NCBI GenBank assembly: GCA_039545335.1 | Contig: BCIN01000001.1 | Location: 3,413,136 to 3,477,135, forward strand | Origin: Kondoa subrosea | Lineage: Eukaryota | Direction: 5' to 3' | Length of the DNA stretch: 64,000 bases | Part shown: positions 1 through 64,000 of the stretch, in pieces | Layout of the letters: each line of letters opens with the position of its first letter | Position numbering within the stretch: position 1 is the first letter of the stretch | The notes under the pieces: model-generated | Told to the model about the DNA's origin: nothing | The model's input: only the letters and a program-made list of their open reading frames with translations | The model's database searches: none | Position numbers and translations under genes: made by a program

Positions 1-208
1 ATCCGCATACACTTGATGGCACTGTGAGCCCGAGAGCAGAACAGAATCGTGTATATTACTTACGATGACCAGCTATGAGCTCTTGAGAGTCCTCTTCCAC
101 ATTTGCATTTACAGAAGGCAGCGCAAGTTTTGCTGATATATCAGGTTTGGCTTTCTTTGCTGCAGGTTGCTGAACTTTGCCATTTGATTTACGCTTCTTG
201 TTTGCCAT
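1..208 (-). CDS. 5' part of an unidentified gene running off the window edge (Lys-rich, NLS-like N-terminus)
   Basis: ATG at 208 reads MANKKRKSNGKVQQPAAKKAKPDISAKLALPSVNANVEEDSQELIAGH up to a GTAAGT donor near 63; no family recognised. Confidence 0.5.
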
Positions 209-391
209 TTTTGACTTCCTAGACTTGCTCTACAAAGTTGATACAAAGCGCGGTCGACGTTTAATGATGAGCTTTCATTTCTCGCAGTTAAATAGTCAAG
301 CCTTGGTCAAGCCTCTGAAAGGAAGATGAAGGATGTGTATGAATGCTATGCGTTGCTCTAGTGTACAAGTATAGACAGAGTATTCAGTATT

Positions 392-1957
392 TCAACGACC
401 ATCCATCTCACTCAATCCGATCGAGCTTCCAGGTCTTGAGATACTCAGTCCACTGACTGCCTGACTCAGTGTCCTCTCTTGCCAAGGTATCGGACTTGTT
501 CTTCCAAACAAACCATCGACTGTTGCTCGTTTCGGTGATTTAGGCATCTCATCTTCCGATAAAGGATTGAAACCTCTAACGCTTCTCTTGGGTTTATGAG
601 CAGCACCATCTTCTTCTTCACCAGAGGAAGTGACTGGAGATTTAGCTCTTGATAACAACCCATCGAACGCGCTCTTCTTTTTCTTGGCCGGCATAGCTGT
701 TCTGTTCTTATCCCGTCTCGCTCTTGCTTTCCTAGCTGATATCCACTCTTCACCAGGTCCTTCGTAAGTGGACCAGATTTGTTCTGAGCAGGGACCGTCG
801 AAAGAAACTCTTAGTTTCTCATGTGCATCTGGTGAACGGAAAGCAAAGACAACCCGTAGTGATTTGTGAAGGTAGTATCGCTGCTTCTGTCCTTCCTTTT
901 GTGACGGTGAACAGAATTGTAAGCGGACTGCATATCGTAAAGAGCCTTTGTTGAACAGATCTGGACTATCCAGCAAAGAGGAAGATAATCTTCGAGAAGA
1001 CGGAGCTGCTGATGTAGAAGATGATGATGCAGAAGGTGAAGAAGCTGTTGATAAAGCATATGATTTCTGTTGAAGAAAAGATTTGCTCCCGCAAGGCATG
1101 GAAGTAAGATCGTAAGGGATAAGAAATAGTTTGACGGCTGTTCGATTTGGATTCTTGATGACTAGCTGGACTTGACCCTTAACCGGAACTCGATAGCCAG
1201 GAAATCGAGGAGGTTGCGGTATTGCTTTAGAAGAGGAAGGCAAGACATCCGAGGAGAGTTGGCTCATGTAGTGTTGTTCTAAGTCTATGTTGCCGACATA
1301 TGGTAAGACTGGACCAGTCTGAGGGAAGAAGAAAGCATCGAATCCAAGGGAAAGATGACTGCCAAATTTAGGTGCCTTGTTCTTGCCTTTGATGTTCGAT
1401 GGACCTGCCTCCGGTTGCGATGCCATAACACCAATTTGAGCTATATATGGGAGAGGTTTCGATGGCGCTTCTGACATCCGCCCGGAAAGTAAAGATGTCT
1501 CGTAGGACCCTGCAAGAGGAGAAGGTGGATGAGGAGAAGGGGAACTTATTGGGAAGGCATGAGACGATCGCCGTCTCGCTTTGCCAGAAGGTGGTGTGAC
1601 AGGCAGAGCCGAAGATTGAGAAGAGAAACAGCTGTTCCCGAAAGTGGACGTATACGAGTTCGAGTCAGCAGGCGATGCCCAGTGATGCTTTGGATTGGAA
1701 GGAGTCGATGGAAAGTTTGTGAGAGAAAGAGGACCGTCCAGGACGATAGAAGAAGGCGAAGTTGAGTAAGCTAACTTCCGGTCATCAATTGGCCTCGGGC
1801 TAGTCCTGCTCAACGGTGAAGTAGGATTGTTTGCTAGAGTACAGAGTCATTATCGGGACCGGATGAGAGGTAGAAAATGCAAACCTTTGGCTTTGATCTG
1901 CTGTAATTGTTCAATTGCATTGTGACTCGATACACTCGCCAGAGGAGCTTGCACCAT
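392..1957 (-). CDS. FAM214/Atos-like protein (DUF4210 + Chromosome_seg-type C-terminal domain)
   Basis: Motifs GSYETSLLSGRMS, PYVGNIDL, GYRVPVKGQVQLVIKNPNRTAVKLFLIPYDL, LRYAVRLQF; phase-1 intron 1884..1834 links ATG 1957 to the 473-aa ORF. Confidence 0.8.
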
Positions 1958-2289
1958 TATGGCCTGATTGAGCTCGACAATGTTATCACAGCTGATTGCG
2001 AGAGGTTGGCCAACTTCACAAAGCTCAGGAGCGCCCGAGCGATAGATGTGCGTTCAAGCCAGTTTCGAGTATAGCCCCCCCCTGTAGCTTATAACCGCTT
2101 GATATGGTATGAAGTAGATCGGGATATATGTGCTTGTTACTTGCAGAAGCTGTCAGCGAGTTTCAAGAAGATCTGTCCAAGTCCAAGTGCTCGCTCGAAA
2201 CAAGTCGAGTTCCCGCTTTCGGTCATGTCGCAGCACAAGATATTGCCTGAGATTTCATTCATGATAGCAGTCTATGTAATGAGCCCTAA

Positions 2290-3683
2290 TTGACTTCACA
2301 TCCAGCTATTTCGGCCGCGATCTTAAGCGCCTTATCGAAATTCCAGTGATGCTTCAAGTAATCCCGCTGTAACCATTCTTCGAGCTTTCGGACCAAGACC
2401 AATGTAGGTGAGCCACAACTGATGACTAGTCTCCACGAACAGTGAGAGCGATCTGTTTCCGACTACAGCATGCCTAGCAAGTGATAAGGATTGGCCAGTA
2501 ACAGCCTAAAGAGGTAAAAGCTTACTACGAAAGCATCGAGCTCGTCTTCGGTGTAAACATCGTCAAGAAATTCCACTACTAGAGACAAGCCGGGATTGTC
2601 CCATTGCTGAATGGAATTGACTATGGATGACCGAATCAGCCACAAGGTGGGCAAAAGATGAAGCAGGACTGTACTCACATAGCCATACTAAAGTCATACA
2701 TTGTTGCAGTTCAAGGTAAGTCAGATCCGCCGGTAGGCTGACCAATGCTAAGCTCGAGACGCCGCCAAACCCAGATAGCGTAAGGCATTTCAATTTCGGC
2801 AGGTGCGAAATGAGGTCTTGTGCCTTCCAGCCAGTAGGACCCCGATTAGTAACTCGCACACCAATTGCTAAGGTGTTGCCATGGCTATCCGAAAAGTCAA
2901 TCAACGATTTTCCATATCGGTCCAGAATGGTAATCAAGTCGTTGGCAAGTATGAGAGGTAGATCGTTCAGATGAAGGCCAAGTAGATGCGAAGCAAGCGA
3001 TGCCATAAGTCTGTCCAATTCGGTCGGTCCAAAGTTGGCCAATCCGGACAAGAAGAGAATTGACTTGAGATCCGAGAGAAGCTGTTGCGAAGAGGTCCGG
3101 TGGAGGCAAACTATTGCCAGCGATAATTAGATGCTGTAAAGCCGGATTTTGCGCCAATTCGTGATATTCCGACCAAGTAGGTGAATCGAGAAAGACGGGT
3201 TGAAGGTGTCCAAAGAGGAAGAGAAGTCGATGCACTGCAAGTTGGATAGAGCGCCTAGACGTTTTAGCGTAGGTATACGGAGCTTAGAGGTAAGAGGAAA
3301 GTCATGGATGTCACATAAGTCAGGCAATAATTGGACAAGACAGCTTGCTGAAGCGCAGTGGCGCAGGAAGATGTCGGCTTTGTCTGATTCCGCCTGTTCT
3401 GGGACCTCAATGTCTGAGGCCCATGGGAATGAAGCACATGGACCAAGCTACGCATGTCTTGATGCTCGCATACATGGCACAAGAAAGCGCTAATGTCGCT
3501 CATTTGCTAAAATCTGATACTCAGATACCAAGCATTCGACAAGAGAACAGAATTGAGGTATTTTGATATGTTGAGAAAGCTTGTAACGCAATTTGGCCCA
3601 TTATCTTCGTCTCCAGCTTTGATGAGAATTGAAGAGAGCAGTTCGACTGGAAGAGATTCTAGACGACTAAGTTGACGAGGCAT
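2290..3683 (-). pseudogene. F-box / leucine-rich-repeat-like protein pseudogene
   Basis: ATG 3683 reads MPRQLSRLESLPVELLSSILIK (F-box-like LP.EL..I), then an in-frame TAG (..LSIRF*QMSDISAF) and several frame changes through LRR-like pieces (LPKLKCLTLSG, LPADLTYLEL); 3' end approximate. Confidence 0.6.
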
Positions 3684-4270
3684 TCTTAGTGTAGGATGGG
3701 ATAAAGAAGGGAGGGTAGCAGTTCAGCTTGATATCGACTTTGGCCCTAGTCCTTGTAAAGCTGCACAATCTTGATTATCAGCTGTATACCAAGCTTATTA
3801 CTGCAAACTCACTGACCTAAAGACTATTCTATTCTCTAGCGCCTCGCTTCGTCTAGCCTTGCTTTGCTCCAGATCTGCGAAATGGTCTAGACACTTGTAG
3901 GCCTCTCGCTGTAATCTCTGGATTGCTGCCAGCCAGACCCTATACTTCTACGCTTGCCTTTACTCAATGCCTTGTCCAAATTCAGTCCAAGAACTGTCCA
4001 GTTGCAACATTTGAAGCTTGAAGTCTTGTTGCAGCCAAACGACTCCTCCCGCCCTAGCTCACTTCGGCTTCAAGCTGATGATCGCATGAGATGGTATCTA
4101 GACAGCCAGGTATACACCAAGCCAGTCTCGGGACCGACAGATGCTCGTTTGAGACGAACCAAGGTCACACCTTTTCTTGGACGAAGCAAGACCATCGGCG
4201 AAACAGCGCTTGCAATAGCTCAGAGAAGTGTCACTCGGTCATAGCAGCAATTAGTTGGGCACAGAAGACA
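3527..4270. repeat. Direct repeat copy 1 (~720-740 bp), paralogous to 8056-8837
   Basis: Long near-identical blocks by eye, e.g. ttttgatatgttgagaaagcttgtaacgcaatttggcccattatctt and gagatggtatctagacagccaggtatacac, at an offset of about 4520 nt. Confidence 0.9.
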
Positions 4271-4453
4271 GACGTATCTACCGTCTATATTGAATTCTAA
4301 TATGCTATTGCTTCGTAAGACAGACTCGGAAACTGCTGCACTTCAAAACCTCGCACTTGCACTTGCACCAATAACCTGGAACGAGATGAAGTATCAGCGA
4401 TGAAATTGCCAGAGCAAAAGAAAACACCACCTTCTTTAGGCAAACGATCCAGT

Positions 4454-5461
4454 TCATACACTGCCGTCGTTTGCATCATTCAAAGGTTGTTGTGCTTGAT
4501 CCTCTGCACCATCGTGATTTCCCTCTTCCTCTCTTTCCTCTTCTAATGAGTTTCCAGCAACCACCTCGATCACTTGACTGTCAGTGCCAATTCTGAAAGT
4601 TGCTGTTCGGAATGCTTGAGAAAGCCAGGCTGCGAAATCAAATCGACTGATCATAGCGACTGTTCCAGCAATCGTAGGTCGTTGAAGACGAGGTAGACGG
4701 GGGTATAATGCGTCTCGAGCGGCATCACTGAGCTCTGCGTAAGCGACCAGCAATGGTAGATAGCTTTACGTACGCATTTGGGTTTGTCATATTGTAGTAC
4801 AAAACAAAGTACCACACCACACCGTGAACGAGAATAATCGTCGTAAGAAATGGGAAGAGAAGAGGAGAGGCATCCAAAGGTATTTGTTCCGCCAACGCAG
4901 GGCTAAAACGGCTGATAAAGCTTCGTAGATTTTCTTCGATCGCGAATGAGTGAGAGAAGAGTAGAGAAACAAAGATCAAGAAAAGAGAAACCAGGTGAGG
5001 AGAAAAGCTCCTTAGTATTCCCAGTGTTCGACCTTGGGCTCGAGTTCTTCTGGCTGTATAATTCGCCTGTAGAGGTGGTATAATAGCAGGCTGCGCAAAG
5101 ACAAAGAAAGTTCAGTGAACAGCTTACAGCGGTGTACTCATGTTTTTTTTTGGGAAATCGAACTTACCACATACCAAAGTAAAAGGCCTGTGAGAGTGCC
5201 TATGACTTCTCCTAGTATCACTATAACGAATGAGGGTATCATTGGGTTGAGATTTGTAAGGTATATAGCTATGGTCTTTGTTTCCAAAAGAGCTCTGGCA
5301 TTTCTTTCTTTCCAAACGCCCATCTTTCCACCAAACCGGTCCTGCACCCCAGTCTGCACAAATAGAGTCCGATTGTCTACAATGTCCTCAGATTGGCCTC
5401 CCAGCGTTCCTTCTGATGGTCTGATGAAGTTCTCAATCCGTATTCTGCAACCTGGTTCCAT
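4454..5461 (-). CDS. Hypothetical multi-pass membrane protein (possibly degenerate)
   Basis: Hydrophobic segments (PSFVIVILGEVIGTLTGLLLWYV; LVSLFLIFVSLLF; LLFPFLTTIILVHGVVWYFVLYY) joined by a GTAAGT..CAG intron (~5167-5091); start codon and second intron uncertain. Confidence 0.35.
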
Positions 5462-5479
5462 TCCTTACGTTATATGCAA

Positions 5480-5851
5480 TCCGGATATGACCTTGTCGAA
5501 TAATCAGGGTGATATGCTTTGTCAAATTCAGTTATCTCCCACGTTGGCAGAGGTTTTCAAGGTACGTATTATTGATTTCATTGTGTCGCGTGTGATTGGG
5601 TTGTGAACTGACCCAAATTTTGACAGCAATTCCAAGCAGCATCCAAGACAATGCAACAAGATCAAATCTCTACAACTGCCTTTGAAGATCTTGCAATTAT
5701 AAGAAGAAATTTCAGAACGGACGCCAACGAAATGGCAATCCTCCGTGCTTCTTCAGCAGCATATGATGAGTATAGAATATTCACTGGGCAAGCGAAGTCT
5801 GCTCGCCAAAGTAATCCCGAATTGTGGCTCAAAGAACCAGAAATATGGTAA
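5480..5851 (+). other. Spliced coding fragment of unknown family
   Basis: ..LAEVFK|GTACGT...GACAG|QFQAASKTMQQDQ..KEPEIW* gives an in-frame join; no family recognised. Confidence 0.25.
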
Positions 5852-6633
5852 ATTTTATCACCTGTATATAAAATGAAGTTGTTCCCAGAAACTTACGTCT
5901 TGCGAATTGTAGGATTGGGTTTGAAGATAAGCTGAAGTCTGGATCTCGAGAAGCGCAGTTATTGGCAAATGTACAATTTTGGCTTCATACACGGATACAT
6001 GCTCTCAAACTCAGTTGTCAGTTCTTCTCATGCGTTTTCTTCTGCTGTAAATGGCTGACTTCTTGTTTCTCATTCTCAACAGCAACGATATATACGTTCT
6101 TGTTCCGCAAAGAACCTTCTCTGTTCTCTCAAATCAAAGACTTCTTTTCACCGACCAAACCCGACCCTGCTTCATTTGACGAGCAACACAAAGCTTCAAG
6201 ACTACGCACCAGTACTTCAAGTTCCCACGACTCTGGTTATACATCTAAAGGAACATCACCGCGGCAAGAGACTGAGGAGTGGAGTACTGTTGATCGGCAT
6301 ACCAAATTGAAAGCCGCTTGATTTGGTATTCATCGCGCATGTCAGGAAGAGAGGTTTCGCTTTCACATTAATTCTTTGCCTCTATTTGTACTCTTGTAAC
6401 GCATGTGCCATTCGTCATTGTATTACATCTACTCAATCCAACTACATGTGCGGAACACTTTACTAGCACTGGCCTTTTTGATCGAACAGCTGGCTTCCCG
6501 CAATGGGTTTCAATAATGACCTATGTATATTCCATTTTGTGCAAAGTTCCTGATACCCATGGCTACCCTTGCATTTCGGTGACGCTGAAGCCACGCTTCA
6601 GCCAGCAAACTCAGATCGACCACTCCGTATGTT

Positions 6634-8065
6634 TTAATCAGCATCCAGATCAATGACGATATCGCTCTTCTTGGGCGGAACACAGTCTTGCCTGACTTGA
6701 AGCCGATCACAGCACGCTACGAATACGCAACAGGTTGAGGCGAAGGTCGCTTAGGTTTAGGCGCACTTGATGTTTTGGCAATCTTGCCGCTCAGAGTTCT
6801 CTGTATTGAAGGTGGAAGTGATGTTAGATCAGGCAAGTCGTCATCATCATCTGAAAGTTCTTGATAGGAAGATTTTCGAGCTGCAATTTATTTCCTGTCT
6901 TTCTTTGGTGATTTGGGTGGTGATTTCCGTTCAATAAGTTCGAGATCTGATTCAGAAAGACTTGAAGCTCTGACTGTTGTTTTGGATGTAGAAATAGAAG
7001 GAACACAAGCAGCAAACATCTTCTCTTGCTTTTCCCACAATCCCAATGGGGATCTTGTAGTTGTCGGACTTGCTTTTGCTCTACTCTTCTTCTCCGTTGT
7101 ACTTGCATCAGGAGAACTGCATTCCACTCCAACAGTCTTGGACTTTGACTTTTCCTTGACTGGGCTCTTGCGAGGTACTTTTTCACCTCTAGCTCTAGCT
7201 TCTTGACTTTTCAATGCTTCAGCTTTCTCCAATTCTTTCTCATGTACCAACTTCTCATATTCACTTCTCATATTCTTCCTTCATATCACCGGCAACAATT
7301 TTCACCAATGCGGCAGGTATCCATTCCCTATAACTAGCTTCAGGTTCCACTATCCTAGATTGTCTTTCTTTTTCATCTTCATCTACCAAGGCTTGAGTTC
7401 CAGCTTGACTTTGAGCAAATCGTTCTGCTTCTTTTTCTTCTTGTTTGCGAATTTCAGCTTTCCCAATATTGACATCTTCTCCTTCGAAACAAGATTCCAA
7501 CTTCTTGTAAAAAGGTAACGGGTTAATATTAATTCGGTATTCATAGACTCCACCAGTGTTATCAGAAGTTCGACGACTGCAAATAGATTCGAACAGTGCC
7601 TTTTCGTTCTTTTCGTGTACAAAGGGAAACCGAGCAATTTTAGGTAAAGCTGAATCTAAGCCATCGGACCGAAGTAACGTTTGTCTTGCGATATAGAAGA
7701 AACAACCTCGATAGAGTACAGGAAGTTTCTTGTAAATGTCATTGTAAGTGAGTTCGAGGTGATTTTGTAGAAAGGAAACGATATCTTTGGGCGAAGGTTC
7801 TAATTGCCAATCGAATGTTCGGGCCAGATGTGGATGAGATCGAGTAGTAGCCGGATCAGCATAAGAAGCGAGTAGTGCTAGATCAGGAAAAGATGTTGGA
7901 ATATCGTCTGCTAAAGCTTTCCTTCTTGATGGCAAATGACCACGAGAATTTGTTCGCAATTCATTCTTGACTTCCTCTCGCCAATCGACTACTGCTGATT
8001 TGAAGGAAGCTTCGGATTTCTGCTCACTGTAGATTGCTAGTAACTGATCGCCGAAACCAAGCACA
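6634..8065 (-). pseudogene. C-terminal fragment of a Yen1/GEN1 (XPG/Rad2-family)-like nuclease lacking the PIN nuclease domain
   Basis: GFGDQLLA..WREEVKNELRTNSRGHL..R..LADDIP.SFPDL..L..Y.DP resembles the post-H3TH region of fungal Yen1-like proteins; broken by a 13-bp duplication near 7250-7275, an in-frame TAA at 6888-6890 and further lesions before a ..DIVIDLDAD* end. Confidence 0.6.
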
Positions 8066-8837
8066 TGGTGAAAGGACGGAAATGAGGCATTTTGATATGT
8101 TGAGAAAGCTTGTAACGCAATTTGGCCCATTATCTTCTCCTCCAGCTTTGATGAGAATTGAAGAGAGCAGCTCGACAGGAAGACATTCTAGACGACTGAG
8201 TTGACGAGACATTCTTAGTATAGGATGGGGATAATGACGCAAGAGAAGCAGTTCAGCTGAACGTCGACTTTTTCCCAAGTGCTTGCAAAGCTGCACAATC
8301 TTGCTCATCAGCTATATCTTGTGACCGACTACAATCTCGCTGACCTGCAGACAAATCGTACTCGTCAGCGCTTTGCCTCGCCTTTAATCCAAATCGCGCA
8401 AATCCTGCCAAACACTTGCAGGCCTTTCGCTCTCTCTTCTCTGGATTGCTGCCAGCCAGACTCTATACTTCTACGCTTGCTTTGCTCAATGCCTTGTCCT
8501 GTTTCAGTTCAAGAACTGTCCAGGTCCAGTTGGAACACTTGAAGTCTTGCTGCAGCCAAACGATTTCTCCCGCCCTAGCTCACTTCGGATTCAAGCTGAT
8601 GATCGCTTGAGATGGTATCTAGACAGCCAGGTATACACAAAGCCAGTCTCGGGACTGACAGGTGCTCGTTTGAGACGAACCAAGGTCACACCTTTTCTTG
8701 GACGAAGCAAGACCTTACTCCAGACAGTGCCGCAATAGCTCACAGAAGTGTTACTCGGTCATAGCAGCAATTGCATGCTGCTGGCAGCTGGCTCAAACGC
8801 TCAAGGACAACTGGGCACAGGCAGCACCGAAGACAGT
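8056..8837. repeat. Direct repeat copy 2, overlapping the start of the RCC1-like gene
   Basis: Aligns to 3527-4270; contains a second F-box start (ATG 8212, minus strand, MSRQLSRLECLPVELLSSILIK, stop after 62 aa). Confidence 0.9.
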
Positions 8838-10011
8838 CACACTTGGACAGATTGCTCCTTCTCTCTGCCTATCACTGCTCTAGCAAGCGGAGCCAATCAT
8901 ACACTGATCTTGGCTGAAGATGCCTCTGTTTGGGTTTCAGGCGATAACAGCAAAGGCCAACTCTCGTCTTCCGTGACTTCTGGCACTTCTTTCCAACGCT
9001 TACACTTTCCGGACGAATACTCTTATTACAAATGTGTCGATGTAGCTGCTTCTTGGGAAACTTCGTTCTTTGTCATGCAATCTCATAATTCTGAAGAAGG
9101 CGATATCGTGCTCTCTTGCGGCTCAAATGACTTTGGATTGCTTGGCCGTGCATCGACGACTGATTCGGACAAGCTAGGACAGGTCAAAATCTATATAACG
9201 GAAATTTATAATGCTACAATACGGATCAAGAGCATAGCAGCTGGTCCACGTCATGTCCTGGCTGTCATAACATCCGATGGAGAAGAAGATATGCTCGTAG
9301 GTTGGGGAGCCGGACGAAAAGGTCAACTAGGACAATTGTTCGCAAAAGGTGAGCAATTTCTAGGTCGTGGGCAGGAGGCTACTTGTTGACTCTCTTCCCG
9401 CTCTTCCTACCGCAGAGACTGACCCTATCCGAATTGCACTGCCTGAGGCCATCATTAAGGCAAAAATCCTGTCTATCGCAGTCGGCAAAGATCACTCGGC
9501 GGTTCTAGTACAATCAGCCTCCAAGCAATATCTTCTGACATGCGGCAGCAACAACAAATCTCAGCTCCACGAATCATCTGCTAAACATCGAGAAGAACAA
9601 GGTTGGCATATCATCGATACTGCTTCCGCTTTCGAATCTACTATCATCTGTGTTCATTGTACTTGGAACAGTACTTTTTTGCTCACTTCCTCTCATCAAA
9701 TCTTCAGTTTCGGAGCAAATGATTTCGGGCAGCTTGGGCGATCTTCCTCCGGTTCTCAACTGGTCAAAGATCTTAGTAACGTACAATCTTTAGTCTGCGG
9801 AAGCGAACATGTTTTAGCTGTTGTTGGGACGGATGACGAGGAACAAGCGGTCCTTGGCTGGGGTTGGAACGAGCATGGAAATTTAGGTCATCTGGATCAT
9901 CCTCATACAAGTAAAGCGGAAACACTTTGGACTGGCTCGCTTGAAGAAGAAGTCAAGGTCTTCGCTGGTAATGGAACAACTTGGATACGTAATCAGCCTG
10001 TAAAGTCGTGA
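8775..10011 (+). CDS. RCC1-repeat protein, Ats1/Kti13-like
   Basis: MLLAAGSNAQGQLG, SGANHTL, GDNSKGQL, GWGWNEHGNLG RCC1 repeats; one GTGAGC..CGCAG intron near 9349-9415. Confidence 0.85.
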
Positions 10012-10460
10012 AGCGCGAGTCTGTCAATGTGCAAACAACTTTGGCACTGCTTACTGCTGTATCCACTGCATGTTGTGGGTGTATGTGCTTTTCAAGCATA
10101 GATCACGTCTGATCTGCGTCCTCTAGGGAGCTGGCGGCTGTTTGGCTATGGCGCGGACAATGACAGACTTATATGTCTTGTCTCGAATCGCTCGATCGAA
10201 ATTGCTGTGGAGATCTTGGTTCTTCTTCAGCTCCTAAAGACAATGACATGACACTGAAGATGCCAAGGGTGAAACAAACGTATCACGTAGAAATCAGCAC
10301 AAGCAGGTTTGTATATGTTTTGATCTCTGGCAACTTCAAGCAGTCGGGAATATACAGCCATTATTCTGCAACTGCACTTCTATTGTCTTCTCATGTGCCG
10401 AGGCTTTCCTTGAATGCCTCACATAGATATTACGTAATACAGCATACTTTGATTGCAGTT

Positions 10461-12280
10461 ATGCTCGCTTGTTACTCTGCATCGACCCAGCTCGTGCCCC
10501 TTGGGACTTTGAGAAGCTACTGAGACAACTCTGCTCTAGAGAATGCAACGCAATATCCTCATCTATCTGTTCACGGTGCGCTGAAGTGCAGAAGCTTATA
10601 ATCACAGCATACTGACAAACTGCTTCAGAGCTTCTCTGCTGTCTCTGTGCTCGTCTTTCTCAATGCATCCACACCTTTTGTCCTGTCTTTCCTGCTTCGC
10701 GTCCCATCTGACCAAGGTTCGCCCTTCTAATGACTAATTTGAAACAGCTCACGTCTCGCTCATAGTCGCCTCAAAGGCTGGCACACTCCTGCTAGCGGAC
10801 GAGCTACTGGCCCTGCCATGCGTAATCTTCTGGGGTTGGCTACTGAATCGATCGATAACTCGCACAGCAGCAATTGGTCATCTACTTTTAGCGATAGCTT
10901 TAGTCGCCTACTCGTTGTCAAGGAACACCTACCCACAATTACTTCTGTCACGGCTGATTTTCGCTGTATGTAATTTGCCCGTGGCAAGACATAGCTGATG
11001 ATGAATCTAGCTCGGCGCGTCGTGCTGCGCGACAGCCATTACCAGCTTCCTCACTGTACTTGGAGGCTCAGCAGCTGAGAACAAGTCAGAGATGCCAGTA
11101 GCTGAAGAAACCGTTTCTCTGCTGCCCAAGGTTTCAGCTCGACCCGCTCCAGCTAAAGCATTAGATGCAGCAAAGCTAGCAGGAGTAGTAGGATTGACGT
11201 CCGGATTGGGAGCATTGTTAGCTGTCTTTGTTTGGCTTCGACTACCGACTTTCCTCTCCTTCACTTCTTCTTTCGGTGTCGGCCTACAACGAGTGTACTG
11301 GATTGTAGCAAGCATGTCCGCTTTCAGCTCAATGCTAATATCCTTCGGCATGAAGATAGATCAAAAGTCAAGTGCAGGCGATGCAGGCTTTGTTATCAAG
11401 AAGGAGATCAAGGCTTTGTTTGCTGGATTCGAATTAGGAATCAAGCATGTGGATCTATCTTTGGCATATTTCACCGCACTTGTGGCTCGAGCGTATGTGC
11501 TCTGGCATAGATTTGACTTTGATTTGACCTCAGCTTCTAGTCAACCTGTTTCCGTTACGCTTTTCATTCCCATACTGGTGAATAGCTATTACATTAACAG
11601 CGGCTTGTGCGACGTGGACTCGCCAACAGCCTCTCCAGAAGAGATCAAACAAAGATGTCATTCAGCTTTCGCTCTGGCTTCGTCATTGACTGGAACAGTT
11701 CAGGTGCGTTATACTGTCCATTCAAGCAGCTCTTCGGACTGAAGCTAAATGTCTTTTAGCTCGTGTCCCTGCTATGCGCAGTACCCGTTGGCTTCTACGC
11801 AGCTCGCAAGCAATCTCCAACGCGAGTCCCAAAGCTTCTTCTGGCTTCACTTCTTTGCGGCTCCTTAGGGTTTTTCATCTTTGGCTTTTTGCCTGATTCA
11901 GATCCAAGTCAATTTTTATTCGTTATTCCTGCAGCTATTTTCATGGGCCTATCGCAAATCTTTGCTATTGTACTGTCGATGACCCTATGCAGTCAAGCGA
12001 GAAACAATCTGCTAGAAGGAGATGAAGGAGAAGTAGCTGGCTCGATAGCTGGAACACATGCCTTGTCAGTCGTTCGTACTTCTGCTTAGATATCGCTGAC
12101 GGATTGAGCAGCTTTGGTGGATGTGGCATTCTACTGGTCAGCAAGTCCGGCTCATTTTTGGGTGGATATGCAAAAGAGACGCTTCCTTTCATTGTTGTCG
12201 GAGTACTCGATGCAGTAGCAGCAGCTTTCGCAGCATTTGTATGGTTCAAACATAGCAAGAATAACAATGTACGGATATAG
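10461..12280 (+). CDS. Major facilitator superfamily transporter
   Basis: Spliced exons give ILIYLFT|SFSAVSVLVFLNASTPF, KLAGVVGLTSGLGALLAVFVWLRLP and GSIAGTHAL; many hydrophobic segments; start approximate. Confidence 0.75.
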
Positions 12281-12320
12281 AAATGTAAAATATACATGTG
12301 GTAACGGACCTCTTCCTCGT

Positions 12321-15094
12321 CTATCCGTACACCTTTCGCAAGAACTCCTCGTAGTCGTAAGCCTCCCCAGATCCATCCTGTTCAATTCCGTTTGAAGCAG
12401 ACCGAGGCATCTCGGAAGTAAGGAAAGCGGTCGTCGCAATAGGAACGTGAGCCAGTTCGAGATCTCGCCTCGACACTGTCGGTCTTCCCTCCGAGACTGA
12501 TCTGAAAGCTTCTCTGATCTGCTCCGGTGAGAAATTGTCTTGTTTGATGTCCACCTGCAGTAGATATCAGATTATGCAACTAGACAGCGCACAAAAAGCA
12601 GACCAGAAACTTGAGATACGCTTGAAATGTGACAGCGCCTTCATTGTTTGATATTTGAGAATGAATGTCATCCATCTCCGATTCCTTTGATTCTACTGAG
12701 CGGTAATCAAGGCATTTGAAGAGGTTCAGCTCACGCTGTAATTGATACCCAAAGCAGACAGAGCGACAGAGAACTCTGACAGATTCTATATTTATCGATC
12801 AGCTTGAACCGTGCCCAATCCATTCTCACCCACCAATGTATTTGTCGAATCCGAATCAAAGTGTCTGAAAACGCTTTCGAACTCTTCCAACTGTTCGGGT
12901 GTCAAGTTGGTTTGTGTGCGTGCAATCATCTACAGAAGTAAATAAATAAGTCATGACTAGCATGCTGACAGAATAGGCACCTGGTTTTCCACAAAGGCTG
13001 TTCGTTTTGCTATGGTCTCTTGAACGAGCGAAAGTTCATACGCGACATCATCATAGGCGTGGATAGTATAGTCATTCTCTTCTATCTTCGCTTCTTCGCA
13101 GGCATCTTCCAATTGTTGCAAAGCAGGAAGCTCGCTGAATAGTGGTGCGATAGATTTCCCGAGCGCTCGAACTTGTTGCTGTTGAGTCTAAGGAGATCTT
13201 GAGAACACATTACTGCCACAAGTACATTAAAGCCTACCTGAAGCGTGCCACTCAATTCCGCCAAAGATAGAGATATACTTGAAATCTTGTCGGCGATCGA
13301 ATTGGCTGTTCGGGCAAAATCCTGCCGCAGTCGCTCTTTGATACTGAGCGAGCTTTTAGTGAGAATACACAATCAAAAGAAACATTGACCTACGACCGTA
13401 TATTCTCATTGATGGCTCGGGACCTTTCCGCTTCACTCTTTAGTAAGATGGACCAAAGTGCGTCAAGATCCTGTTGAGACAATCAGCTCTTACACTATGC
13501 CTTGTCATAAACTGACTCACAGCCAAAGCTAAACCTTGAGGAGGAGTGAAAGTAGCCATATTGTAAGTCTTGAGTTTCGTCAGTATATTTCCCAACAAGC
13601 TCTCAATAGCCGTCTTTTCTTCTTTCCATTTCCTTCGTTCCATTTTATGTCTCACAAAACTTTCTCTTTCCTTCATCGCTTCATTATACTCATCGCTCAG
13701 TTTCTTTTCCCTCCAAGAAGAAATAACCCCTTGAATGATTCTAATCAACTCTTTCATTCTCCTTTCGTAATCATTTCGAGAGATCCAAGTTGATTGAGCG
13801 ATTTCAGCAAAATTGGCAATTCTCCTAGAAGCGGAAGAAGTAGATTCTGCTTGACTTAAAGCCAAAAAGATTTCAGCTACGTAAGTGATGATGGATCTTT
13901 CGTCAGGTTTTGGTACGTCCACTATATCGGATACGTCTAGGAGTTGTGGAATGTTTAGAGCGGTTTCGATTGTTCTGAAAGCGAGCTTGGTATTTTCGTG
14001 AGGTGAGGCATGATTTAGTGTATGGTAGTTGATAAGATCAGGTCGATGTTTGTGTATAAGAGCACAGCTATCAGTAGCAACAAATCCTCCAATTAGTCAT
14101 ACACTGATGATTGAGATTGTTCACTGACAAAGCTAATCCATCAGACCAAGAACGAGTGAAATCCTTGATATCGACTTCTTCGTAGTCGTGAGTCATACGT
14201 TGGCACCAGAGCAGTAGACCGTCTTTAGCGGATTTGCCTTCTTCCCTGATTTGATATCGGTTAGAATGGCCCTGATTGCAGAAATGGATACTTACTGCAC
14301 ATCCGCAATCGTGAAGCGCAAGATCAGACTCCATATCAAGCCTAAGATGAGCTGTGCTAAACATTAGTTTGATCGCAATTGAATGAGGCCGAGCTTACTT
14401 TGAGGTTTCCATCTGGATTGCTCGATGAATGTCAGCGGAAGACTAAAGATAACATCCTCGACAAACCAACGATATCTTCAGGTCCAAGATCTGTAGACCG
14501 AAGAAGGTTATAAGCAGCGAATCGGCAACTACGTTCTTCTGCACCTACTTGTCAGAGTCACTCCGCGCTTATAGTTCAAGATCAGTCGTAACCTCTGGTC
14601 CGTGAGATATAACTCACAGATCTAATGAATGACAATGCAAGTTGAACATTCTCACACTTTTGTACACGAATAACTTGCATGAAACGTAAGCGACCAGATC
14701 GCATTGACCTTCCTGAGCCAGACTTACTAGGTCGCTGATTGTATCTTCTGCTCTACTGCATCAGTGCATACACCTGACAGTGTGCAAGAACAACTCGCCC
14801 TAAAGAACAACCGCTCATGAGTTCCATCAAAACAACAAGCATCGTTCCATCTGATAGATCAAGTTGCAAGTTGTGCATCTCAGGTAATCCATGAGCTGTA
14901 AGTTTCGCATTCAACCATTTCCTAAACGTCTTTTCTTGTATGGCAAGGAAATCATCGTGCGCAAAGGAAGCAGGTAGAGAAGGGGAGAAGGAGGGAAAGG
15001 TAGAAACAGAACTACGTTTGCTGCTGTCTTGACCACCCAATACAGGTGAACGAATTCTGCTGTCCCATGATTGTCGGCTTGCGTGACCTGCCAT
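12321..15094 (-). CDS. ain1: Alpha-actinin (two CH domains, spectrin-like rod, EF-hand tail)
   Basis: IQEKTFRKWLN, DLSDG, LGPEDIVDGNLK|LILGLIWSLILRF, AKDGLLLWCQ, SWSDGLA, PKPDERSIITYVA, YDYEEF; many short exons and one GC-AG intron. Confidence 0.9.
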
Positions 15095-15214
15095 TGAGCT
15101 GTCGCCGTAAGTAGACAGAGTGATTATTTTGGATTTCAAAGAGCTCGACTCAATACCGCGATCTAACTCAGTCTTTCCCTTGTCCCTCAGTAGCTAGCGC
15201 TTAGTGCATAGCCA

Positions 15215-17714
15215 ATGGCTTCTGGAACTGATTTTGAGGACATCTTTCTAGGCTTGTCGCCTAACCCAGGCAGTAAGTCAATGAAACTCGACATCCACTG
15301 TCGCACAGGATCAAGTGACGCGTTTTGCAGAGCTTCGTTTGGCAGCTAATGGTCTCGGGTGGAAATCTTACGAAGGAGGAGAGAAACCAACGACTGTAGC
15401 AGGCGAGATCATTAAATACGCAGAATGGTGCAGGTCAGTCATATTTACATGGGACAGAACCCACAGACGCTGAGTCTTACTACTTGTATGCTTGAAAATA
15501 GAGTGGCACGTAATTTTCAGCTCAAGATAGCTACTTCAAAGGGAGAACAGAAGTTTATGACTTTCGATGGTTTCACGCGCGATGTGCGTTTTCTACCCTC
15601 AAACTCGATCTTTGATCCAGCTGACATGTAAGATTCATAGGACTATGATCGGATCTGTAATCTACTCAAGAACAACTACGATGTTACAGTAGACAGCAAA
15701 GATATTTCATTGCGAGGGTGGAATTGGGGCAAAGCTGATTTACAATGTCAGTGATAGTTATCTGTCATCTGTTTGTCTTACGGAATACTCTACTAATATG
15801 TAGTTGAATGTAGCCGACAACATGAATTTCATGGTAGCAGGTCGACAAGCTTTCTCACTCCCGATTTCTTACGTGCACAATACTTCGATTAACAAGACTG
15901 AGATTGCTATCGAATTCAAACCTGATGTATTGATCTCTGGTGAAAAAGCAGGAAAGAAATCATCCAAAGGAGTAGCGGATCAATTGGTGGAATTGAGATT
16001 GTATGTACCTGGATCAGAAGCTGCTGCAAGAAAAAGAGCAAAGAAAGCAGCAAAAGAAGAAGTGGATGAAGAAGGCAAACCAATCAAGAAAGATCCAGAT
16101 GCTCAAGAAGATGATGAAAATGAGGAAGAGGAAGAAGAGGGAGAAGAAGGAGATCAAAGCGCTGCTCAAGTCTTCCACGATGCTCTCAAAGAGAGAGCAG
16201 AGATCGGACAAGTCACTGGAGATGCTATGGTCACCTTTGCCGAAGTTTCTTGCGTAACACCGAGGTCAGTTTGCGTCGCTGTTTGTTGGGATTTTCCCCT
16301 TAAACTTTGCCGCCATTGACAGAGGAAAGTACGACATCGAACTCTACAACGGTTTCTTCCGCTTGCGCAACAAGTCTTACGATTACAAAGTCCTTTATCC
16401 TTCAGTCAAGAGACTATTCATGCTACCTAAGAATGATGATGTAAATGTTCAATTTGTGGTAAGCATCCCTTCGGCTGTACGATGTTTGCATTGTCTGATA
16501 GACCATTGGTAACTTACAGATCAACCTGGATCCACCTATCAGACAAGGTCAAACTCGCTACCCATACCTAGTTATGCAATTCGCCAAAGAAGAAGTGATG
16601 GAAGCTGAGCTCAATCTGGATGACGAAGAAGTCAAAACTGCTTTCCCTGACTTGGAACCAAAGTATGAAGATTCAGCTTTCAATGTGGTTTCTACCATTT
16701 TCAAAGCGGTAACGGGTAAAAAAGCCATTGCTCCTTCTTCTGCTTTCCAGAACACAGATGGCTCTTCTGCTATCAAGTGCAATCGTGAGGTCCATGTTTG
16801 CTGTTGTTAGCTTTGGCTGATTCAATTGTTGTCCCCTTCACAGTTCGCGCAGCAGAAGGTGTCTTATACTTCCTCGACAAGCATATGCTCTTCATGGCTA
16901 AATCACCCGTCATGGTATCGTATGCTGATGTATCTGTCGCTCGCTTCGAACGGTTCGTGACTATGTAAACTCATCATCAGTATCATCTGATTTGGTGATT
17001 GCCGCACGAACAGTGTATCTTCAGCTATGTCAGCTTCACGTACTATCGATATGAAGCTTGAACTTCGAGAAGACACCGATGTGACCTTTTCGGCCATTTC
17101 CAAAGAAGAACATCCTCAGCTTTCCGATTTCCTTTCAGACAAGAAGATCAAAGTCAAGAATGAAATTATAGAAGAAATGATTGGTACAGCCCAAGCTGTA
17201 ACTCAAGCTTTGATGGCTGAAGAAACTGATTCTGATGATGCTTCTGGAGCGGAAAGTGATGATTCGAGAAAAGAGGAGAGGAAGAAGTTGAAGAAGAATA
17301 AAGAGGCTAAAGCGGCTAGTGGGAACGCTATGGATGTGGATGAGGACTCAGAAGGTCAGCGGTCTACATTGTTTGGAGAAAGGTCTTGAAAGCTGATTGA
17401 TTTTGAATACAGTTGATGAAGACTTTGCAGCACCTGATGAAGACTCGGATGTGGCTGAAGAATACGATGAGGTGCGAGACGATTACTGGCTTATCAGAAT
17501 TGCACTGATGACTGCGCATCTTCCGCACAGGCCTACACTAGTCCAGATTCGGATGCGGAAGAAGCACCAAAGAAGTCGAAGAAGAAGAAGGCCAGCGATG
17601 AAGGTGATTCTCCGCCGAAGAAGAAGAAGGTCAGTTTGAGACTTGACTTGCTATGATTAGCTGGTGATGTCTTGAGATTGACAGGCGAAGAAGAGCAAAG
17701 ATGCCGACGACTAG
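15215..17714 (+). CDS. POB3: FACT complex subunit Pob3/SSRP1
   Basis: LRGWNWG, DQLVELRLYVPG, TPRGKYDIELY, YDYKVLY, LDPPIRQGQTRYPYLVMQF; acidic/basic tail. Confidence 0.93.
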
Positions 17715-17871
17715 CATGTTCATACCTCGTGAATTGCTTTGACATTGCCTTAGACACAATTGTACACAGCCTACTGCTAGTTTTATAGTTGGCAATTTGC
17801 ATGCATGAAACTCGACTGTTTTGACCTTCACCTACCATCTCTCTTCCCTGTTTCCGTAGATAGATCTCAAT

Positions 17872-18786
17872 ATGGTCAGCTATACTTCACGCTAGGCGCG
17901 CACAGCGGAAGGAGACCAGGGCTGATGCAACGGCGCTCCCTTCTCTCTCCTAAAAGTCATCTGGTGTAGCAGTCAACCAAGAATGCCTGGAAGAGTTCCA
18001 GAACCTCAAATTGGGCAAGAGTGAGCTCGATTTACCTGGTTCTCCGGTTGCACTAGGTCTGATACGAAGCTCGGCGTGTCAACAGAGATCAAGTATATTA
18101 TCTACAAGCTCAAGTCGGCCCCTCATTTGCTGCTTTCAGTCTATGTGCTGATAGGCAGGAATTGCCGGTCCACAGTGACAAGAACACCGAAATTGTCATG
18201 GAAAAGAAATCCGAGTCCAAGGATTACGATGAATTTATTGAGCAGCTACCTGCTAACGAACCTCGTTATGCGTGCGTATACCCTTCCTCAATGCTCTAGT
18301 TGGCTAACGAGTAATGACGTACGGCAGCGTGTATGACTTTGAATACCAAAAGGGCGACGAAGGTATCAGGAACAAGCTTTGTTTCTTCACATGGTCAGTA
18401 CGAGACATAAGGATTAGCAGACCGGGAATCCTGACCATATCTCTCGTTGACAGGAACCCTGACAGCGCAAAGATCAAGCACAAGATGGTGTACGCTAGTT
18501 CAAAGGTATGCTCTTCTGCTTTCTACAAAAATCCGTTAGTTGTGTACTCATCCAAACTGCTAGGATGCTCTGCGTAAATCACTTGTTGGCATCTCAACAG
18601 AGATCCAGGGTCAGTCTCGGCTCTTAAAATGCTCTTGTTGCATTGTTGAAAGCAGTGAACTTGACAGGTACTGATTTGAGCGAGATCGCATACGAGACTG
18701 GTAAGCAAGATGATAGAAGAATTAGGAACGCTCTGATACGTTGCATCCGTGTTCTTACAGTATTGGAACGCGCTGCTCGATTCTAG
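17872..18786 (+). CDS. COF1: Cofilin / actin-depolymerizing factor
   Basis: ATG-only first coding exon, then [65 protein letters not shown]. Confidence 0.93.
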
Positions 18787-19222
18787 ATGATTCTCATACG
18801 ACAATAACGGGACTCAGAGTACTCTGAAGGCAATCTCCGGAATTGCAGACAAATGCCTGTACTGTAGATGCAACTCACTTCCCGTTGTCTCCGTATTGCT
18901 TGCGCTTCTTCTCATGTTTCGATCTGTGTTTCTCATTCGCAACAAAATTCATCGGTTTCCTTGTTCGATCATTCGTGTATTGCATCGTCTGATCATTAAC
19001 TACTATTACTACCTACTGCAAATGAAGATAGGGTGAACTACTGTTCATGCTACAAAATCCCAAGACTGAAAATGCGTGTTTAATGCTTGGACACTGAATT
19101 ACTCGCCAAACCAATGCTCGTGTATGATGTTCTTCTTCTTCTCTTGCCTTCGTCTTGTTACTCTGCTTGATACACTTGTGTTGTACAATCTTGATAATAC
19201 ACTTTTCCCCCTCTTCCAAACC

Positions 19223-21440
19223 TCATTGTATACCTCGATAAGACCCGCTCAAACTTCTAGGTCCAGCAGGTCTTCTTACGCTACCCAACCGACCGGTATT
19301 GCCAGCAGGTCCATCTTCTTCATCAACCGAACCTAAACTCCACCTATTGTTGTTGTTGTTAGGGTTTGCTCTATTCGGATTGCGCGGTGGTAATCCAGGT
19401 GCGCCGGGGTATTGTCCACTATTCCTATTGCCTCTGGCTCCTACAAGTGCAGCATAAGGAGTAGCACCATCTCTATAACCTCCTCCGTTTGTGTCGGAAG
19501 TAGAAACAGGTGAGTAAGCTTGAGAGGAGGTTGAAACGGGTGCATAAGCTTGAGACATTTGTTGAGGAGGTGGCGGATTATCGGAATAAGGTGCAGCGAA
19601 AGGATCATCAGATTCTACCGGTCGATAATTTCGGGATGGAGCTTCATCAGCTGAATGATAGGATCGAGATAAAGCTGTTGATCTTTTGTTTCGTCTACGA
19701 AAACAGAATGCCAGTAGACCGAGAAGGATTAACAATCCTACAACTCCACCAACTACGCCGCCTTTGGAAAGTATCATGTACATCAGTTATGTTACATTTA
19801 CAGAAAGGTCGAGAGAAACGAACCGACTATTGCTCCTGTTCTACTTTTACCTTGTGATTTCATCAGAGCAGCATTAGCTTCGGCTAACTCTGCATTCGCT
19901 TCAGCAGCAGCAAGGCTAGCTACACTAGCGCTTGATAAAGCTTGAGAATAAGATTGAAGCAAAGCTGAATCCGTTGCCGTTTGAGCAACGGAAGACCAAC
20001 TTTCAGCTACTGATTCAGCAGAGATTGCAGCTATGGAAGCTCGAGAAGCTGCTGAGGTTAAGTTTGAAGTTTGACCTGCTATAATATTTGTAGCTTGCGA
20101 TCGAGCGGAGGAAGATAATTGCGAGATTGAACTTTGTAAGGATGATAATGAGGATAAAGAAGTATAGAGAGCTGGGTTAATAGAGGAAGAAGGTAGATTA
20201 TTGATGATTCCTGCTCCGACACCTTGGATCGAATTGGCTGACTGACTTGCTTGACTTGCGATTGACAGCAGCGAAGAAGCTTGACTGAGCGATGATACTG
20301 CATCAGCTGGAAGAAGTGCTGTTGCACTTGTAATACTAGCAGCAGAAGCAGCCTCAGTGGATAATGTGCCAACAATTGGGAAAAGGCTTGAAGCGGAAGA
20401 CGGTACTGCTGAAGTGCTGCTTGAAGCTAGACTCAATATAGGAGCAGAAGAAGTTGAGGTAGTCAAAACAGCGCTGCCGGAGATACTGGTAGTAAGGGGA
20501 ATTAAAACGCCAGCTAATGATGCAGAAGAGCTTGTCGTGGAACTGCTAGACGAAGAGGAGCTTGCAGAAGAGGAAGTTGATTCCAAGACGCTCAGAACAC
20601 TTGACAGGGAGGATGAAACCGAGCTAGAGCTTGAACTTGCACTACTTGCTGTAGTTGTTGTAGAAGCAAGAACAATTGTTGTAGGCGTAGCACCAAGAGC
20701 AGGCGCAATAAGAGGTAATCCACATCCACCTGATCGAGGTATAGAGTTGGCGGGAAAGATACCTTGCACTACTGGTGGATTGACGATTTGTTGCGTGCAT
20801 GAACAAATATAAGGTGTTGGGCCGTTTGTTTGAAGAGTGTTGTCGCAGGTATAGGATTGACCAAACCAAGAAACGGCATTGATGTTATCTTGAGATAAAC
20901 CAATCATTTCCTATACGAACGTTTGTCCATCAATCCTGCTCAATGATTTGAGAGACGAACTTACAGTACAAGGCACTGGATTTGCTAAAGAAGCATCGTA
21001 GAGGAGGATATCGCAATTCTTTGATGTAGGTCTCAGAGCATTAGTCTGTACATTACTGTTCCCTCATGCCAGCGATAAGCTTTCCCTTGATTAGGTGATA
21101 ATGGATCATTCACTGACCTGCAAGGAGCTATTGTTTGCAGTGTACTTGTTCCCTCTATTGCACATTCATATGTCCCTATAGAGACAGTCATTCCATTACT
21201 TGGATTACGAGCTACAGCAGGCTGCGAGTTGCCATCACATGTTCTAGGACCAGATCTGCCACAACGAAGATTCTGAGTCGGCAGTTGAATGTAGACTGGG
21301 ATACTTACATTCCAAAGTAGACATCCTGGATAGGTATAGCTGCGTTGCCAGTATTCTGGAAATTGCATGATTCTCCATTACATTGATTCGAGTCGAAGAC
21401 ATAGCTAGACAAATCTCCAGAGCATGTGGAGATATCGTCT
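19223..21440 (-). CDS. Ser/Thr/Ala-rich single-pass cell-surface protein with a Cys-containing N-terminal region (sensor/mucin-like)
   Basis: Cys-rich exons (DISTCSGD..QCNGESCN, YECAIEG, YTCDN..YICSCT), a long Ser-rich stalk, TM GAIVGGVVGGVVGLLILLGLLAFCF followed by RRRNKR, cytoplasmic tail; first exon not resolved. Confidence 0.7.
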
Positions 21441-22118
21441 GTGGATATAATCAGATAGGCAGACATGAAATGGATGTATTTGGAGGTCCAGAGACAAGCA
21501 AGCTCAAGAAAGCAGGAAAGACGCGGTTAATTTCATATTCACGTCATTAGGTAAGAATCTTATGGAAGCTACAAATAGCCTGCATGTCAGCAAGCAGTTT
21601 CAACGAGTATGTAGTGACTGCAGAGTAGGCATGCTCCAATTGCTGCCCCTGTGCTTCGCCTTCTCTCTCACAATATCCCTGTTCCGTTGCAAAATGATTG
21701 GCATCCGATGCGATTACTTAGTTAGGGAACGAAGAAGTTCTTCTTACTTTGAAACGAATCTTACCTGTTCACTTTGTAATATGACTGACTTAGCAATCTT
21801 AGCAGTGAAGAGACGAAGAAACCACGCGATCAATATACTGTCTACCTCATATCTCGGCTGAAAGAAAGACACGAGAACGTCGCCGGACAGTAGTCATATG
21901 AATAAAGACAACGATTACGAATGGGGGCCAAGAAAGGGCCAACGGTATTGAAACCAGAAAAGAGTTTCTATGAAGCCTTTATCGTGAGGTGGGACTTGGA
22001 AGTGTATCTGGTTGTGGTACAGGTGAGCAGATAGAGATGCAACAATACAATACAGGGTTGGGAATGATAGTACAAATGGAGACTCTGATGCGAGCAAAAT
22101 CTATATTGACACCTAATA

Positions 22119-22763
22119 CTAGGACACTACGTATAGTGAATGAGCAAGGTCACAAAGTTCTCAAAGACTGACGCTTACCTTCTTTGCCTTTATTAGGCGG
22201 TTTCGGCTGCTGTTCGTATGCATTTGAACCCTGATCCTTTTTCTGCAAAGTAAGCGTATTCGATCCTTTAGTCTTTCTCTTCTTCTTTGTGTGACGCTTA
22301 TGATGATGGTGATGATTACAAGGTTGACCATCTTCATGCCCAACCTCTTCAGGTTTGTTCGCTGATTCTTCATCATGAGATTGTTCAGAATCCGATGAGC
22401 CAGAATCCGAAGAAGAAGACGATTCGTCAAAAGCTCTTGGTTTGTGATAAATACAACAGACTGTCGCATTCAGTACAGGATAAGCTTGGACTCAATCGGA
22501 CATAGATGGATAGATTCACTCTTTGATTTTTTCTTGCCTAGACCTTCGTTATCTATCACTTCTTCATCCCATTGAACTCTAGGTCCACCTCTTGTTGGAC
22601 CACCCCTTAGTCTGAGCACTCCAGTCACTGCATTCGGATTAGAAGGTCCAGCTTCGTCACTATTGTCATTATTCGAGGATGCTTCGGTTGCGTTTATTGT
22701 TAATGCTCTAGATCCATGATTGGCTGCATCAGGTTGCGGTTGCTGTCTCGTTCTAGTTGCCAT
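22119..22763 (-). CDS. YPI1: Protein phosphatase 1 regulator Ypi1 / inhibitor-3
   Basis: GVLRLRG, RVQW (RVxW PP1 motif), DNEGLGKKKSK|xCCIYHKP, PNAYE; 3' end uncertain by about 30 nt. Confidence 0.88.
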
Positions 22764-22870
22764 TCCCCCTCGGAGTCTCTAGAAGGGCAATTAATGGAAA
22801 GTGGATGACCTCAGTCAACAGTCGCCTAGATTAATCTATTTGCGTCTCTTCCCAGTACAACGAATCCACC

Positions 22871-25334
22871 ATGTCATCTCAAAAGACAAAGAACATCCCA
22901 GAGGAGCACCACGTTCACAGGTACAGTCCCCTTCCATCTCTCTGCGCGCGCAGAAAGTCCGAATATAGATCTCACTCATTTGGCATTGCATTGAATAGAA
23001 CTGGTGACTGGCTTTCTGCAAATCACGCAGCTGTGAAAGATTACGTCAACGACATTGATAAGAAATTGGACCACAAGAAAGAATTGCAACCTGTTGTACA
23101 AGAATTCAAAGAATTGATTGAAGGAGACACTGGACTTTACTTGTTGTTCAATTCCATGTTTGAGGAAATACCTCAGAAGAAACCTTATAGGTGAGCATAG
23201 TTCTTTGGGCTGCGGTGTTTGAGATAGTAGCTGAGCATGAGAGCTAATTATAGGTGGGCATCAATTGTCCTGCTAGCTCTTTCTTGAGCTTAAGTGTTGG
23301 TCATGATCCACAGAAATGATCCATCTGGTGCTAAACAAGTTAGATCTTGTGCGTAGCTTTACCCCTCCCTTCCTCTAATTATGTTTTGCTAATGACCGCA
23401 GCCAGATCAACACATGCTCAGTAGGTCCAGTACGTTTCCCTTCACCCTCGGCACTGATTGCATATGGGCAGAGATGATTGATCATATCATCACCAATGGT
23501 ACTTTGGTCGTACTTTGGTCGTGTTTCGCTCTTAATTGATAATTTGGTGATACAGAGCCCCCACGCTGGAACACAGTTGCTGAAGAGTACCACACTATCG
23601 GTCTTCCAATCAACGCTTTACGTACGTTCCTACTTGCTCCGGACCATAGTCGACGGCTCATTCTGTCGCGATTGTCTCTTATTAGTCGAGTACGTTCTTC
23701 TATCTAGCACGTTGTTGCAATCAGTAACAACAGTCATGATTTAGCTGGCCAATGGGTACTCCCTCAGGTTATGCTGCTTTCTTGGACCCAAGAGTCAATC
23801 AAATGCTCAAGAAAGTTTTGGATCAATGGGGTGTTTACGTTCGTTTCCGTTCATCAGTTGGTTTGGTATCGTAAACTAATTTGATGAGCCAAACGAACAG
23901 TTGCAAAGTCCTGCTTCTGCTAAACATTTGAACGATGACGAAGAAGGTGCGTCGAACGACTTCCAAAAAATCACAAAATAGTTGATTTAGTTGCTGTTCG
24001 CGCACAGGTTGGTTTGGCAAGACTGGTCAGTCCACTTCCTCTGCCACTCGTCATTGGAATGTATTGACGCACATTTAACAATCGCAGGTAAAGCTCATTT
24101 AGAAAAGGTTGCCAATATCAACATTACCAATCATGAATTCCACGAAATGTTTGAGTCCGATCCCAAGAAGGAGCACCACGGATACAAGAGCTGGTTTGTC
24201 CCACTTCGTTATTTGCATCATTGAATGCTGAATACACAGGTGGCACAAACAGGGACGATTTCTTTACTCGGAAGTTCAAGGAAGGCATGCGACCAGTCGC
24301 TAGTCCAGAAGATGACAATGTTATTGCCAATTCATGCGAAAGCAAGACTTATGCTGTTGCTTATGATGTGAAAGCAAGAGATCGCTTTTGGGTCAGTTTG
24401 CCGCTTACCCTTAAAACGCTCAAGTCTTACACTTGAGTCGGCTAATGACAGGCTAAGAAACAACCTTATTCGGTTATGGATATGTTGGCTTTCGATAAAC
24501 TTGCTGACCAATTTGTTGGTGGAACGGTTTATCAAGCTTTCTTGTCTGCTTTGAGTTACCGTTCGTGGCCATTCACAATGGGCATTGAGTTGTGCTAAGG
24601 TTGTACCATGGTGCGAACAGATCGCTGGCATTCTCCTGTATCTGGAAAGATTGTCAAAGCCCGTAAGTGATCTCACAGGAAATTACAAGACAGTTTTCTT
24701 GATACCTATGATCAGACGTCGTTCCTGGTACTTATTATAGCGAGGCTTTGTTCGACGGTCTTGGTGATCCACATGTACACAAAATCGACCCTCAAGGTGA
24801 AGCTTCTTGCCAGTAACTTTGCTACTCGATTCTCTTTGAAGTTAAAGCTGATGTGCTTCGTATAGGGGATATATCACTGCTACAGCTACGTTCGTCATCC
24901 TGTTTCAAGCTACTGCATTTTAGCTTATGTATCCGGGAATTGACGTTCAGCCGAGGCATTCTCTTCATTGAGGCTGATAATCCTAAGATCGGTCTTATGG
25001 CACTCGTTTACGTTGGTATGAGTGAAGTCTCGACCTGCGATATCACAGTCAAACAAGGAGAACATGTCAAAAAGGGAGATCAGTTGGGCATGTTCCATTT
25101 GTGAGTGTTTTCGTGAAGAGTGAAAAGATCATTCTGATCTAATGCTACTTGCACATTCACAGTGGTGGTTCTACGGTAAGGTCTCTTTTGCGGCGAGAAA
25201 CATGCAAAGCTGACGCGAAAGGATTCAAGCACTGCTTGCTTTTCCGCAAAGGTGTCAAAGTCACTGGATTCCCTCAACCTGGTGAGAAAGAAGAAAACGT
25301 AGCTGTTCGAAGCAAGTTGGCTACTGTTTCTTAA
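22871..25334 (+). CDS. Phosphatidylserine decarboxylase family protein with N-terminal PSDC domain (PsiD-like subgroup)
   Basis: Spliced: PINALLDWPMGTPSG, WDDFFTRKF, IANSCES, FVGGTVYQAFLSALSYHRWHSPVSG, VGMSEVSTC, GDQLGMFHFGGSTHCL (GGS(T) self-cleavage motif). Confidence 0.88.
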
Positions 25335-25608
25335 GGGTCTAGACGAAGAAAAGGGGGAAACATTACGGACATTTTTAAACGAAAGCAAGCAAAGCAAGCA
25401 ATGCATCATGTGATTTAGACAGAAATCCCAGAGCAGATCACGAGAAGGAGAAGCAGCAAGGACAAAGACCTCATGAGAAGCTCGAAGCCTGATCGCATTA
25501 CACCCCAACAGAATAAACTATTTACACCACAGAGAGAAGCCTTAGATCCAGTTTTTCTTTTCCGTTTGTCAAAAGAGAGAGAAACAATATTCCCAAAAAT
25601 TTGAGTAC

Positions 25609-26969
25609 CTAGTAGCAAGATTTGCCGTTCCAAAGCTTATTGATAAGTTTGCAAGAAGCTTCGGTCCAGATGTAGTTTGGGTCGGGTACGCAAAGGAACA
25701 CGATAAGATCGTAACCCTAGTAGAGAAATATGCTGATCAGTCAATGGTAGAGACAAAGCAGAGAGTGAAGCTTACTGGAGGGCAGCTAGTCTGCTTCTCT
25801 TTGCAGCACTTGTCAGAAGTGGACCAGATCCAGCCAGATTGGCAAGTAGGGTTGACGCATGACTTTTTGTCACTGCTCAAAACTTGACCCTATGATCGAG
25901 GAATATTGAATTCCAAGCTGTAGAATTACAGGGACGAGCTTACATTGTAGCAAGTTGGAGGGTTCTGAACGCAGCACTTGGATGAGGTAGACCAGGACCA
26001 TCCAGATTGGCAAGTAGGGTTGACGCAAGCAGTTTTGGCGCTGTTAAGAACTTGGCCCTGTCCAACAGAGAATTCAGTCAAAACGTACGCAACAGGACTG
26101 GATTAAAGAGACTAACATTGTAGCAAGTTGGTGGAGGGTTCTGAACGCAGCACTTGGAAGAGGTAGACCAGGACCAACCAGATTGGCAGGTAGGGTTGAC
26201 GCAGGCAGTTTTGGCGCTGTTAAGAACTTGACCCTGTTTAAACGAGAAGGAGAAGTCAATCGAACTGTTTGTAAAAGACCTGGATCAAAGGAACTAACGT
26301 TATAGCAAGTTGGTGGAGGGTTCTGAACGCAGCACTTGGAAGAGGTAGACCATGACCATCCAGATTGGCAAGTCGGGTTGACACAGGCAGTCTTGGCGCT
26401 GTTAAGAACTTGGCCCTATTAATGGCAAAATCAGCGCTTAAATTTCGACTAGATCGAGGTCGATCGAACTGACATTGTAGCAAGTGGGAGGGTTCTGGAC
26501 GCAGCAATGAGAGGTAGTGGACCAGGACCAGCCAGATTGGCAAGAAGGGTTGACGCATGCAGTTTTGGCGCTGTTGAGAACTTGGCCCTGTGCATGAAAC
26601 AACAACAGTCAGACCCAATAGATACAGCAAAAGGAAGGACTGACATTGTAGCAGGTAGGATAAGTAGGTTCGACACAGCACGACTGATCCCAAGACCAAA
26701 TTTGGTTCTGCACAAGGCGTATCAGGTTGTGTATGACAAGACAGCGAAAGATCAAAAGACATACACCGCAGCTAGGAGGAGTGCCATGAACACAGGCCAA
26801 CTTGAAGAGGTCCCATGTCCAGTACTACTGAAATTGTTAGCTCTGAACCTGATATAAAAGCTTTGTCATTCACCTGAGGGCAGAGACCAAAAGTACGCTT
26901 CTCAACATCAGCAGCAGGAGCGGCTAGGACTGAGGCAGCCGTAATAGTGAGAAGAGCGATGAGCTTCAT
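25609..26969 (-). CDS. Secreted Cys-rich tandem-repeat protein, 300 aa, 9 exons
   Basis: Exons 26969-26874, 26824-26765, 26707-26645, 26587-26474, 26415-26299, 26233-26117, 26057-25944, 25889-25776, 25716-25609 join with GT-AG introns of 49-65 nt into one open frame: signal peptide MKLIALLTITAASVLA, pro-region ending EKR, five GQVLNSAKTACVNPTCQSGWSWSTSSKCCVQNPP(P)TCYN-type repeats. Confidence 0.9.
25776..26587 (-). repeat. Five tandem 114-117-nt repeat exons separated by divergent introns (period ~170-180 nt)
   Basis: Recurrent plus-strand blocks ccagattggcaagtagggttgacgca and gagggttctgaacgcagcactt. Confidence 0.95.
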
Positions 26970-27059
26970 GATGCTTTGAGGGAAAGTTTTGGAAAAGGAA
27001 TGTATGGAGAGAATGAGAAGATGGGAAGTGAAGAAGAAAGAGAGGAGAGAGATGGGCGC

Positions 27060-27065
27060 TTTATA
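27060..27065 (-). promoter_or_regulatory. TATA box of the Cys-rich repeat gene
   Basis: TATAAA on the minus strand ~90 nt upstream of ATG 26969, followed by a pyrimidine-rich leader. Confidence 0.55.
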
Positions 27066-28060
27066 TTGTGCGGTGAGTACAGCTGAAGACCGACTCGGAT
27101 CTCCGCACGATCGGTCAGAAGCATCTGGATCTGCAAGGGCTGAGACATCTGTGAGACAGACGCTTCCGCACATGCACAACCCCCAAAGCCCATTGGAGTG
27201 CAAGGAGCGGGACGGCAGATCGCCCAAGGTCCCTACAATTTTAGTCCACGATCGACAAGCAAAGACATCTGAGAGACAGTTCTTATTTCTGTGTAGGCTG
27301 GTCCACGATTCGAGGTCTTTTGAGGCGCTAGTTGAAGACAGTCATTGAAAGGATCTTCGGAGTCCGAGGACTAGCCGCGATGGTGCCAAGGCGGAAGGCC
27401 GCAGACGGGATTTGAGGATTAAGATTCAGTAACATTTTTTGTTAGCGAGTATTGCATAATTTAGTGCTCGTAGAGCTCTCCATTGGCCGGAAGTGTTGCA
27501 CAACGCAAGCTAGGATCGAACACTACTGCTGACTTCCTTTTGTCGCAATGATCAACGCAGAAGGTTCCACAAAGAGATTGACATGTCAGTGCTGTTGCAC
27601 TTTGCTATTTCCACTAATTTACAAACTGCCGAACAGAAGCCTAGTATACTTGTGTATCAGCAAATGTACAACGAATCAGGAGAAGCAATACTACGCACTT
27701 TTGGACGATTTAGTGGTCCCGTGAAAAACAGCTCATAATTCGGTAATTAGGTCTGAAGGAGTAAAGATAGCACAGCAGAAGATCAAACAATAACGCGACA
27801 GCATCAAAAGACAGCAGAAGCACTGGCAGGAGTGAACTATTACTATTGAAGCTCAAAGATCTCGTTTGGCTCGCATTTTTCCAAGTACGTAGGGCACTGC
27901 GCATGTTCGTGTACGCTGCGTGTACGCTAGAGATAGAGTAAGGGGCTTGTTAAGCACTCAGATTGAAGCTGAGCAAGGTGTAATGTCATTTTTCTTCTTT
28001 GGACATGCTCGTCAACGTGTCTCGTGGATTTACCCTTCTGCATTTGATACCTCGCAGTAC

Positions 28061-30370
28061 ATGAGCAGTCTTGATACTGCCGCCGCAACCAGCAGCTCAA
28101 CCGAATCGCTCTTGCACAAGCGCAAGTCAACGCGGTCTGACCAACCAGAGCAAATGCTTAGAAACGGTGGAGCTCGCTCGCCTGCTAAAGTAACGTTGGA
28201 TGACGATGATACGGCTGAGATGGGTCAAGGAAAGCTAGTCTTTCAGCAAAAGGAACATGATTATCCACATTCGAATGGCAAAGAAGCTAGTGCCAGCAGC
28301 GGGTCTGACAAGCAGGCTGAGTCATTGAGCAATATGAATGCGAAGGACAAGAGGGCTGTGATATTGCTGGTCATTCTCTGTTGGTATTACGAGTTGTGCT
28401 GGCGAGATCTCGGACTGAACTTCGCGTCGTGCATTCAGATTTATTGCAAGGCATCCCTGTTGGCCTAGCATTCGGCTCAATACCGTATTTGTTACGTGCT
28501 CGACTCTCCTACTCGCAGATAGGGCTCTTCAGTTTAGCTTCCTATCCTTATTCTCTCAAACTACTTTGGTCACCTATTGTGGATTCGTGCTATAACCCGA
28601 AATGGGGACGCCGGAAGAGTTGGATCGTTCCTGTGCAATTGATAGTGGGGTGTTTGCTTTGGTGGTTGAGCAATAATGCCCAACAATTGATAGAAAAGGT
28701 CAGCTAGTCCGTCTTCAGTTGCTGACAAAGACTGAAAGATATACAGGAAGAACCGAATGTCAAGCTGATAACAGCCATCTTCTTCACTCTAGTCTTCTTT
28801 GCAGCAACACAAGGTTAGTGATCTCGTGTCGTTTTGCCCTTGATGCGTTATCTCAATCCTTAACCCAGATATTGCCGTCGACGGCTGGGCTTTAACGCTA
28901 CTTTCCAAAGCAAACCTCTCCTATGCTTCAACAGCGCAAACTGCAGGCCTCAATACAGGCTATTTCCTCTCATTCACCGTTTTCCTCGCTTTCAACTCTG
29001 TGGAATTTTCAAACAAGTACTTTAGACCTTCAGCTACACCTCTAGAATATCCTTTGGTCACACTTGCTGGCTATTTGAGATTCGCTGCCATGGCTTATTT
29101 GGCTGTTACGGCATACTTGGTTTTTCTGCAGAAGGAGGTTCGTCAAGAAGGCCTCAATTTGAGTCTGATCTCATCATAGTACCGTCCACGAACAGGATGC
29201 CCCAGAACACGACGAATCCGAGATGGGTATACAGAAAGTCTACTCGATCATGTACTCAATATGCAAGCTTAAACGCAAGTCGTTCCTCAAGCTTTAACAT
29301 GATAATCACTGATCTTACAAGGAAAACAGACGTACAATCTTTTCTCGTCGTTCACCTTATAGCGAAATTAGGAACAGCTACTTCCGATGCCGTCACTTCA
29401 CTCAAACTACTCGAAAAGGGTTTATCGAAAGAAGATCTGGCCTTAGCTGTATTGATTGACTTTCCTTTCCAAATCATCTTTGGTTACCTTGCTGCAAGTT
29501 GGTCAAATGGTGATCGACCACTGAAACCCGTTTGCTTTTCATCTACACCTCATGTGAGCTTGGCTGATCTAGGACAATCGACAGTGGTATACTGCTATGT
29601 GGTTCAGATTGGGCTTCGCAGTCGTGTCTATGCTCCTCATATCGAATTTCCCTTCCGGACCAGTATCGACTTCTTTCCTTATTTTGGTCATATTCACCAC
29701 TGTGCTGGGAAGCTTCGCCTCGTACGTTGATGTCGCCTTTTGACCGTTCATGGTCTTACAGAGAAGACTTGATTTGTACAGAACCGTACAATTTGTCGGT
29801 ATATCAGCCTTCCATACCCAAATAGCGGACCCAGTAATCGGCGGAACCTACATGACAGTCAGTTCCCTTCCATTTTCCCATACTCTCGTGTGTGCCTCTG
29901 TACTGAGTGACGTGCATCCGTGAACAGCTCCTGAATACCGTCAGCAATTTAGGAGGCACTTGGCCAAGATATTTCGTTCTTCAAGGTGTTGATTATTTCA
30001 CTATCGCAAGCTGTAGAATCAAGGAAGAATCAAGCGAGATCATTATCAAAGGTTCGGAATTATCCTTCTTTAGCTGACTGTAGCTGAGAGAAATCCATCC
30101 GCGAACAGCACATGAATGTGTTAGCGATAAAGGTAGAGCTATGTGTTCTGAAATAGGTGGGAAATGCGTGACGGATCGAGATGGGTATTTCATCGTTTCT
30201 GGAACTTGCGTCGTGCTGGGCGCGGCGATTTTGGCCTTCTACATTTGGCCAATAGCTCAAAGATTAAATGGTGCGTTTTGTCCGAGGCCTCTTTTATGGG
30301 AACTTCGCTGATGCTCTTTGATCTGCGTAAAGCTTTGCCGAAGTCTAGCTGGCGTGTAAAACTAGATTAG
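28061..30370 (+). CDS. Acetyl-CoA transporter AT-1/SLC33A1 family (Acatn, MFS)
   Basis: LLQGIPVGLAFGSIPYLL, SLASYPYSLKLLWSPIVDS, GRRKSWIVPVQ, AATQDIAVDGWAL, ADPVIGGTYMTLLNTVSNLGGTWP. Confidence 0.92.
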
Positions 30371-30574
30371 AAGCAATAATTCATATTGACATTCCGTTTC
30401 ACGGAAAAAGTGTTTCCTCTGTGACTAGATTTTATTTCCGATGATCTAAGATGCAAGCACAAATACCTATTTCTCTACAATTACAAGAAAACGAACAGCA
30501 GAAAGTCTAATGAATGCGGTAATGAAGAAACCAAGTAATACAATGGTGAGAACGAGCTCAAGAAACTCTCTCAA

Positions 30575-31822
30575 TCAGACCATGACCTCCATCTCGCTTT
30601 GGACTTGCGTCTGCTTCCACCACGATGCAAAGATGGCAAAAGCTAAACACGAAACCAAAGCTGAGAGTTGGAGCCATCGCGCATCTCGCTTGGAAGTAGA
30701 GAGTGCAGTGACTGTTGATGCTACTTGCTTGACTACAGGTGGATCGGAAGAGAGGACAGAAGTCTTCTGTTGTTCCGCTGCGTAAGATGCTGAGAAACTT
30801 GCAAAGAGTCGGACGTTGAGTTCGAAAGCATGATTGGCTTCTTGCATCAGGTCGACTGCACCTCAATCAGCTCTATTCACCTCACAGCATAAGAAAAGAC
30901 TCACCTCGATCGCTTCGAGGCATATCTTGTCCCGCTGTGTCAATGCCCGCCCGGAATACACGCTTGAGTTCTTTGACTGCTGCTGGGGTAACGTTATCGT
31001 TGAAGAAATAAAACCGCTGTCCATCCATCGTTTCTTCCGATAAAGAGTAGGAAGAAGCTACAGCTTTCCTTATAGCTTGACCGCCTGATAAATCGCCCAT
31101 ATATCGAACTGCGAACTATCAGCGAGTAATTGAGTGAAGAATAAAGTATACTGACCATACGAGTGAGCCAAAAGTAGATCTGGTCTTGCTTCCGCAGGCA
31201 TATAAATGTATTCTTCTTGTTCTTTACTAATAACAATCCCTTCATCAACATCCAATCCGCCTAAAGTTCTAAGTCGAGCTATATAATCCGATAAAGCTGC
31301 CATGACTTCAGGTGCTAAAGTGTTTGCCCATTCATGGGAAGTCCAATCTGAATCTGGTGGTAAGGAAAGGAAATAGCGAATATCATGCTCTAGAGCTGGT
31401 GCACGAGCTAAAATTGCTGGGTTGTAGGTTGACGCTAAGGCTGAGTGATTGACGTGCAAAGACAGAACATGTTCCAGCGTAGAGTAGATGCGATGCAAGC
31501 AGATGAGGTATTGGACATGCGTGCGAAGAGCTGTTGTTCGGCGTCAGCACAGTATGAACGAGCTCGCGAGCCAATACTCACGTATCGAGCCTGTTATTAG
31601 AGCACTGCACAAAGGATTATTAGCCCAAAGAAGGCAATATCTCGCCCGAGCTAAGACTTACTTGACTATCACAGGTCTCTGCACTACCTCATGAGCGTCT
31701 ACTGTAGCCTTTCGCAAAAGATCTGAGGTCGGACCAGTCAGATCATCAGAATCTTGAGCCGCTTTCACTTGTTTCATGAAAGGCGATTGCTCGACCATAT
31801 ATGAAGTAGTTGTAGCGCTCAT
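30575..31822 (-). CDS. HMX1: Heme oxygenase with C-terminal membrane anchor
   Basis: LLRKATVDAHE (proximal His), IYSTLE, LARAPALEHDIRYF, LLLAHSY..YMGDLSGGQ, EANHAFELN, hydrophobic C-terminal tail. Confidence 0.85.
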
Positions 31823-32139
31823 CGTATGTCTAGATCACGGTCGAAGGGTAACAAAATAGTCTTGGTATCGAATCACAGAGCCCTCAAGAGATCATTGGTC
31901 AGTCGGAAAGAAAGGGGTCACGAATCAAATCACATTATAGCCACCCGGGCTATCTGCCTGCGCTCATAATACGACAGCTATTGCGCTGCACGAGTAGATA
32001 CCACTGCGATCGAAGTCCTTTCAGTCGAGGGCTGAGTAGGATTGCGTTTAGCTCTGTTCGCCTTGAGCAGGATCTGCAGTCCTGAGGACAGCTAGCCAGA
32101 TGCAGATGAATAAGCTCGGAATGGATGCATCTATAGCGT

Positions 32140-34064
32140 TTACGAACCTTTGAAAAGCTGAAGAACCTTGCCTATCTCACTAACGGGCAATACGCGACCG
32201 TGATCACGACCTCTAGAAATATTGCCATACTTGCTTCTCCAGATTGGCGTGTAGTAGGGCGGTACTATATAGCCGTTCACGACGTCTGCAACCGGAATTA
32301 GTCGAGGACAATATCTTTCACTCTAATGCCCCAAACTCACAGACTTGATCAGATCGATTGCCGTCAATACTACATTGCCCAATCTCTGCCATTTTGATTC
32401 CTGTTCCTTTGTCGCAGGAAGATCGAAGCGAATCCAAGATCCGCTGATACTGCTCTTCTTCCTCTTTAGAAGGCCCATCGAGTCTTTCCTTCATGATCTT
32501 CCCAACATCTAATCGCATTGTCAATAGGTCGCTCCTGATCTAAGCTAAGCAACTTCGTGTACCAGCAAATTGCGTGTAGGCTGTAGATAGCATTGCGTAA
32601 AGGTTGCCTGACCCAGGAAGAAGTGCATCGATGAACCATGTTGCGTTGATGAGCGAACCTTGATTGAGTAGAAGCACAAACTTCAACACTGGAAAGGATG
32701 GTGGAAATAGGAATGGATCTGGCTCTGGCGTATCGAATTTGATTTTGAAAACGTGAGGACCCCCAACCTTAGCTTATCCGCATGAGAGCTCGCTCGAGAA
32801 GAAGATTGTATTGATGGACTTACTCCTTGCATTGTGTAACCATATTCCGATACGAGAATAATATGTTCCCCTTCTGCCGACAAAGGCACAAGAGGTGTAC
32901 CCAGCGGCGATCCATCGGGCAGCACTATGGAGTCCCTTAGATCAGACTAGACGGGTTATCGCTTGTATTTACCGGTGTTGAGCATTTCTACGCCAAGCTC
33001 TCTGGTTGCGCTACAATGGCACAGTCAGCGATAATGTAGTCGTTCGTCAAATACAATTACAGGAAGATTCTGCTCTTGTGGTCAGCTACGGTACGCTTTC
33101 ATCCAAATAGCCTCACCCGGAAATATGGAAGCGGTAACCTATCGCTGATTTGCGTCGCTGCACTTCGATGACTGTAGTACATTGTAACAGCGGAATTGCG
33201 CATTCTTTGGCCGCATTGCTTGCAATGATCCCAAAATTGGCATGGCTTGACAAGATCCAGGCCTTCAGGGTAGTTTCGTTACATTTGTCTTCCTCGTTCT
33301 CCCTCGCGCTAGGTCTGGGAAGCTTCGAATAAATTTCCGACGAGAGCTGTTGATCGAAGCTTAAGGCTCCACAAAGTTTCTGATGCGGGTTCGGGCCTTT
33401 CCAATCTGCAGCCATGCACTCTTTGCAAATCCGATCAGGTTACTTTCGTATCCAGCGATATTGTGGCGTACTCGAGCTACAGTATCCATTGCGGTCTGTC
33501 AACGCCAGCAAAACGAACTGCGGATTTGAGCTCTTGCCTGGCTGTATAGCATCCAGAGCACTTTTTGATGCGCTTGCTGACATTGAAGCAGACTGAACAC
33601 ATTGAAAGGCCAAATTCCATATCATCTGATCCTGTAGTAAGCTAAACATTTTGTGATGAGCTTGGATCGCATGCCTTCGCTAAACAGTGAGAGATTGTCA
33701 GATCATTCCAGCATTTCAGAGAGCCGCTTACCTTTCAAAGAGAGTATGCAGCGGATACCAGCTTCCAGGCATCTTGGCCGTCTGGAAAAGAAAGGAGAAA
33801 ATCAAGAGAAACTTGAAGGCTTTCACAGACAATGACAAGAAGGTCCTGGAAAACATGCAATGAAAATTGAAGCAAGGAGTTGCAATAGGAGCGGTAAGGG
33901 CAGATGTGCTCTACTATGTCGAAGCATAGCAGAATCTCGAAGAACAAAGCAATCAGAGACAGAGCGAAAGACCAGAGCGGCGCCGCAGCATTTCCGTCTG
34001 AGAACAAGGCAGCCGTAGATATGATAATAAGCCTCGTTGTATTGAATGTTATGCTTGACGGCAT
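32140..34064 (-). pseudogene. zf-MYND-domain gene, apparently frameshifted
   Basis: CSVC..KKCSGC..PQW/(+1 nt)/YCSS|KCMAADWKGPNPHQKLCG matches MYND spacing; both ends approximate. Confidence 0.45.
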
Positions 34065-34184
34065 ATAATGGACCTGTGAGGTATGATCCAGACCGTTCGG
34101 AAAACGCGGAATGAAACTTGACGGACCTCAACTGCAAGCTATACCTGATGCAATGATCTGCCCTTGGAAAGATAGAGAAAGGTA

Positions 34185-35331
34185 CTATACAATAAATCCA
34201 TCCAATTTCCAACCCTTTCCGCGAGCAACGTAGTTTTCTACATAGCTTTGCCAATTAGGCTCTTCCCACTTGCCTAAGAAGTCAGCTTGAGGCAAGATGC
34301 TCAAATAGGCTGGTGATGTTATCAGCCTCTCGATGTACAGCAGCAGCGAAAAACCACCCACATGATCGCTGAAATTCTTGCGCTTCGATGCCCTAATATT
34401 CGACAAATCAGCCGAGCAAGTCATCGAGTGGATCACGACTTACGTTATGGAAAGCGAAAGAAACAATTGCCAAATTACAGACCGCAGGCCGATGTCTTCG
34501 AGCAACAGGCAAATAGTTGACGTAATATTGAGCTAGACCTTGATATCTGTCTGTATGATTTCGATCCGTTAAAGATGCTCTCCATTCTTCGATCTCTGTG
34601 CAAGCAATCTTCTTCACTTTGAACGCTCGTTTGGCTTTTGTGTTCTCGTTGAAGTCAGGAGATACGGGTTCTAATTCAACCCATAGCACGTGAGGCTTGA
34701 TGTCATGAGGAGGCAGTCGATTATATCCAACGGCATTAAAGAGACCAAAGGTAAGTAGGGGTTTATATGCTTCTACCCATTCAGTTATGTTGAGCGGGAT
34801 TGCTGCCATCTGCAGACTCTCTCGTAAGACGTATGATCTTACGCGTTCGGAGTAAGCTCACAGGTACAATATGGAGTCCTTGTGTTCAGCAGAAAAATAC
34901 GAAAAGTCAACACTTTCATTCGCTTCTCGTCTTGCTGAGGTTTCTCGTTGTACACTTGCAAGTCCTCTGCATAGAGCTCGATGAGCTGGCCAATGCTGTG
35001 TTTCCGTATTAGAATCGCCCGGATGAGCTTGGTAAGCAGATGATCATGCATGCATAGACTTACGGCAATTCTGATCCTAAAGCGAGTGATTAGTAAAGCA
35101 ACGACAACATCGTTTGTAACAGTAAACTACCACAGTAGCTTTTGGAACGACATCTAGAGCAGATTCTCAGCTTTCCCCCAGTCTGCTGTAGGCTATCAGC
35201 TGATCGCGAGCAATTCTGGAATATCAAGCGAATCAAGGTCTTATCTTCTCGATTTAGAAGACACGAACTGCACAAGCATGCTGCGTTCCCGTTCTGGGAT
35301 TGGCATGATCGCTGGCTTGCGGGGTTTGCAT
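34185..35331 (-). pseudogene. Second zf-MYND-domain gene with splice/frame lesions
   Basis: MQTP..HACA|NCSR..LRICSRCRSKSYC..C..HWPAHRALC; restoring the motif needs removal of 1 nt near 35067-35077 and a CGG acceptor at 35006-35004. Confidence 0.5.
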
Positions 35332-35644
35332 TGTAAATTGGAAATGAAATGAAAGAGGGCTGCGCACGACAGCCAGAGATCAACACGACGTTGGTAGAAG
35401 CGAAACGGCAAGAAAACGAATAAAGCAGACCAACTAGCAAGATATATATCGGGGTGCAAAAGACCTTCGCAGCCATAGCAGCGAGTCGCGAAGCAGGTGA
35501 TAGGAAGAAGCAGGTAATAGGAGGGAAGAAAGAGAACTGTCAGGTCTCGGTTAGATGATAACTCACAGTGTATTGCAGTGGTGCACAAGTATCTCCTTCA
35601 CGGTTCGCGGAAGACCCAACCTCGACAATAAACAGCGAAAAGCA

Positions 35645-36039
35645 ATGACCAGACTATCGAAACTGCTGGCTCTAAGCAGCCTGTCACTAGTGACATATAT
35701 TCTGCTACTGCTGGACATCCTTCCTGTACCATTGATCAGCAATGAAACGAAATGGGCCATCTTACCAATTGTTCGCCTTACGTCGCGAGATGCTACGATG
35801 AGAAGCTTATACACGCGTGGATAGCTGCCATTTTGGTGTCTCGTTACATTGGGCTCTTATTGCTTGTATGATCTGGGAATGGGCGTGCTCACTTTTGGGG
35901 ATTGCACCGAAGCGTATCATGAAGTTCTTTCTGTTTGTCTCGTTCTCTGACTGCTTGATTACCCCGATCTCACACATATGCTATATAGGACGTCAAAGAA
36001 GCTAGAGATTATCTGCAAACGAAGGGGATCACCACATGA
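35645..36039 (+). CDS. DPM3: Dolichol-phosphate mannosyltransferase subunit 3
   Basis: MTR..LPI|LPFWCLVTLGSYCLYDLGMGVLTFGDCTEAYHEVLS|DVKEARDYLQTKGI. Confidence 0.9.
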
Positions 36040-36267
36040 GGATTCAGGGATTACATTAGCTAGACGGGATCAGCCTGAAGAGGAAAGAGATCAATGTGGT
36101 AGACATGAGTTGAGAGGTGTACGGCTTGAGATTGTAAAATAGTTAGAAGAGGGCATTGCATTGCATTGGAAATTCAACACATTGTATCTGTCTTGCGGGA
36201 TTTGTTCAGTATCATCCTCTCAGACGAATGTCCGGAGCGCTGTCAGGTAGCTTGGCCGCCAAATGAA

Positions 36268-37843
36268 CTAGGTCTTGGTAGACTGTTCAGTATCAGCAGG
36301 TTGATGCCGAGCTGATCTTCTTCGAGGAGCCTCTACTTCTTTTGCTCTCCCCTTCCCCTTCCCAGAATAAGCTGCTTCATTTGAGGCTTGCTTCTTGGCT
36401 TCCTCTTGTATGTCCACTACAACGTCTTTACTCTTTCTTGTTACTTGAGGAATAGGCGGAAGAGCATGTTGTTCTGCTATCAAAGCTCGTTCGATTTCTT
36501 CCTCTGATGGATCTTTATGCTTCACTGCTCGAGCAGGTGACGGTCTTCTAGGTGATCGCCTGACTGATGAGTTTGGAGCAGGAGCAGAAGAAGAAGGTTC
36601 GGCCGTAGTCGAAGCAGGAAATTGAGGTGCTATGAGTTCTGGTTCGTTGTCCAGGTCAGGTATCGGAGATAAGGTAGAGCTTCGATCGCTGTCATCATCG
36701 GCATAGTCCGGTTGTGTGGGCGAGTCTTGCAATCGTTTGGACACTCGACTTGGCACGGTAATGACCAGTTTGCGTTTCTTTGCTGGTCGCTTTGATTCAA
36801 GTGAGGAAGTAAGACTTAGAGGTGCGTCAGAGGTGAAATTTTTATCCTTATTATTGAGGTTGTTCTTGAGACGCAGCCGAATAGTTGTAGGCAAAGGGGC
36901 TGTTTCTTCTACTTGAGGTGATTCTTTCCTCTTGGATTTATCCTGGCCAGTACTGGTAGACGTTGTTGGGAGAGAAGAAGGTCCAACAGAAGGTTGACGG
37001 GGATGTAAAAGATCGTCATACCGCCTTAAAGTCTGTTCCCCTTCGCGCATCAATAAGCGCTTCACTCTCTCCATCTCTGCTGCTTTCGCTTGTCGCTCTT
37101 CGTCTGCTGTACATCCTTCGGGCAAGACTAACGCGTTAATTTGTACAGAGGAGCGTAGAAGAGTCCATAGAGTAGTGACAGCATTTTCACCAAGTTTAAT
37201 CCGGTCAAGCAGAGCTTTGAGCTTGTTTCGTTCTTGAGAGAGGTTCTCGACTTCTTGCTTTTTGGCTCTCTTTTCTAAGATCTCAGGACCTCGATGTCGA
37301 CGAGCGTAAGCTGCATCTGAAGTATCCATCAACTAAGTCTCAACTATCAGCTTCACATGAAAATCACAAGGATAGGGGAATTAACCTCTTCTCTTCCCTT
37401 CCTGACTCTCGTTCCCATTTCGGCCTCGTTCAACACACGGAATTGAGGTACTTCGATTGTTTCTGACGGGGGATCTTCCTCATTTGTCGGCCGCTCATAC
37501 AGTACAAAAGGCGGATCATATTCAGAAGGTAATGTGTCTTCAGTAGATAGAAAGAGCACAGTAGAAGATGGTAGCTCAAAGACTTGTTTCGAGGGGCCTG
37601 AAATGTTTTGTCATCAGTTCCTACAAACGGACACAAGAGCAGACTTCGCAGCTGACCTGGTTCAGGAATAGAAGCATTACTACTCGCATCTGTACTGAAG
37701 AGCTTAGAACCTCTAGTGACTCGCCTCTCTTGAACTTTCTTGACTGGGGGAACAATGTTTTTCGGAATTACTGCTTGAGGAAGAGGTTCTTCTACTGCTT
37801 TCTGTTTGCCTTGAGCTTTGGCTGATCGAGCTCGAGTCGTCAT
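36268..37843 (-). CDS. PEHE/Sas4-like chromatin (histone acetyltransferase complex) subunit
   Basis: IEVPQFR..|..DTSDAAYARRHRGPEILEKRAKKQE followed by a coiled coil and a disordered tail. Confidence 0.55.
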
Positions 37844-37942
37844 CAGCCCGTGCAAGCGGGAGTATAAACACGCGTTTACAGGAAAACAATGAATTGACAT
37901 AAATTCTGGGGTCATATGTTTACACGCGGACAGACTTCTCAA

Positions 37943-39476
37943 TCAAGCAGCAGCAGTCTTGAACCAATCAACAAGTAATCGGTTGACTTGATCTCGATGA
38001 TTCTTGTCTTGTAAGACCCCTGCAATAGTCAAATGTCAGAAGAAATGTCGCAGAGTCGGGGCAGACCCCTTACAATGATCAGCTGCAGGAAGATTCTGCG
38101 TTGTTAAAGCTCCCTTCGGGAAGTGTCTATCCATATTCTGTGACATTAGAGGCGGAAGAGCAGCATCTGCGCAACAGGCTCGCATCACATAGTTTGCGAA
38201 ACGCTAAGATGCGGCTTACCTAAACCGCAAGAGACGAAGAGCACAGGGATACCTGAAGGAAACCTTCCAGGATGGTGCACTGCGGAAGAAATACCAGTTC
38301 ATCAGATCAAATCTGAATACCAGTACCCGTCCCACCTATTTCATCCACATGATTGACTTCTCTTGTCTTGTACCAATTGCAAGGATGAGCGTAACTGTTC
38401 TTCTTCCCAACAGTATAATAATAGTGTAATTCCTGAATCTCGTATTAGAATGACACAATAACAAAAGGGAGAAACTTACAGGATCCTCTTCTTTGGTCGG
38501 CGGTTTGCCAACTTTTTCACTGGCCAGGATTTGTCTCATCTTCGATTCCATAGCTCCCCTTTGTCGAGCCCAAGCTGCTTTCTTTTCTGTCATGACTGGA
38601 TTTCTCAAATTCTCGTCCGAAGCTGCATCTTGAAGTTTCCTTGCCAAGCGACCGACAACTAAAATCAAAACTTGTCAGTTAGGTACGAATTAAGATGGAG
38701 CCTTGTATGTACTCAATAGAGGTTCCTTGTCGAACAATTCGACAGCTTGAGGGGAAGAGAGGAAAAGCTGATAATTGAAATTAGGTACTCTTTGGACTAC
38801 TGCCTCTTGAGAGAGAAGAGGTCGACCAGGTTTAGATGGCGCGGAGTAAGGAGTGCATATTACGGCCACACAGATTGTCATTTCAGGGTGATATTCCGCA
38901 AATCGATACTGGGGCATTCTATATTAGCTTGATATAGATAATTGGTGTAAGGGTCGACCAACTGCGTTAGTTCCTCCCCAATCCTTTTGATCATGATTCA
39001 GAAAGATGCTGGCACCTACTTCAGCGGGACGCACATGACCTAAAATAATGGCTTTGCTTATTCCAAGCATCTTCAAAAGAGCAGCTTGATCTTCGACAAC
39101 CTGCCTGAAACCATAGCATTTGAGATCTTTCGGTTTGCTTGATTCGTGGTAGCCAATCTGAGAGGGTACAATGACTCTGTAGCCAGCTTGTACCAAAACT
39201 GGAATTTGAAAGCGATAGCCATACCAAAGGTCCGGGAAGCTAACAATACGGCAATAAGACACGTACAAAGAAGAAGGCGAAGAGGCAGAGCATACCCGTG
39301 CATACAGAAGACGGTTCGACCGTTCGCTTTGTCGGCGAGAGGTTGTTGATCCACGTAATCTCGCATACGATTGAGAGGAAGAAGAATAAGATCAACATAA
39401 GACGCATACGATAAGTATGTCCATTCGACAGAGTAGCACTCTTGTGATCGAAAGAATCTGGGTCAAGCGGATTCAT
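37943..39476 (-). CDS. Alpha/beta-hydrolase, soluble epoxide hydrolase-like
   Basis: MHG|FPDLWYGYRFQI, VPSQIGY, GH|DWGG nucleophile elbow; many introns. Confidence 0.88.
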
Positions 39477-39905
39477 GTGATTCGAGATGGAAGAACCAAG
39501 TGAAGAATTATAAGGAAAGGGACAGAGATGCACAGCGCAAACAGGAAGAACAGCTACACCGTGACGAAGCAGGACTCTGACTCAAGGAATCGTTTCTAAA
39601 TAAGAGGCTCCGTTTACTCTTTCACCTGCACGTCGACCCAAATATCCCAAGATTCCTCTATACCACCGTCTATACCAGGCACTTCCATACAGTCAGCACT
39701 GGCAATCGCTCTGCTGTTGCAAGAAGCGACAATTCTTGCCCAAAAACACAACTCTTCTTGCAAGTTTGGTCTAGCAACCAAGCTTTCAGCTTAGAACAAG
39801 ATTGCTAGCCGAGAGATCGCACCGTTGCCAAAACGGGCTCAGAGACAGTCAGGAGCTTCAACCACTGGTCAACTAGAAGCTCCGAATCCTGTGCAGCAAG
39901 TTGAG

Positions 39906-40964
39906 AGTGAGCCATTCCGGGTGCAGGGAGTCATTTGCTTTCGGAACTTACGTCGCTATCTATCGCAGTGGAAGATGTATCGACGGGCAGTGACTCGGAT
40001 TTCGCGAATTGTTAGTCTCGAGTTGGATGATTCCAATTGAAACAGTCACTCATTACTACGAATGTGCTGGACTACAGCCTGGATAGCTTGGTTTCTTTCT
40101 ACGAAAGGCAATGAATACTTCTGTGAAGTAGACGAAGAATACATCTTGGATCGCTTCAATCTCACTGGCCTGAATGCTGAAGTTCAACATTACTCGCAAG
40201 CTCTAGATCTTATCACGGATGCTATGGGTGAGTCACATGTAGAGATCTAGCAGGGAAACTTGCTAATTTGAACGCATGATCCACAGAAGATGAATTGAAC
40301 GATGAAGGAAGGGAGAACGTGGAAAGTTCAGCTAGACACCTATACGGCCTAATACACGCTCGTTTCATAATCACAAGTCGAGGTCTCTCAAAGATGGTCA
40401 GTAACGCGTTACAAGTCTGTCTTGCGCTAATAGATTCAAATTCAGGTTGACAAATACAAAAAAGCTGATTTCGGTCGTTGTCCGCGAGTTCTTTGCTATG
40501 GCCAACCTCTTCTTCCTGTTGGTCTATCAGATCTACCCTATCAAAAAGCCGTCAAACTCTATTGCCCTCGATGCGAAGATATCTATTCCCCTAAATCTTC
40601 TCGACACGGAACGATCGATGGCGCTTATTTTGGTTCTACTTTCCCTCATATGCTCTTCATGGTACATCCACAAATGGTTCCAGCTAAAACTGCTTCACCT
40701 ACTTTAGGAGGGAATGTAAATGCAACAGGAGGTACTGGTGTAAGTGGGAACGCTTCTGCTGTAGTGAACAGTGGTGGAAGTGTAGGTGGAGTAGGAACAA
40801 CTGGAGGAGCTCAAACGGGTGGTGCGAATGCTGCCATGAAGGCTGAAAGGTACAAACCTAGAATCTTTGGCTTTATGGTTCATGAAACGGCAAAGATTCA
40901 TCGATGGCAAGAGGCAAACAGGGATTACGCGGCGGATAGATTAATCAAGTCTGGGGTCAGCTAA
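39906..40964 (+). CDS. Casein kinase II regulatory (beta) subunit
   Basis: A|TG start; [94 protein letters not shown]. Confidence 0.93.
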
Positions 40965-41589
40965 CAAGTGTATTGGGAGCGCGAGGTGAGCAGTTGCTGC
41001 TGAGTGATTACGAGGTCAGTGAGAAAGGGTATCTTCAAGTGTTTTCAGCTTTCTGATTATCTCTTCTCTTCAAGAGAGCGCGCGCATAGAGGTAGATGAG
41101 AATAGTACCACATAATAGACCAAATATAAGTCTTGTCACGAACAAAGCTATTACCTTCTAAACGCTTCTTGACGTTCCCCTCTCAGCTCGAAACGAACGC
41201 TCAAGCTTTTTGCTTCTCGCTTGCGCCCTCTCGTCTACTCGTTCTCATCGCTGTAGACTTGACTGGACATATAACTCGCGCCCTATACCCAGCTTGAACG
41301 AATTTGACGACCTTCAGCTACTTTACGATTCTAATACGCTTTGGCTGGATCTGCGCAAGGCTACATACAGTGTCAAGCAGGCTGTTCTCTCAGCTGAAGC
41401 TACTCTGCCAGCACAGAGCGTGATCTTTCATCAATACAAGCGATTTTTGGGCTCTCGCAATCACTCTGCCCAATATTCTTCAAAAGAGCTCTAGCATTTA
41501 ACGACTTCTACGACTTCATTCCTGTCAAGCTTATGCTAGGCCTTGTACTGCAACACCGCGCGTCGCTTTCTTGACCTCCTAGTCAACAA

Positions 41590-44500
41590 ATGATCTTAGC
41601 AGCTATGCGACCTCCGTCAGAACACAATAGTATAGGTAGCAGCAACGCTCACAGTTCTTCTTATCACGGTCCTCATCCTTCGGAACCATCAACTAGCGTA
41701 TTAGCTGCTGAACAATCAAACAATCGCGCTTCACCTTTAGGTCGGACCATGAACAATAGCAGTGCTCCACCCAGAATACCGCTCACTACTTTGAGACCTG
41801 TCAGCCAACAACAATTACTAGCTGAACATCAAGATCCAAGCTTGGCTTTATTACAATTGGTCAAGGAATACAATACTTTGGTTTTAAACTCTTCACAGCA
41901 AGAAACAGAACGAATCAAAGCTGTAGCAGAGAACAGTAAATTGTGGAATTGGTGCGGGAATCTCAAAAGAGAGCGAGATGGTCTCCAGAGGGATAATGAA
42001 CGCTTTCAACGTGAAAGAGTGAGATGGGAACGCAGGCTAGTCGATCTGGAGCAAGCATGTCGGACTGCTGGCGTACCATTACCACCTATGGACGAGAATT
42101 TGCTCGAGGAAGAATTGCAGGATGCCAAAGATCTGAGAAGACCGCCGACAACTAGAAGTCTGTCAGATAGCTCAAATGCTGTTCGTAAAATCATCGCCGA
42201 GTCTACATCCTCCTCCTCACGTGCATCTGGTGAACGCGAACGTGGATCAAATGGAAGAATAAGGCAACAATCTGCTGGAGGCGATTCTTTGGCATCTTCC
42301 TCCAGTCGATCTAGGCATCCTACTGGTCCTAAAGCCTTATCTGTGGAGCTAGGAAAGACGACAGCAAGTACGAACCCTTCTCTGGCTGCAGCCAGTCAAA
42401 TACCTGGTCTATCGCAGTATGAATATGATTCAACTACCCCTACAGCTCCGATCACCTCCATGCAGCATCTCAACATCTCTGAAGACACGCCTTCGAATAA
42501 ATACCAACTTGGTGGTGTGCCTTCTCTCGTTTCTCCTTTCGGGCCTTTGTTCCAAAAATCCGGAAGCGCCCCAGCTCTCATGTCTGGACCACCATCGCCT
42601 GTTACTTCGACGCATCCTCCGTCACCGCTTTCGCGAGAGGAACCTTTGGATGAAACAGAAGAAGTAAGAGATGTACCAGACGCGTTGGGCATTTCGAGAG
42701 GTCCTTCGGCTGATTCATTACATCGACCTACCTACTCAGAACCTGTCTTACCAAGATCAGAAGCTCATCAACCTGCATACCGGTCTGATCCTCCTACCAA
42801 CATCCGCCTTCCTAGCTCTACTTCAGCTGAACGAGTTGATCGAGAAATGCTACAAACACCGGTACAAGAGAACATGCCAGTGCCTGCATTCTACACTCCT
42901 CAATCTACTATGACTCGACCTTCAATAGACTCTATGCAGACCGCTGCGACAGCATCACCTTCAACGGATCGGGAAGCGCGTGATCGAGCAAGGCGGCGAG
43001 AACAAAGAGCTATAGATCGCGAACGGGAGAGAGAAGCTGCCGCTGCTGCTGGAGATGCTCGACCTAGAGCAAGTTCAGCACCTCAAGTCCCTTCACCTAA
43101 TCTTGGATCGGGACCTTTGTCTACTTCAAGTGGTCCATCTGGTTCAAGATCTCGAAAAGAACCATCCATAATACTCAATCCTGCTCTTCTACCTTATCTT
43201 CATATTCGAGTCGTCAATTCGCAAATCAGAACAAATGACCGAAGTCGAGAAGTTATTTCTTTCTCCATTTGCGTTATTCTTGATAACCCAGAATCCAAAG
43301 TCAACTCCCAGAAATGGTACATTGAAAAGAAATATAGCGATGTTCTGGCTTTAGATCAATTGGTCAAGGCGAAACATAGCAGATCTCAAAGCAAAAAGAT
43401 CGCTAATTTGCCTGACAAGAGCTTGTTCAAGGATCATGCTCCCAGCAAAGTGGATCTGCGGAAGGTGAGCATTTGCGTTAAGCTTCGATAATTAGTGGGA
43501 TTGACCAATGTGTTTACAGGCTGTACTCGAGAAGTATCTACAGAGTCTAGCAAGTGTTCCGCTGCAGGACAAATCCGATATCCTTCAATTCCTTAGCACA
43601 AATGTTCTAACCGAACGTCAAGCTCCTGTTGCCAATCCAGCATACAAAGCTGGTTATCTGACCAAAAGAGGCCGGAATTTCGGCGGCTGGCAAACTCGAT
43701 ATTATGTGCTTCAGGGACCCCTTCTCTCCTACTATGATAGTGTGAGTAGATCTTTCCTTTGATTAGACTTCTTTAATCGTCGGTGTGGTATATCTCACAG
43801 CAAGGAGGAACGCATCTTGGTCATATTGATGTGACCGGCGCTCAGATCGGTCGACAACAGCATACAAAGGATGCAGATACCACTTCAGCTTACCGTCATG
43901 CTTTCCTGATCCGCGAATGCAAGAAACCTTCGGATCCAAAACGAAGTAGCACTCAAGAAATCGATGTGGATCATATTCTTTGCGCCGAAAGTGATGTCGA
44001 GCGAGATGGATGGGTCAGAGTCCTGGCTGCTTGGTATACAGGCGAATACATCGAGACAGACCGGGCAGAACGTCACGAACAACGTGCAGCGGAACTGAGG
44101 GAGATGAATGTCTCGCAAGCTTCTACATCTTCCGGTGCATCAAGCAGTAGAAGTCATCAACCTTCTCATCCTACTATTCTGGAAAGTCCCGGAGCTCAAA
44201 CCCATCCACCTCTGCAACAAGTCCGCAAGTCTGGACGCAAACTGTCTAAAGACGATATTACTGTGAATCGGACGACAGCGCAACCAATCAATCAATTACC
44301 TGCAGATAGCACTAACGCGAAGCTCCATCTCAACTCTCATCATTCTGATACCCAGCAGCCAGATCTTGTTCTTCCTCCAACCTCTTCTAGAAACAATCCG
44401 CATACTCGCGAAGACTCAGCCGGCCGATCTTCTCTGAACAATCCCCAGCATCATGAAGATCCTGCTAGCGCAGTACCTCGATATCTTTCCCGGCGGAAAG

Positions 44501-46297
44501 ATAACTCAGACATGACTCCTTCTTCGTCTCTTCCTTCCAACCTCGACTCCTTATCCAGATCTTCGCTCACAGCAGAACCTCAAATAGCAAGACCAAGCTC
44601 TGAAAATGGTCATTACTCGGACATTAAAGATCCACAAGCTGTGCTAGCGCCGTTGACAAATCGTCAATCACAGACCTCCGAACAAGCGGCGCAAGCTCAG
44701 AACAGGAGACCGCCGTCTCCAGACAAGAAAATGAACGCTAAGATCTCCGCGCCCATGAATGGAGGTGTCATTAAGGACGACTTCAAGCAAACAAGACCAG
44801 TTGAAGATAGACGAGCGAGAACCAAATCGTCTTTCTGGACAAATTTCGCGCTTCGGTCAGGTGAGCAGGAGTTTGGCTTATGCACGATACTTGCTCAGAT
44901 CTTTCTCTCGGTTCGCAGATAAAGGAGCGATGCAACCAGCTCAGCCAAGACCTGTCTTCGGTGTGCCTCTGCAAGAAGCTGTAGCTATAGCTCGCGTACG
45001 AGAAGGCTTCGAACTACCAGCAGTGGTCTTTCGCTGTGTAGAATATCTACAAGCCAAATCTGCAGAGATGGAAGAAGGCTTGTATAGGCTCTCGTGAGTT
45101 CGCCTAAGGTTTCGCTTCTGACTCATTCGCTGATCCTCATCGCAGCGGAAGTGCTCATGTGATCCGTACACTGAAAGAACGCTTCAATAACGGTACGCAA
45201 CCAGTTTCAAGGATAATATGTGATGCTAATATCATTGCAGAGGGTGACCTGAATCTTTTGGCTTCTGGCGAATACTTCGATCCTCACGCAATAGCCGGTC
45301 TACTGAAGCTGTTCTTACGGGAGCTCCCTGTGCATGTCCTAACGCGAGAACTTCAGCACAACTTCTTGCAAGTTATTGACCTAAGTCATCGCCGTGACAA
45401 AGTCAACGAGCTAGGAGTATTGGTGGCCAAACTTCCTGTCGCCAATTATACTCTACTACGCTTCTTAACAGCTCATCTTACCCATGTCGTACAAAACGAG
45501 AAGATCAATAAGATGAGCTTGCGCAACATCGGCATTGTCTTCAGTCCAACTTTAGGCATTCCTGGAACGCTATTTAGCCTGTTTCTGACTGAGGTAAGCC
45601 TAACAGTCCTGTTTGAGCCACTTATTAAAGCTTCATGACAGTTCGCTCACGTCTTTCGCGTTTTGGACGATCAACCTGCTCCCCTACGGATTGAGAACGA
45701 ATCAGAGCCTGAAGAAGAACCCGAGCTCACAGATGAAGATGCAAAGCCAGCTAAATCACCTTCTCCTATTGATGACGACATCAAGCGCAAGCGACGATCT
45801 CGAAACAGCATGTACTATTCAAGTACCGGTGCCGATGCTTTGCTGGAAATTAGAGGCAGCAAGCTTGAAGGACCGTCAGAGGAGAGTGATGAGGAAGAGA
45901 ACGATGAAGATGAAATTGAAGCGGAATCTGACGTTGAAGATTCAGCAGACGATCGCTTCGACACTGCTCCCGCTCAATCTTCTTCTTCTCCAACGATCGC
46001 AACTCATCATGAAACAGATCCATCGCGACTAGAGACATTGAAGCCAAGTCGGGATTTCCAGAGAAACGATAAAGGCTTAACGATTCAAGTACCAAATGAG
46101 CAATATCCAGGAATACCGAAAAGGTGATTGTTTTCGAATGATCGTTAGAAGCGCTCTTACACAACTTATCCAGCCCTCGAGCAAACTCTCATGGCTCTGC
46201 ATCCTATTCTCCTCGAACCCTTGGACCAAATCAGAACGGTCCTCGATCTCCTCATTTACCTTCTTCCCCTCGACCGACTACAGTATCAAATCGATAG
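41590..46297 (+). CDS. BEM3: PX-PH-RhoGAP protein, Bem3-like
   Basis: PX (IEKKYSDVLALD..LPDKSLFKDHAP), PH (GYLTKRGRNFGGWQTRYY), RhoGAP (VFGVPL..VVFRCVEYL..EEGLYRLSG..NKMSLRNIGIVFSPTL); last exon inferred through a ~50-nt intron starting near 46124. Confidence 0.85.
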
Positions 46298-46578
46298 AAG
46301 AAACTAATACACGGTTCTTAACAGCAAAAAAAAACTAAAATCGTTATCATGTAAAAAGAGATCATCTCAAAAAGTGATTCGTAGAGCGAATCTTTCTGTA
46401 CAGCCGTTATAATAGGCTTGTGTTTGTTGTTGTTCGGTCTCTTTGGAATGTATCTTGCGCGCGCGGTGCTTGTAAATTGTAGTATTACTCACGCGATTGG
46501 AAGATGAATCAAATGCCGAGCAAGATCTCCACGCGTCATCGATTTCGCTTGTAACCTTATCATTGATCAGTATCAACC

Positions 46579-47334
46579 ATGTCTAACTCTGCAAACGACA
46601 ACACACTAGTAAAGCAGGTTCAAGGCTATGCTGAACAAGCTCTGGGCCAAGCAGAGAAAGTTATTGGGCAAGTGATCGAGGAGTAGGTGCTTTTCGCAGG
46701 CAATACGCGATTCAATGCTCCTGGATTGACGATAGCCCAAGCTGGACATCTGCTGGAGAAGATCACATCAAAAAAGGTGTTGAAACAGTCGAGGCAGCAG
46801 CTGCTAAAGGTATGTGAAGCTTAATAATTACATCTTCTTGAGATTCTCATGTGTTACATGCTATGTAGCTCGTGGGGAAGGAGCAGTCGATAATTATGTT
46901 GGCAAAGCAAAGACTGCTTTCGGAATTGTTACCAATGACAAAGAATTACAAGATACTGGCAATTTGCAGACTTCCAAAGGCGAAGCAAAACAGCTTGCTA
47001 ATGCGTGAGCGGAACGCGTGATAGGTATTGATAGCCGACTTACCCTTATTGTACAGACCTGATATCGCTGCGGCCTTGCCAAGTTGGGAGAACGGAAAAG
47101 CGATGCTGAGTGCGCAAGCTCAAAGCGCTACTGGAATGGTTACTGGCAATAGTGAGCCTAATCCTTCTTTACGGTTTGACCGGAACTTACCTATGCAATT
47201 TTCCAGCGAAACAACAAACCCAGGGAAATCTAAACCAGCTTTCGGCGGAAGTGTCAGACGGGGTTGACAGGCTGCTCGGGACCGGAGGACATGGGGCAAA
47301 TGTTCCAAACACCAACAACGAGGTTGCCAAGTAG
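46579..47334 (+). CDS. CsbD-like / hydrophilin stress protein
   Basis: Repeated motifs such as VGKAKTAFGIVTNDKELQDTGNLQTSKGEAKQ and GMVTGN.KQQTQGNL; four introns. Confidence 0.6.
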
Positions 47335-47386
47335 AGATTTGCAGATTGTATGGTATAGCTTTCAATCCCAAGTTCATGTTGCATAG

Positions 47387-48723
47387 TCAATCGTCCGCCT
47401 CTTCCATATATTCCAACCAGATGTTCTTGCATGCCCTAAGCTTGACCATTTCTTCGATTATCAAAGTCAGAGCCATATATCGCGGACTACTCTTGTCCTC
47501 TTCTGCATCTCTCTGATCGAACAAGTCTTCCAGAGTTGAAGTACTTGAATTGATCTGTTCCAGCCGCAAGGTACAGAGCTGGATGATATAGTTGCCTACT
47601 TGCTGTTTCTGCATAGAGGTAGAAAGAATTTCGTCCGTACTCAGACTTTTGCCTTGCTGAGGAATGGTTTGATCGGGACATGCCAGAACAGAAAGAAGAA
47701 GTAAAAGCGGCAGCCTGATCCTAGCATCCGCATCGATGTAATGAGATCTTGATTCATCCTCGTTGAGCGAGCAAGTCATTTCATCGTCTGCTTCTATTCG
47801 GATATGCTGCACCAAAGCGGAATACACTTTCTGTGTCTCTGCTGTCCATTGCTTGCCTAATATTTGAGAGATTCCAGAACAGCCAGGGAAAGTGATTCGA
47901 TCATTCGGATTGGCTTCGACAAGAAAACCATAGCGAAGTACTAATTGAGCGTTTGTCAATCTGCCATAGGTATTGAATACTTCTATTGAATCAGGTGTAT
48001 CGTTGATCATTGAGCGGGAAGCACGCATATCTGCTGTAGCTGGACCTATTGAGGTAAATTTTCGATCATCGTCGGTTTCTAGTTGAGTATGAGGTTGAAA
48101 GGAATGGTTAAAGCTGACCAAAAGTTAAGCAGATACTTTGAAGTAAGAAATTATGAAGCATACATGTCGGCTAGAGGGACAAGCGACAGTTCATGATCCG
48201 AGTCGACCCAGAAAGCTCTTGATTGTACCAATTGATAAGCTCGACTGTAGATTCCGAAAGACGGAGCAACCCAAGGTGCATATTTCTGTTGTAGTAGCAG
48301 CGGTGATATAAAGTCATTGTAGACTGAGCACAGCTCTGAGTCAAAAGTGGCATAACGCTGACCCATTTCGGTGCCTTGAATGAGTTCTTTTACTTCGTCG
48401 GGCCATGTGTAGTATATAGGTACAGCTTCCGGCATGCTTTGCAGGTAGACATACCAGGGAGACAGCTCCTTGAGCAGAAGTTCGTGACTGACTAATACAG
48501 CCAAACGCATAGCATGAGAATCAATGACTGACAGATCCGCTTGCAGAGAAGATGTACGACGAGATAGCACAGCGGATAGAGGAATAGAAGCCAACAAGTC
48601 TTCCCTTGAGATTTGGCAACCGCTTCGAAGACAAATGCTTGCTCCATCCGAGTTCGAATGCACCAGTAGAGCATCATGCATATGAATCCCCTTCTTTTTG
48701 AACCAATACTGCAGCTCTTGCAT
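47387..48723 (-). CDS. SET-domain protein lysine methyltransferase (SETD6/Rkm-like)
   Basis: SPWYVYLQSMP, LVQSRAF, LVPLADM|FNHS, EVFNTYG, NAQLVLRYGF. Confidence 0.85.
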
Positions 48724-48800
48724 CCTCTCAACACCGCAGACCAGCTCCTTTCACCTTTCGCTTGTTTTTGTGCTAACTTGCTTTCTGACAGCGAAGTCTC

Positions 48801-49639
48801 ATGCGGCTTGAGTATGCTCTGATCGGCTTCGTCCTCTGCGCCGTCTTCTGCGTGTTGCGCTTGATCTATCTTCTGCTCATTCGTCCAGTCTATGCTTGTT
48901 CGCAGAAAACCTGTCATGTTGCAATCTTCCTTGGTTCTGGTTCGCTATGCTGTTGTATTACTGTATCTTCCCTCTGAGTGTGCATGTAGGTGGACATACA
49001 GCGGAAATGATTCGCTTGCTCGTCCAGCTCGATCCAGAGCGATACTCGAGACGCACCTATCTCATATCTACCGGCGACAAGCTTAGCGAATCAAAGGCGC
49101 TCGAGTTGGAGCAGTACTATGCATCTGGACAGGTTTGTGGCTGTTTAGCGGTTCTGTCTTCTGAATCTGACTGTTTCGAAGTGTTGCATCTTACAAGTGC
49201 CCAGAGCACGAAGAGTACATCAATCCTCATACACAGCTCCTTTAACTACTATCGTATCCCTTCTATGGTGCTTCTATACCCTTGTGATTCGGCCTGCTTA
49301 CCATCAGACATGCTTTGCAGATGTGATTCTTTTGAACGGGCCAGGGACATGTGTGCCTATTGCTCTATGCTGCTCATTCTTGAAGGTGAGACAATTTAAA
49401 CATTTTTCTTCTTTGTCAGCTGAAGAATCTGCCAGATCTTCTTCCTACCTTCGCCCAAGTTGGTCTACATCGAATCTTTCGCCCGAGTCTCTTCCCTCAG
49501 TCTGTCCGGAAAGCTGCTTCGACCAATGGTAGACATTTTCATCGTACAATGGCCAGAACTAGCAGAAAAGTTGAACAAAAACAATGGTCTTTCTTCTCGA
49601 ATGCAAGCCAAAGTGGAATACAAACAATTGTTCTTATGA
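48801..49639 (+). CDS. ALG14: UDP-GlcNAc transferase subunit Alg14
   Basis: N-terminal TM, FLGSG|GHTAEM, PRARRVHQS, LLNGPGTCVP, YIESFARV..LSLSGKLL, FIVQW. Confidence 0.92.
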
Positions 49640-50519
49640 GTTGGTATACATCTTATATGGTCTTTTCATCCGTTCCCGGCGTTATCAAATACTTCTCCTC
49701 TCTGCCACTTTTAAAACCTATTTCCCGAACGTCAAGCCTAAACTGTTCGATCTTTGATGATTGGAAGAGGAAGAACTTGGCGAGGAAGTATATGACTGCA
49801 TCGAGGATGATGTGGTGACAGGTGAGTAGCTGTAGCTCGACTTGATCAGTCGCATTGTCTGACACGTTTGATCAAGGTAAAGCTCACGCTTGCGGGTTTG
49901 TAATCGACAAGGATGGAGGTGCTGTTGAATTATTCGAGCTAGGCAAAGGGATTGTTTGGAAATATGCAGCCTGCGATACTGCACTGCAAACACTTGAGTG
50001 AGGTCAGATATATACTTCTAATCACAATTTGCTGACATGTTCGAATAGCTTGGAAACGAGCTCTGATAATCAGGCATCTGAACGGTATGCCAGCAACAGA
50101 GAAGAAAGAGAGAATAGGAAGGATGGTACATCTCCTTGATATGCGTGATGTAATCTGATGACGGCATCAAGGGCAAGGGTGTTACTTGAGAGGTAATATA
50201 CGGGCATCGCGGAATAGAGGCAAGGCTGTTTCGAAAGGCAGCACTCTTCTAAAAAAGCATGCAATTGATTCTCCGCAGAGTCGTGCGGTGTAGCGCCTCG
50301 TACTCAAATTCTATATGCAATTTGCTTATCAAAGATTCGCTTACTTGTGATACATTTGTACTTATGCTTGCATGAGACTATCAAAGCCAGCAAGAATACT
50401 ATAAATCTTTTGAGACGGTCAAGACGGAAGAACAAAACTCCTTGTATAGGTCTAGTCTATTCTTGATATATCAATGCACGGCTCAACAGACACTCATTAC
50501 ACACTCCTCAGACCACTTC

Positions 50520-52318
50520 TCAAAGCTGCTCATTGACGAAAACAGCAGCAGCGCCTTGACCCAGACCAATGCACATGCTCTGTGCGCAAGTTTCAGTTGT
50601 ATGTTGTGGAACAAGAAGAAAGAACACTGACAGTAACCAAAATCCTTTGCTTGCGTTTCTTCATTTCCGCTAGACCTGTTGCAATTTGCCTTGCACCAGT
50701 GCAGCCAAGAGGATGTCCGAGTGCAATTGCTCCGCCGTTAACATTTACTAAACATCCAGATCAGCTTGATCTTTCGGCATTGCGAGTCGAAACGAACCTA
50801 TATCGGGACTGAGATTGAGGGTTTTGATGCAATACACAAGCATTGACGAGAAAGCTTCGTTGATCTTTTGTAACGGATGATTAGCTTGAGGGACATGGCC
50901 TGGCCTGACGACAAGCTCACTTCAAATAGATCAACATCCTTGATTGATATTCCAGCTTGCAAGAGCGCTTGAGGAATAGCATAAACTGGACCAATACCCT
51001 ACAGCGAGTGTAAGTAGATGGTCTAACATGCGATTAGCACGCTTACCATGATCCCTAAGCACAAGCAATCAGTCAAAGGAAGTATTGAAAAGGAAACCAG
51101 ACTTACTCGGCGCGAGACCAGAAACAGCAGTGGTGATGTATTTGGCCATGATAGTCAGACCTAGCTCTTGCGCTCTTGATCTCTTCATCATCAATACAGC
51201 AGCTCCTCCGTCAGTGATTTGACTTATGCCCTGTTTCAGCGCGGCCCAATGTAAATTTGAAGATCAAACACACCTCGCGTTACCACCAGTGGTTTGAGAA
51301 GGTGGCCATTGAGGGAAAGCAGATCTGATCTTGCCTAACTTTTCAATATTCGTGTCCGCTCGTACTCCATCGTCTTTGGCAACGACAACTCTCGTTTTAA
51401 CGCCGTTCTTGTCTTTGACAACAGCATTGATGGGAACGATTTCATCATCGAATCGACCTGTTTGTTGAGCCCAAGCAGCACGTTGATGTGATCTTGCAGC
51501 AGCTTCATCCATTTCTTGTCTAGTGATTCCAAAATCTCCAGCAACGTTTTCCCTATTAGTTCAAGTTCGGTTAGAGAGAGAAAGAAGAAGAGATTGAAAG
51601 AATTCGACTAACGAAGTCCAACCCATGGATTCTTTGCAATCCCTCGCAACAGGATGAGCCATAATTTCATCAGACATGACTGGTGCTCCTTCATCTTTAG
51701 CAAAAGACATGCTTTCCACTCCGATAGCTAGGCCGATATCTGTTTGACCGCATCGAATTTGATTGGCTATTGCTGTAGTTGACATTAATCCAGAGGAGCC
51801 TGATATCTAACTGTTAGTATTTTCCGAAATGGGGTAAGACAAGCGAGAACACCGCACAGAAACGGTTGATAGTTTGCACTCCTGTAGTTTCAGGAAATCC
51901 AGCAGCCAATGCACCCGCTCGAGCTATCCCCAATTACTATTTCAGCTTTCGGTCTGCCGCTCAAATAATTGAGAAACGCACCCATGTAACCGTTCGAAAT
52001 AGTCAATACGTTCCCTACACAGATATCATTGACCAGTTTAGCATCGATACCCATCTTCTTGATTGCAGCCCTATAAGTTTCAACCATCAATTCATCGTCC
52101 CTTTTACCTTCTGATCAGCATACAATACTCGCGTTGATAGAAGGAACTGACCTCATGTCCTTGTAAGCACCCTTGAATGATTTCCCCAAAGGCGTACGAA
52201 TAGCCATAGTGATAACTACATCCTCTGGAGATTGACTTGTCAAAGCAGAAACGGAATCTGAGCCAGTGAGGCTGGATTTTAGGTGAGAAGCGATTTGATT
52301 GACTCTGTTCAAAGCCAT
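50520..52318 (-). CDS. POT1: Peroxisomal 3-ketoacyl-CoA thiolase
   Basis: PTS2 [61 protein letters not shown]. Confidence 0.92.
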
Positions 52319-52748
52319 TGTTGTGTGTATGAGACTATGGGACAGGAGAAGAAATAAGAGCTCGGGAATTGATAGAGAGCGAGAAATCTGGGGGATCAAT
52401 AGATTAGCCAATCAATAAATGCCGGGGTAACGAGATTACGACAAGCAGGTAGTGAAGGTCTTCAGTTGAGAAGCAACAATGCAAAAGGTGTATGGAGCAA
52501 GATGGAACAAGATGATAGACTTTGAACAAATTGCATTCCATCCCAAATCTATGAGATTGAAACATGTTTCCCATCCTTCTCCTCTGCATCTGCTGTAACC
52601 AAGCCCTTTGGCGAGGCACACTTCTCCGACACTTCGCTTCAAATTACTTTGATAGATTGTGCTGTAGACTTGACGGCTCCGTCACGCTTCCATGCACGTA
52701 GCGAGCAGAGAGCCTACCTGAAACACTGTGTTAAAGTATGCTGACGGC

Positions 52749-53481
52749 TCATGACAACGCCTTGTTCATGAATCTCCGCTTCTGTACATTGCGAAAACAT
52801 GATAAGCATCACACAATGCAACTTGTTCCCGGAAACATACCTGGAATGACATCCACCACTTGCTCGGTTTCCCTTCTTCCCCATAGACAGTCTGCACTAA
52901 TCGTGCCGCACATTCTTGCCTGATTTGAGTGAGATATTGTCTCATTAGATCTGTCAGTCAGAAGTCAATACGAATCTCTACACGAAAGAGAAATCATTCG
53001 ACGACCGTGCACTGACCTGAATCTTGCCTGTTTGCTGCTTTTTCATACATCTGATTGATAGGGAAACCAGATTCTCCAGGTAAAGCAAACGTATCAACAG
53101 CAACGCTTTGCAATTGTTTGTTAGCGTCATTGGTTGACCATTGAGGATGAGTAGAGATTCTTGTAAGACAATCTGAAATGAATAGAATGAGGTAGACGAG
53201 CACTCGATCTGCTGCGCCGTAGATTTCAAAGTTGCGGAAAAGGGAGTTGGCTCTGAACAGGATTAGGGATTCATCCACTATGTCAGGAATAGATGGATCT
53301 GGGTTGTCTATTCACATGTTCATCACCATTAGCATGCTATATAATGCAAAAGGTATGACCACTGCGAACCTGGTTGAGGAGCTGGACCGCGAATCTTGGT
53401 CTTCAGAGGTAGGACTGCCATATTGCCTACTTGCCTATATTGCAGAGCAGCTTCATTCTGTGCAGAGTGATAAGCTGGCAT
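52749..53481 (-). CDS. ARC18: Arp2/3 complex subunit 3 (p21-Arc)
   Basis: [65 protein letters not shown]. Confidence 0.95.
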
Positions 53482-53529
53482 TGTTGCAAACGTCTGAGAG
53501 TCGTTGAGCAAGGTCAAACCAAACCGAGC

Positions 53530-54637
53530 ATGTCACAGGGAAGCGTTATTTCGAGATTCGTGAGGTTTGTGATGCGCTCCCTGTGTACATCACATAGGCT
53601 GAAGGGAGTGTAGCGAGAAATCTATCGAAGAGGGTTCGCGTGCTGTGTCAACTCGTGCTGTTTCCTTGGATCTTACTCTCTTTATCTTTCTTCTTTGCTG
53701 TACCTAGCTAAAGCTAGAAGAGAGGAAGAGTTCAAAGTGCTTCACTCGTATTCATTCTCTGTTGGCGAGTGCTGATTTGTTGCAAGGCAGCTTACGCTCG
53801 CATAGGTCAGGTGCGTTTGGAAGATCTAGCTGATGCATGCGCATCTGATTGATCATCCGACGTACAGGAGGTGCCGAAGCAAGATGATGCACCGTGCGAT
53901 TTTTACCAATTCCTTTCAGTTCTTAGCTGAACTCCATTAAAGGTATGATCCGCGATCGCTGTACGAGCGATTACAAGAGCATAAGGCACCTATCATTCTC
54001 TCCGTTCTGTACTCACACTGATGTCCCTTGATAGGACAAGAAACAGGAAGAATTCGAAGAGAAGCTGAAATTCAGTTCGTGAATCGCGGATTTCAGCTGA
54101 CTTTTAGCTGAAGTCGCCATAATCGAACAGAGAACCAGTTCAGAGGTCTAGATGAAGATGAAACGTATTACCTTGATACGGTTCTGGATGAGAAACGACA
54201 AGCGGAACAAATGAGGAAAGCTGAAATTGATGATGAACTAGCTGCTTTTCGAGAGTCAGTCCACCTTCCTTAGCTGTCATCTACTTTCTCTGTTCTATCC
54301 CTTATTCTAAAGCTAATATCATGGATACATTAGGAAACAAATGGCTGCTAAAACCGAGACTGCTCCTCTAGCTCTTTCTCCTCCATTACCTTCCACTTCT
54401 TCAGCTCTCCCAACTCCAGCTTCTCTTCCTTCTTCTTCTTCTACTACTACAAACGCAACGTCGATACCTGCTCCTGCTTTAAGCAAAAAGAAGAAAAAGG
54501 AGAAACAGCAAGGCAAAAGTTTACCTGGTGTGGTTGTCCGAAAACCTTCGACAGGGGAGAAGAGGAAGGCTCCTGTCGCTGAGGAGAAGAACGCAGAAGG
54601 GAGTGGGAAGAAGGCGAAAGTGGAAGAAAGTGCTTGA
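53530..54637 (+). CDS. FAM192A/PSME3IP1/Fyv6-like (Nefa_Nip30_N) protein
   Basis: SRFVS, YDPRSLYERLQEHK|DKKQEEFEEKLKF|KNQFRGLDEDE. Confidence 0.85.
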
Positions 54638-54920
54638 TCGGAAAACAGATACAAACAGAGATCAGAAGCAACAAACAGGAAAAGAATTGTTATTAGGGTG
54701 AGCGGTGGAGTGTGATATACTTTTCGAAAGTATTCACATTGACCTTTCTCTCACAGATATCGAATCAAGTTGGGCGCCAGGTTACTTTTGACTGAATGAA
54801 ATCAATCACTCTAGTATGAAGTGAAAGTCCAACATCGTATACTTTGCCTGAAATGAATATGCATTGCGTAAACTAAGACAATCTATGTTCGCTCGCTCGT
54901 TACTGCAGTGATGTCTTTCC

Positions 54921-56203
54921 CTATGCTTTGAGATATTTGGCATGGAACTTGATATGTTCAGGTCCGAACTGAAATCGTCATCAGAAGGCATCCACACGCA
55001 ACGATCAGAGAAACGCACAGTCTGAATGAACCAATAGCTGTGATCGAATCCTGTACGTGGGAACAGGTGCAATCAGCACTAAGCCTATTGTGCCCTTCTT
55101 CTACTCGTACCTTCTTGCGAGCGCACAGTAACATTGCTCTGACCTGATTTCTTGATCGCAGCATCAAAGTTTTCGGGTAACAATTGACCATCTTTATAGA
55201 ATTGATCTCCCGTTCCCTATACGATGCGCCGAATGTCAGAACCTCGCCAAGGCAGGTCTGAGAATAAACAACACGCACATAATCAATCAATAGATCCAAT
55301 TTTCTTCCCTCTTTCAAATTCTTGACCAACTCAGTCGCATCCCTTCCTTTACCTTCTTCAATTCCATTAGAAAGGTAGCCATCGGATCCATTTGGTCCGG
55401 CGAAAGCTTTTTTACCCCAAGCACATTGAGTTGGGTTTAAGATGGGAGCGAAAGCGGATGAAGATTTGTATAATTCTGGGTAGAGTAGGTAGAGAGTTAC
55501 AGCTCCGTGTCCGCCCTGTCGTTAATTCATCTCGTCATAGCTGAAAGATAGCTAAACAAGAGAGGAAACTGACCATTGAATGACCAAAGATGGAAGCGGT
55601 TTTGGTGTCCTGCAAATGGGTTCTTCGGTTTAGCACGTATCGCGCCGAACAAAGACACCACTTGCCAGAGGTAGACCGGTCTCTTGCAGCATCTTTGGCA
55701 ATTCTTGAGTGATGAACTTATCCCTGTACGCGTTCAAAACCTATCGAATCTCCTACTGAGACATGACAGTAATATCACGCACATATTGTAATGCTTGCTC
55801 CATTTATCATTGGTAGCGTTCAAATAGAAACCAGCTGCACTTCCGAAATCCCAACTATCATCTTCACCTTCAATTTTAGCTCCTCTTGGAGACGTATCAG
55901 GGAAAACCAAAGCTATGCCTATCCTTCTGACTCAATATCCACCAATTCCATGCGCAGTAGAAGAAGGTACTAACCTTGTTCAGCTGCATCCCTCAAGAAA
56001 CCACCTTTCTGAGCTCCAGTATCGGCATTGCAAGTCAACCCAGCCAAGTAATACAAGACAGGGAACTTGTTTGATTCGCCGCTAGAAGTGGTAGGGACGA
56101 AAACGTTGAAGGAAGTTTCGAGACCACCTAAAGCTGAAGAAGTAGCTTTGAAACCATAGATGGCTCCATTCCAGGAAAGGTTCTTGCTTGTCTGTTCGAC
56201 CAT
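54921..56203 (-). CDS. S-formylglutathione hydrolase (esterase D)
   Basis: [68 protein letters not shown]. Confidence 0.93.
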
Positions 56204-56367
56204 TTTGATCAGAGTACGTAGAATAATGTGAGGAATCAAGAGTTTATAGTGAGAGGGTTGCTTAGGTTATAACCCGGAATTAACGGAAGGCTTAAAGATT
56301 TCAACCAGGCCTTACAATTTCGGGTAAGGGTGGCTATTTTTTAACGTATTGCATTCTAAGACTTTGC

Positions 56368-57804
56368 ATGCGAGTGAATGGAGCCTTAGCTGTTCTCAAG
56401 AAAACTATGACCACAGATGTAGCAGCTCTACAAGCAAGAATAGCCGAACTAGAGCTTCAAGTCACTTCGCTCACTTCTACAAAACCAAAGTTAGGCAAAC
56501 CAGCTCCCAAGCGAGCTTTCGACTTCTCTAAATACCCAAGAAGAAAGATAGCCCTGTTGTTCTCTTACGAAGGTTGGCCTTACAGTGGATTAGCTCTTCA
56601 GAAGCTAGCTACTCCTCTACCTACTGTGGAAGAGAAACTATTGCAAGCGCTTAGGAAAGCTTGTCTTGTTCCAGCTGAAGCAGATGTTGAAGAACTAGGT
56701 TGGTCAAGATGTGGTAGAACGGATCGAGGAGTTTCTTCTTCTGGTCAAGTCGTTAGTCTTTGGGTTCGAAGTGGTTTGCCTGTGGAAGAGTTGCAAGGAA
56801 CCGGGGCTATCTTGCCTGGTCAAGATATACCAGTTGTTGATCGAACCAAACCAGCAGAAGATGGTTCTGCAGTTATTGACGATTGGCCAAGACATCCACC
56901 TAATGCACCTTCTCGCAATACTGGTTCCACACAGGAATTACAATACGCTTTCTTACTCAATCGAATCTTGCCTGACACCATACGTGTTTCAGCCTGGTCA
57001 CCAGTAGATCAACGCTTCGACGCTCGTTTCTCTTGTTTAGGTCGACATTACAAATACTTCTTTTCCTCTTCTAAGACTCTACCACTTAATATTGAAGCCA
57101 TGAAAGAAGCTGCTTCTCTTTTGATAGGAGAACATGATTTTCGAAATTTCTGTACTTTTGATCCAGCAAAACAAATTACCAATTATAAACGACAAGTTTA
57201 TTCAGCTACTATTTCTCTTCAACCTTCTTCTTCTAACAAGGAAGAAGAGCAATGTTATGTTTTTGATCTACATGGAACTGCTTTCTTATATCATCAAGTT
57301 CGACATATAATGGGTTTACTTTTCCTAGTTGGATCCAATACAGAATCGCCTTCAATCATTTCTTCTCTCCTTGACGTCGAATCCAATCCTACTAAACCAA
57401 TTTATGAAATCGCCAATGAAATCCCATTGGTTCTTTGGGCTTGCGATTTCGCTCCTGGCGTTTTGAATTGGCAAAGAGAAAAGAAACGTTCCCTAAAAAT
57501 GGATCAGAGGTTAGAATTGTTGAGAATCCAATATGAAGTTCAGAAGAGTCATTATATCGCTTCACAACTTTTACCTCTTGCTCTTGGAGAGAAAGAAGAA
57601 GAAGATGATGATGATGGGAAACAAACTTGTCAATCTGGAGCGGGTAATACTATCAGAGTCAGTCCTGGGAAATACGTTCCTCTGCTCAAAAGACCAAGAG
57701 GAGATCATTATGAGACTGCGAATGAGAAATGGAGGCAATCAGCAAAAGGTCAAAAGTTCTTAGCTCGTTATGGATCAAAGGAAGAGGTGGATGATGATAC
57801 ATGA
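56368..57804 (+). CDS. DEG1: tRNA pseudouridine(38/39) synthase
   Basis: FDFSKYPRRKIAL..YEGW.YSGLA, RCGRTDRGVS, LNRILP, FDARFSC..RHYKYFF, GEHDFRNFC, AFLYHQVR; intronless. Confidence 0.93.
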   Translation: MRVNGALAVLKKTMTTDVAALQARIAELELQVTSLTSTKPKLGKPAPKRAFDFSKYPRRKIALLFSYEGWPYSGLALQKLATPLPTVEEKLLQALRKACLVPAEADVEELGWSRCGRTDRGVSSSGQVVSLWVRSGLPVEELQGTGAILPGQDIPVVDRTKPAEDGSAVIDDWPRHPPNAPSRNTGSTQELQYAFLLNRILPDTIRVSAWSPVDQRFDARFSCLGRHYKYFFSSSKTLPLNIEAMKEAASLLIGEHDFRNFCTFDPAKQITNYKRQVYSATISLQPSSSNKEEEQCYVFDLHGTAFLYHQVRHIMGLLFLVGSNTESPSIISSLLDVESNPTKPIYEIANEIPLVLWACDFAPGVLNWQREKKRSLKMDQRLELLRIQYEVQKSHYIASQLLPLALGEKEEEDDDDGKQTCQSGAGNTIRVSPGKYVPLLKRPRGDHYETANEKWRQSAKGQKFLARYGSKEEVDDDT

Positions 57805-57922
57805 GATTTACTATTTATGCATGAAGGCAAACTTGTATGGTGGGTACTGATATTACTTTACTAGTTATTTACACAAACCGATGAACTGATGATATATGGA
57901 AACAGATTGAGAAACATCAGTT

Positions 57923-60900
57923 TCAAGACCTCTGTTTGGGGACTCCAAGATTAGCTGTTGAGCTACGTTTGAGCTGGATAGGTGGGCGCTGTTCTCCGAT
58001 AGGTGATCTTGCTCGACTGATCACTTCTCCACCAACTCTAGCAAAACCAGTCCTGCTTTGCGACAAGTTGCTTATGCCAGTATTGGCTGAATTACTTCTT
58101 CGCATTGCTCCCCCTTGCAAAGCTGAAGACCTTCGAATGCTATTTGTCACTTGTCCCACTTCTCTGGCCAACTCTTTCGCCAGCTCTCGAACCAAGATAG
58201 CTGGATCGCCATCTGCTAACTGTCGAATCGTAATGACTAATTTGGGTGTTTTGGCAATCCGATCTCGGGCGGAAAGAGTAGTAGATTCGTAGAGGACTTT
58301 GGTGATACGGAGAAGATTGAGTCGGACAACCGCTTTGGCATGCGAAGAGAGTCGTTCGGTGAGACGAGCGAGGAAGGTCTCTTGACCAGCTAGATGTAGA
58401 CACAGACCTCCAGAAGTACGTAGAATCTAGTAGATCGTCAGATGAACAGTCAGCATCTATGGCATCTGCTTACTTTGAGCAAAGGGTCAAGCAAGTTTTC
58501 AAAGGTTGTTGCTTTCGATCGGCTAAAAGCTTTGATGACTGCTTCGATCGCTTGCGGCTGTAGCAGAGCATCCTCTACTCTTGCGGTGTCATCGGAAAGC
58601 CTTTGTTCTGATCTGAGTATGTACGATATCCATTTTGGCACTTCGCTCACCAAGCTTGAATACTCTCGAGAGCAGACACACTCCAAAAAGGATCTCGTAA
58701 CAGACCAAGATAGAACTGTAAGCCATCGTGCAGCCACAGAAGCTTTCGACAAGTTCTGCTACTCTGAGCAAAATCGCAAAGGATGGGTAGAGCAAATTGC
58801 TTGAGGGGAGAATTGGTTTGGACCAGATCCATAAGAACAGGAATAGCTCCAGAAGACGCTGCTTCCTCTTGCCTTGTCTTTGATAACCGACAGAGATTGT
58901 ATAAGGCGTTGACGATTGGATTGGCGATTTCTGTTGAGAAAGCACTATTGCTGTGATCTTTCAGTATGCGAACAAGAGCTTGAATGACATCTGCGTTCTG
59001 AAGAATCTCGAGAGATTTGGGCGACATGCTCGTGTTCTTTATTGCTTTCAAGATTGATATCAGGAGTTCGCCGTCAAGTAGATCTAAAGCTTTGACGAGA
59101 CCTGGAGGAGAGCCTTAGATTGGGTCGATCAGCTACACATAGAGCTCACGCGTTATCACAGGCCTTGTTGTGAGGGCTTCTTTGACTTTCAGATCCGACT
59201 GAGCGAATATGAGAAAAATCGAGCAGATTTTTCCCTTTGCGCTTTCTGCCAAGTCGTCGCTATCTTCTGCACTGTTCAGTAAAGCGTTGGCCAAAGGAGT
59301 CAAGATGCCTTCTGCTGCGAGTATTCGACAGAAATCGGTACGAGAAGTGGAACCCTGATCCAGAACATCAGCGTTTGGCCCTTCCACGATCAACAACGCT
59401 CACCTGAACTTCAAAGACACGGCAAAGACCTTCTACAGCCATCCATATCAGATCTCGCTGTTCTTCATAATTCTCATCCATCATTTCTACCAATGTTTTC
59501 AGGCCACGGCATGAAATGAACATTTGCAGCTACCATACAAGTCAGTATTTAGTAGTCGAGGCAAGGCAGTGCACAAACAGTCAGCAAAGACGTCCGACAA
59601 ACCGAGCCGATGAAAAGCGCTGCTTCAAGTCGAAGATCTCGAGGATATCTGTTTGCCGCAAAGCCAATGATTACAGGGCAAGCGCCAATGAGCTGTTCAA
59701 ATAAGTCCGGTCTATTAATTGGAGTGAAAATGGCATACACAAATTTTCTCTAGTGTCTCGCCATCGTCCTCGATAACCTGTAGGATACTGTCAGAGAGAG
59801 TACATGGCTTATGATGTAGAAGACCAACCAGGTTGATGATTCGGAGCATAGATCCTAAGGCATCTCTCGACTTCCGCGTTTGTAATGCTTCGACAATAGA
59901 TAGCATGCCGTGCTCGCGAAGGAAGACTTTCTTCGCTTCGTCCTCTTCTTCAAAGTATGATATCTGATCGAACGTGAGAGACATCTCGAAAACTTCATAC
60001 TTTACTGACCAGTTGTAAGCACAGCTCATTTAGCTGATAATCGCCAGTTTCTTCATTTCCAAGCGCTTCAATGAGTTTCTGAGTAAAAGTTGATATGCGA
60101 GCGAGTTTATCTCTAGCCATAACTTCCGCATCACCATCTTCCGCAGGTGAGAACTCATCTTCAGCGAATGGATCGTCTTCATCGCTGTCTTCATCACCTA
60201 GCCATGATCGTCCAGAGAGCTTGCCTGACAATTTCAAAGCAGGTGGGAAGGAGATGTCTGTAGATAAAGAAGCGAGGCGCATGAGACGAGTCTCGCGCGG
60301 CTTGCTTCCACCTACTGGATGTTTGACCAAGTGTGTCTTTACCGATAAGATCAGAGAAATCTTCCGTATCTTCGTTGACCTCCGAATACTTGTCGATCGA
60401 GCTGATGCTAGCGCTATTTGGTATCGAAGATCTTTGATGAACTTGGTTGAGCGGCGGCGAGACTTTACCGAAAGGCGAAGAAGGTCTCGCAGCGGGAGAA
60501 GTAGGTCTCGCAACAGGTGAAGTAGATCTCTTGCTTTCTTTCAACGAAAGCGCTGATACTGATGCATTGAGAGAAGGCATTGACATAGAGGCAGGTATTG
60601 AAGGTCGTACAGTCTTTTCTCCGCCCAAAGAATGGATAGAACCAGGATTGGAAAGATCTCGAGGGTGCAAGATCCGCTTCTGATTTGCGTTAGCAGTACG
60701 TAAAGAAGCAACTCGACCTTTGAAGACTTTATCATCTACTACTATATCAGAATAATCTTCTTCTATCGCATTGAGAGGTTTGATTTCGCTTGAGACTTTT
60801 CTTGCTGCAGCTGCCCTTGCTAACGGTCGAAGGGTTTTCGAATTATCGTCTGTTCCGAAAGAATCATACTTCTCTGATGTATCTCGATCTAGAGCTGTGA

Positions 60901-62531
60901 GTATGGAGCAGACATCAAAAGCTGTACACACAGCGAAGGTCAATCCAGCTCACCAGCAATCTTTGTAGGAGGAATATCATCCTCGAAATCTTGATCCCAA
61001 TTATCCTCTTCTTCGCTGCTAGGAGGTTCAACAGTCACAGCAGGCTGTTTCGTAACCGAAGCAGGTAATTGAGGTATCGATACTGATGCTTGTCTCGCTC
61101 TTTGCGCTGGCTTGACAATGGTATTTTCCGGTAAAGACGAGAGAGGATTAGATTGAGGTTGTAGCCGTACTGTCCGATGTTGGAGAACGTTCGCGACTTC
61201 TTCGCTTGGTCGAGATGGTTTGGCTAGCGGTCTTGATGGTTTGGCAGAGGAATCTGTCAGGCAGTAAATTGGGTGAATCTTTGTATCAGGATGCAGCCAA
61301 CCAGGACTGACATTCTAGAGCTTTGTTCCACTCCTGCACTTTATGTACCGTCTCATCATAAGCGCTGACCACACCTTTATTGCTATTCGAAACCACTCTA
61401 GGACTACTTTGATCCCTCTTTGTCTGATCCAATCTTTTTCTAGCACTAATCATCCAAGGGTGTTTGAGCAATTTCCTAGCCGAGATTCTAAGGTTGCAAT
61501 CTTTTTGAAAACATTGAAGTAAGAAATCTCTTGCAATCGGACTTGCACCATCTGGTATAGGTGGACAATCGTCATTGACGATTCTGAACAAAGCGAGCAT
61601 CGGTTCAAGGAAAGAGTACATTGGTTTTCCATCAAGCAATTCAACCACAACTGCGCCAACGGACCAAATATCAGATGCGGTTGTAGCTCCAGATTGATCA
61701 ATAACTTCAGGTGCCATCCAATAAGGTGATCCAACTACTGCTGAATCTTTCAGTGGTCCAGCTCGAGTAGCGACACCGAAATCAGCTAATTTGACACCGC
61801 CTTCTTTAGTTGCGAGGATGTTGGAAGCCTTGATATCCCGATGAATGACACCTTGATCGTGAAGGTAAAGGAGACCATCCAGGACTTGACAGATGTATTG
61901 AGCTACTAAATGTTCAGGGAACTTGCCAAACTGTGCTTATGCAATATCTGAGCCACGATATGGCATTGACACGGCCATACGCACCTTCTTATTGATGGAA
62001 TGCAAACTTCCATTCTCACAGAACTCGAGGATGATAAAGAGATGATCTTTCGTCCTTTTAGACCCACGGTATTGAACGATGTTAGGGTCTGTAAGATCAT
62101 CTGGAGCTCGCAATCGTACAAACAATCGAGAACTCGAGTGACTTACGATCTAAGTTCTTCAGCAGCTCGATTTCTGACTGTGAATCTCGTTATAGGCCTT
62201 CACTTTGAAATCGGATAGTCCAAGCTCACCATGATTTCTGGCAATTCCGACCGAGGGATATTGCTCAATCCAATCTATTTGCCTTAAGAGTCAATCTCAT
62301 TGCTCTGCTTGCAATAGCAAAACGCTTACCTGCTTAACAGCTACAGTCTCTCCTGTTGTCCAATTCAAAGCTCTGTAGACCTATTCTGTCCCATTGAGTC
62401 GCTGAAAACCCATAGTAGCTATAGAGACTGACAACACCGAATGCACCACGACCCAAGACATCGGCCAGCTGGTATTGAGGTAATCCAGCAGGTTGTTGTC
62501 CTTCTTCCGATTCTCCTCCATGATGATTCAT
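57923..62531 (-). CDS. Cdc15/SepH (S. pombe Cdc7)-type STE kinase with ARM-like C-terminal repeats
   Basis: [87 protein letters not shown]. Confidence 0.92.
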
Positions 62532-62705
62532 CTAAGCTCTCCCTCCTTCTATGTCATTCCACTCTCAGCTTGCGGTATCCCTCTGGTTGGTTATAGGGGG
62601 TCAATGCCTTCAATTTTGTATTGCTTCGTCGTTGCTGATTGACGTCGACATCCAACTCATTTCTCGCTCTTGATCACATACAAGCCACTTGTAAAGGCTT
62701 CAGAA

Positions 62706-63130
62706 ATGGCTACGAAACCATCTGTACGCCTTAATCCATCGGTAGAACGCGTAATAACGTAAAAGTAAACATTGCACTTTTATAGGTCATCAAGTAAGCC
62801 CAATGAGCCCTTGAGTCACCCAGGTTGAGTGTCCGCTTTGAGAAGAATGCAGGAGAAGATTGCAAAGCTCAAGCAGGAAATCGAAGCCATGGAAGCACAA
62901 TTTGAAGCCGATGAGAACCCAGATGCAATGGTTAAGAATCATATTCAACTCCTGCATACTTACAATGATCTCAAAGTGAGCTTTTGTCTTGTTTAATAGC
63001 CAAAGTGTCATGAAACATTTACGCGGGTGAAAAGGATTCAGGTCAAGTACTGATTGGAAAGATTGCTACTTTGGAACGAACCACTGCTTCTGAAATCTAT
63101 CAACGCTTAGGATTATCTCACGAGGATTGA
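62706..63130 (+). CDS. Swi5/Sae3 recombination mediator
   Basis: VKNHIQLLHTYNDLK|DSGQVLIGKIA..TT.SEIYQRLGL..D matches the Swi5 family; 5' exon structure ambiguous. Confidence 0.8.
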
Positions 63131-63197
63131 GAGAGTGAGTTAGTTTTCAATTCTTCATTTTGCTGCATATCTGTCTAATCGGTCTAATTGTGTAAAT

Positions 63198-64000
63198 CTA
63201 CAGAATCTTTTGTTTTGGGAAAACGAAAGCAGGACCGACTGTAATATAAGGGGCATGAGCATGTACAATAAGCGCAAGAGAGTAAAAGATAAAACGCGAA
63301 CCTTGACCAACAACCATTTGACCTAATTTATGACCTGCTTCAACGGCTTCTTCCAAACTCTTTCCAGCAATCAATGCAGCAGTAAAAGCACCAGCGAAAC
63401 CATCTCCAGCTCCATTGGTGTCTACGATCGATTCTTTTGGTAAAGGAGTTACATCAAACGTTCTGACTTCGTTGGAATCGGAAGTAGCTAAAACAGTTGG
63501 GTTGGTTCCGTGAGTGAGTGCTACTATTCTAGGTTTGCTCTGATCTTCTCTTGGTGAATGAGCGATTTTGAGCGCTACAGTTGACAAATCGGTTGGTGTG
63601 ATGTTGTGGGATCCGGCATAAGCTGCTGCTTCATCTTCGTTACCAAAGACGACGTTCACGTAAGGCATGACTTCATCCAATTGAGATGAGAAGAATTGAG
63701 GGATGAAAGGTGCGGAGAGGTTAAGAGCGAAGGTCTGTAAGGCGGAAAAAGAATCGACATGGATCGTGCTATATTGATCTCGACCGCGACTTACCTTCTT
63801 AGCAGCAGCGGATTGTTTAGCTAACTTGAGAGTGCTTTCCAATCCATGAGTAAGGAAGAAGCCTTCGACATAGTAATGCGAAGCGCCTTCAATTGCTTCT
63901 TTCACTTCAGGTTTGTCCAGATGTGAAGGAGTGAATTTTTCTGCTGCTCCAAGCTTGGTGACCAGTGATCTGTGAAGAAGATCCCGCAATCAGATCTGAC
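63198..64000 (-). CDS. ADO1: Adenosine kinase (3' part; 5' end beyond the window)
   Basis: RSLVTKLGAA, YVEGFFL, NLSAPFIPQFF, FGNEDEA, IVDTNGAGDGFAG (PfkB signature). Confidence 0.92.

Follow-up and report, generated by a model that had tools for sequence, protein, structure and literature searches.

A nine-exon gene for a cysteine-rich protein of consecutive hairpins, with repeat exons that probably arose by tandem duplication

On the minus strand of the window (the whole stretch of DNA analysed here, 64 kb in length), a row of short exons, several of them near-copies of each other, raises the question of whether they form a real gene, how the copies arose, whether they are spliced constitutively, and what the encoded protein might do. 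The gene was rebuilt from the sequence and extends over 26969..25609, with nine exons and eight introns; its product is 300 aa long and contains 34 Cys (Table 1). The exon lengths are divisible by three in 9/9 cases, and the introns (49-65 nt) are bounded by GT..AG in 8/8 cases and have phase 0 in 8/8 cases. At the CAGTAG acceptor of exon 2, the second AG was chosen, since use of the first one would leave TAG in frame; this junction is also backed by the colinear sequence of a homologue (P0001/L001). The signal peptide of exon 1 was assigned from hydropathy and by eye, and its cleavage site by eye. TCYN closes each of exons 3-7, and G opens each of exons 4-9. Intron 2, open in frame, also shows up in a 71-aa stop-to-stop ORF (26609-26824). 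A local tblastn search of the 64-kb window gave no further copy of the gene. A sequence-only reading of the locus had claimed the same exon number, product length, Cys content and intron phases, a size of 38-39 aa with 5 Cys for each of exons 4-8, and the TCYN/G boundaries, and every one of these features was recovered. It had also claimed that the ORF track misses the gene, which is explained by the exon sizes: no exon is larger than 117 nt, so that tracks based on ORFs pass over it.

Table 1. Features of the gene and its surroundings, with positions in the window
Feature	Position	Strand	Description
TATAAA box	27060..27065	-	96 nt upstream of ATG; putative promoter element
Exon 1, 32 aa	26874..26969	-	start codon, hydrophobic signal peptide, short pro-region ending KR, first Cys
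Exon 2, 20 aa	26765..26824	-	remainder of hairpin 1 and beginning of hairpin 2
Intron 2, 57 nt	26708..26764	-	sole intron in frame without a stop
Exon 3, 21 aa	26645..26707	-	W-x-W hairpin with CC; TCYN at end; 86% identical to homologue
Tandem array, 182-bp exon-plus-intron units	25942..26591	-	exons 4-7 and introns; TRF
Exon 4, 38 aa	26474..26587	-	repeat unit 1, 5 Cys
Exon 5, 39 aa	26299..26415	-	repeat unit 2, 5 Cys
Exon 6, 39 aa	26117..26233	-	repeat unit 3, 5 Cys
Exon 7, 38 aa	25944..26057	-	repeat unit 4, 5 Cys
Exon 8, 38 aa	25776..25889	-	divergent repeat unit 5, 5 Cys; 63% identical to exon 6
Exon 9, 35 aa and TAG stop	25609..25716	-	C-terminal module, 3 Cys, no hydrophobic tail

The homologue is a 294-aa predicted protein encoded on a 1091-nt intronless JGI contig of metatranscriptome type. 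It is colinear with the whole product, start Met and final residue included (156 identical positions in 253 aligned columns), and the alignment spans the exon junctions 1/2, 2/3, 7/8 and 8/9. Exon 1 is colinear with an inner Met and a signal-like segment of the homologue, and exon 9 shows 69% identity to its C-terminus. The first ~38 predicted residues of the homologue look like a translated 5' leader. Like the product, it has a signal-like N-terminus, alternating C-x12-C and C-x10/11-CC hairpins and a C-terminal module; it differs in having three units of G-Q type and one divergent pair compared with five units, 12 hairpins (C-x10-12-C loops) compared with 14, and 29 Cys (an odd number, in its mature part) compared with 34 (an even number). 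Because an intronless transcript-type contig encodes a colinear homologue across exon junctions, the gene is judged to be real. It is a true nine-exon gene of the filamentous-ascomycete type that had not been called before, and we regard a real gene with a hairpin-array architecture as very highly probable.

A profile of the five repeat exons was searched against 1.84 billion representatives and obtained eight matches at E <=1e-3, one of which was a true, full-length homologue (P0001), the other seven having a short A-hairpin motif only. In a metagenome scan with a single-protein query, two loci (L001 and L002) were obtained from 32 pattern matches. Only the last 431 nt of L002 match L001 (99.5%), and its upstream 610 nt are unrelated. 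The break lies off the gene's intron sites. L002 was read as a chimeric or unspliced contig and was set aside as evidence.

Analysis of the repeats revealed a tandem array with a 182-bp period and 3.7 copies (TRF, score 759, 81% matches). Exons 4-7 have 22 variable sites, with 19 at third, three at first and none at second codon positions. Among exons 5-7, all 12 variable codons are synonymous (with a neutral share of 0.78, a binomial test gives 1.3e-8); exons 5 and 6 encode an identical protein and differ at nine codons, all synonymously. Because not one of the 12 differing codons changes an amino acid, the repeats are under strong purifying selection. The alignment identity of the repeat introns is 0.57-0.69, while the values for shuffles are 0.53-0.60 (mostly z <3), a near-shuffle level for which the dS of 0.28-0.48 among exons 5, 6 and 7 is sufficient. 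The 5' ends are common to introns 5 and 6, and the first 6-7 bases are common to introns 3/4 and 7/8. The sequence-only reading had placed the variation among exons 4-7 mainly at third positions, had seen common starts in introns 5 and 6 with the others barely aligning, and had suggested duplications under protein-level selection; our counts agree with it in all these respects and add the short common starts of introns 3/4 and 7/8, and the dN/dS comparison between repeat exons that it proposed as a check gave 0/12 non-synonymous codons. Gene conversion was also considered as the cause of the repeat identity and was rejected, since it would erase the synonymous differences as well.

Exons 4-7 have 92-100% identity to one another and 50-71% to any unit of the homologue, and the best partner of exon 8 among the homologue units is the last one (66%), which is its positional counterpart. 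This pattern indicates that exons 4-7 expanded, or were last homogenised, in this lineage. It is highly probable that the array arose by tandem exon duplication under purifying selection. The array would have grown by tandem duplication of the 182-bp unit, that is, one exon and one intron. The intron lies inside the loop of the A hairpin, so that exons and structural units are out of register. Duplication without a frame break is possible only if the exon is symmetric and of phase 0, and this would account for the regular intron phases. The copies would have been held near-identical as protein by purifying selection, and the synonymous sites and introns would have drifted.

Two other readings of the locus bear on whether and how this gene is expressed. 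The locus might not be a functional gene, being a decaying repeat or a chance arrangement, and it has no entry in the protein collections searched. However, its 300-codon frame is intact over nine exons with every splice site canonical, a colinear homologue is present on a transcript-like contig, and dN/dS is well below 1 both between species (dN 0.30 and dS 1.35 in 134 codons of gene and homologue) and between repeats. A non-functional locus is exceedingly improbable, and close to refuted already. For the functional gene, constitutive splicing is likely the main form, which would yield one 300-aa product. The sequence-only reading had instead proposed a splice-tunable scaffold, in which exons 4-8 are interchangeable cassettes and skipping of any subset gives a shorter in-frame protein with intact loops. 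Any skip would indeed be frame-neutral and rejoin TCYN to G, the repeat introns have similar splice sites, and with protein-identical units the isoforms would differ by length alone. However, phase-0 symmetry is a precondition of any surviving tandem exon duplication and is therefore uninformative on splicing; the phases follow from how the array arose. The 54-65 nt introns fit intron definition, under which failure leads to retention and not to skipping. In fungi, intron definition prevails, and skipped exons make up 3% of alternative-splicing events, compared with 61% for intron retention (PMC3925392). Furthermore, the sole full-length transcript-like homologue contig carries every unit, all in one ORF. 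We consequently set the cassette proposal aside as very improbable and retain constitutive splicing.

After the signal peptide (residues 2-16 average 1.97 on the Kyte-Doolittle scale), the product consists only of 14 consecutive Cys-closed hairpins with C-x10-12-C loops. Two types of hairpin alternate: the A type is C-x12-C with G-Q-V-L, and the B type is C-x10/11-CC with an aromatic-x-aromatic dyad (e.g., W-S-W) in the first strand. The dyad is kept in all six B hairpins of the product and, as W/Y/F, in the homologue, with changes in the neighbouring residues. The Cys spacing of a unit is 12, 4, 11, 0, 6/7, and because a unit has five Cys, not all of them can pair within a strictly periodic structure. 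The product is of secreted type, mildly basic (pI about 8.3) and rich in Trp, Ser and Thr, with 16 Trp in the 275 aa of the mature part, and a sequence scan found neither an N-glycosylation sequon nor a hydrophobic C-terminal tail. It combines a signal peptide (by eye and hydropathy) with tandem repeats (five units) and, having no such tail, is without a membrane anchor, which places it in the descriptive class of repeat-containing proteins secreted by fungi. The Kex2-type EKR pro-site of the earlier reading was found in the product, where KR at residues 24-25, ahead of the first hairpin, is the single dibasic site; it is not conserved in the homologue, which has EER and no dibasic site. Between the repeats, no KR or RR site (as expected in a Kex2-processed repeat protein) was found in the product or the homologue.

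Structure prediction by AF2 from the single full-length sequence gave a weak model (pLDDT 61.2, pTM 0.23), and for a two-unit piece of 80 aa the pLDDT was 86.4, with eight aligned rows that were mostly internal repeats. In the model of the piece, each B hairpin is a pair of strands of four residues each; the aromatic dyad belongs to strand 1, and its two side chains are therefore predicted to face the same side. Four fold searches obtained no clear match. With Foldseek, the full model reached an E-value of 1.4e-3 at best and the piece one of 0.3; for TNFR-type cysteine-rich domains the Foldseek probability was <=0.66. VIA-align scores were weak overall (Z <=2.6), including HVEM (Z 2.6, rmsd 3.8, 46 aligned), TNFR2 (Z 2.6, rmsd 4.2, 57 aligned) and 3ij2 (Z 2.0, rmsd 5.0, 54 aligned). 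The weak rows include HVEM, TNFR2, CD27, RANK, LRP2 and Pfs25, and also fibre shafts.

The explanation that we favour as a whole, with modest confidence slightly on the probable side, is a constitutively spliced, wall- or matrix-associated, multivalent glycan-binding hairpin rod encoded by duplicated exons. The product would be an extended extracellular rod, its ladder of six aromatic dyads could make multivalent contacts with a repetitive polysaccharide such as chitin, glucan or plant wall, and each A+B unit would have one Cys to spare for cross-links. A role of the dyad in sugar binding is suggested by analogy with the hairpins of hevein and CBM14, and the glycan-binding or wall-associated function taken by itself is tentative, possible rather than probable. 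The protein might instead be a structural spacer or cross-linked matrix protein, a rigid ligand-free stalk in which the unpaired Cys of each unit forms intermolecular disulfides, polymerising the stalk or anchoring it to other proteins of the wall. This is consistent with five Cys per 38-39-aa unit and the odd number in the mature homologue, with the repetition of the A-hairpin motif in bacterial proteins of surface type (such as P0002, with Lcl_C), and with the weak fold rows, which include fibre shafts as well as EGF or TNFR rods; yet the 34 Cys of the product could all pair within the chain, it has no GPI-type tail or wall-linkage motif, and a mere spacer would not need strict conservation of the aromatic dyad. 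We consider this unlikely. A host- or competitor-directed effector or antimicrobial, which would bind a protein or membrane target in another organism, is less likely still. The secreted, Cys-rich, basic and Trp-rich nature of the product, its very restricted taxonomic range (one full-length relative in 1.84 billion representatives) and its fast evolution between species (dN 0.30) would suit such a role, and repeat-containing secreted effectors are a known class (PMC4617103). However, 300 aa exceeds the length of typical small effectors, and identical repeats suggest a periodic ligand and not a single protein target.

In a more far-reaching reading, the array would be a functional ruler: the rod would have to fit a ligand with a period of its own or pack against other copies of itself, one unpaired Cys per unit would weld it covalently into a polymer or the wall, and the unit number would set the reach. 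We give this very little credence. The number of units would then be varied by exon skipping in the cell or by unequal recombination between strains. Units 2-4 are protein-identical at dS 0.28-0.48 despite the between-species dN of 0.30. Should the array be a ruler, it would represent a fungal, length-coded extracellular architecture made from frame-neutral repeat exons and a fold family without a solved member.

For known families, searches with Pfam were performed on the gene and its homologue. The nine single exons gave no match (CBM_14, 0/9 at E up to 10). DUF4215 (PF13948) had 16.5 bits with P0001 and 20.8 bits with a two-unit homologue piece, below the cut-off of 27. CPL1-like (PF21671) had 13.7 bits (E 0.066) with an L001 piece against a cut-off of 27.4, and no row for P0001 or the exons, and cEGF (PF12662) had 11.4 and 12.9 bits on L001 pieces against a cut-off of 26.6. 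For CBM_14 (PF01607), a two-unit L001 piece had 12.7 bits (E 0.15) against a cut-off of 22.1, and P0001 had no row at E up to 1. The likeness to CBM14 in the sequence-only reading thus stands for the generic C-x2-G-x9-C hairpin, which both have in common, and falls for the family itself, given the lack of an exon match and the score of the homologue piece. Hevein / CBM18 rows were absent for the exons, P0001 and the homologue pieces. The A-hairpin motif also occurs in bacterial proteins of surface type, which match CBM_14 (its C-terminal hairpin part), cEGF, DUF4215 and CPL1-like; CBM_14 is above the cut-off in one of them (P0008, 28.7 bits), and another look-alike (P0002) has the A-hairpin motif repeated together with an Lcl_C domain. 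The nearest Pfam families (DUF4215, CPL1-like, CBM_14 and cEGF) are all generic hairpin motifs.

Other collections gave similar results. Exon 6 obtained no candidate among longer proteins in a word-indexed protein search, and in the protein search with P0001 alone or with alignment A3, only P0001 itself was found among 487 and 603 candidates, respectively. Searches of PDB by sequence gave no match for P0001 at E up to 10, and with the A4 profile two chance-level rows only (E 0.24, aspartic proteases). The best named cluster in the ESM Atlas (0.86, Ascomycota, DUF5874 on 97% of members) is a lead only; a DUF5874 row for P0001 was absent from Pfam, no paper on DUF5874 was found in the literature search, and the unnamed clusters of the ESM Atlas gave no usable match. 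In the literature on fungal cysteine-rich proteins, 'tandem exon duplication' was absent among the matches listed. The sequence-only reading had not recognised the family and had proposed HMMER and Foldseek searches, and it was borne out: there was no Pfam match above threshold, no PDB sequence or clear fold match, and no strong full-length match to a characterised family. On this sequence evidence, no described family claims the gene, and it appears to represent a small family of its own, undescribed but known in kind.

The gene would bring to the fungal secreted cysteine-rich repeat proteins a family that is undescribed and very narrow in its distribution, and it is a clean example of a gene invisible to ORF-based tracks. 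Its layout of one repeat per exon, with the intron within a disulfide loop, is unusual for a filamentous fungus. With copies that are protein-identical yet synonymously diverged, it offers a compact system for how tandem exon duplication may build extracellular rods, and one suited to comparing the number of units among strains. Should the aromatic ladder bind wall polysaccharide, it would represent a new, minimal type of carbohydrate-binding hairpin, and if the odd Cys cross-links chains, the product would be a new matrix-forming protein.

Comparison with known systems places the product among chains of small hairpins. DUF4215, cEGF and CPL1-like have in common with it the C-x2-G-x-x-hydrophobic-x5/6-C hairpin, in tandem in secreted or surface proteins, whereas the product alternates two hairpin types and carries a CC doublet as well as an aromatic dyad. 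In the CBM_14 profile, the C-terminal hairpin (roughly positions 21-49 of 53) is the part that the A hairpin resembles, but CBM14 domains have six Cys in about 50-65 aa and the units of the product 5 Cys in 38-39 aa. Hevein / CBM18 is an eight-Cys domain with an S-x-aromatic-x-aromatic triad, and this triad is all that the product mimics, by S-G-W-S-W. TNF-receptor-type CRDs and EGF arrays are, similarly, elongated ladders of small disulfide-pinned hairpins; they differ in Cys spacing, and the weak fold scores indicate no more than a common arrangement. Ecp6, Hum3, Rsp3 and Cin1 are fungal secreted tandem-repeat proteins, some of which bind wall polysaccharides multivalently (reviewed in PMC4617103). 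Secreted tandem repeats are common to them and the product, with no sequence relation. The text of that review mentions neither 'exon' nor 'alternative splicing', whereas in the gene described here each repeat has an exon of its own.

The gene was rebuilt from the window sequence on the minus strand, where all nine exon lengths are divisible by three and all eight introns (49-65 nt) carry GT..AG borders and lie in phase 0. The acceptor of exon 2 was placed at the second AG of CAGTAG, because use of the first would lead to an in-frame stop. Splicing yields a 300-residue protein with 34 Cys. Each of exons 4-8 codes for 38-39 residues, five of them Cys; TCYN closes exons 3-7 and a G opens exons 4-9, so the rebuilt model bears out the sequence-only reading in its nine exons, phase-0 introns, 300 aa, 34 Cys and TCYN/G junctions. 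A TATAAA motif lies 96 nt 5' of the ATG, and Tandem Repeats Finder detected an array of 182-bp period (3.7 copies, 81% matches, score 759).

Coordinates (window positions) of the exons and of associated features
Feature	Position	Strand	Length
Exon 1	26969-26874	minus	96 nt
Exon 2	26824-26765	minus	60 nt
Exon 3	26707-26645	minus	63 nt
Exon 4	26587-26474	minus	114 nt
Exon 5	26415-26299	minus	117 nt
Exon 6	26233-26117	minus	117 nt
Exon 7	26057-25944	minus	114 nt
Exon 8	25889-25776	minus	114 nt
Exon 9	25716-25609	minus	108 nt
Intron 2	26708-26764	minus	57 nt
Tandem array	25942-26591
Downstream neighbour	19223-20910	minus
Upstream divergent neighbour	27893-29730	plus

The downstream neighbour contains a 370-aa open frame with a short Cys-containing head followed by mostly Ser/Thr/Ala-rich low complexity, and appears to encode a surface or sensor protein of mucin-like character; the frame next to it matched TM_ErbB1, a single-pass transmembrane-juxtamembrane model, under the cut-off (E = 2.8e-4). 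The upstream neighbour gave a match to the acetyl-CoA transporters (Acatn, E = 9.7e-21). Other matches in the window (GEN1_C, PseudoU_synth_1, PfkB, and Chromosome_seg with DUF4210) are ordinary eukaryotic housekeeping functions, and no tRNA genes were found in the 64 kb.

When a profile built from repeat exons 4-8 was searched against 1.84 billion cluster representatives, eight proteins were retrieved at E <= 1e-3, and only P0001 (294 aa, E = 1.1e-41) fell below 1e-10. The window protein and P0001 are colinear from the start Met to the last residue (156 of 253 aligned columns identical); no gap falls at exon junction 1/2, 7/8 or 8/9, and one of two residues lies upstream of junction 2/3. P0001 is encoded on L001, a 1091-nt contig which has the look of a transcript, with a single uninterrupted ORF, a leader and a trailer. 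Because this ORF is uninterrupted and transcript-like and its product colinear, the splice junctions of the window gene are supported. Since dN is 0.30 and dS 1.35 over 134 orthologous codons, and the homologue is colinear and transcript-like, the substitution pattern shows that the product evolves under selection. The protein encoded in the window is absent from the protein collections searched, which fits the earlier remark that the ORF track misses the gene. The database start of P0001 lies 38-39 residues upstream of the Met aligned with the window start, and this extension (L001 66-182), without window counterpart, is probably translated leader. A second metagenome contig, L002, matches the homologue at 99.5% over its last 431 nt, from residue ~196 on, while its upstream 610 nt (1-610) are unrelated. 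The break, directly preceded by AG, is not at any position where the window gene has an intron. The upstream part could represent an assembly chimera or an intron left unspliced, at a position other than those in the window; L002 was left out of the reasoning on splicing.

The N-terminus of the window protein is hydrophobic (mean hydropathy 1.97, residues 2-16) and is followed by a nine-residue stretch ending in KR, after which only Cys-closed loops occur. The KR of the proposed Kex2-type EKR pro-site is thus present, but it is not conserved, as the homologue has no dibasic site. The window protein has 14 loops and the homologue 12, of two alternating types: the A type is C-x12-C, with G-Q-V-L downstream of the intron site, and the B type is C-x10/11-CC, with an aromatic-x-aromatic dyad in its first half (W-S-W in the window protein, W/Y/F variants in the homologue). 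As the intron splits the A loop three residues past its first Cys, exon units and structural units are out of register. Each A+B pair holds five Cys; six CC doublets occur among the 34 Cys of the window protein, and five among the 29 Cys of the mature homologue, where the odd total leaves at least one Cys unable to pair within the chain. The window protein lacks both an N-glycosylation sequon and a hydrophobic tail, and its mature part has a pI of ~8.3 and 16 Trp in 275 residues. These features show a secreted-type, disulfide-rich hairpin chain with no anchor. The AF2 model of P0001 from single sequence (pLDDT 61.2, pTM 0.23) reached a pLDDT of ~75 over the repeats, where two-stranded hairpins follow one another regularly. 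An 80-residue two-unit piece, for which units of the two proteins were aligned in 8 rows, gave pLDDT 86.4 and pTM 0.57. In this piece each B hairpin consists of two four-residue strands with the dyad in strand one, so that both aromatic side chains are predicted to lie on the same face.

Among exons 4-7 there are 22 variable sites, of which 19 fall on third and three on first codon positions, with second positions invariant. All 12 differing codon columns of exons 5, 6 and 7 are synonymous (binomial P = 1.3e-8 if 78% non-synonymous is expected), with pairwise dS of 0.28-0.48 and dN of 0. Judged from these codons, the repeats are shown to be under strong purifying selection, in agreement with the earlier view of mostly third-position differences under protein-level selection. 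The repeat introns, said to barely align, have identities of 0.57-0.69 versus 0.53-0.60 for shuffles; this contrast with the exons needs nothing special, because dS of such size together with indels leaves similar identity. Gene conversion as the source of the identical unit proteins was ruled out, since the synonymous differences would then have been erased as well. The proteins of exons 4-7 share 92-100% identity among themselves versus 50-71% with any homologue unit, and the best partner of exon 8 is the last unit of the homologue (66%), which makes exon 8 the old unit. On these identities, exons 4-7 are an expansion within the window lineage, or at least have their last common ancestor there, and the expansion postdates the divergence from the organism that carries the homologue (dS 1.35). 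It is curious that the units are letter-identical although the whole protein diverges fast between the two species. Within introns 3-8 (25717-26644), neighbours pair by their 5' ends (3/4 GTCAGT, 5/6 GTTAGT, 7/8 GTAAGCT), introns 7 and 8 aligning at z = 4.0 over shuffles, which hints at duplication in two-unit blocks.

The sequence-only reading took the in-frame, interchangeable exons as a means of tuning protein length by splicing. This argument is weak, since only a phase-symmetric exon survives tandem duplication and a phase-0 array is therefore the expected footprint of its origin. All units of the homologue are also present on the transcript-like contig. In a 23-species fungal study, skipped exons make up 3% and intron retention 61% of alternative-splicing events, and its authors favour intron definition (PMC3925392), under which introns of 54-65 nt would each be expected to be removed independently. 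Splice-tuned length is thus very improbable. Intron 2, with 19 in-frame codons, no stop and two Cys codons, is the only one of the eight that leaves the protein open if retained, the other seven giving an in-frame stop or a frameshift; its retention would be the one plausible in-frame variant.

As to function, the hairpin chain would form an extended rod, on which six same-face aromatic dyads would make a periodic platform for a repetitive polysaccharide, and cross-links may form through the additional Cys in each CC doublet. The dyads are conserved as aromatics in both proteins; adjoining residues change. The aromatic hairpins of hevein, CBM14 or tachycitin are analogues for such sugar binding, and by this analogy a glycan-binding, wall- or matrix-associated role is tentatively proposed. 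A plain cross-linked spacer is unlikely, and an effector or antimicrobial role slightly more so.

Pfam gave no model for the nine window exons at E up to 10, and for P0001 only DUF4215 (16.5 bits, under the cut-off of 27). The two-unit piece of L001 gave only sub-threshold Pfam matches (DUF4215 20.8, CPL1-like 13.7, CBM_14 12.7, cEGF 11.4); the suggested likeness to CBM14 therefore holds for one hairpin, but membership fails (cut-off 22.1). The other seven profile matches share only the A-hairpin motif, repeated among Pro-rich linkers, and include several with cEGF, DUF4215 or partial CBM_14 rows and P0002, an apparently bacterial 738-aa protein with an Lcl_C domain. At about residues 466-556 the latter repeats a 17-residue Cys-closed hairpin one residue off the A hairpin of exons 4-7, either an ancient module common to both or a striking case of convergence to a minimal hairpin. 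We take the motif to be a widespread minimal disulfide hairpin rather than a sign of kinship. A PDB sequence search found no relative. The family lacks a Pfam model and a relative of known structure, and a single homologue turned up in the collections searched; it is an undescribed family of a known kind and had not been recognised at first sight. A build of one unit per exon is uncommon for a fungus. Secreted repeat-containing and cysteine-rich proteins are well known in fungi (PMC4617103), and further papers reportedly bear on them (the Cpl1 preprint 10.1101/2021.09.02.458767; PMC8596622). Foldseek and VIA-align found no clear match for the full model or the piece, so the HMMER and Foldseek check proposed earlier gave neither a Pfam model over threshold nor a clear fold match. 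The best rows were weak (full model, Foldseek E = 1.4e-3 for LRP2 EGF arrays and Z = 2.6 for HVEM and TNFR2; piece, E = 0.3 and Z = 2.0), and they are consistently either fibre shafts or rods composed of small disulfide modules (TNFR CRDs, EGF arrays, Pfs25), to which the hairpin chain bears a likeness of shape and no more.
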